From assembly GCA_947628015.1 (NCBI GenBank), contig CANQYG010000001.1, positions 1 through 40,467 on the forward strand: a stretch of DNA of 40,467 bases, in the 5' to 3' direction. The DNA comes from an uncultured Clostridia bacterium (GTDB lineage Bacteria; Bacillota; Clostridia; TANB77; CAG-508). Both the position numbers and the translations under genes were made by a program. This document shows positions 1 through 40,467 of this stretch, piece after piece; the stretch's first letter is position 1, and each line of letters starts with the position of its first letter. The notes below the pieces were generated by a model. The model had not been told where the DNA came from and made no database searches. It saw only the letters and a program-made list of their open reading frames with translations.

Positions 1-272
1 AGTTCAAAACCGAATCTATTATGTACTTCGTTGTGACACTTAAAATGTATTAACATTATATTATCAGGATTAAGGCTAATATTATAATCATTAACATTAA
101 TACTATTCAATGGTATTTTGTGGTGTCCTATACAATCATAAGCCTTTACTATTTCTTTTCCGCAATACTCACAGATTAGTTTTCCTTCTTCGTTTACTCT
201 ATCTAATTTTATTGTTTGTAATAGATCTTGCCATTCTTTAGATTTATATAAATCATGTGGACTTTCAAACAT
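1..272 (-). CDS. phage HNH endonuclease (3' end cut by window edge)
   Basis: Manual translation from ATG at 272: MFESPHDLYKSKEWQDLLQTIKLDRVNEEGKLICEYCGKEIVKAYDCIGHHKIPLNSINVNDYNISLNPDNIMLIHFKCHNEVHNRFGFE. It shows the CxxC ... HH ... N ... CHxxVH layout of HNH nucleases and lies directly downstream of the small terminase gene. Confidence 0.75.
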   Translation of the reverse strand, partial: MFESPHDLYKSKEWQDLLQTIKLDRVNEEGKLICEYCGKEIVKAYDCIGHHKIPLNSINVNDYNISLNPDNIMLIHFKCHNEVHNRFGFE

Positions 273-282
273 TCTTGCCTCC

Positions 283-918
283 TTACCAACATTCATTGTC
301 AATTTGCTTTTCTTTAAGTTCTAATGTTTTCTTACTAAATCCTAGCTTAATCATATTTTCTCTACTCTTTCTTTTTGTATCTTGAACTCTTGTAAGTCCA
401 TCTTCTATTTTTTGTATAATTTTAATTTTAAGTTCCGCTTCTGATATTTTTTCATTTGTATCACTAGATTCACATTGATTATTTTTATTTATTTCTTCTG
501 CTGTATTATTCTTTTCTTCTAGTGTTCGTATTCTTTTCATCATTCTTTTTTCTCTGATAGTTAGCAATTTATATTCTGTTATATATTCATTGATTAATAA
601 ATTATCAATATCATTATCACTAATTTTATAATTGTTATATAGACTTTGTTCCTCTTCTGTTAAAACATCATCATATATTTTTTCATATTCACCCGTGGTA
701 ACTGCATTTTTATTTTTTACTTTTGCTCCTGAACCACCTTTATTATTTTTAGCATTTTGATTTCCTTTTAACAATTCACTTTTATCTCTTGTTAATTTGT
801 ATTTATGAATTATCTTTTTTAAATCTGAAAGAGTTATATTGTATCTTTCAAAAAGATCTTTGTATTTCATTCCATTTAAATAATCTGTTTTTATTTTATC
901 TATTTTTTTCTGGATCAA
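283..918 (-). CDS. phage terminase small subunit
   Basis: 211-aa ORF with an N-terminal HTH-like segment (MKYKDLFERYNITLSDLKKII). This is followed by the Gly/Asn-rich stretch GNQNAKNNKGGSGAKVKNKNAVTTGEY typical of Firmicute phage small terminases. TTG start after GGAGGTGGGTGAG. Confidence 0.7.
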   Translation of the reverse strand: MIQKKIDKIKTDYLNGMKYKDLFERYNITLSDLKKIIHKYKLTRDKSELLKGNQNAKNNKGGSGAKVKNKNAVTTGEYEKIYDDVLTEEEQSLYNNYKISDNDIDNLLINEYITEYKLLTIREKRMMKRIRTLEEKNNTAEEINKNNQCESSDTNEKISEAELKIKIIQKIEDGLTRVQDTKRKSRENMIKLGFSKKTLELKEKQIDNECW

Positions 919-947
919 TACAACTCACCCACCTCCATAATACATAC

Positions 948-1100
948 TTATTTTCTATCTTTAAGCTCTCTATTTATTTTAACTTTTTTATTTTTAGATT
1001 TTTTGTTTTTATATTCATAAAATTCATTAAATTCTTTAAAACATATTGATTCATTTTTGCAATTTCTACATTCTCTCAACATACATTTACTAAAATTCAT
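948..1100 (-). CDS. small basic Cys-rich phage protein (50 aa)
   Basis: Manual ORF MNFSKCMLRECRNCKNESICFKEFNEFYEYKNKKSKNKKVKINRELKDRK, below the ORF-track length cutoff. It fits tightly between the tRNA-like element and terS. Confidence 0.35.
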   Translation of the reverse strand: MNFSKCMLRECRNCKNESICFKEFNEFYEYKNKKSKNKKVKINRELKDRK

Positions 1101-1116
1101 AAATATACCTCGTTTT

Positions 1117-1185
1117 TGGTTGCGGCTTAAGGATTCGAACCTTACTAAGATATCTCTTTGTGCTACCCTTACACTATCACCGCAA
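1117..1185 (-). ncRNA. tRNA-like element, probably a truncated phage tRNA
   Basis: Minus-strand sequence TGCGGTGATAGTGTAAGGGTAGCACAAAGAGATATCTTAGTAAGGTTCGAATCCTTAAGCCGCAACCA. It has an acceptor stem, a D-loop with GG, a canonical T-arm (TAAGG-TTCGAAT-CCTTA) and an encoded CCA. Only about 15 nt sit where the anticodon arm plus variable loop should be, so no 7-nt anticodon loop can form. Confidence 0.4.
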
Positions 1186-1339
1186 TATAAAAAGCCACTA
1201 TTTCTAGTGACTTTAATTTATAATAATAAGTAGTGAAAATGAAAAAAATATAGTATTCATAATTTCATCAATTATAATTATAACATAGTATGTTTTTTTA
1301 ATTCTATGGAAAAAATATGTAAAAAATATGTAATTTTTT

Positions 1340-1765
1340 TTAACTTTTTTCATTTTGGTCATATTCTTTCTGCATTTTAGAAATAGATTTTTGTATTATT
1401 TTTGCAATTGTATTATAAGTTCTGTCCTTTTGTGTTGCTATTTGTTCAATACTCATTTTCATATAATATCTCATTTCTATTATATCTTGATTTGTCTTTT
1501 TTAATGTTTTTACTAACTTTTCTATTATATCAATTTCATTTTTTAATTCCTTAATTTCTTTCTCTTTATTTTCAATTCGTTTTTGTTTATTTATTATTTG
1601 GTTTTCTAAAGATGATTCGACATAGCCTACACTTTTTGGTAATCCATCATAATTAACTCCTTGAATATCAATTATTTCATCATTTATTTTTTCAATTTTT
1701 GCTTGCAATATGCTAATTTTAGCCTTTGTTGAATTATAATTCTCTAAAGTTTCTTGAATATTCAT
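1340..1765 (-). CDS. phage late-gene transcriptional regulator with sigma-70 region-4-like HTH
   Basis: 141-aa ORF with a coiled-coil N-terminus. The C-terminal segment IIEMRYYMKMSIEQIATQKDRTYNTIAKIIQKSISKM resembles a sigma region 4 / ArpU-RinA-type HTH. It sits just upstream of the packaging genes, with a GGAGGT RBS. Confidence 0.55.
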   Translation of the reverse strand: MNIQETLENYNSTKAKISILQAKIEKINDEIIDIQGVNYDGLPKSVGYVESSLENQIINKQKRIENKEKEIKELKNEIDIIEKLVKTLKKTNQDIIEMRYYMKMSIEQIATQKDRTYNTIAKIIQKSISKMQKEYDQNEKS

Positions 1766-1777
1766 CTTTTGTACCTC

Positions 1778-1951
1778 CTATATTTTATAAATAAAAAAGA
1801 TTAGTACTATACTAATAATAATTTCAATTATATCTAATAGTCTCATTGTAAAATTAGTAGTTCTTTCTGATATTTCTTTTTCTATTTTTGCTAATGATAA
1901 TATAATAAGTAAAACTATAAATATTATTTTTAATATCAAAATCATATTCAT
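1778..1951 (-). CDS. small two-helix membrane protein (57 aa)
   Basis: Manual ORF MNMILILKIIFIVLLIILSLAKIEKEISERTTNFTMRLLDIIEIIISIVLIFFIYKI, below the ORF-track cutoff. Confidence 0.3.
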   Translation of the reverse strand: MNMILILKIIFIVLLIILSLAKIEKEISERTTNFTMRLLDIIEIIISIVLIFFIYKI

Positions 1952-2067
1952 TTCACTCCTTTCCGCTTCTATTTTTTCTATTGTGTTCGTTTCAGAATTT
2001 TATATTTTAGAATATTTTTATTCATTTTTCCTTACAAGCAACTATTGTTATTGTTTTTTATTGTTTA

Positions 2068-2484
2068 TTATTTTTTTGTGTTGTTTTTATAATACTCATT
2101 AACACTATTATAAAGTCTTGCATAAGTATATTTTTCATTATTATTTTCAACAATTTTGTTTATTTCATTTCTTTGTATCCCTTCCGATTGAAGTAATTTT
2201 ATAAATCTTTTCTTTGTCAACTTAGAGGTAGCCATTGTTTTAGATACTTCTAATAAACATTTTGCCATAGGCTGTACAATATTCATTGCAGCTTTTCCTA
2301 TTGCTATAAAGTTATCAATTATAGGTTGCATTATTTCTTTAATTCTTTTGATTATCTTTTCTTCTTTTAATAATATTCTTTTACCATCTGCATCATAAAT
2401 AACTTCATCTTCACATTTCATTTTAAACAATTGTTCAGCTTGATAAATCTTAACATCCTCATATTTAATCTTTTTATCTTCCAT
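2068..2484 (-). CDS. hypothetical phage protein
   Basis: 138-aa ORF in the co-oriented, tightly packed phage early operon. No recognisable motif. Confidence 0.5.
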   Translation of the reverse strand: MEDKKIKYEDVKIYQAEQLFKMKCEDEVIYDADGKRILLKEEKIIKRIKEIMQPIIDNFIAIGKAAMNIVQPMAKCLLEVSKTMATSKLTKKRFIKLLQSEGIQRNEINKIVENNNEKYTYARLYNSVNEYYKNNTKK

Positions 2485-2599
2485 TTTTATTTATCTCCAC
2501 TTTTCGTTTTATCCAATTTTCACAATATCACATTGAACCATTTGTCTTTTTACAAAATGGATATTTTTCGCAGTTTCCACATGTTTTGTTTATAATCAT
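2474..2599 (-). pseudogene. small Cys-rich zinc-ribbon-like ORF interrupted by an in-frame TGA
   Basis: ATG at 2599 gives MIINKTCGNCEKYPFCKKTNGSM, then TGA (2528-2530), then YCENWIKRKVEINKNGR and TAA. The fourth Cys of a C-x2-C-x6-C-x8-C pattern lies after the TGA. Confidence 0.3.
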
Positions 2600-2600
2600 T

Positions 2601-3002
2601 CTACTTATCCACCAATAATTCTTTTAAAAAATCTACAACTTCTGATTCTCTCCATTCAGTTCCAACATAATCAAAATCATCTCTATCTGTTATTAACTTA
2701 ATTTCATCTTCTATTTTCTTTTTAGGTATAGATTTTGTTTTTAGTTCATTTATTTGTTCTTGTTGTCTTTCTATTAAATGTAAAATTTTTTTAAAATCTT
2801 CAACGGCTATTATGTGAGTTATTTCACCATTTTCTTCTTTTTTATATCTACCTATTGAATTTTCTTTTAAAATTTTCATGGCTTTTTCTTCTGTATTTTT
2901 ATTATCTTCTAATGCTTCTAATACTGTTTCTAAAGCTTCATGATTTTCATAGCCTAATCCACTAGCATGTTTTAATCTGTTTATTGCTTTTTCTAATTCC
3001 AT
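2601..3002 (-). CDS. hypothetical phage protein
   Basis: 133-aa ORF with protein-like composition, packed in the operon. Confidence 0.5.
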   Translation of the reverse strand: MELEKAINRLKHASGLGYENHEALETVLEALEDNKNTEEKAMKILKENSIGRYKKEENGEITHIIAVEDFKKILHLIERQQEQINELKTKSIPKKKIEDEIKLITDRDDFDYVGTEWRESEVVDFLKELLVDK

Positions 3003-3010
3003 AACTCCTC

Positions 3011-3370
3011 CTAAACCTTATATTTTATACTTGAAAATTGCTCTTTTGTTACTATTGATTTAATATTATAGACTTTATCCCTAACTTTTTGAAATTCATA
3101 TTGAGTTAATCCATATTTGCCAACTATTGTAAAATATTTTCTTCCTTTTGATATTTCTATAACTAAACAACCATTTACATAATCTCCTTTTTCTATTAAA
3201 TCTATTAAATACTGCTTATGCTTCTTTATATCTTCTAACCAAAATCTTTTTTCTTTGCATTTAACAATAGATGTTTCTTTATCATCTTCATAACCTAATA
3301 ATTTTTCAAATTTATCTATTTGTCCTTTTTTAGTTCTTACATATTCTCCAACTTCAATTTTATCGTTCAT
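3011..3370 (-). CDS. hypothetical phage protein
   Basis: 119-aa ORF. Its start overlaps the stop of the upstream gene (ATGA-type junction at 3370). Confidence 0.5.
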   Translation of the reverse strand: MNDKIEVGEYVRTKKGQIDKFEKLLGYEDDKETSIVKCKEKRFWLEDIKKHKQYLIDLIEKGDYVNGCLVIEISKGRKYFTIVGKYGLTQYEFQKVRDKVYNIKSIVTKEQFSSIKYKV

Positions 3371-3705
3371 TATTTTTCCTCTACTTTCTTTTCAAAATAT
3401 TGTTTTATACAAGGTTTACAATTAATTTCTTTACATTCATTAGTTTCTTTATCATACCCATATTCACAAGGTTTTCCATTTTCAAAAAATTTGTGCATTG
3501 TTCCCGGTATTTTTTGATATAATTTATAAAAACTACCTACCATTTCATCATTTATTTTATTTAGCTTATTATTTTCTTGTTCTAGTTGGTCTATGTATTG
3601 TAAAAGTGTTTCTATTGCTTTATCATCATTATCTGTTAATGTATATTTATATTCCATAAGTTCAAGCTTCTTTTTTGCTTTTTTTATTTCTTCTTTACTT
3701 AACAT
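3370..3705 (-). CDS. hypothetical phage protein with Cys-rich C-terminal half
   Basis: 111-aa ORF containing PCEYGYDKETNECKEINCKPC. Confidence 0.5.
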   Translation of the reverse strand: MLSKEEIKKAKKKLELMEYKYTLTDNDDKAIETLLQYIDQLEQENNKLNKINDEMVGSFYKLYQKIPGTMHKFFENGKPCEYGYDKETNECKEINCKPCIKQYFEKKVEEK

Positions 3706-3906
3706 TTAATATACCTCTATTTCTCCAACCGTTTGCATACCAGCAAATACTGTTATAGTTCCATTTCTATTTTCTTCAAAGTCTATATTATGACTTAATA
3801 AATATGGTTTTACCTGTTTTAATAGCCAGTCATAAGTTAATTCACTTTTACACATTCTTGTAAAATTCACATTATTTCTACCAATATTTATAAATTTAAC
3901 TTTCAT
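3706..3906 (-). CDS. hypothetical phage protein
   Basis: 66-aa ORF that abuts the next gene. Confidence 0.4.
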   Translation of the reverse strand: MKVKFINIGRNNVNFTRMCKSELTYDWLLKQVKPYLLSHNIDFEENRNGTITVFAGMQTVGEIEVY

Positions 3907-4146
3907 TTCAAACTCCTTCTTTATTTATTTTTAAAAATGTTATAGTAAATGGCTAATAATAAACATGTTCCAAAAAATATACCATATACAACTACTATTG
4001 TTTTTATTATTATTCTTACTATTTCCATTTTCTTTCGCTCCTTATATCTTTTTATTTTTTTCTTATATTCATAAATTTCTTTATATTTGATTTAAGCTTT
4101 CTTGGACAATATGTGTCCTATTATATTGACAATTATAATTTTTTGT

Positions 4147-4413
4147 TTAATATTCCATCTTTTTTAATTCCTTGTTGCGAAATTCTTTATAATTTTGTTC
4201 TTGTCCTAAATAATGAATAAAATTTGCATATATTTTTATTTCATTTTTTATATTTATTTTTTCTTCTAATTCAATTAATTCTATTTGTTCTTGAATTTTC
4301 CATATCTTTTTTTCTATTTTTCTTGCCATAGAGTTCATATCAGCTTCTAAATAATTAGTCCTGTCAATTTCTAACTTTTCCATTTCATCTAGTAATTCGT
4401 TTTTTATTTTCAT
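4147..4413 (-). CDS. hypothetical coiled-coil phage protein
   Basis: 88-aa ORF that overlaps the upstream gene by 4 nt. Confidence 0.45.
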   Translation of the reverse strand: MKIKNELLDEMEKLEIDRTNYLEADMNSMARKIEKKIWKIQEQIELIELEEKINIKNEIKIYANFIHYLGQEQNYKEFRNKELKKMEY

Positions 4414-4622
4414 TTTTTCTGCACTTCCTTTTTTATTTTTTGTTCTAGTTGCTCTATATACGATAATATATATTCTTTTGAACTTGCTTCAAATTCACTA
4501 TCAACTTCTAATCCTGATAACCAGCGCTTAGCAGTTTCAATATTACATTCATTGTAATAACAACCATTGCACCCCATTTTTTCTACTTGGCAATTTTCTC
4601 TTTCCTTATCTGTGCACTTCAT
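4410..4622 (-). CDS. hypothetical Cys-rich phage protein
   Basis: 70-aa ORF with an N-terminal segment MKCTDKERENCQVEKMGCNGCYYNEC. Confidence 0.45.
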   Translation of the reverse strand: MKCTDKERENCQVEKMGCNGCYYNECNIETAKRWLSGLEVDSEFEASSKEYILSYIEQLEQKIKKEVQKK

Positions 4623-4631
4623 TTTTTCTCC

Positions 4632-5042
4632 TTAATATTCTTCAATTTTTACATATACTCTAGGATTAACATCATACTTTTTTTCAATTTCTAATTTTGT
4701 AACTTGAGTATCATCTTTGAAAGCAAATTTATTCATTCCATCAAGCACTATTTTTATAATATTGTCTGCATCAGGTCTTTTAGTTGGACTTATATTTCCA
4801 TTTAACATTTCCGCTTCTTTTTTCTTACTTGTACTTTTAGGAATTTCAAAATAAGCTATAATTGTAACTTTTACTCTATTTTCTATTGGCTTAAAATTAG
4901 GATAATTCATCAAAAACCATTGTCTCAATCCATATTCATATAGTTTTGTTTTTGTAGGTGTATAGGCTCTACCTGTTCTTGTGTTCATTCTAGGTCTTGC
5001 TTTTCCTACTATACTTCCAAATATTTCAAATTCATATATCAT
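4632..5042 (-). CDS. rusA: RusA-family Holliday junction resolvase
   Basis: 136 aa. GKARPRMNTRTGRAYTPTKTKLYE and KRPDADNIIKIVLDGMNKFAFKDDTQV match the RusA signature (K-x-RPR ... KPD-x-DN ... D-x(n)-DD). Confidence 0.8.
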   Translation of the reverse strand: MIYEFEIFGSIVGKARPRMNTRTGRAYTPTKTKLYEYGLRQWFLMNYPNFKPIENRVKVTIIAYFEIPKSTSKKKEAEMLNGNISPTKRPDADNIIKIVLDGMNKFAFKDDTQVTKLEIEKKYDVNPRVYVKIEEY

Positions 5043-5066
5043 TTTTTATCACCCCTTATTTTATAT

Positions 5067-5477
5067 TTATTTTTCCTTTCTTTTTGCACATTTTAAATCC
5101 TTCAATATTCGAGGTGTATAATGCTTATTACTTTGATTGCTTTTTAATGTTTGTATATTTTTTATTGTTTTATTGGTGTCTGCAAATATTCCTTTCATTA
5201 TGTATTTATTGCTATAAGGTTTTAATGTGTTTATAAGTTCTATTTTGTCTTTTATAATTCTTCTTTCTTGTAGTGTATTTTCTAACTTTTTATATATGCT
5301 CATAATTTCTATTGCGTTTAACTTGCTAAGTTCAATTTCATGCAATAGATCATCTCTTTCTAATTCTTTGTTATATAATAACGTTTGTAATTTCTTATCA
5401 ATCTCATCTACATTTCTAAAAAAATAATTTATATTATTTAATAATTCTAATATATCTTCTACATTATCAATTTGCAT
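5067..5477 (-). CDS. hypothetical phage protein
   Basis: 136-aa ORF, helical and charged. Confidence 0.5.
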   Translation of the reverse strand: MQIDNVEDILELLNNINYFFRNVDEIDKKLQTLLYNKELERDDLLHEIELSKLNAIEIMSIYKKLENTLQERRIIKDKIELINTLKPYSNKYIMKGIFADTNKTIKNIQTLKSNQSNKHYTPRILKDLKCAKRKEK

Positions 5478-5481
5478 AGCA

Positions 5482-5658
5482 TTAATTCTCTCCTTTGTTT
5501 AAATTTATTAACTTGTTCCATGCACATTTTTTGCAATAATTGTTAATTGTATATTCATTTATAATAATTGTTTCAGTTTTATCAATTTCAAGCATTCTTA
5601 TCTTATAAAAATTTTCATCAATTACTTCTTTGCAATTGTCACAAATTTTTCCTTCCAT
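5482..5658 (-). CDS. small zinc-ribbon-like phage protein (58 aa)
   Basis: Manual ORF MEGKICDNCKEVIDENFYKIRMLEIDKTETIIINEYTINNYCKKCAWNKLINLNKGEN with CxxC ... CxxC. Below the ORF-track cutoff. Confidence 0.4.
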   Translation of the reverse strand: MEGKICDNCKEVIDENFYKIRMLEIDKTETIIINEYTINNYCKKCAWNKLINLNKGEN

Positions 5659-5671
5659 TCTGACTCCTTTG

Positions 5672-6004
5672 TTAAATAGATATATGATTTATATTTTCTT
5701 CAATCATTTTTTCATCATTAATTTTATTAATCATTTGATTTAAGCATTTATTGTGTAATGCTACCACTATTTTATTTTTATTATATAAATTAAATGGTAT
5801 TTCTACTATTCCACCTTCGAGTTCGTTCCATTTATCACTAATTCTAATTTCTTCAGAACAATAATCACATATATAATAATCATAATCTTTAATTTTTCTT
5901 ACTTTTTCCCATTTAGGTATTGCATTTTCATCTTGAAGTTTCATTTTTGTCAATTTCATTGGTGATTCTCTAAACGCCAGTTGTTGTAATTTCTCACTAA
6001 ACAT
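5672..6004 (-). CDS. hypothetical phage protein
   Basis: 110-aa ORF with CDYC and a later NKC. Confidence 0.45.
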   Translation of the reverse strand: MFSEKLQQLAFRESPMKLTKMKLQDENAIPKWEKVRKIKDYDYYICDYCSEEIRISDKWNELEGGIVEIPFNLYNKNKIVVALHNKCLNQMINKINDEKMIEENINHISI

Positions 6005-6370
6005 TTTTCTCTCCTTTCAATTTCTTTTGTATAATTCTTCTTGCAATGACTTAATAAAATAATTAATAAAATAAGTTATATTTTCCATATTTACATATTT
6101 TTTTGTTTTTAAAAATCTTAAATTGAATTTTTCAAACGTAAGTTCATTTAAGTAGACCTTGTATGGACTACAATATAATTCTTTGATGGCATAATATTTA
6201 ATTTTTAATTCTAGTAAGTTAAATGTGGAACAAATCTTAGACATTTCTTCAGCATTTGGCGCATATATATTTATTCTTTTTAAAATATTAACTATTGCTC
6301 TTTTATCGTTTTCCGAAATACCTAATTCTTTTTCCGGATTTTTTTGCTCTTTATTATTACTTAGATAATT

Positions 6371-6437
6371 AAAAGTATTGTTTAGTATAGTAGTATTATT
6401 ATTTAAATAAATAAAAGTATAGTTTAGTATAGTAATA
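6371..6437. repeat. two 25-nt direct repeats (iteron-like) inside the replication gene
   Basis: aaaagtattgtttagtatagtagta (6371-6395) and aaaagtatagtttagtatagtaata (6413-6437). They match at 23 of 25 positions and start 42 bp apart. Confidence 0.6.
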
Positions 6438-6460
6438 ATGTGTTCATTTGCTTGGTCGGG

Positions 6461-6505
6461 TGCTTGTGCGTTTGCTTGTGCATTTGCCTGTGCGTTTGCT
6501 TGGTC
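6461..6505. repeat. 12-nt tandem repeat, about 3.5 copies
   Basis: tgcttgtgcgtt / tgcttgtgcatt / tgcctgtgcgtt / tgcttggtc. It encodes the QANAQANAQANAQA stretch on the minus strand. Confidence 0.7.
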
Positions 6506-6857
6506 ATATTGAATAGGCAATGTATATTTTGCAAGTGCTGATTGATTATTTCCTTTAAAATAATTTATATATCCGCTTCTGAACTAATTCATTTCTTTTT
6601 CTTTGTAGTGATGATAAATCTAAATTAGTTTTTGAAAGTAATACATTATTCGCAATTTTGATAGTATTGCTCCAGTTTGCTTTGTAAAACATATGTAATA
6701 TCACTTGATATAAACATATAGCTTTACTAGAAAGAGGATTATAATCTAAATTGGAATAAAAGTTCTCTAGTTGATTAATATATTTTTCTTCAGCTTCCAA
6801 CGAAAGTCTCCTTTCTACTTAATAGGAGCTAGTTTTTTGTCTAGCTTCTGATGATTA

Positions 6858-7580
6858 TTAATTTAAAATTGTTATATTATTAATATCTGCTAAATTGTCA
6901 TTTAGATATTTTGATATACTTTTAATTGCATCTTTTTTCCATGCACCACCATCTGCTTCAAATAAAGCAAATTCTATTCCTTCATATCCTTTTTTCGCTC
7001 TTAGTAAAAATTCCGATTCTGGTTGCTCTATTTCAATAAATGTTCTATATGGTTTTAAATTAAGTTTAGATGGTAATGCTACTTCTCCTAGTCTTGCTAT
7101 TCCTGTCTTAGTTATTACTTTTTGCGTAATTCCATCATCATTATAATTAGTAATATTTTCATCAGAAACATTTCCAACAATTTTTATTATATTTTCCAAA
7201 TTATCTGTTAGGATAAATTTTGATTTTAGCATTATTATAAATTCTTCTATACCCATATATTTTCCAAAATATATATCAGGTACTAAATCAGTATAATCAG
7301 CAAATATGTATTCTTCTCTTTGCTTAAAATCACCAAAAAGTGTACTTTCTACTACAACTTCTACAGGACTAATTATGTTTATGATTTTTATTTTTTCTTT
7401 ATAATTATCAGGATCATCTTTCAAATATTTAATTATGCTATCTAAATTAAATACTGTAATAGCATCACACTTTTCTTCTTTAATCGGTGTAATTTCTATT
7501 GTTGAATAATCTTTTCCATTTACTTGTATTGTTTCTGGTCTTTTTAATTTTAATAGATATTCTATTGCTTCCTTTATCAT
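6858..7580 (-). CDS. hypothetical phage early protein
   Basis: 240-aa ORF with non-repetitive composition. Confidence 0.55.
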   Translation of the reverse strand: MIKEAIEYLLKLKRPETIQVNGKDYSTIEITPIKEEKCDAITVFNLDSIIKYLKDDPDNYKEKIKIINIISPVEVVVESTLFGDFKQREEYIFADYTDLVPDIYFGKYMGIEEFIIMLKSKFILTDNLENIIKIVGNVSDENITNYNDDGITQKVITKTGIARLGEVALPSKLNLKPYRTFIEIEQPESEFLLRAKKGYEGIEFALFEADGGAWKKDAIKSISKYLNDNLADINNITILN

Positions 7581-7582
7581 AA

Positions 7583-7942
7583 TTATTTAACCTCCTCTTT
7601 CATTGGTATAATATTTTTGTTTTCTATTTCATCAAAGTCTAATTGATTAAGATCATGTTTTAATAATTCTTTAGCAATTATTTTGTTTCCGTTTTGATCT
7701 AATAATAATTGTGTCGTAATACTGTTTGTTGGTACTAATGATGTTTTACAAGTTGTTTTAGTTTTTATTACTTGTCTTGTTTCATCAGGTTTTAGTTCTA
7801 TAGTTATAGTTAATTTCCTTGTTTTCTCAGCTTCTGTATTTGGATCCTTTATATTATCAAAGCATTCCTCTAATGCAAATTGTATTGATTCTTCAATAGC
7901 TCCTCCAGCTAATTTATTAATATCTAATTTCTCATCTTCCAC
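7583..7942 (-). CDS. hypothetical phage early protein
   Basis: 119-aa ORF, 2 nt from the next gene. Confidence 0.5.
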   Translation of the reverse strand: MEDEKLDINKLAGGAIEESIQFALEECFDNIKDPNTEAEKTRKLTITIELKPDETRQVIKTKTTCKTSLVPTNSITTQLLLDQNGNKIIAKELLKHDLNQLDFDEIENKNIIPMKEEVK

Positions 7943-7961
7943 TTTAAATTTCTCCTAATTT

Positions 7962-8771
7962 CTATTTATTTAAATTTAACATTGGAATATTGTCTCCTAA
8001 TGTTGTTGTTGGAAGTTGTCCGTTCCACTTTTCTATTAGTTTTTGTTGTACTTCTAATTCTTTTAATCTTAGTGTATTTTCTGTTATTTGTTTATTTTGT
8101 AATTCCATTACTTTTGCATCTTTTTCCGCTTCTGATATTTCTTTTTCATTTTGTATTTTTTGTTTTTCTAGTTCCGCTTGTGCTGTCATTACTTCTTGCT
8201 GCTTTACTGCTTTGGTTTCAATAGCTTGGTCGTATTGTTCAGAAAAATCAATATTTGTGATATTAAATTCTGTTATACTAAAACCTTTATCAGCAATTTT
8301 ATTTCTAATATTCTCTTGTATTTCATTTGAAACTTCTTCTCTTTTTGTAATTAATTCTTCTGCTGTATATTGTGCCATTGATGATTTAATTGCTTCTAAT
8401 ATTGCTGGATTTATAATTATATTTGTATAATCAGTTCCAACTTCTCTATATAATTTATTTGCTGTATCTTTATTTACATTGTAATTAATTGCTACTGCTA
8501 TATTTACTGTTTGCATATCTTTTGTTGAACCTTCTGAACTTGTCTCAATTTTTTGTGTTCTACAATCAATTTTTACTATTTTTTCTATAAAAGGTACTTT
8601 CATATTTAATCCTTCTTGAATTACCTCATCTTGTACTTTTCCAAATCTTGTTTTTACTCCTACATACCCTGTCGGAACTGTAGTTATACTTGAAAATACT
8701 GTTATTATTATTATCAATATAACTACCCCCAAAAAACTTCCTAATACTATTGCTTTTTTATTCAATTCCAT
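7962..8771 (-). CDS. SPFH/band-7 (prohibitin/HflC-like) membrane protein
   Basis: 269 aa with an N-terminal TM helix. TVPTGYVGVKTRFGKVQDEVIQEGLNMKVPFIEKIVKIDCRTQ is followed by an EA-rich coiled coil (AIETKAVKQQEVMTAQAELEKQKIQNEKE), the classic SPFH architecture. Confidence 0.8.
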   Translation of the reverse strand: MELNKKAIVLGSFLGVVILIIIITVFSSITTVPTGYVGVKTRFGKVQDEVIQEGLNMKVPFIEKIVKIDCRTQKIETSSEGSTKDMQTVNIAVAINYNVNKDTANKLYREVGTDYTNIIINPAILEAIKSSMAQYTAEELITKREEVSNEIQENIRNKIADKGFSITEFNITNIDFSEQYDQAIETKAVKQQEVMTAQAELEKQKIQNEKEISEAEKDAKVMELQNKQITENTLRLKELEVQQKLIEKWNGQLPTTTLGDNIPMLNLNK

Positions 8772-8841
8772 TTTTATTTCCTCCTATTTAAAATTTTTTT
8801 AATCTAAATTATTAATTTTTTTATTACTTAAAATTTAATTT

Positions 8842-9099
8842 CTAAATCTCTTTTCCACATTTTGAACACTTACTAATTGTTTTGTATGCATCTCTAACAA
8901 GATCATATTTACTGGTAATTACCCAGTCATGTTGGCAGTTTTCTTGCTTTTTTATAATGTTTTCATCGTTTTCATTAATTGGATGGTAATTAGATGTTAA
9001 TTTACAACTTACTGATATTGTAATTGCTAAAAAAATCATCACTACAACAGATGTAATGGCTATACTAATTAAACTTATACCTTTGTCTTTTTGTTTCAT
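8842..9099 (-). CDS. small membrane-anchored protein with C-terminal CxxC
   Basis: 85 aa with one TM helix, CQHDW and CSKCGKEI. Confidence 0.45.
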   Translation of the reverse strand: MKQKDKGISLISIAITSVVVMIFLAITISVSCKLTSNYHPINENDENIIKKQENCQHDWVITSKYDLVRDAYKTISKCSKCGKEI

Positions 9100-9199
9100 C
9101 TATTTTTCTCCTTTCTTTATATGTTTTTTTGGATATATTACTTGTATTTTTCTAATTTATTTGATAAAATACAAATATAGTTTTACTTATGACTATGAG

Positions 9200-9520
9200 T
9201 TAGTTGGATTCGCTGTCTGCTAACTCTTTTATTATGTGATTAATTATTTTATTTCTCATAAGATTCTTGTCTTCTTCTAAATTTCCTAATCTATTAATGT
9301 TTTGTAAATCATATAATTCCTTTTTAATTTTATTTATTACTATATTAGTGTGTCTTATATCCGCTTCCAGTTCCTCTATGGTATTTCTGTTTGATTTGTT
9401 TTCTTCATATAGATAATTGTTTTCTTCATTTAATTCATTTATTTCTTTTTTCATTTTTTCTATTTCTTTGTTTTGACTTATTATTTTCTTTCTCTGATTT
9501 ATAATTACTTTTGTAAACAT
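9200..9520 (-). CDS. coiled-coil phage protein
   Basis: The ORF track gives 9200-9670. The internal ATG at 9520 (MFTKVIINQRKK...) is preceded by AAGGAGG and is the likelier start. Confidence 0.45.
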   Translation of the reverse strand: MFTKVIINQRKKIISQNKEIEKMKKEINELNEENNYLYEENKSNRNTIEELEADIRHTNIVINKIKKELYDLQNINRLGNLEEDKNLMRNKIINHIIKELADSESN

Positions 9521-9640
9521 CAACTTTTTCCTCCTTATTTTTTGTATCTTTCCATATTTTTTAATATTTAATAATTCATTCCTTTCATTTTGTTTTTTTA
9601 TTTTATGTGATATAATTACCTTGAATGTGAGGTGATTATA

Positions 9641-9928
9641 TTGAATAAACGTAAAATACAAAAATTGCAAAATTCTTTAATCAAAGAAGATGATTTTTTA
9701 GTAGAAAAGGATTTTATTATTAAAAATACCAATTATGAATCTTGTGTTGAATTTTATAATTCACTAGGTGTTTATACCTTATATGATCAAGTAAAAATAG
9801 CTAGTAACCCCAATATTGATACATTAATTGCCCAAAATTCCAAATTTAAAAATTTCAAAGAATTTAATGATGCTATGATTGATTTTTTAAAAGCTGACTT
9901 ACCTGATTTCTATAAGGATATTTTGTAA
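9641..9928 (+). CDS. hypothetical phage protein (plus strand)
   Basis: Protein-like composition (…NYESCVEFYNSLGVYTLYDQVKIASNPNIDTLIAQ…). TTG at 9641 lies 5 nt after GAGGTGA; the track starts at GTG 9632, which lies inside the RBS. Confidence 0.4.
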   Translation: MNKRKIQKLQNSLIKEDDFLVEKDFIIKNTNYESCVEFYNSLGVYTLYDQVKIASNPNIDTLIAQNSKFKNFKEFNDAMIDFLKADLPDFYKDIL

Positions 9929-10084
9929 TAATTTTAGTTTTCTCTCTATCAATTCAATTTTTTGTTTAGAACACTCAGACTGGTACTCTGATTGTTCTTT
10001 TTTCTTTTCATAAAGTATTTTTTGCATCTTTTTTTCAATAATAGTTAATATTTTATAAATATCTTTTAATTCATCATCATACAT
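9899..10084 (-). CDS. hypothetical small phage protein
   Basis: 61-aa ORF, helical. Confidence 0.4.
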   Translation of the reverse strand: MYDDELKDIYKILTIIEKKMQKILYEKKKEQSEYQSECSKQKIELIERKLKLLQNILIEIR

Positions 10085-10214
10085 TTATTTCTCCTTTCAA
10101 CTGATTTAATTTATCTTTCATTACTTCTAATGTAGATAGCATATCCTTATGTACTTTTTTCCACTCAACTAAATCTATACATCCATTTAATAATTCTTGA
10201 TAATATCTAATCAT
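10077..10214 (-). CDS. hypothetical small phage protein (45 aa)
   Basis: Manual ORF MIRYYQELLNGCIDLVEWKKVHKDMLSTLEVMKDKLNQLKGEINV. It has an ATGTATGA overlap with the next start. Confidence 0.35.
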   Translation of the reverse strand: MIRYYQELLNGCIDLVEWKKVHKDMLSTLEVMKDKLNQLKGEINV

Positions 10215-10223
10215 TTGATTTTT

Positions 10224-10403
10224 TTATCTCCTTTCTTGATTATTTATTTTTAATAGTTTTATTAATAATATTGGCATTGCAATGTATAAGATTGTCATTA
10301 TAGATTCCATTGTAATTATTTCTGTTATCTTTTTTGCTATAATACATAAGACGATTGGCAACCAAATTATTGATATTCCCAATAAAAACCTAATAAATTT
10401 CAT
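10224..10403 (-). CDS. small two-helix membrane protein (59 aa)
   Basis: Manual ORF MKFIRFLLGISIIWLPIVLCIIAKKITEIITMESIMTILYIAMPILLIKLLKINNQERR. Confidence 0.35.
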   Translation of the reverse strand: MKFIRFLLGISIIWLPIVLCIIAKKITEIITMESIMTILYIAMPILLIKLLKINNQERR

Positions 10404-10653
10404 TGTATTTTACTCCTTCCTTATTTAATATGCTTTTAACTAATTCTAGGGTTGTTTCAGCTTTTATTCTTCGTTCTTTTTCTTTTTCATACAATTCTTT
10501 TGAAACTGAATTGCCTCCGACTTTAATTTTGTATCTTCCACCTTTAGTTTTTTTAGCTTCTATGTCTCCGTTATTAATCATTTGTAAGGCTACTTCATAT
10601 CCTAAATGTTGTCTTCTCATATATTCATTTAGACTTATATATTCTTCTGGCAT
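10390..10653 (-). CDS. excisionase-family / MerR-type HTH DNA-binding protein
   Basis: 87 aa. ISLNEYMRRQHLGYEVALQMINNGDIEAKKTKGGRYKIKV matches the excisionase-type HTH pattern. It is the second gene of the early operon. Confidence 0.55.
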   Translation of the reverse strand: MPEEYISLNEYMRRQHLGYEVALQMINNGDIEAKKTKGGRYKIKVGGNSVSKELYEKEKERRIKAETTLELVKSILNKEGVKYNEIY

Positions 10654-10668
10654 TTTCTCATCTCCTCT

Positions 10669-10908
10669 CTATTTATCTTTTATATTATTTTCACTTGTCG
10701 TACTTTTTGTTCGTTGTATTGCTAAAAAAATTTGAACAATAGGTACATCAAATATTTTTGCAAATATTGCTTTTGCTTTATCACTTGGATTTCTTTCTCC
10801 CCTTTCTAGCATTGAGATATAATCCTTAGAATAGCCTGATAGTTCAGCTAATTTTTCTTGTGTCATATTTTTGTATAATCGCATTTCTTTAAATGACATT
10901 TCTTTCAT
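10669..10908 (-). CDS. XRE-family HTH regulator (Cro-like, heads the early lytic operon)
   Basis: 79 aa. MTQEKLAELSGYSKDYISMLERGERNPS is a canonical XRE HTH. The gene is divergent from the repressor gene. Confidence 0.8.
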   Translation of the reverse strand: MKEMSFKEMRLYKNMTQEKLAELSGYSKDYISMLERGERNPSDKAKAIFAKIFDVPIVQIFLAIQRTKSTTSENNIKDK

Positions 10909-10951
10909 TGTTTCACCGCCTTTCGTACTATTTGTTCGTTACGATAAGCAG

Positions 10952-10980
10952 ATTATATAGTACAATATGTTCTTTGTCAA
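10952..10980 (-). promoter_or_regulatory. early (Cro-side) sigma-A promoter with operator in the spacer
   Basis: Minus strand reads TTGACA (10980-10975), a 17-nt spacer aagaacatattgtacta, then TATAAT (10957-10952). The spacer contains the operator copy GAACATATTGTA. Confidence 0.65.
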
Positions 10981-11063
10981 TATATTTTTATAAAAATTTT
11001 TTTCAAATCTTTGAAATCCTTGATACTCTAGTAAAGAAATTTGTACAATTTGTTCTTTTTTTC

Positions 11064-11092
11064 TTTACAAATCGAACAAATTGTTATATAAT
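11064..11092 (+). promoter_or_regulatory. repressor-side sigma-A promoter with operator in the spacer
   Basis: TTTACA (11064-11069), a 17-nt spacer aatcgaacaaattgtta, then TATAAT (11087-11092). The spacer contains GAACAAATTGT. Confidence 0.65.
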
Positions 11093-11120
11093 CTATTTAA
11101 CTTAACTGAAAGGATAAAAT

Positions 11121-11456
11121 ATGAATAGATTAAAAGAACTAAGATTAGAAAAGGGATTACTACAATCTGATATAGCTAAAATAATAGATAAAAGTGATAG
11201 AATTGTTGGTTTTTATGAAACTGAAGAAAGAGATATGAGCACAGAAACATTATCAAAATTAGCTGACTTTTTCAATGTATCCATAGATTATCTTTTAGGA
11301 AAATCTGATATAAGGAATCCAATAAAAATAGATGATATTTCTTTTGCTAATCATAATGGGATAGATACTTCTGGATTAGATAAAGAAGAAATTGATGAAA
11401 TAAAAAAACAAGTTGAATATATGCGTTGGAAAAAAGAACAAGATAAGAAAAAATAA
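11121..11456 (+). CDS. XRE-family phage repressor (CI-like)
   Basis: 111 aa. LLQSDIAKIIDKSDRIVGFYETEERDMSTETLSKLADFFNVSIDYLLG is an XRE HTH. An ImmA-like gene follows it. Confidence 0.8.
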   Translation: MNRLKELRLEKGLLQSDIAKIIDKSDRIVGFYETEERDMSTETLSKLADFFNVSIDYLLGKSDIRNPIKIDDISFANHNGIDTSGLDKEEIDEIKKQVEYMRWKKEQDKKK

Positions 11457-11473
11457 TTAATTTTGGAGTAACA

Positions 11474-11908
11474 ATGAATTTAGGTAATTTATATGAAATA
11501 ATAGATAGAGAAAATATTGAAATAAATAATTCCAAAATGAAAAACACTAAAGCTAGAATAATTAATGATTGTTATACTTGTATATTTATTGATTATTCAA
11601 AAATCAACTCTTATATTGAAGAAAAATGTATTCTTGCTGAAGAATTAGGTCATTATTATTATGATGGTTATTATTCAATAAATTCTAGTCAGCAATTTGT
11701 TGATAAACAAGAATATAAGGCTCAAAAATGGAAAGCTATACATCTATGTTCTCCACAATCGATTTTAAGATGTTTTCAAAAAGGAATATATAACTTATAT
11801 GATATTGCAGAAGAATTACAAATAGAACCTAATATTGTAGCTTTTGCATATCAATATTATTCTAATAATAATATTTTTAAAAATGACTATAAGATGTATA
11901 AATTTTAG
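11474..11908 (+). CDS. ImmA/IrrE-family (DUF955-like) protein with atypical metal motif
   Basis: 144 aa directly downstream of the repressor. CILAEELGHYYYD sits where the family has HExxH, and there is a later E-x(n)-A/W helix (QEYKAQKWKAIHLCSPQSIL). The first His is replaced by Glu. Confidence 0.6.
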   Translation: MNLGNLYEIIDRENIEINNSKMKNTKARIINDCYTCIFIDYSKINSYIEEKCILAEELGHYYYDGYYSINSSQQFVDKQEYKAQKWKAIHLCSPQSILRCFQKGIYNLYDIAEELQIEPNIVAFAYQYYSNNNIFKNDYKMYKF

Positions 11909-11957
11909 TTATTAATGTTTTATAACAATAAATATAAAAATATAAGGAGGAAAATTT

Positions 11958-12506
11958 ATGTCAGAAGAACAAATATCTAAAAAGAAACCTATTTATACTA
12001 AATGGTGGTTTTGGCTTATTATTATTGTTATTATTTTAGCTGCATTAGGCAATGGATTCAGTTCTAATACAACGCAAAATGAAACTAGCAATTTAACTAA
12101 TGAAAATGTAACTTCTAATATATCTACTTTATCAGGCACTATTGCAAAAGATTATTTTAATATCTTGTGTGAAGTAGCTGGAATGCACTCAAATGAACCT
12201 CAAATAATTGATAATGAAATTATTTATGAATCTACTAATCAAGATTATAATATTAAAATTGTAGCAGATAAGACAAGTGATGAAATAGAAAATATTAAAA
12301 TTACTACTTTTAAAGAAAATGATTATGAAAATTTCTTTCTTGCTATTTCTAGACTTGAATATAGTGGTTCAAACCGATCTACTTTATTTAATTGGATAAA
12401 TGATAATTTAGGAAAAGAATCTAATACATCTATTGGAAACGCTAATTTTTCGTTATATTTAACTGATACTAATAATCCTATTTTAGATGTATCTGTAAAT
12501 GATTAA
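11958..12506 (+). CDS. membrane-anchored extracytoplasmic protein (prophage cargo)
   Basis: 182 aa. The N-terminal TM is WWFWLIIIVIILAALG, then a Ser/Asn/Thr-rich linker and a globular domain. Strong RBS AAGGAGG. Confidence 0.55.
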   Translation: MSEEQISKKKPIYTKWWFWLIIIVIILAALGNGFSSNTTQNETSNLTNENVTSNISTLSGTIAKDYFNILCEVAGMHSNEPQIIDNEIIYESTNQDYNIKIVADKTSDEIENIKITTFKENDYENFFLAISRLEYSGSNRSTLFNWINDNLGKESNTSIGNANFSLYLTDTNNPILDVSVND

Positions 12507-12565
12507 TAATATAATTTTATACATAAAATTAAAAATATATATTTAAAATTAATGGAGGAAAAATT

Positions 12566-12811
12566 ATGCAATGTCCTAAATGTAACAGTAATAATGTAAA
12601 CACTCAAATTGTTCAAACTGAAGGAAAAACTAAAAAACACGGAAATGGTATTGGAGGAAATCTAAATAATGCTGCTAGAGGTTTAACTGCTATGTGTACA
12701 TTAGGAATGTCAAATTTAGTATGGAAAAAATCAAAAGGAAATGAAAAAACATCTTTCAAGAATGAAACTATGTGTGTATGTCAAAATTGTGGTCATTCTT
12801 GGAAATTATAA
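12566..12811 (+). CDS. double zinc-ribbon small protein (prophage cargo)
   Basis: 81 aa with CPKC at the N-terminus and CQNCGH at the C-terminus. RBS GGAGG. Confidence 0.55.
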   Translation: MQCPKCNSNNVNTQIVQTEGKTKKHGNGIGGNLNNAARGLTAMCTLGMSNLVWKKSKGNEKTSFKNETMCVCQNCGHSWKL

Positions 12812-12854
12812 TAAAATAAGAACAGAAATATATTAAATAAAAGGACTTAATAAT

Positions 12855-13568
12855 ATGGATGAATATAATGTATATATTGACGAAAGTGGAGACGAAGGAA
12901 TAAAGAGAGGTAGCAAATGGTTTATTTTATCTGCAATAATTGTAAAAAAAGACTATGATTTAACATTATCTAATAAAATACTAAAAATAAAAAGTGCTAT
13001 GAATATGAACAGAAAAGATCAATTACATTGGAACAAAATATTAAAATATGATAAAAAAATACAAATAATATATGATTTAATTGCAGAAAACTTTAAAATT
13101 ATACATATAGCAATTAATACTTATGAAATAAATAAATTAAAATCCAAGGATTTGTATCCATATTTTATGAGTTACTTAATAGAACGAGTTTCTTATTATA
13201 TTACCAATAATAAAGGTATATGTAATATTTTTATAAGTACAAGAAATGAAAATAGTTCAGAAAAAAATAACTATTTAAAAAATGAATTAACAAATAAAAG
13301 ACATTATCATCATATTATGACAAAATGTATTAAAGATATTAAATTTATAGATAATAGAGATAGAAATTTATTGCAATTGGCAGATGTTTGTTGTAGTTCT
13401 TTTGCCCAAGCAATAAAAAATAATACTAACCAAGAATGGGAATATGTTATAAAACTAAAATCAAATATATGGAATTATAAAGGAAAAATAATAGGATATG
13501 GAATAAAATTTTATCCTCCTATTGAGTGGTTTAAAAACTTTCCTAATATGCTTAATTTAATGACATAA
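12855..13568 (+). CDS. DUF3800-family protein (prophage cargo)
   Basis: 237 aa. The N-terminus MDEYNVYIDESGDEG and the later LLQLADVCCSSF match the DUF3800 pattern (Y-x-DESG ... LQ-x-AD). Confidence 0.65.
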   Translation: MDEYNVYIDESGDEGIKRGSKWFILSAIIVKKDYDLTLSNKILKIKSAMNMNRKDQLHWNKILKYDKKIQIIYDLIAENFKIIHIAINTYEINKLKSKDLYPYFMSYLIERVSYYITNNKGICNIFISTRNENSSEKNNYLKNELTNKRHYHHIMTKCIKDIKFIDNRDRNLLQLADVCCSSFAQAIKNNTNQEWEYVIKLKSNIWNYKGKIIGYGIKFYPPIEWFKNFPNMLNLMT

Positions 13569-13570
13569 GA

Positions 13571-13670
13571 TAAGAGTAATTCCCCCGATTACGTTATCCC
13601 ATACGTCAAAGCGTACTGCCAATAGACTAGCTATCGACCCATAATTGATTCGGCGAACGAATTACTCTTA
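13571..13670. ncRNA. GC-rich structured element closed by a perfect 12-bp stem (candidate DUF3800-associated RNA)
   Basis: taagagtaattc (13571-13582) pairs perfectly with gaattactctta (13659-13670) around 76 nt. That interior is conspicuously G+C-rich for this window and has several internal helices (tacg/cgta, gcc-caat/attg-ggc). It starts 3 nt after the DUF3800 stop. Confidence 0.5.
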
Positions 13671-13741
13671 CTATATATATTATACACTTTTTATAAAAAA
13701 ATGCAAGTTTTTTATAAAAATAAAAAAATCTAATGAAATTT

Positions 13742-13783
13742 AAAAAAGATAATGTATAAAGTTTGGCGACCACATACATTATC
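13742..13783 (-). terminator. hairpin plus T-run, oriented for minus-strand transcripts
   Basis: gataatgtat (13748-13757) and atacattatc (13774-13783) form a 10-bp perfect stem. On the minus strand it is followed by TTTTTT (A-run 13742-13747 on plus). Confidence 0.4.
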
Positions 13784-13876
13784 TAACCTATCTACTTGTT
13801 TTAGTAGTTTGTTATATTATACTATAATAAACCTTCTAAATCAAGTATGAAACAGTTGTTTAGGAGGGCATTTTTT

Positions 13877-15004
13877 ATGGCAAAAAAGACTAATTTTAAA
13901 GTTAATGGAAAAAATTATTATAGGGTGACTAAAACTATTGGTCATAAGTCTAATGGAACACCTATTAGAAAAACTTTTTATGGCTCTGGAATAAATGAAG
14001 CTAATCAAAAAGCTGATGAATATATGAATAATATAAAAAATGGGTTAATAAATAATTATGATAATGTTATTCTTTCTGATTTAATGTATTCTTGGTTATT
14101 TGATTTCTTATATAATTCATCTAAAATTAAGGCTTCAACATTTGATAGATATGAGGGTGTTTATAGAAATTATATTAAGGATTCTGAAATATCAGGATTA
14201 AAAATTATACAGATAAATAATTTAAAGCTTCAAAAATATTATAATAATTTAAGTGATAAAAATTATAGCTATTCACAATTAAAAACTTTAAATAAAATAT
14301 TAAAAACTTTTTTCAATTGGTGCATAGATAATAATTATTTATTAAAAAATCCTTGCTTAAAAATTAATTTAAAGGGAAATAAAAATAATATTATTAATTC
14401 TTCTGATAAAAAGATAGAAATATTTTCAGAATCAGAAATTAAAATCATTAAGAATAAAATAATAAATAATAAATATGAATTATTAATTTTATTAGCTTTT
14501 GCAACAGGATTAAGACAAGGAGAGTTACTTGCTTTAGATTGGGAAAATATAGACTTGTTGAATGAAACATTATGTGTAAAAAAATCTGTTAAAGAAGTTT
14601 ATGTTTATAATGAAAAAATGGAAAGGCATATAGAAAGTGTTTTTCAATCACCTAAAAGTGTAAACTCTATTAGAACTGTACCTATTCCATCTTACATTGT
14701 TCCTAAATTAAATGCTATACCTAATAAAGTTGGTTTGCTATTTAATGATGATGGAAAACCAATAAAGGCTAAGCGAATTTTTGATTATTGGAAAAGTTTA
14801 TTGAACGATTGTAATATCCCTTATAAAAAATTTCATTCTATAAGACATACTTATGCATCAATATTATTGAAAAATGGTGTAGATATAGAGACTGTTGCAG
14901 AACTAATGGGACACTCTGCAATATCAATTACTCAAATATACTTACATAGTTCTAATGATCAAAAGAAATTAGCTACACAAAAAATAAATTACTTATTCAA
15001 TTAA
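13877..15004 (+). CDS. int: tyrosine recombinase / phage integrase
   Basis: C-terminal HSIRHTYASILLKNGVDIETVAELMGHSAISITQIYLH (H-x-x-R ... H ... Y), with ATGLRQGELLALDW upstream. The likely start is ATG 13877 (MAKKTNFKVNGKNYYRV) after TAGGAGGG; the ORF track starts at 13847. It lies adjacent to a tRNA 3' end. Confidence 0.9.
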   Translation: MAKKTNFKVNGKNYYRVTKTIGHKSNGTPIRKTFYGSGINEANQKADEYMNNIKNGLINNYDNVILSDLMYSWLFDFLYNSSKIKASTFDRYEGVYRNYIKDSEISGLKIIQINNLKLQKYYNNLSDKNYSYSQLKTLNKILKTFFNWCIDNNYLLKNPCLKINLKGNKNNIINSSDKKIEIFSESEIKIIKNKIINNKYELLILLAFATGLRQGELLALDWENIDLLNETLCVKKSVKEVYVYNEKMERHIESVFQSPKSVNSIRTVPIPSYIVPKLNAIPNKVGLLFNDDGKPIKAKRIFDYWKSLLNDCNIPYKKFHSIRHTYASILLKNGVDIETVAELMGHSAISITQIYLHSSNDQKKLATQKINYLFN

Positions 15005-15010
15005 AAACTA

Positions 15011-15032
15011 AAGTGATAAATAAGTGATAAAT
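15011..15032. repeat. perfect tandem 11-mer (possible integrase arm-type site)
   Basis: aagtgataaat occurs twice in tandem (15011-15021 and 15022-15032), between the int stop and the tRNA-Cys 3' end. Confidence 0.5.
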
Positions 15033-15093
15033 TAAAATTTAGCATACTCAAAATTGCTTGAAATATGCTAGATTTTAATATTTTTTAATTTTT

Positions 15094-15167
15094 TGGAGGC
15101 GCCTATCGGAGTCGGACCGATCATCAGAGTTTTGCAGACTCGTGCCTTACCGCTTGGCTAAGGCGCC
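15094..15167 (-). tRNA. tRNA-Cys (GCA)
   Basis: Minus strand GGCGCCTTAGCCAAGCGGTAAGGCACGAGTCTGCAAAACTCTGATGATCGGTCCGACTCCGATAGGCGCCTCCA. It has a 7-bp acceptor stem, anticodon loop CTGCAAA, T-arm ATCGG-TCCGACT-CCGAT and an encoded CCA. The T-loop has C at position 55. Confidence 0.85.
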
Positions 15168-15207
15168 ATTTTATTATAATAACTATTTATTAGGGTAAAA
15201 AATAATA

Positions 15208-15281
15208 TGGAGCAGGTAACGGGAATCGGACCCGTAACTTAACCTTGGCAAGGTTATGTTTTACCACTAAACTATACCTGC
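15208..15281 (-). tRNA. tRNA-Gly (GCC)
   Basis: Minus strand GCAGGTATAGTTTAGTGGTAAAACATAACCTTGCCAAGGTTAAGTTACGGGTCCGATTCCCGTTACCTGCTCCA. All four stems are perfectly paired, the anticodon loop is TTGCCAA and CCA is encoded. The T-loop TCCGATT has C at position 55. Confidence 0.88.
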
Positions 15282-15377
15282 AAATATTAGTTTTTTATAG
15301 ATTGAAATGCTATCATTTAAAAATAACTTTTCTTTGTTTGAGAAAATTCAATTTTTAATTGAACTAAAACAATTATA

Positions 15378-15406
15378 ATGATAGCATTATTTTAGCATCT
15401 TGTCAA
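15378..15406 (-). promoter_or_regulatory. putative promoter of the tRNA-Gly/tRNA-Cys unit
   Basis: Minus strand reads TTGACA (15406-15401), a 17-nt spacer, then TATCAT (15383-15378). Confidence 0.4.
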
Positions 15407-15476
15407 GATTAATAAGTTATTTTATTATTTTTTATTTAAAAGATTATCTTATAATTTTTGTTTTAAATTATATTTT

Positions 15477-16742
15477 TTATTTTAATAATTTAGCATATAT
15501 ATAAAAATAGTCTAATATATTTTTTCTTTCAACTTCTTTACTTGTTACTATATTTACTTCTTCTATTATATCTTCCCCATTTTTTATTATTACTGTTCCT
15601 AATTTCTTTCCTTTTTCTACTGGTGCTTCCAAATAATTTAAAGCATTTATTTCTACACTTATATCCTTATTTGTGACAATACTTTTTACTTCTATTTCAC
15701 TTATTTCAAGTTCTACATTATTTCTTCCCTTATTTATATATATTCTATTTTCATTTATTTCTTTCCATTTACTAAATTCATTATTTACTATTTCTTCTAC
15801 ATTTACTAATTTATATTCTTTAAATGCATAATTTATTAATTTTAAATTATCTTTTGCTCTATCTTTTCTTGTATCTGCACCTAATACTACAACAATTAAA
15901 TCCATATTATTTCTTTTTACAGCCGTTACTAAACATCTACCTGCATTATTTGTAAAGCCTGTTTTTACGCCATATATTCCTTCAATATCAGACAACAGCA
16001 ATTCATTAGTATTTTTTATTTCTCTAGCTACTCCATTAATTGAAATAGTTGCATATTTTGTTTTTACTATATTCGCAAATTTTTCATTCTTTAATGCATA
16101 ATCTGTTAAATATGCCAATTCATATGCTGTAGTATAGTGATTTGGATCATCTAATCCATGAGGTGTTACAAAATGTGTATTTTCTAATCCTATTTCTTTT
16201 GCTTTATTATTCATTAGCACAGAAAATTCCTCAACACTTCCTCCTATATATTCTGCAAGTGCTACTGCTGTATCATTCCCAGACCTTAACAATAGACCAT
16301 ATAGCAAATCATTAACTGTAATTTTATCCCCTTTATGTATTCCTAAAGTTGAGCCTCCTGTCCCTGCTGCTTTAGCACTTATAGTTACTACTTCATTTAA
16401 GTCTTTACAATTTTCTAGCACTACTGTTGCTGTCATTATTTTTGTAGTTGAAGCCATAGCTGTTTGTTTATTTTCATCTTTTCCATAAATTGCACTTTTT
16501 GAGTTTCTATCATAAATTACATATCTTCTTGAATTTATTACTGGCTTTTGATTTGATGCACTTGTTTGCACACTATTATCTTCTTTTTCTATTTCTTGGA
16601 TAATATTTTCATATAATATTTTTTCATCATCTTCATTTTCTTCTGTATTTGCTATACAAATTGTTGTCTGATTTACTAATATAGTTATTAATACAACTAC
16701 AAATATTAATTTTATTCTATATAATTTTTTAATATCTTTCAT
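15477..16742 (-). CDS. serine-type D-alanyl-D-alanine carboxypeptidase (PBP5/DacB-like, S11)
   Basis: 421 aa with a signal anchor. All three motifs are present: SxxK (ASTTKIMTA), SxN (RSGNDTA) and KTG (VKTGFT). Confidence 0.9.
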   Translation of the reverse strand: MKDIKKLYRIKLIFVVVLITILVNQTTICIANTEENEDDEKILYENIIQEIEKEDNSVQTSASNQKPVINSRRYVIYDRNSKSAIYGKDENKQTAMASTTKIMTATVVLENCKDLNEVVTISAKAAGTGGSTLGIHKGDKITVNDLLYGLLLRSGNDTAVALAEYIGGSVEEFSVLMNNKAKEIGLENTHFVTPHGLDDPNHYTTAYELAYLTDYALKNEKFANIVKTKYATISINGVAREIKNTNELLLSDIEGIYGVKTGFTNNAGRCLVTAVKRNNMDLIVVVLGADTRKDRAKDNLKLINYAFKEYKLVNVEEIVNNEFSKWKEINENRIYINKGRNNVELEISEIEVKSIVTNKDISVEINALNYLEAPVEKGKKLGTVIIKNGEDIIEEVNIVTSKEVERKNILDYFYIYAKLLK

Positions 16743-16851
16743 TTAAACAATTTCCTTTCAATTTCGTGTCAACAATTCCATCTACTATAAATTAATTTCG
16801 CATACACGATTATATACGTATAACCAACTCTTTTTTACTTTTGAAGTTAAT

Positions 16852-16892
16852 AAAAAACTACCTAACATATTATATGTTGCTAGGTAGTTTTT
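16852..16892 (-). terminator. rho-independent terminator after the 313-aa gene
   Basis: The inverted repeat aactaccta(a)ca ... tg(c)taggtagtt is flanked by an A-run and a T-run, so it is followed by TTTTTT on the minus strand. Confidence 0.6.
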
Positions 16893-16900
16893 ATGATTTT

Positions 16901-17842
16901 TTATCTTAATTTTATAGTATAGCTATACATTCTACTTGCATTTCCTGCTGTATCTTCATCATTTTCGAAATATTCATCTAATATTCTAACATCTTCTATA
17001 CAAATTTCTGTTGGATCTTTTTGGTCATCATAGAATTTATCAAATATAAAAACTTCGTCTCTAGTTTCTCCCGGGCTTAATACCAATGATGTATTTGCAT
17101 AATTTATTACTCCTCTTTTTTGATCTCCTAAATTTAACGTTATTTCTTTTCTTAACGTATTATCTGATAATACTAAATATTTATCAGTTTTATTTGTTAA
17201 TGTTACATTATAACCTTCTCTTGAATAGCTTATATCTTTTGATTTTATCGTGACTTTTAAATTTTCATCTTCTGCAAATTTAGTATAAGTTTTACTTTCT
17301 ATATATCCTTGATTTGATATTCTAAATTCATTTCCTTCTTTTCTTAATGCTATTTTTTCCTTGTATGGTTCATATCCTTCTGTTGTTCCTGTTGATTCTA
17401 TATCATCTAATATTACTAAATCATATACATAAATATCATCTATATTTGAATAATTTTGCAAATTATATATTTTATTTTGTGTAAAAATGCTATCTACATA
17501 TTCTTGAAATAGTAATAAATCATTATCATACAAATATTCTTTACATTGGTCTGTTAATATATTATAAGCTTGCTCATAATTTTTAGTATTACAATAATTG
17601 AAATATTTTTCTACTGTTTGATTTATATTTTCTACATATTTTTTAGGAACACTTCCTCCATCATTTATTATTGGAGAATCTGGCTTATATGTATTTATCA
17701 TTGATTTTTCCTTTGGATATTTTTTTAAGTATTGATTTATAATAAATACAATCAGCCAAATAACTAATACTATTAAAATTATTCTTCCATACTTTTTAAA
17801 AAAATTCCTTATGGCTATTGTTATTTTACCATTTAAATTCAT
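16901..17842 (-). CDS. membrane-anchored protein with NTF2-like N-domain plus beta-rich C-domain
   Basis: 313 aa with N-terminal TM IILIVLVIWLIVFII. VEKYFNYCNTKNYEQAYNILTDQCKEYL resembles the first helix pair of SnoaL/NTF2-like (VirB8/TcpC-type) folds. Confidence 0.5.
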   Translation of the reverse strand: MNLNGKITIAIRNFFKKYGRIILIVLVIWLIVFIINQYLKKYPKEKSMINTYKPDSPIINDGGSVPKKYVENINQTVEKYFNYCNTKNYEQAYNILTDQCKEYLYDNDLLLFQEYVDSIFTQNKIYNLQNYSNIDDIYVYDLVILDDIESTGTTEGYEPYKEKIALRKEGNEFRISNQGYIESKTYTKFAEDENLKVTIKSKDISYSREGYNVTLTNKTDKYLVLSDNTLRKEITLNLGDQKRGVINYANTSLVLSPGETRDEVFIFDKFYDDQKDPTEICIEDVRILDEYFENDEDTAGNASRMYSYTIKLR

Positions 17843-17916
17843 TTTAAATTCTATTCCTTTCTCGTTTCACTCATAATGCACACCTTGAATTTTCTTCCAT
17901 ACTAATTTCCTTTGTT

Positions 17917-18438
17917 TTACTGCTCTACTTGAAAAGATATTGTAAACTGATTTACTCCTAACTCTCTTATAACAACTCTTTGAGTAATTGCTTGAAATTC
18001 TTTATTAAACACATCTTTTATTTCGACTGTTAATACAAATAGTTCTCCCTGTCTCTCTATATTTTTATAATCTACTGCTATATCTTTTGGATATTTTTGA
18101 ATATAAGTTTCAAATTGCTCTAATGTACTAAAATAATTATTTTTAAAATTCTCGTTTAAAAGATTATAAGCACTTTCATAGTCTTTTTCTTCTATATATG
18201 ATATAAATGTTCCAAAATATGTTTGCATTCTACTTCTTTCAGTCATATCTGCAACTTTATTTGTAATTGTATTTTGAATATCTTTTTGCTCATCATTTTG
18301 CACCATACTATTTTCTATAACACTATTTGGCTCTTCATCTGCTTTTTCTTCATGATTATTTATAAATATTTTTATATTTATAGCTAGTAAAATAAGCACT
18401 ACCATTACTAATAATATATTTATAACTTTTTTATCCAT
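17917..18438 (-). CDS. membrane-anchored NTF2-like protein (possible VirB8/PrgL/TcpC analogue)
   Basis: 173 aa with an N-terminal TM. TYFGTFISYIEEKDYESAYNLLNENFKNNYFSTLEQFETYI is followed by beta-strand-like segments (ELFVLTVEIKD, QRVVIRELGVNQFTISF). Confidence 0.5.
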   Translation of the reverse strand: MDKKVINILLVMVVLILLAINIKIFINNHEEKADEEPNSVIENSMVQNDEQKDIQNTITNKVADMTERSRMQTYFGTFISYIEEKDYESAYNLLNENFKNNYFSTLEQFETYIQKYPKDIAVDYKNIERQGELFVLTVEIKDVFNKEFQAITQRVVIRELGVNQFTISFQVEQ

Positions 18439-18457
18439 CTTTCTTTCCTCTCTAAGA

Positions 18458-19459
18458 TTAATTAAAGTCAGTTATATAACTAGATATTTTTATTACATTT
18501 TCAACATTACTTATACTAATTTTTAAATCTAAAATACTATCATAATTGTAATATATTATTAATTCTGAGCTTAGATAATCTCCTTCATTTACTATTTTAT
18601 CCGAAAGTATTTCATACTTTTCATATTGTAAGTCTGATTCGTTCCATTTCATTCTATTTACTTGAATTGCTACATTTACATAATCATCTTGAGATGTTAT
18701 ACCTATTTTTTCTAGGTCTTCTTTATTTAAGTCAAAATATTGTCTTCTTTCATTTTCTGTCTTTAATGTTGAATTTATCCTATATTCTTTTATGCTAGAG
18801 ATAAATGAATCTATTTTCTTTAATACATCTATCTTTGATACTTTTCCGTTATATCTTTTAAACATTTCGTCTAGTCCATTTTGACTTGATATTTTTATGC
18901 TATCATTTACTTCTGATATCGTATATAAAATTTGTATATTTTTTTCATTATCATATCCCAAATTTACTTTAAAAGATATTGATCCATCCTCTGATTTAGA
19001 AATCGTATCTGTTTCAACATTATATTCATATAATTTAGCAACCTTATTTTTATCGGCAGTATTATTTATTTGATATGCTATCATAACAAAGTCTTCTTTG
19101 CTAAATATATTCATCTTTTTTATTTGCTCTATATTTTGATCATAATATTGCTCTATTTCTTCTATTTTTTTTCCTTTAATATTCTGATATATATTTGGAA
19201 TATCAATTATTATAAAATTATAAAATTCACTTTGCAAATCTCTAAAACTTATCTTTGGATTATAATTATTATATAACTCTGTCATTCCTAATATATATAA
19301 CTTTGTTTTTTCTTCTTCCAAACCTTCGTCAAACTCATTTAGTGGAGATGTCGAAGATATGTCTGTTCTTTTAGTATTGACCTTATAATAAATTACTTGC
19401 ACTATAGTTAATATTACTAATAACACAATACATATTATTAAAAATTTTTTCATTATCAA
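18458..19459 (-). CDS. membrane-anchored protein with an internal two-fold repeat
   Basis: 333 aa with an N-terminal TM. YYDQNIEQIKKMNIFSKEDFVMIAYQINN and YFDLNKEDLEKIGITSQDDYVNVAIQVNR mark two homologous halves. Confidence 0.5.
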   Translation of the reverse strand: MIMKKFLIICIVLLVILTIVQVIYYKVNTKRTDISSTSPLNEFDEGLEEEKTKLYILGMTELYNNYNPKISFRDLQSEFYNFIIIDIPNIYQNIKGKKIEEIEQYYDQNIEQIKKMNIFSKEDFVMIAYQINNTADKNKVAKLYEYNVETDTISKSEDGSISFKVNLGYDNEKNIQILYTISEVNDSIKISSQNGLDEMFKRYNGKVSKIDVLKKIDSFISSIKEYRINSTLKTENERRQYFDLNKEDLEKIGITSQDDYVNVAIQVNRMKWNESDLQYEKYEILSDKIVNEGDYLSSELIIYYNYDSILDLKISISNVENVIKISSYITDFN

Positions 19460-19680
19460 CTCCTCATATAAATTTTATTTATATAGGTTCTATAAATGTA
19501 TCTTTTATTAAAAAACTATACTTAATACTTTAAGTTATTGGATTGTAATATCTATTTCCACCTGGAACCAACTGTACTTTTCCTTCTGGATTACTACTTG
19601 CAGCTAGAAAACTTAAATATCTATGACTTCTCTCTCCATTTAACGCTCTTTTAACAGCATCTATCAGTTCATCTTTATAT

Positions 19681-22623
19681 TTACCATAGTTTCCGTCCTA
19701 AATACTGTTTATAAGCACCTTCGCCATAATTTCCCCATTCTTTTACTCCATATACAACAAACTGATAATTTTTTCTATATTGACTTAATGGATCATTCAA
19801 TCCATAATATTTTTGATCTGCTCTATTACAAGCTGTAGTTATAACATTTATAAATTCATCTGGATTATTACCAGCTTCTGCTCTAGTTATAGCACAAAGT
19901 ATATCAAAGTCTGATTCAGAATATATCCAAGTTCCGTGACCTGTAGATACAGCACTATTTCCACCATCTTCGCCTTTTCCTTCACTTCTAAAGAATCCAT
20001 CTCCATATACTCTTCCAATATCTATTCCTTCTTGATGTTCCTCTGTCATTTTTTCTTTCATGATTGCTTCATATGCACTATTATGTTCTGGAGTCATATA
20101 TTCTTCAACATTTTCTATAATGGATTTATCTATGTCAAACATTATTATTTGTAATTCACTATCTGCTGTTCCTATTACTGTTCCTCTTTTTACACTACCT
20201 GTTTGACTTAAGTTCTTTATTCCTTTTATCTTCATAGTAAGACCAACAAGTATATCTGGGTTAATTTCTTTATAATCTTTTTCATATATATATTTTAATA
20301 GTTCTACAGTTTCATCACTCATTTGTGTAAATTTTAAAGTAACAACATCACCTTCACTTGATATTTCACAATTTTCAGGTGCTAATACGTTTCTTCCTTC
20401 TACATTTTCTATTTTCATTCCATATTCATTTTCATCTTTTGTCACTCTAAACTCTTCATTTTTATCATTTGTTTCAATAAGCCACAACATTGAGTTTTTC
20501 AATTCTGATGTTAACTCTGTTTTTGTAAAATAATTTAAAGTTACTACTAAGTCTTTTAAATTTCTATATGCAAGTTCGGCCTCTTCAGAATGCATATTTT
20601 CTAATATTGAAAATGCTGCTAAAGCATTTGCTTTATTTTCTTCAAATGATACTTCTTCTTTTTCAATTTCAGGGGTTTCTACTGTTCCAAAAATTCCTTT
20701 TTGATCATATAATTTTGCATTATCTATTGCTCTTGCTGTTTGTGCTGTTCCATCATATTTATAATATTTATCCCTAAAAATGTCTACAATATGTTGATTT
20801 GGACCAAATGCTTCTGGCTCACACACTTGATATACTATTCCTTCATCAGCAGTCAGCACTGCCTCTAGTGAAACAACTATATTATCTTTACTTAAGAAAC
20901 TTCCTTCTTCATCTGCTGATACATATCTTATCTTCTTTTTAGCAGTTGATGCTTTTCTATATACTCCAACAGAAAAGTCAATATCATTATAAAACCAATG
21001 GTTTGTAACACTTTGAATATATGGCCATTTTACTCCATCTACTCCACCTTCTATACCTTGTCCAACTATATCTGCTAATTCAGCTAAGTCATTATAAGTT
21101 ATTCCTTTTAAACCAGGAACTTCTTCATCTCCTTTTGTTACATATACTATATATTCTGATTCTCCTGTAAAAAGTCTTTGAACTAATGACTTTAAATGAT
21201 TACTTACTTTCTTAACAAATCTTGCTAGTCCTGTTTCACTTTCATCTATCAAGGCATTTGCTACATTTATTCCCAAAGCATCTGGATTCCAATTGCTTTG
21301 AATTTGCTTTATAATGTTTCTAAAGAATTTTCTCTTTTCACTTTCATTTCCTTCTTCATTTAGTTTTTTTAATATTTCGTCATAGAAATTAGTTTCTTTT
21401 TCAACTGTTACCTTTTCTGTTGTTACAGAATTTCCTTTTTCTACTGGCTTTTCTTCTTCATCTTCATATTTATACTTTTGACCATGTAAAGAATAGTTCA
21501 AAAAAGCATCTATTATGTCGTCTCCAGTTAAAAGGTCTTTTCCGTCTAAAATTTTATCTTCTTCTTGCTCGTCAACATTATTTCCTATACTTTTTATTTT
21601 AGTTTCATATTTAACATTAATATTTTGTAATACAATATTTACTTTTGTATTTAAGTCTTGGTCTTTAGCAATTCTATATGCTAAGTCAGGCATCATTGTA
21701 GCTAAATGCACACTTAAGAATAGTTCAACTGGTTTGCCATATTTTGCAGTCCATGTTGACATATCATAACTAAATGTACTTCCCCATTGTATAGAGCCAT
21801 TATTAGTTAGTCCTAACCAATCGCTAAATTTACCTATTATTGGTAAATAAACAGCATCTGTATACACAGTCATTTTCTCTTTATCTCTATCTATTTTTAC
21901 AAATCTCTCACTTGGCAAAATTGGCATTGTATCTAAAATATTTATCATTCCTGTTGAATATTCATTATTCAATACTATTTCACTTGGATCATCTCTTACA
22001 AAAGCTGTAAGTGTTGAACCTTCTTCTTTTAAAAATCCTTTTAAACTAAAATTTGATAAAACATAAGTAGCTTCATTTGATGCAATATATGATTTTAAAT
22101 ATTCTTTTCCATCTACAGATTCACCAACACTTATAAGTTGCTTAGTCATTGATTGATTTTCATCACTTGTTTCTTCATATTCTGCCTTTCCAAAGCCACA
22201 ACTTTCTATGTCATAACCCATATTTTGTAAGTACTGTGCTAAGCCTAATACTTCTTCTTTAGTAATATTAGTTGTAATGCTATCTCCTGAAAAAAAACCA
22301 TGAAAATCTGATTTGAATTTAGACCATACACCTACTCCAAATTCTTTTACTTTTTCTAATAACATTCCTGGCATTGTAGTAAAGAAAGCATATTGCCCAA
22401 TAATTACTATTATTAAAATAATAATTGCAAGTATAATTAACATTGGAGTTATATGTGATGCAATAAATTTTATAACTTTTTTATCTTTTAATTTACTTTT
22501 TACTTTTTCTTTTCCATTATCTAATTTTTCTTTTATCGGTTCTGCATTAATTTTTTCAGAAGAACTGTTTATTTGTTCTTCTTGGTCTTCTTCATTTTCT
22601 TCATTAAAAGCTATTGTAATCAC
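19681..22623 (-). CDS. 980-aa membrane-anchored protein with C-terminal SleB/CwlJ-type cell-wall hydrolase domain
   Basis: An acidic N-terminus is followed by TM MLIILAIIILIIVIIG and a large extracytoplasmic region. The C-terminus DILCAITRAEAGNNPDEFINVITTACNRADQ...YQFVVYG matches the hydrolase_2 pattern (A-x-x-E-A ... V-x-N-R ... QF). The start is uncertain because GTG is embedded in AGGAGGTG. Coding appears to continue beyond the stop (see findings). Confidence 0.7.
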   Translation of the reverse strand: MITIAFNEENEEDQEEQINSSSEKINAEPIKEKLDNGKEKVKSKLKDKKVIKFIASHITPMLIILAIIILIIVIIGQYAFFTTMPGMLLEKVKEFGVGVWSKFKSDFHGFFSGDSITTNITKEEVLGLAQYLQNMGYDIESCGFGKAEYEETSDENQSMTKQLISVGESVDGKEYLKSYIASNEATYVLSNFSLKGFLKEEGSTLTAFVRDDPSEIVLNNEYSTGMINILDTMPILPSERFVKIDRDKEKMTVYTDAVYLPIIGKFSDWLGLTNNGSIQWGSTFSYDMSTWTAKYGKPVELFLSVHLATMMPDLAYRIAKDQDLNTKVNIVLQNINVKYETKIKSIGNNVDEQEEDKILDGKDLLTGDDIIDAFLNYSLHGQKYKYEDEEEKPVEKGNSVTTEKVTVEKETNFYDEILKKLNEEGNESEKRKFFRNIIKQIQSNWNPDALGINVANALIDESETGLARFVKKVSNHLKSLVQRLFTGESEYIVYVTKGDEEVPGLKGITYNDLAELADIVGQGIEGGVDGVKWPYIQSVTNHWFYNDIDFSVGVYRKASTAKKKIRYVSADEEGSFLSKDNIVVSLEAVLTADEGIVYQVCEPEAFGPNQHIVDIFRDKYYKYDGTAQTARAIDNAKLYDQKGIFGTVETPEIEKEEVSFEENKANALAAFSILENMHSEEAELAYRNLKDLVVTLNYFTKTELTSELKNSMLWLIETNDKNEEFRVTKDENEYGMKIENVEGRNVLAPENCEISSEGDVVTLKFTQMSDETVELLKYIYEKDYKEINPDILVGLTMKIKGIKNLSQTGSVKRGTVIGTADSELQIIMFDIDKSIIENVEEYMTPEHNSAYEAIMKEKMTEEHQEGIDIGRVYGDGFFRSEGKGEDGGNSAVSTGHGTWIYSESDFDILCAITRAEAGNNPDEFINVITTACNRADQKYYGLNDPLSQYRKNYQFVVYGVKEWGNYGEGAYKQYLGRKLW

Positions 22624-22661
22624 CTCCTATATTGCAATTACTTATGTTTTATTCTTAAGTG

Positions 22662-24642
22662 CTATATGATATTTCCATTATTATTACCTGTATCATTACC
22701 ACTTGTAGAATCATTGTTATTGCTATTATTATAATTGTAATTATTTCTCCTTCTTCTACGTCCATTTCCTTTTGGAATCTTATTTTTAATACTTCCAGTA
22801 AATCTTTGGAATGTACTATATTCACTTATATTTCCATCTTCTATATCTGATATTAATTTATTAAATTGTTTTGGAATTTTTTTCTCATCTATTCCATTAT
22901 CAATAAATTTCTGTTCCATTTTTTGCATTTGTTTTGCTAATTCTATTTCTGTTTCTGTTTGAGGAGTTAAACTTCCATCAGCAAAATGTAAAGCATTTTT
23001 ATATAACTCTTCGCTTGTCAAATTAGGATTTTCATTCTTATACTTATTAACTGCTTTAGCTAACTTATGTTTTAATATTCTTGTATCATTTGCTTTCGAA
23101 AAACTACGTCCCATACACCAGCCAGCAGTAACTCCTGCAAATCCTGTCTTTGTATCTCCTCCGAGACCTAGACCTAATCCACCAAACAACATAGCTCCTG
23201 CAATTCTAGCATTTGCTCCAATATAAGCTCTTCCTGCACCTCTTAATACAGCTCCAACTCTTCCTTTACCTTTGCCTTTTCTACTTGAACTTTCTCCTGT
23301 TGAACTTGCAACTGGTATATTCGTGTTTCCGCTATTATTATTTTGGTTTCCATTAGAACTGTTTCCACCAGAATTGTTTCCACTTCTATTTTGATTTTGC
23401 CCTGTTCCTCCTGTATTTACATTATTGCCTGTGTTACCATTATTTCCATTATTTCCAGCATTCCTATTATTTCTAGCGTTGTTATTTTGATTTGAATTAT
23501 TGCCACCATTTTTAGAACCAAATCCAAATCTTCCTCCTCCAGAGCCTCCTTTTGATTTTTTGCCACCAGACATTACTTTATTTAGAATCATTCCACCAAT
23601 TGCTGCATTGGCAACTGTCTTGCCCATACTTTGACTTTCAAAGTGGAATATGTGTTTTACAATATCTTCAGCTGTAAATATAAATAACATTGTCATTATA
23701 GCTACAACAGCATTTGAAAGTCCTGCTCCTTCAGCCCATCCATCTCTTACCAATAAATCAATAGATGTTTGAGCTAACACTCTATATGATATACAATGGA
23801 ATGGCTGTATTAAAATATTATATACATATTCTTTAAACCATACATTAAGTGCTTGTGACCTTCCATCGCCCATTTTGTCAATAGAATATGTAATAGTTAC
23901 AAGTGGTGATATTACTATTAAAAATGCCAAAGTAATCATACGTTTTATGTATGCAAGTAAAAATACAAATGTAATAGCTTGCAATAATATATATACTATT
24001 GCACATCCCATTCCAGTTGTAAATGAACCGATTACCAGCTGCTTCATCTCTAAATACCTTTGTAATACTTCCAGTTGCTGAGTCACTTAGTCCTGTTGAT
24101 AAAACATCAATAAATGCATTATTAATATTTATTGTAAATATCATTATGTAATGTAGTATAAATAAAAGTGCTAAACTTGTAAGCCAATCATAAAGCATTG
24201 TTTTATATTTTGCTTTATCTTCTGCTATTGTAGATATTGCCATTCTAATTCCTACATATACTGCAATTATAGCAAGTGCAATAGCTGCAACATTTCGTAT
24301 TGATGTGTACCAAATTGCAACATTTTGTCTAATTGTACGTGCTACTTCATTAGTAGTATTAAAGTCGAAGAAGTTAATATCTAACAAAGGAATTTTATCT
24401 TTATTAAATAAAATTTCTTCTAATTCCAATGTTGCACCATTACCACCTGCAAAGAACTTTAAAATGAATCCTATTATTTCACCTAAAATTATTAATATCC
24501 ATTTAGCAGGTAGAAGTAACATTCCAACAACACCATCAACAATATCTCCTGCTTCTACTGCATAGCATCTTCCACTCAGAAAAAATATCATTATAAATAT
24601 GACTAAAATTGAAATTAGTATTTTTTTCTTCTTATCTTTCAT
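22662..24642 (-). pseudogene. VirB6/TrbL-like polytopic membrane protein with Asn/Gly-rich tail, split by a frame change between 23878 and 24086
   Basis: ORF 23878-24642 carries the N-terminal half (signal peptide, LLDINFFDF, RTIRQNVAIWYTSIRNVAAIALAIIAVYVGIRMAISTIAEDKAKYK). ORF 22662-24086 carries the C-terminal half (ISPLVTITYSIDKMGDGRSQALNVWFKEYVYNILIQPFH). In the intact paralogues at 29426-30592 and 24677-26935 the two halves are colinear. Confidence 0.7.
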
Positions 24643-24676
24643 TTACTTTCTCTCCTATTTTGACAATACTCTTTTT

Positions 24677-26935
24677 TTATAAAGTATCAATATAATTTTC
24701 TATATCTATTACTTTCGTTCCATCCTCTTCTGTAACATCGTATATTGAATCAAATAGTTTTTCATTTCTTTCTTCTAATTCATTTACTAAATTTATTTCA
24801 CTAGAAAATCTATTTCCATTAACATTGAATCTTACAGTATCTTGTATAGTAGATGCAAATAGTTTCATATTCTTTTCTCTATCTACGCCATATCTATTAT
24901 TTTTTAAATTTTTTCGAGCTTGCTTTATTATTTCATTTTTTTGCGTTTCACCTAATTTACTACCTCTATCAATTATTCCTACTATATATTTTACCATTTC
25001 TTCTTGAGTATTTTCATCAATACTAGCTATATCCATATTTATATTGCCAACATCTGACATATAATTTGTCATATACTTATTAACTCTTTTAACATCTGAC
25101 ATATAAGTTGCTTTCAATACCATTTTTGCTTCTGTTTTTGTAATATCATCAAATTGATTTAAATGATTTTCTAATTTGTCCATTGTTTCATTTACTTCAA
25201 GCATAGTTGCCATTGCATTATCAATTTTCTTATTCTTCTTTTTATTTGATATTTCTTGCTCTGTTCTATTAATGTATTGTCCTAATGTTACTTTATTTAA
25301 AGCTCTCTCAGCAAAAGTATATTTTCGTGTTTTTTGTGCTTTTGCATTTTCTTTTAAGTTTCCTATTCCTGAAGAAAATAATCCTATTCCAACTGATGGA
25401 TCTAATACCATTACAGGAATAGCAAGTACAACACTTCCAACTCCTTTTACGTTGTTTTTTATAAATTTATAATTACTTTTAAATACAGCTCTTTTTTGTT
25501 CTTTCTTTAGTTTTAGTGTTTGTTTTGCTACCATTCCAGCTGAGCCTTGTCTTCTTGATGCTTTTTTTAGATGTAATGTTCTATTAGCTGAATCTATTCT
25601 TTTTATAGCTACACCTTTTATTTTCGTTTTTGCTCTTCCAACTATTCCACTATTTCTTCTAGTATTTTCTCCTTCGGTCGTTCTTCTATTTCTTCTTTCG
25701 TTACGCCTATTTTCTCCATTATTTTCTGTATTTCTTTCTTCATTTGTTTTATTATTTTCATTATCATTTCTCTCTTCATTGTCTTGTTCATTTCTGTTTA
25801 AACGTTCTTCTAATATACCATTTACTGCTAAAATAGAATTGTCTATTGTATTTCCAACTCTATTTCTAACATTTCTTGTATGTCTTTCTATGCCCCTTAA
25901 TGATGGAGAGTATGAAAGAGTTTTTACTTTATGTCCAACATATTTTCCAACACTTTCAGCAAGTTTTACTGTACCATAAGCATAATATACTCCGGCTAAG
26001 CTTTCTTCCTTCTTAAATGGTTTTTCTATATCTTGAACATATCCATCAAATTTGAATATTCTTAATGCTATTTTATCTGCACTTAGCATAAAGTTTAAGA
26101 ATATTAATGAGATGATAAATCCTGTAATATTTACTGTTGATACATCTAAAGATATACCTACTATACTCGTATATAGTAGTGCATGAACTGCTTGTATTAA
26201 AACATTTGCACTAAATTGATATAACCATTCAGCAAATACTCTACTCCTTTTTCCACTTGCGCTATCAAATGCATATTTAGCTGATATAATTGGTGCTAAT
26301 ACAATTAATATTAATACTGTAAATGTACGTTTTATATACACCCAAACAAATCTAATAAATATAAATATCATTGTTATATACATAAACATTCCTGTAATTC
26401 CAATTGAAAATCTTAAGTCATAGGCTCTTGTTCTTATTGTTTCATACATTTGACTTTCTGCTGAAGTTCCATTACTAAATAAACCTACAAGCAAATCATT
26501 AAGATTAAGGACTATAACCATTACATAGTTTATTGTAAATAATACTATTATACTTTTTAACCATCCAATTAAAAATTCTTTATATTTTGCTCTGTCAGAT
26601 GCAACTGTTGCTATTGCCATCCTTATACCTGTATAAATTAATAATACTCCTAAAAATACTGCCACAGCATTTCTTATAGCTACATACCACGTTGCAACGA
26701 TTGTTCTTATAGTGCTTACTACTGAATTTTCTTCTATATCTTGTCCACCTGCTTTATCAGAAAAAACATTTATATCAAATATTGGCACTCTATTATAAAC
26801 TACATCTTCTATTGTATATATTTTTTCCTCCTCGTCATCAGGAATTTCTGCAACTGCTTTATTTTGTGGGAAAATAACCATAAAAAACACAATTACTAAT
26901 ACTATGTATAAGAATTTTTGTATTATATTTTTCAT
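24677..26935 (-). CDS. VirB6/TrbL-like polytopic membrane protein with long Arg/Asn/Glu-rich cytoplasmic extension
   Basis: 752 aa with a signal peptide, PIFDINVFSD and STIRTIVATWYVAIRNAVAVFLGVLLIYTGIRMAIATVASDRAKYK. It has multiple TM helices, then a low-complexity stretch NRNEQDNEERNDNENNKTNEERNTENNGENRRNERRNRR and a helical tail. Confidence 0.7.
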   Translation of the reverse strand: MKNIIQKFLYIVLVIVFFMVIFPQNKAVAEIPDDEEEKIYTIEDVVYNRVPIFDINVFSDKAGGQDIEENSVVSTIRTIVATWYVAIRNAVAVFLGVLLIYTGIRMAIATVASDRAKYKEFLIGWLKSIIVLFTINYVMVIVLNLNDLLVGLFSNGTSAESQMYETIRTRAYDLRFSIGITGMFMYITMIFIFIRFVWVYIKRTFTVLILIVLAPIISAKYAFDSASGKRSRVFAEWLYQFSANVLIQAVHALLYTSIVGISLDVSTVNITGFIISLIFLNFMLSADKIALRIFKFDGYVQDIEKPFKKEESLAGVYYAYGTVKLAESVGKYVGHKVKTLSYSPSLRGIERHTRNVRNRVGNTIDNSILAVNGILEERLNRNEQDNEERNDNENNKTNEERNTENNGENRRNERRNRRTTEGENTRRNSGIVGRAKTKIKGVAIKRIDSANRTLHLKKASRRQGSAGMVAKQTLKLKKEQKRAVFKSNYKFIKNNVKGVGSVVLAIPVMVLDPSVGIGLFSSGIGNLKENAKAQKTRKYTFAERALNKVTLGQYINRTEQEISNKKKNKKIDNAMATMLEVNETMDKLENHLNQFDDITKTEAKMVLKATYMSDVKRVNKYMTNYMSDVGNINMDIASIDENTQEEMVKYIVGIIDRGSKLGETQKNEIIKQARKNLKNNRYGVDREKNMKLFASTIQDTVRFNVNGNRFSSEINLVNELEERNEKLFDSIYDVTEEDGTKVIDIENYIDTL

Positions 26936-26963
26936 AGTTTTCTCCCCTTTCTTTCTATATCTT

Positions 26964-27809
26964 TTAGTTCAATGCGTTTAATATATCATTTATCCAACCT
27001 TCAATTATGGCTGTCCAACCTACTATAGCTCCTTTTAATCCTTGAACCATTATTCCTAAAATGTAATCAACAAATTGTGAAAATTTTGAAAATAGCCATT
27101 CTGCATTTTTACTAACTCCGTTATATTCCATTTTTTCTGGATTTCCTGCAAAATCAAATTCAAGTGAATCTAAATCAAGTGGATTATCGTCAGTATTATC
27201 AATATCTCCCATTGGCTTAAACCCACTTAATGTATATCCTCCTGCTACATAGCCTCCATCTAATATATTTCCATTATTATGTGGATCTGGATAAGTAGAT
27301 GGTTTTTTTTCAGTATTTGTACCATCATCTACTATTCTTCTAATAGTTTCTATTTTCGAAGTATTTACATTACTTATTATCGTTCCTATCTTTTTTCCTG
27401 CTGCATTTACCCATTGTCCATTTCCAGCATAAATTCCTGTATGTCTTCCAGATGCACTACCACTTGAACGAGTAATTATTACATCACCTAATTGAATTTC
27501 ACTCCACGAAACGGAAGTTCCAACATTTAACAAAGATGCTGTTCCATGAGGCAAACTTATTCCAAACTCTTTATATATTTGCATAACAAATCCTGAGCAA
27601 TCTGCTCCATTAGTTAAACTAGTGCCACCCCATACATAAGGAGTTACTCCAATCCACTGTTTTGCATATTCAACAATATCAGATTGCAGTTGACTTATTG
27701 AGGTTGCACCATAAACATTAATATTATTAGGAATCCCTGAAAAAACTACTAAACTAATAGTAATTAATATTAAGAGTATTTTGTTTGTTATGTTTTTTAG
27801 TTTTTTCAT
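26964..27809 (-). CDS. secreted NlpC/P60 (C40) peptidoglycan endopeptidase
   Basis: 281 aa with a signal peptide. YVWGGTSLTNGADCSGFVMQIY carries the catalytic Cys and GRHTGIYAGNGQWVNA the catalytic His. Confidence 0.88.
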   Translation of the reverse strand: MKKLKNITNKILLILITISLVVFSGIPNNINVYGATSISQLQSDIVEYAKQWIGVTPYVWGGTSLTNGADCSGFVMQIYKEFGISLPHGTASLLNVGTSVSWSEIQLGDVIITRSSGSASGRHTGIYAGNGQWVNAAGKKIGTIISNVNTSKIETIRRIVDDGTNTEKKPSTYPDPHNNGNILDGGYVAGGYTLSGFKPMGDIDNTDDNPLDLDSLEFDFAGNPEKMEYNGVSKNAEWLFSKFSQFVDYILGIMVQGLKGAIVGWTAIIEGWINDILNALN

Positions 27810-27887
27810 TTTTACTTCCTTTAATTTTGTATTTTTATTTGCTTATTTTTTTCAATTTTTTTATTGTCATATTTTATTGTTATTCTT

Positions 27888-29408
27888 TTAATTTGTAGAT
27901 ACCTTTACCATTGTATTGTCATAATATATTGTATTGTTTTCAACTCTATCTATAATACATTCGCCATTTACATCTACAATTTTTGCATTTTGCATTTTAT
28001 AGCAATCTACAACATAAATTCCATCATTTGCTACTCCATAAACAAATAAGTTATTTGTCAATTTATATATACCTGTTGCGTTTTGAGTTCTAATTTCAAA
28101 GTCTGGATTATTTTTGTAAATTGAGTAGAATGTATATACATTATATATTTCATTAAAATATACTGTATATTCATCACTTTGTGCAAACTTACCTTTTTCA
28201 AAATCTTCCGTATCAAATGGTTCTCTATTTAATAATTCTTCATTTGCTCTTTCTAACTCATCATAAAATACTAAATTTGTTTCTAAATTTAAGTATGTAT
28301 TTGCTGGTAATACTTTGTTATTTTCTATATCATCTATTGAAATTTCATTTGTAATATTTCCTACAAAATTATTATAAATTGTTATTCCATTTCTTTTATT
28401 TTTTCCAAATGATACTTCAAATCCTTTTAATGGATATTGTATATTTACATAGTCTGTTTCTTGTGTATATGTAGAATAATCTGGATATAATTCTGTCAAA
28501 TTTGTTAAAAATGTATTATAGTCTTTATCCTCAAATAACTTTGTAACTAAATCAGCAAATTTTTTATTTTCTTCTTCGTTATATTCATCTATTCTATATA
28601 TTGAAATTTCTCCATCTGAGAAAAATGCATATATTTTTTCTAATTTATATCCTATTACTTCCATCTCTGAACTATTTTCATAAGTAGGATTTCCTAATAC
28701 ATTTCTTACTTCTTCATTTGACATTCCTACTGTAATTCCTTGAAATACTTCACCTTGATAGTTTTTAATGAAAACAATGTTATATATTTTATTATTTATT
28801 GTCCTTACCTTATATCCATTATTCCAATATACATCATATTTTTCATAGCTTGATGTTTTCTGCCCTAAATTTGAATTTTTTCTAATCCAGTTATTATCTA
28901 TTATTGATTGCAATTCTTTTGATGTTACATTTACTTTACTGATATTATCTTCTTTCTTATTATTTAATGTGTATAAAGATTTTAGATGTTCAAAATAGTT
29001 ATTTATATCATTTATTGTATAATTAATTGTTTCATCTTCGTTGTAATTCATATATACTCTAACAATTAAATTTCTACCTTCATCAATTATTCTATAATCT
29101 TCTTGCATTTTCATACTTACTAGTCTTATGATATTTTCATACAAGTTTTGATTAGTATTGCCTTCTTCATCAATTGGATTTGTCATAAAAGATATATATA
29201 TATCTTTTGAAAATCCTTCTTCACTTGAATTTTTAGTACGTATATATTTGCATCCATAGTATTGGACTAATTCTTTTACTGAATCAAAATCATCAATAGA
29301 GTTATATTCTTTATTTTTATTTTTTAAGTAAGCAAATAAATTTCCTAATGCTATAAATAAAATTATAATTATAAGTATAATTATTATTAATTTCTTCTTT
29401 TTTTTCAT
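27888..29408 (-). CDS. membrane-anchored extracytoplasmic protein of unknown function (T4SS cluster)
   Basis: 506 aa with N-terminal TM LIIIILIIIILFIALG. No recognised motif. It is embedded between VirB6-like and NlpC/P60 genes. Confidence 0.6.
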   Translation of the reverse strand: MKKKKKLIIIILIIIILFIALGNLFAYLKNKNKEYNSIDDFDSVKELVQYYGCKYIRTKNSSEEGFSKDIYISFMTNPIDEEGNTNQNLYENIIRLVSMKMQEDYRIIDEGRNLIVRVYMNYNEDETINYTINDINNYFEHLKSLYTLNNKKEDNISKVNVTSKELQSIIDNNWIRKNSNLGQKTSSYEKYDVYWNNGYKVRTINNKIYNIVFIKNYQGEVFQGITVGMSNEEVRNVLGNPTYENSSEMEVIGYKLEKIYAFFSDGEISIYRIDEYNEEENKKFADLVTKLFEDKDYNTFLTNLTELYPDYSTYTQETDYVNIQYPLKGFEVSFGKNKRNGITIYNNFVGNITNEISIDDIENNKVLPANTYLNLETNLVFYDELERANEELLNREPFDTEDFEKGKFAQSDEYTVYFNEIYNVYTFYSIYKNNPDFEIRTQNATGIYKLTNNLFVYGVANDGIYVVDCYKMQNAKIVDVNGECIIDRVENNTIYYDNTMVKVSTN

Positions 29409-29425
29409 ATTAGTTTTCCTTTATA

Positions 29426-30592
29426 CTATCCTAATTTAGGCAATTTTGTTTCTGAAATTCCTTTTGCAAATTTAGGTTTTATCTTAAATATGTTTCTAAC
29501 TATCTTTTCACCATTTCCTAATGCTGCTAGGAATATTATTCCTAAGAAAGGTGCTTGTCTTATTATTTCTCCTGCTGAGAATATAAATACTATATATATT
29601 CCTAAATGTATAGACTGTAAAAATATTTCCATTGTAATCTCTGTAAACCAATTTTTAAAAGCTTGTGCTCTTCCATCACCTAATCTGTCTATAGGATAAG
29701 TTAAACAAACTAATGGTGCTATAACTATATAAAATCCTACTCTTAATACTCTATAAAAATACATTATAAAGAATTTCATTTCATAGTAAACTAACATACA
29801 ATACAAAATTAAATAAATAAGTGTATTTATTGCACCCTCTGCCCTATTAACATTTTCAGCTACATTATCTATTAGCTCTTCCTCTATACCAATGTTAGAG
29901 CCATTCATGTTCTGCATAGTATTTATCATTAAATCATTTATTGTTCCTGCAATATTTAATGCAATTAATACGAAAAAGTGTAATAAAAACAATAATGCTA
30001 TACTTTCAAACCAAAATACTAACATTTTTTTATATTTTGCTTTTACATCTGCAACTGTAGAAATTGCCATTCTAATTCCTATATAAATTAAAACAATAGC
30101 TATGCCTATTGCTGATATATTTCTAACTGCTACATACCAAGTTGCAACAGATTGTCTTATTATATTTATTGTTTCTGCATGATTAACATTTTCATCTGTC
30201 GTTTTAAAAAAATTTATATCAAATATCGCATATTCATTTGCTAATAACTTTTGTATTGTAAAAACTTCGTCCATATTTCCATATACAATGAGTGACATTA
30301 TATTGTTTGCAAGCATTGGAAAAATTAGCAATACAACTTTAAGGACATTTGTTATCCCATCTGGCCAAGTAGTTGGCATTTTAACTTCTTTTGAATCAGC
30401 TCCATTTTCTCCATTGGTTGTTACTGTTCCATTTTCCATAATGCTCTCTAGATTATCTGGAGACTGTCCTGCCGCTTCTTGATGCATAGTTTCTGTTTCT
30501 CCTAAATCAATAGGTGTTTCAGCTTTAGCTATGGGATTATATAAATTTAATATTATCAGTATGCTAAGAAATATTGCTATTGTTTTTTTCAT
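29426..30592 (-). CDS. VirB6/TrbL-like polytopic membrane protein (shortest paralogue)
   Basis: 388 aa with a signal peptide (AKAETPIDLG), AIFDINFFKT, NIIRQSVATWYVAVRNISAIGIAIVLIYIGIRMAISTVADVKAKYK and PLVCLTYPIDRLGDGRAQAFKNWF. At least 6 TM helices. Confidence 0.7.
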   Translation of the reverse strand: MKKTIAIFLSILIILNLYNPIAKAETPIDLGETETMHQEAAGQSPDNLESIMENGTVTTNGENGADSKEVKMPTTWPDGITNVLKVVLLIFPMLANNIMSLIVYGNMDEVFTIQKLLANEYAIFDINFFKTTDENVNHAETINIIRQSVATWYVAVRNISAIGIAIVLIYIGIRMAISTVADVKAKYKKMLVFWFESIALLFLLHFFVLIALNIAGTINDLMINTMQNMNGSNIGIEEELIDNVAENVNRAEGAINTLIYLILYCMLVYYEMKFFIMYFYRVLRVGFYIVIAPLVCLTYPIDRLGDGRAQAFKNWFTEITMEIFLQSIHLGIYIVFIFSAGEIIRQAPFLGIIFLAALGNGEKIVRNIFKIKPKFAKGISETKLPKLG

Positions 30593-30614
30593 TAAACTAC
30601 TCCCTATTTATCTA

Positions 30615-32582
30615 TTATTCTTGATTTGCCTTATTTTCTAAAATTTTATTTATATTTGTTTCAATAAACTCAAATTCCTTTTTAGTTGGTCTTATTTCAA
30701 TTATTGCAGTTTGTTCTCCAACTTTAAATAGTCCTTGTCCTCTACTGCAAGTTGTTAAAAATGATGCCTCCCCTTCACTTAACTTGAATACTTCTTTTAT
30801 GTATTGAATTTCTGATTTATCTTGTGCTAAAAATAGTTTCGTATCAGATGATGTTAAAACAGCTTGTACTTCTGATTTTTCATAGAAGTCTTGGAATCTT
30901 TGTGATACAACAGCTAAAGATACATTTCTTTTTCTGGCACGTCTAGCCATTTTATTTAAGAAATCAACTGCCTCTGGGAATGGTAATAACATCCACGCCT
31001 CATCTACCAATACTCTTTTCTTTCCAGCTTTTGATTTATCTTCACTATTTTTCTTAACATATTTTTCCCATATCCAAGTAAGTAATATCTGTTGTGCTAA
31101 AGGTCTTGCAAATCTTTCTTCTAGCCCTGATATATCAAGATTTATAAATGATGTACCATCTAATAAATCAAATGTTGATTGTCCATCAAAATATGAAAGC
31201 TGACCATTTAATTCTCTAACATATTGTCTCATTACTTTTACTAAATAACTATAATATGTTCTATAATCAGGATTTTGATTTTGGTTTGCATTATTTATTA
31301 ATCTACGATACCAAGAGCCTATTGTAGGCATTTGTTTTTTCTTTTTTCCTAAATAGTCATTTTGAATTAATCCTCTTTGGTCCATAGCATATAAACTATT
31401 TGCATCATTAGTAATTCCAAGTCCTGCATATTCTTCTGATACAGATTCAGCAATAATTTGTTTTGTAACTTCATTTACATCATCTTCTGTTCTTGTACTT
31501 CCTCTTGCCATTGTTAATAATATTTGAGTTACATCCTCTACTTTATTTTCAACATTAAGAGTTACTCTTTCTCTTCCTGTTATTTCATCTTTAGTTATTT
31601 CTGGTTCTATATCAAATGGATTTATTATTGTATTAGAATTTGGAGAAATAACAACATTTAATCCTCCAAGTGCTTCTGCAACAACTCCATATTCACCTTC
31701 AGCATCTAGTGCTAGTGTTTCGATTCCCATTAAAACTGCTGATCTTGCTATTAAAGTTTTTATAGTTACACCTTTACCAGCTCCAGACTTACCAAATACA
31801 ACCATATTGTAATTACTTAAAGTAGAACTAAAATTATCATATAATATTGGAAGACCTGTTTGTCTGTTAAATCCTATTGGAATTCCATTTTCATGTCCAA
31901 CATCTGAATTTATAAATGGAAATACTGTTCCCATAGATCTACGGTCAAATGTATGTTTTTTAGCTATCTTGTCTTCTGCAAAAGGAAGATTTGATTTAAA
32001 TGCATCTTCTTGCATTGCCCAAGCTGTCTTTACTCCTGTAAGAGTTTTAGACATTTCTGATGTTAATAACTCTGTTTGTCTATCTAGCTCTTCTAGGCTA
32101 TAAGAAAATACTGTGCAAATAATTGATGCTTCATATAATTTGTCTAATCCACTAGCTATTGCATCTCTTAATTCCTCTGCTTCAGCTCTTTTCTGTGCCA
32201 AACTACTTTCACGATTAATATTTCCCCTGTCTTCTGCAACAAGTCTTTCTGATTCTAGCTCATTAATTGTTCTATTTAATTCATTTTGTGACTTTGCCTC
32301 ACTTACTGGATTAATGAAAACTGATACATTTATATCTCCAAAAGTATACATTCCTCTTAATAGTTCAGGGAAAGTACACATTCTTGGAAGTGTAGAAACA
32401 GTTAAAGTTCTTGCATACTTTGTATTATACGAAACTATCTCTAAGTGATTTGTACTAGTTGCATCTATTCCTGATGGAGCAATTAAATCTTTTATATCTT
32501 TTTTGTTGTTGCCTAATAATGTCTCATCTTCACTTTTAATGTTTTCTTTAAAATCAATCGTTTCATTTGTTTTATTTTTCAT
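30615..32582 (-). CDS. VirB4-type T4SS ATPase (PrgJ/TcpF/Orf16-like)
   Basis: 655 aa. The N-domain LIAPSGIDATSTNHLEIVSYNTKYARTLTVSTLPRMCTFPELLRGM is typical of Gram-positive VirB4. The Walker A is FGKSGAGKGVT (Gly, not Ser/Thr, after Lys). The Walker B is RVLVDEAWMLL. Confidence 0.85.
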   Translation of the reverse strand: MKNKTNETIDFKENIKSEDETLLGNNKKDIKDLIAPSGIDATSTNHLEIVSYNTKYARTLTVSTLPRMCTFPELLRGMYTFGDINVSVFINPVSEAKSQNELNRTINELESERLVAEDRGNINRESSLAQKRAEAEELRDAIASGLDKLYEASIICTVFSYSLEELDRQTELLTSEMSKTLTGVKTAWAMQEDAFKSNLPFAEDKIAKKHTFDRRSMGTVFPFINSDVGHENGIPIGFNRQTGLPILYDNFSSTLSNYNMVVFGKSGAGKGVTIKTLIARSAVLMGIETLALDAEGEYGVVAEALGGLNVVISPNSNTIINPFDIEPEITKDEITGRERVTLNVENKVEDVTQILLTMARGSTRTEDDVNEVTKQIIAESVSEEYAGLGITNDANSLYAMDQRGLIQNDYLGKKKKQMPTIGSWYRRLINNANQNQNPDYRTYYSYLVKVMRQYVRELNGQLSYFDGQSTFDLLDGTSFINLDISGLEERFARPLAQQILLTWIWEKYVKKNSEDKSKAGKKRVLVDEAWMLLPFPEAVDFLNKMARRARKRNVSLAVVSQRFQDFYEKSEVQAVLTSSDTKLFLAQDKSEIQYIKEVFKLSEGEASFLTTCSRGQGLFKVGEQTAIIEIRPTKKEFEFIETNINKILENKANQE

Positions 32583-32604
32583 CTAATAAATTCCTCCCCA
32601 CCCG

Positions 32605-33780
32605 TTATATATTTTTTCTAATTACTCTTCTAGTTCTAGTTGCTTGATTTGGTTCTTCATCCAAATTAGCCTCTTCAACTTGCTTTTTTGTTTCATTATA
32701 TAATTGTGGACTAAGTTCATTTTTATATTCTTCTACCATTTCCATTGCTCTTTCTTTAGTTCTCTTCTTGATTTCTTCTCTTTGCTTTTGATCTGCCTTA
32801 ATAATACTTCTTGCTGCAAGTCTTGATGCATCTTCTTCTACTTGTTCTTCTATTCTTCTCTTCTTTTCTTCTAAAACATCTCTTGCAGTTGAATATAATC
32901 TATCATACTCTGAATTTAAAGCATCTCTTAAAGTATATTTTTCAGATGCATCCCTGTTATAAGCAACATATAATAATTCAGCTAGTTCTTCAGAATCAAG
33001 AACTCTTCCCGTTACTTCAGCTGATGCTAAAGCTCTTATTAAAGTTTGTGCTCTAGTATATAGTTCTGTAAATGCAATATCAGCAATTTCTTCTTTTGAA
33101 TAATTTTTTATATCTCCATATTCAGCTGTATAATATGACAAAACGATAAATGTTTTTTGTTGTAATATGTTTTGGCTACTACTTATTCTTCTTGTATATT
33201 CTTCGATAGACTCACCATATTCAAGTATATTTTCTTTTCTTTGTTTATCAAACATAAGCTTTTTAACTGCATCTTCATTTTGTCTTGATTTTGCCATTTC
33301 AATTTGAGAATTAATCCTTATAATTTGATCATTTATATCATCAATTCTCTTTTCATATTCATTTAATATACTATTTAGATTTAATGTTCTTGTTTGAACA
33401 TATAATTGAACTGGGAAATTTAATGTATTTAAGAATTCAATGAATCCCGCTTCAACTGCATTTTTTTCATCTTCTGATAATAAATCATAATTTATACCTT
33501 TGCATTGAACAACCATTACATATTGTTTTCTGTTTTTTCTTGCAATCATATTATCAGTAATTTCATCAAATTCCATAAACTTATATATTGAGTTTATGCT
33601 TTTTCCGTTTCTCGTAATTAAATTAACATTTTCCTTAGGAGCTGTTTTATTTTGAGTATCTTTAATTTCATTGTCTTTATTTCTCATCTTGAAAATAAGT
33701 AAAACTGCTATAAATCCTAATAATACTATAAGAATAAGTATTACTACTAAAACTAAATCTAAAATTTGTATGCTTGTCAT
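32605..33780 (-). CDS. membrane-anchored coiled-coil protein between the VirB3-like and VirB4 genes
   Basis: The likely start is ATG 33780 (MTSIQILDLV...) after AAGGAGG; the track starts at 33810. It has one TM, YVMVVQCKGINYDLLSEDEKNAVEAGFIEFLNTLNFPVQLYVQTRT (reminiscent of VirB4 N-domains) and a long charged helical C-terminus. No Walker motif. Confidence 0.6.
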   Translation of the reverse strand: MTSIQILDLVLVVILILIVLLGFIAVLLIFKMRNKDNEIKDTQNKTAPKENVNLITRNGKSINSIYKFMEFDEITDNMIARKNRKQYVMVVQCKGINYDLLSEDEKNAVEAGFIEFLNTLNFPVQLYVQTRTLNLNSILNEYEKRIDDINDQIIRINSQIEMAKSRQNEDAVKKLMFDKQRKENILEYGESIEEYTRRISSSQNILQQKTFIVLSYYTAEYGDIKNYSKEEIADIAFTELYTRAQTLIRALASAEVTGRVLDSEELAELLYVAYNRDASEKYTLRDALNSEYDRLYSTARDVLEEKKRRIEEQVEEDASRLAARSIIKADQKQREEIKKRTKERAMEMVEEYKNELSPQLYNETKKQVEEANLDEEPNQATRTRRVIRKNI

Positions 33781-33781
33781 A

Positions 33782-34204
33782 TTATTTTTCCTCCTTTGTG
33801 TTATTTTCACTTGTTTTATCTGTTTTGAACATATTTAATGGGGTGTTTATTGCACTATAGTCTGGTTCTTCTCTTGGAATAGCATAAGTATATACTTTTC
33901 TATTCTTTTTAAATTTTATATAATTTACAATTACAGAATCTATTGAATCTCCACCAACATTTTTTGCAATTTTACTAGTACCAGCTGTAGGAAATTTTAT
34001 TGTTCCTATTCCATATCCTATTAATGCTAGTAAAGCCATTATTATTATTCCTACCGTTTTTATGCCTAGTGCATTAAATAGTGCATAAAATAGAAATCCT
34101 ATAAGACCTCCTGAAGCAGTATAAATCAACGATTTTGTAGTAAATATATATAATATTCTACCTTCTCCTTTTAACTTATCACTTGGAATATAGTAACTTC
34201 CCAT
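33782..34204 (-). CDS. PrgI-family (VirB3-like) T4SS membrane protein
   Basis: 140 aa. MGSYYIPSDKLKGEGRILYIFTTKSLIYTASGGLIGFLFYALF plus a second TM match the PrgI pattern (Y-x-P-x-D ... T-x-x-Q/S-L, two TMs). It lies immediately upstream of the ATPase module. Confidence 0.65.
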   Translation of the reverse strand: MGSYYIPSDKLKGEGRILYIFTTKSLIYTASGGLIGFLFYALFNALGIKTVGIIIMALLALIGYGIGTIKFPTAGTSKIAKNVGGDSIDSVIVNYIKFKKNRKVYTYAIPREEPDYSAINTPLNMFKTDKTSENNTKEEK

Positions 34205-34223
34205 TATAAATCCTCCTTAGTTT

Positions 34224-34616
34224 TTAATCTAGTATATTATTAAATACCTGTATAACTAGTGCAAATATTCCTGTTGCTCCATATACTAAAACTACAGATA
34301 TTACATAGTAAATTAATTTTTGCTTTAATTGAGCTTTTTCATTTGCTCCTGCTATCATATATTTAACACCCATAATTAAACCTACAACAACTAATACAAT
34401 AGTTGCAATTCCAACTAATGTTATTCCTACTGGAACAAATGCATTTATTGCATCATCTGTAGTTATTGGTGCACCTTGACTACCTTTATCAATAAAGCCT
34501 TTTCCAGCACTAAATATATCATCTAAGCTGAAACCAAACACATTTGAGCAAGTTCCTAATAAAGTTAAAGCTATCATTGTTAAAATTAGTACTTTTCTTA
34601 CTTTAGTAAATTTCAT
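34224..34616 (-). CDS. VirB2/TrbC-like pilin paralogue 3
   Basis: 130 aa. A signal peptide is followed by two hydrophobic helices separated by the short charged loop YMIAGANEKAQLKQK. It is paralogous to the two genes upstream. Confidence 0.6.
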   Translation of the reverse strand: MKFTKVRKVLILTMIALTLLGTCSNVFGFSLDDIFSAGKGFIDKGSQGAPITTDDAINAFVPVGITLVGIATIVLVVVGLIMGVKYMIAGANEKAQLKQKLIYYVISVVLVYGATGIFALVIQVFNNILD

Positions 34617-34655
34617 TATTTCCTCCCGATATATGGATATAATAACCCATTTTTA

Positions 34656-40467: not shown

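What the first reader, a model, noticed from the sequence alone, without database searches (positions are those of the whole stretch)
13571..13670. GC-rich, tightly closed structured element immediately after the DUF3800 gene
A 100-nt segment starts 3 nt after the DUF3800 stop. It is closed by a perfect 12-bp helix (taagagtaattc / gaattactctta). Its 76-nt interior is far more G+C-rich than the surrounding DNA and offers several nested helices. No ORF fits, and it is neither a tRNA nor a simple terminator, since no U-run follows. Comparative genomics has previously described a set of candidate structured RNA motifs named after their association with DUF3800 genes, often in prophage-like contexts. 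Their function is unknown. This could be a member or a new variant, which would make DUF3800 plus RNA a two-part prophage cargo module.
Basis: partly seen in the sequence, partly recalled or inferred. Interest (0 to 1): 0.65.

Follow-up and report, generated by a model that had tools for sequence, protein, structure and literature searches.

The report
Known DUF3800-VII small RNA gene
The GC-rich hairpin after the DUF3800 gene is a clear copy of an already catalogued but functionally unexplained small RNA (Rfam DUF3800-VII), made from the opposite strand with its own promoter, and it always travels with an RNase H-like nuclease gene on prophages and plasmids.

Summary
Positions 13571-13670 carry a perfect 12-bp closing helix around a 76-nt interior of 47% G+C, in a window of 25.6% G+C.

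The element is a full-length member of Rfam RF02967 (DUF3800-VII RNA): 53.1 bits against a gathering score of 36.2. It lies on the MINUS strand, convergent with the DUF3800 gene.

I collected 96 related loci, from gut Clostridia prophages to Ralstonia phage RsoM1USA and Burkholderia/Cupriavidus conjugative plasmids. About 89 carry the motif:
- There is one copy per locus, always antisense to the gene.
- In most loci it starts -5 to +11 nt from the stop codon.
- Covariation is strong: 93% of cells paired against about 40% in slid controls, and 31 of 34 pairs show compensatory changes.
- G-U outnumbers A-C 100 to 11, which fixes the strand.
- A near-consensus sigma-70-type promoter ends 7-13 nt upstream, and a U-tract follows P1.

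It is therefore an autonomous ~100-nt sRNA gene. The protein models as an RNase HII-like nuclease with its acidic motifs conserved. No third gene is conserved. The pair sits in the prophage lysogeny module next to the integrase and tRNA-Cys.

Function is untested. My best inference is a cognate protein-binding RNA, antitoxin-like as in RCd22/AbiF or AvcI/AvcD, that controls the nuclease in a defence or addiction module. The family is already known, so interest is moderate.

The parts
13571..13670 (-). DUF3800-VII sRNA (Rfam RF02967), read 13670->13571. The Rfam match covers 13665..13571; here P1 is extended by 5 bp to 12 bp.
   Evidence: cmscan gives 53.1 bits against GA 36.2 over the full model 1-90. 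My own models R1 and R2 give 118 and 98 bits. Covariation is shown. Strand is set by the G-U/A-C ratio.
13659..13670 (-). P1 5' strand (UAAGAGUAAUUC). It pairs with 13571-13582 (GAAUUACUCUUA).
   Evidence: Read directly from the sequence. All 12 P1 pairs show compensatory changes among relatives.
13584..13655 (-). Core of the fold. P2 pairs C13655 and 13650-13653 with 13584-13588. P3 pairs 13639-13644 with 13589-13594, and its innermost pair is G.A in this subfamily. Hairpin A pairs 13632-13638 with 13618-13624. Hairpin B pairs 13612-13615 with 13602-13605. The conserved unpaired bases are AG 13616-13617, UGGGAUA 13595-13601 and G 13583.
   Evidence: The structure comes from the Rfam alignment, and coordinates were checked. 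Unpaired bases conserved at 93% or more are listed.
13679..13706 (-). Predicted sigma-70/SigA-type promoter of the sRNA: -35 TTGCAT (13706-13701), 16-nt spacer, -10 TATAAT (13684-13679). The -10 element ends 8 nt before the first base of P1.
   Evidence: Sequence. The equivalent promoter is present in 63 of 65 distinct upstream regions at 9/12 or better. It reaches 10/12 or better in 44 of 65, against 2.6% of control windows. Its position is conserved (sequences).
13563..13570 (-). U-rich 3' tail (UCUUAUGU) directly after P1. It is antisense to the stop codon and last codon of the DUF3800 gene, and is a probable termination point.
   Evidence: at least 5 U in the first 8 nt after the motif in 53 of 65 relatives, against 16% of controls. 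The tail is weaker in this window (5 of 8).
12855..13568 (+). DUF3800 gene (237 aa), a predicted RNase HII-like nuclease. It is the conserved partner of the sRNA.
   Evidence: Pfam PF12686, 65 bits. The AF2 model has pLDDT 91. The best PDB fold match is RNase HII 1EKE, E=5.8e-6, TM 0.53. The conserved motifs are IDESGDEG, ER and LLQLAD.
13847..15004 (+). Context: a tyrosine integrase, followed by tRNA-Cys (15094-15167, -) and tRNA-Gly (15208-15281, -). This is the prophage end.
   Evidence: Pfam Phage_integrase, 93 bits. An integrase or recombinase is the next gene in 20 of 52 related loci.
11121..12811 (+). Context: the lysogeny module upstream on the same strand as DUF3800. It holds an HTH_3 repressor (11121-11456), an ImmA/IrrE-like peptidase (11474-11908), a superinfection-exclusion-like protein (11958-12506) and a small Zn-ribbon protein (12566-12811).

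Best explanation
The element is a gene for a ~100-nt small RNA of the known DUF3800-VII family. It is transcribed from the minus strand (about 13672/13670 to about 13571-13563) from its own strong constitutive sigma-70-type promoter. Transcription probably ends at the U-rich tail that follows the closing helix P1, right against the stop codon of the convergent DUF3800 gene.

The RNA folds into a long P1-P2-P3 stack that carries two hairpins. The stems vary with compensation, while the junction bases stay almost invariant from Firmicutes to Proteobacteria (G18, A58-G59, C64, U75-G76-G77-G78, G91-G94 in alignment A6 columns).

Together with the RNase HII-like DUF3800 nuclease it forms a self-contained two-gene cargo module of prophages, integrative elements and conjugative plasmids. 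Here it lies in the lysogeny region between the repressor and the integrase.

Inferred mechanism: the abundant sRNA binds its cognate DUF3800 protein through the conserved junction and holds the nuclease in check, as a type III-like RNA antitoxin would. When sRNA supply collapses, through phage-induced transcription shut-off or loss of the element, the nuclease is freed. The outcome would be abortive infection, superinfection exclusion or addiction. The 3' overlap with the DUF3800 mRNA may add antisense dampening of expression.

Graded confidence:
- Family membership: at least 0.95.
- Independent minus-strand sRNA gene: about 0.85.
- Acts through its cognate DUF3800 protein: about 0.6.
- Inhibitory, antitoxin-like role in defence or addiction: about 0.35-0.4.

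The single confidence figure given for this explanation (0.45) refers to the whole statement including the inferred mechanism.
For: Shown here:
- The Rfam RF02967 match covers the full model at 53.1 bits against GA 36.2.
- The motif is found once per locus, always on the strand opposite the DUF3800 gene. Model R2 finds it in 83 loci. Rfam or R2 finds it in 5 more, and one contig cuts it off at its end.
- These loci include Ralstonia phage RsoM1USA (73 bits, 9 nt after the stop) and two conjugative plasmids. Protein identity falls to about 24%.
- The gap to the stop codon is -5 to +11 nt in most loci.
- Covariation: 93.4% of cells paired against 36-45% in slid controls, 31 of 34 pairs with double changes, and 0 of 500 shuffles reaching the observed values.
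- Single-sequence MFE folds recover 74% of the consensus pairs. The motif strand is the more stable in 53 of 56 sequences.
- G-U/U-G 100 against A-C/C-A 11 in paired cells.
- The promoter and U-tail are conserved in position.
- The junction bases are conserved.
- The protein has an RNase HII-like fold with conserved acidic motifs.
- No conserved third gene exists. The neighbours are integrases, recombinases and repressors.

From the literature:
- Eleven unrelated RNA structures associate with DUF3800 genes. For DUF3800-I the RNA lies on either side and in either orientation, which points to a trans, protein-level partnership (PMC5737381).
- DUF3800 is the accessory or effector domain of type VII retrons, another nucleic-acid-plus-nuclease system (PMC7736814).
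- Another protein-associated motif, abiF/RCd22, proved to be a protein-binding RNA antitoxin of a prophage Abi toxin (PMC12373285).
- AvcI/AvcD shows that a single structured sRNA can restrain an enzyme until transcription stops (PMC10511110).
- A strain-specific DUF3800 gene scored as essential alongside antitoxins in Legionella Tn-seq (10.1101/2020.10.01.323287).
Against: - No expression, binding, toxicity or phage-challenge data exist for any DUF3800-VII locus. The library holds no functional study.
- PADLOC, PHROGs and NCBIfam have no model that hits this protein.
- The strictly fixed convergent, abutting arrangement is not required by a purely trans protein-binding role. It fits cis-antisense control at least as well. 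In some loci the ORF runs about 25 nt into the sRNA gene.
- The Legionella result (protein gene essential) would fit better if the protein were the protective partner. That suggests the direction of control could be the reverse of what I propose.
- In this window the U-tail is weak (5 of 8 U), and P1 closes a 76-nt multibranch interior, which is an unusual geometry for an intrinsic terminator.
- The covariation counts come from model-fitted alignments. A plain MAFFT/RNAalifold run on 21 divergent sequences recovered only P2.
Confidence: 0.45

Rival explanations
1. Cis-antisense (type I-like) regulator. The sRNA acts mainly by pairing with the 3' end or read-through 3' UTR of the convergent DUF3800 mRNA. 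It could also act by transcriptional interference from its strong promoter. Either way it would trigger duplex cleavage and limit nuclease expression, with no specific protein binding needed.
For: - The orientation is invariant and the sRNA abuts the stop codon (-5 to +11 nt) in all motif-bearing loci with a detectable ORF.
- The ORF extends about 25 nt into the sRNA gene in L050, L053 and L057, so overlap of the transcripts is obligatory there.
- No plus-strand terminator lies between the stop codon and the sRNA gene, so the mRNA should carry the full complement.
- Precedent (from my own knowledge): prophage type I toxin-antitoxin pairs of Bacillus with 3'-overlapping convergent RNAs.
Against: - Perfect complementarity comes free from the shared DNA, so antisense action cannot explain selection for compensatory stem changes or for invariant unpaired junction bases.
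- Other DUF3800 RNA classes occur upstream, on the same strand or on either side (PMC5737381; DUF3800-VIII in L091). A shared function therefore cannot depend on 3' antisense geometry.
- The partner is a 237-aa soluble nuclease, not a small membrane peptide.
Confidence: 0.2
2. Positive RNA cofactor. The sRNA is a structural or activating subunit of a DUF3800 ribonucleoprotein, acting as scaffold, sensor or substrate-recognition element. In one variant the protein's job is to process or degrade the RNA, so that the protein is the protective partner. In either case the RNA does not act as an inhibitor.
For: - The co-inheritance, conserved junction and independent strong promoter fit this reading as well as the main one.
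- The RNase H-fold family includes many enzymes directed by RNA or by hybrids, and DUF3800 appears as an accessory to Cas12a2/a3 and Cas13 loci (PMC10910872, PMC12669027, PMC13594972).
- In Legionella Tn-seq the DUF3800 gene itself scored as essential (10.1101/2020.10.01.323287).
Against: - The RNA has no variable single-stranded segment that looks like a guide. The only hypervariable part is the loop of hairpin A.
- L087 keeps an intact sRNA beside a frameshifted DUF3800 gene. That is tolerated more easily if the RNA is harmless or protective, but it is a single metagenomic contig.
Confidence: 0.2
3. Not a functional RNA. The element would be a DNA-level site (recombination, attachment or origin site) or merely a structured transcription terminator or insulator between the DUF3800 and integrase genes.
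For: - It lies near the integrase and the prophage end.
- P1 followed by a U-rich tail resembles a terminator.
Against: - The strand asymmetry (G-U 100 against A-C 11) and the 8 kcal/mol strand bias point to a single-stranded fold of one strand.
- A dedicated promoter is conserved at a fixed distance.
- The association is with DUF3800, not with integrases: only 20 of 52 loci have a recombinase next door, and plasmid copies lie beside unrelated genes.
- A terminator needs neither two internal hairpins nor invariant junction bases.
- The attachment site is expected at tRNA-Cys, beyond the integrase.
Confidence: 0.03

Closest known systems
Rfam RF02967, DUF3800-VII RNA (Weinberg et al. 2017, PMC5737381)
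   Same: The match covers the full model and scores above the gathering score. The helices, the conserved CAG, UGGGAU and GGGG bases, and the neighbouring DUF3800 gene are all the same. This is the family the element belongs to.
   Different: There are only small lineage traits. P1 is lengthened to 12 bp, using what is the U-rich tail in the consensus. The innermost P3 pair is G.A instead of G-C. Composition is AT-rich. No function is known for the family.
RCd22 / AbiF of the C. difficile phi027 prophage (abiF motif RF03085; PMC12373285)
   Same: Both are ~100-nt structured RNAs that carry an Rfam motif named after the protein gene it accompanies. Both are prophage-borne in Clostridia, with a SigA promoter and a terminator. 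RCd22 was shown experimentally to bind and neutralise its toxic protein partner in cis and in trans. It is the best functional precedent.
   Different: RCd22 lies upstream on the same strand and is co-transcribed with abiF. Its partner has an Abi_2/HEPN-like fold, not an RNase H fold. Its motif is a short duplicated hairpin, not a multi-helix fold. Nothing comparable has been tested for DUF3800-VII.
AvcI/AvcD type III toxin-antitoxin defence (PMC10511110)
   Same: A single, non-repetitive, abundant and labile sRNA directly inhibits an enzyme. Phage-induced transcription shut-off releases the enzyme.
   Different: The toxin is a dCTP/dCMP deaminase. The RNA is longer (about 170-280 nt) and unrelated in sequence and structure.
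Type VII retrons (RT + ncRNA/msDNA + DUF3800; PMC7736814)
   Same: They share the DUF3800 RNase H2-like domain, here too paired with a dedicated structured nucleic acid on mobile or defence loci.
   Different: None of the ORFs characterised around the module in the window is a reverse transcriptase, and no RT family was among the 25 most frequent in the neighbour scans. There are no msr/msd features. The nucleic-acid partner here is a plain transcript.
Prophage type I toxin-antitoxin pairs with convergent 3'-overlapping RNAs (e.g. Bacillus txpA/RatA, bsrG/SR4; from my own knowledge)
   Same: Transcription is convergent with 3' overlap of the RNA and the partner mRNA, and the pair sits on a prophage.
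   Different: Those toxins are small hydrophobic peptides. There, RNA-RNA pairing is the mechanism, and a conserved junction core is not the main feature.

Membership tests
Rfam RF02967 DUF3800-VII RNA | Covariance-model score at or above the curated gathering score (36.2 bits) over the whole model | tested here: met
   53.1 bits over model positions 1-90 of 90, E=1e-9. E=3.5e-8 for the whole window. The default-filter gathering scan missed the hit.
Rfam RF02967 DUF3800-VII RNA | Consensus fold (P1, P2, P3 enclosing two hairpins) supported by covariation | tested here: met
   All helices are present in the window. In 56 distinct sequences 93.4% of cells are paired and 31 of 34 pairs show double changes; slid controls give 36-45% paired. 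Caveat: the alignment was fitted to the model.
Rfam RF02967 DUF3800-VII RNA | Conserved unpaired bases (GCGC at P2, CAG between the hairpins, UGGGAU after hairpin B, GGGG before the P1 3' strand) | tested here: met
   The window has CGCC, CAG, UGGGAU and GGGGG at the expected places. These columns are 88-100% conserved across the set.
Rfam RF02967 DUF3800-VII RNA | Genomic association with a DUF3800 (PF12686) gene | tested here: met
   The adjacent ORF scores 65 bits to PF12686. The motif starts 2 nt after its stop codon.
Rfam RF02967 DUF3800-VII RNA | Exists as a discrete transcript | not testable with these tools
   Only indirect support: a conserved promoter, a U-tail and the strand bias.
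Type III toxin-antitoxin systems | The RNA binds and neutralises a toxic protein partner | not testable with these tools
   This needs toxicity-rescue, pull-down or EMSA experiments.
Type III toxin-antitoxin systems (classical ToxIN/CptIN/TenpIN type) | The antitoxin is a tandem array of short repeats upstream of the toxin gene on the same strand, and the toxin processes it | tested here: not met
   There are no tandem repeats in 12500-14000. The RNA is a single copy, downstream and on the opposite strand. The element may work like a type III system, but it is not a member of the classical families.
Type I toxin-antitoxin systems | The toxin is a small hydrophobic peptide, and the antisense RNA overlaps its mRNA | tested here: not met
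   The partner is a 237-aa protein with a globular RNase HII-like fold. Only the convergent 3' overlap is shared.
Type VII retron | A reverse transcriptase gene and an msr/msd ncRNA next to DUF3800 | tested here: not met
   The neighbours in the window are an HTH repressor, an ImmA-like protein, a Sie-like protein, a Zn-ribbon protein and an integrase. No RT family was among the 25 most frequent families shown for the flanking ORFs of related loci. Only the nearest ORF on each side was scanned.

The most novel reading that the evidence does not exclude
DUF3800-VII sRNA plus its RNase HII-like nuclease would be an uncharacterised, very compact RNA-protein immunity or addiction system of prophages and plasmids. 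It would be a new type III-like toxin-antitoxin or abortive-infection family. Its toxin would have an RNase H fold, and its antitoxin would be a single multi-helix sRNA encoded tail-to-tail with the toxin gene. That would also give the first functional explanation for the eleven 'DUF3800' RNA motif classes described in 2017.
Probability: 0.35. Interest if true: 0.7.

Novelty: already known. Interest (0 to 1): 0.35.

Why it matters
The RNA family has been catalogued since 2017, so this instance is not a discovery in itself. It still touches an open question. Eleven unrelated RNA folds accompany DUF3800 nuclease genes on mobile elements, the same domain appears in type VII retrons and beside Cas12a2/a3 and Cas13 loci, and nobody has shown what the RNA-protein pair does.

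The comparative picture assembled here turns the family into a small, cleanly delimited and directly testable two-gene module of about 1 kb:
- The orientation is fixed tail-to-tail.
- The RNA has its own strong promoter.
- The junction core is invariant.
- No third gene is conserved.
- The module sits in lysogeny or defence positions, and on an isolated phage (RsoM1USA) and on sequenced plasmids.

If it proves to be an RNA-restrained nuclease, it would add a new toxin fold to RNA-antitoxin defence systems.

Tried and rejected
- **Rfam gathering scan of the whole window.** It returned only the two tRNAs. This was a filter miss, not a true negative. The permissive mode recovered the 53-bit hit.
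Rejected. The MFE is -21.4 against -30.5 kcal/mol for the minus strand. There is no Rfam hit on the plus strand, the G-U/A-C ratio is 100 to 11, and the minus strand is the more stable in 53 of 56 relatives.
- **tRNA or tmRNA.** None found in the element.
- **Simple terminator scan.** It found nothing, because P1 encloses a large interior. The U-tail was only evident comparatively.
- **MAFFT plus RNAalifold on 21 divergent members.** Only P2 was recovered, because sequence alignment fails at this divergence. The covariation evidence therefore rests on model-fitted alignments plus slid controls and single-sequence folds.
- **PADLOC, PHROGs and NCBIfam for the DUF3800 protein.** No hits.
- **PDB sequence search.** No relative found.
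- **blastn of the element against isolated phages.** No match. Only the protein route found RsoM1USA.
- **Search for a repeat of the tRNA-Cys end, or a second motif copy, in the window.** None found.
- **Search for a conserved third gene.** None found.
- **Literature.** No functional study of any DUF3800 RNA turned up. One 2026 preprint that mentions DUF3800 could not be opened. The supplement of the 2017 paper is not held.
- **Retron, classical type III and type I TA membership.** Each fails a defining feature; see the membership table.

Full report
**1. The observation**

The window sequence at 13571-13670 is as described. A perfect 12-bp inverted repeat (taagagtaattc / gaattactctta) encloses 76 nt. 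It begins at the third base after the TAA stop (13566-13568) of a 237-aa ORF (12855-13568, +). That ORF matches Pfam DUF3800 at 65 bits.

The interior is 47.4% G+C and the window is 25.6%. Only 0.19% of 76-nt windows are that G+C-rich; the tRNA-Cys region is among the few others.

The helix by itself is not unusual in this AT-rich DNA, which holds 57 inverted repeats of at least 11 nt within 150 nt. Both strands fold about 3.4 sd better than shuffles. The case therefore rests on family match and comparative data.

**2. Identity**

A default Rfam scan of the whole window listed only tRNA-Cys and tRNA-Gly. With permissive filters the element matches RF02967, DUF3800-VII RNA. The match covers the whole model at 53.1 bits, against a gathering score of 36.2. 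The E-value is 1e-9 for the local stretch and 3.5e-8 for the whole window. The match is on the minus strand, 13665..13571.

The 12-bp helix is the family's 7-bp P1 lengthened by five pairs. The rest of the fold follows the family: P2, P3, two hairpins, and the conserved CAG, UGGGAU and GGGG bases. In this lineage the innermost P3 pair is G.A.

**3. Comparative evidence**

I collected DUF3800 homologues and their flanks from several sources:
- 9 species genomes, all uncultured gut Clostridia or Bacilli MAGs
- 6 viral contigs
- 77 metagenome contigs
- 2 isolated phages
- 2 conjugative plasmids

A covariance model built from six close copies, then rebuilt from 77 hits, finds the motif in 83 sources. 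Rfam or the model finds it in five more (L014, L092, L086, L095, L096). One further contig (L073) is cut off inside it.

There is one copy per locus. It is always on the strand opposite the DUF3800 gene, and there are no hits elsewhere in 472 kb. Its 3' end lies -5 to +11 nt from the stop codon in most loci. In L050, L053 and L057 the ORF runs about 25 nt into the motif.

The loci without the motif fall into a few groups:
- truncated contigs or gene fragments (L061, L068, L084, L088, L090, L091)
- one gene with a different C-terminus (L063)
- a 21%-identical mycobacteriophage protein (L094)

The arrangement spans protein identities down to about 24% and reaches Betaproteobacteria. Ralstonia phage RsoM1USA has the motif at 73 bits, 9 nt after the stop. 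Plasmids pBPSE01 and pRK1-1 have it 7-10 nt after the stop.

**4. Structure and strand**

On 56 distinct sequences, 93.4% of cells form standard pairs and 31 of 34 pairs show changes on both sides. No shuffle out of 500 reaches the observed values. Sliding the partners by 1-3 columns drops pairing to 36-45% (similar).

These alignments are fitted to the model, so two further checks were made:
- Single-sequence MFE folds, which use no alignment, recover on average 74% of the consensus pairs.
- The Rfam model, built by others from other sequences, imposes the same helices.

A plain MAFFT/RNAalifold run on 21 very divergent members recovered only P2, which limits the independence of the test.

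The strand is settled by three results:
- Paired cells hold 100 G-U/U-G against 11 A-C/C-A.
- The motif strand is the more stable in 53 of 56 sequences, by 8.3 kcal/mol on average.
- The transcription signals lie on that strand.

**5. Transcription signals**

A sigma-70-type promoter lies upstream on the motif strand. It scores at least 9/12 in 63 of 65 distinct flanks. It scores at least 10/12 in 44 of 65, against 2.6% of control windows from the same loci. In most loci it reads TTGACA-17-TAtAAT, and its -10 element ends 7-13 nt before P1.

In the window it is TTGCAT (13706-13701), a 16-nt spacer, then TATAAT (13684-13679), ending 8 nt before 13670.

Directly after P1, 53 of 65 flanks have at least 5 U in 8 nt, against 16% of controls. 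The window has the weaker UCUUAUGU.

The element is therefore best read as an autonomous ~100-nt sRNA gene set tail-to-tail against the DUF3800 gene. The promoter and terminator are predictions, not measurements.

**6. The partner and the context**

The DUF3800 protein has no sequence relative in the PDB. Its AlphaFold2 model is confident (pLDDT 91, pTM 0.90). Its best structural match is archaeal RNase HII 1EKE (E=5.8e-6, TM 0.53). Among viral models it matches a phage DUF3800 protein and, weakly, RNases H. This agrees with published modelling (PMC7736814, PMC10910872). The acidic motifs IDESGDEG, ER and LLQLAD are conserved, so a catalytically active nuclease is likely.

The flanking genes are not conserved. 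The next gene downstream is an integrase or serine recombinase in 20 of 52 loci, and otherwise assorted host genes. Upstream genes are varied, with S24/HTH repressors in 6 of 48.

In the window the order is: HTH repressor, ImmA-like peptidase, superinfection-exclusion-like protein, Zn-ribbon protein, DUF3800, sRNA (-), integrase, tRNA-Cys. The module thus lies in the lysogeny region at the prophage end, where accessory or defence genes expressed from the prophage are typically found.

**7. Mechanism (inferred)**

The library holds no functional study. The 2017 description explicitly offers no hypothesis (PMC5737381).

I commit to a cognate protein-binding RNA that restrains the nuclease, working like a type III antitoxin. 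Release would follow loss of sRNA supply and would give abortive infection, exclusion or addiction.

Reasons:
- The selection pattern (compensated stems, invariant junction) is that of a folded recognition surface, not of an antisense sequence.
- The strong independent promoter fits a stoichiometric, short-lived regulator.
- Eleven different RNA folds accompany DUF3800 genes. For DUF3800-I the RNA lies on either side and either strand (PMC5737381), and DUF3800-VIII lies upstream on the same strand in L091. The shared logic must therefore act in trans.
- RCd22/AbiF (PMC12373285) and AvcI/AvcD (PMC10511110) are direct precedents. Type VII retrons pair the same domain with another structured nucleic acid (PMC7736814).
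- A DUF3800 gene behaved as essential among antitoxins in a Legionella Tn-seq study (10.1101/2020.10.01.323287).

Graded confidence:
- Family membership: at least 0.95.
- sRNA gene on the minus strand: about 0.85.
- Acts with the DUF3800 protein: about 0.6.
- Inhibitory, antitoxin-like role: about 0.35-0.4.

Rival explanations:
- Cis-antisense control through the 3' overlap (0.2). The invariant geometry favours it. The covariation pattern and the other motif classes weigh against it.
- An activating or scaffold RNA, or a protein that protects against the RNA (0.2). The Legionella result leans this way.
- A DNA site or a mere terminator (0.03).

**8. Novelty and verdict**

The family has been in Rfam since the 2017 survey, so the finding is already known as a kind. 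This analysis adds a sharper anatomy: the fixed tail-to-tail arrangement, the promoter, the U-tail, the junction core, the two-gene autonomy, and the presence on an isolated phage and on plasmids. It also adds a testable mechanism.

Interest is 0.35. The most novel reading not excluded is a new RNA-restrained RNase H-fold defence or addiction system, at probability about 0.35 and interest about 0.7 if true.

Noticed in passing
window 13571-13665 (method): The Rfam scan in 'gathering' mode with default filters missed a hit that scores 17 bits above the family's gathering score. Only the permissive 'evalue' mode found it. The same happened for L001, L002, L003 and L006. AT-rich members of this family are easily lost to the filters.
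   Followed up: yes
L013 299-466 (+): A FuFi-1 RNA (RF02986, 143.7 bits), another unexplained motif from 2017, lies about 2 kb upstream of a DUF3800 gene on a 59-kb viral contig. That gene also has DUF3800-VII downstream.
   Followed up: no
L091 63-130 (+): A DUF3800-VIII RNA (RF03075, 56.7 bits) lies upstream of, and on the same strand as, a DUF3800 N-terminal fragment. This is a different RNA class in a different geometry beside a related gene.
   Followed up: no
L050, L053, L057 (about 3190-3240): The DUF3800 ORF extends about 25 nt into the sRNA gene. The C-terminus ...KSELSPD* is encoded antisense to the P1 3' strand and the GGGG bases. Protein-coding and RNA-structure constraints therefore overlap, and overlap of mRNA and sRNA is obligatory.
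   Followed up: partly
L087 2501-3205: The DUF3800 reading frame is broken by frameshifts, while the adjacent sRNA motif is intact (85.9 bits). It could be an orphan RNA after loss of the nuclease, or an assembly error.
   Followed up: no
window 13783-13859: An AT-rich near-palindrome overlaps the start of the integrase gene. It gives weak matches to a plant miRNA hairpin model on both strands, which are chance-level. It may be an integrase regulatory or arm-type site.
   Followed up: no
window 11958-12506 (+): A 182-aa protein matches PHROG superinfection-exclusion families (phrog_4980 and phrog_8545, E about 1e-6). It is a second likely exclusion or defence gene in the same lysogeny module, two genes upstream of DUF3800.
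   Followed up: no
window 15094-15281 (-): tRNA-Cys and tRNA-Gly lie directly after the integrase gene, so the prophage is probably integrated at the 3' end of tRNA-Cys. No repeat of that end is present elsewhere in the window, so the other prophage boundary lies outside it.
   Followed up: partly
L094 (Mycobacterium phage Mask gp48, locus 1995-2729): A distant DUF3800-like gene (21% identity) sits between the immunity repressor/HTH gene and the IrrE-like and integrase genes. This is the same relative position as in the window. No recognisable RNA motif was found by Rfam or by model R2.
   Followed up: partly
L063 235-1250: This DUF3800 homologue has a different and much longer C-terminal region, and no DUF3800-VII motif downstream. 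Among close homologues with an intact gene 3' end and downstream sequence, it is the only locus that lacks the motif.
   Followed up: no
window 6442-6525 and 23090-23201: These are the other stretches of unusually high G+C in the window, by the same 76-nt criterion as the element. Both lie inside long minus-strand ORFs, and neither has an Rfam match.
   Followed up: partly
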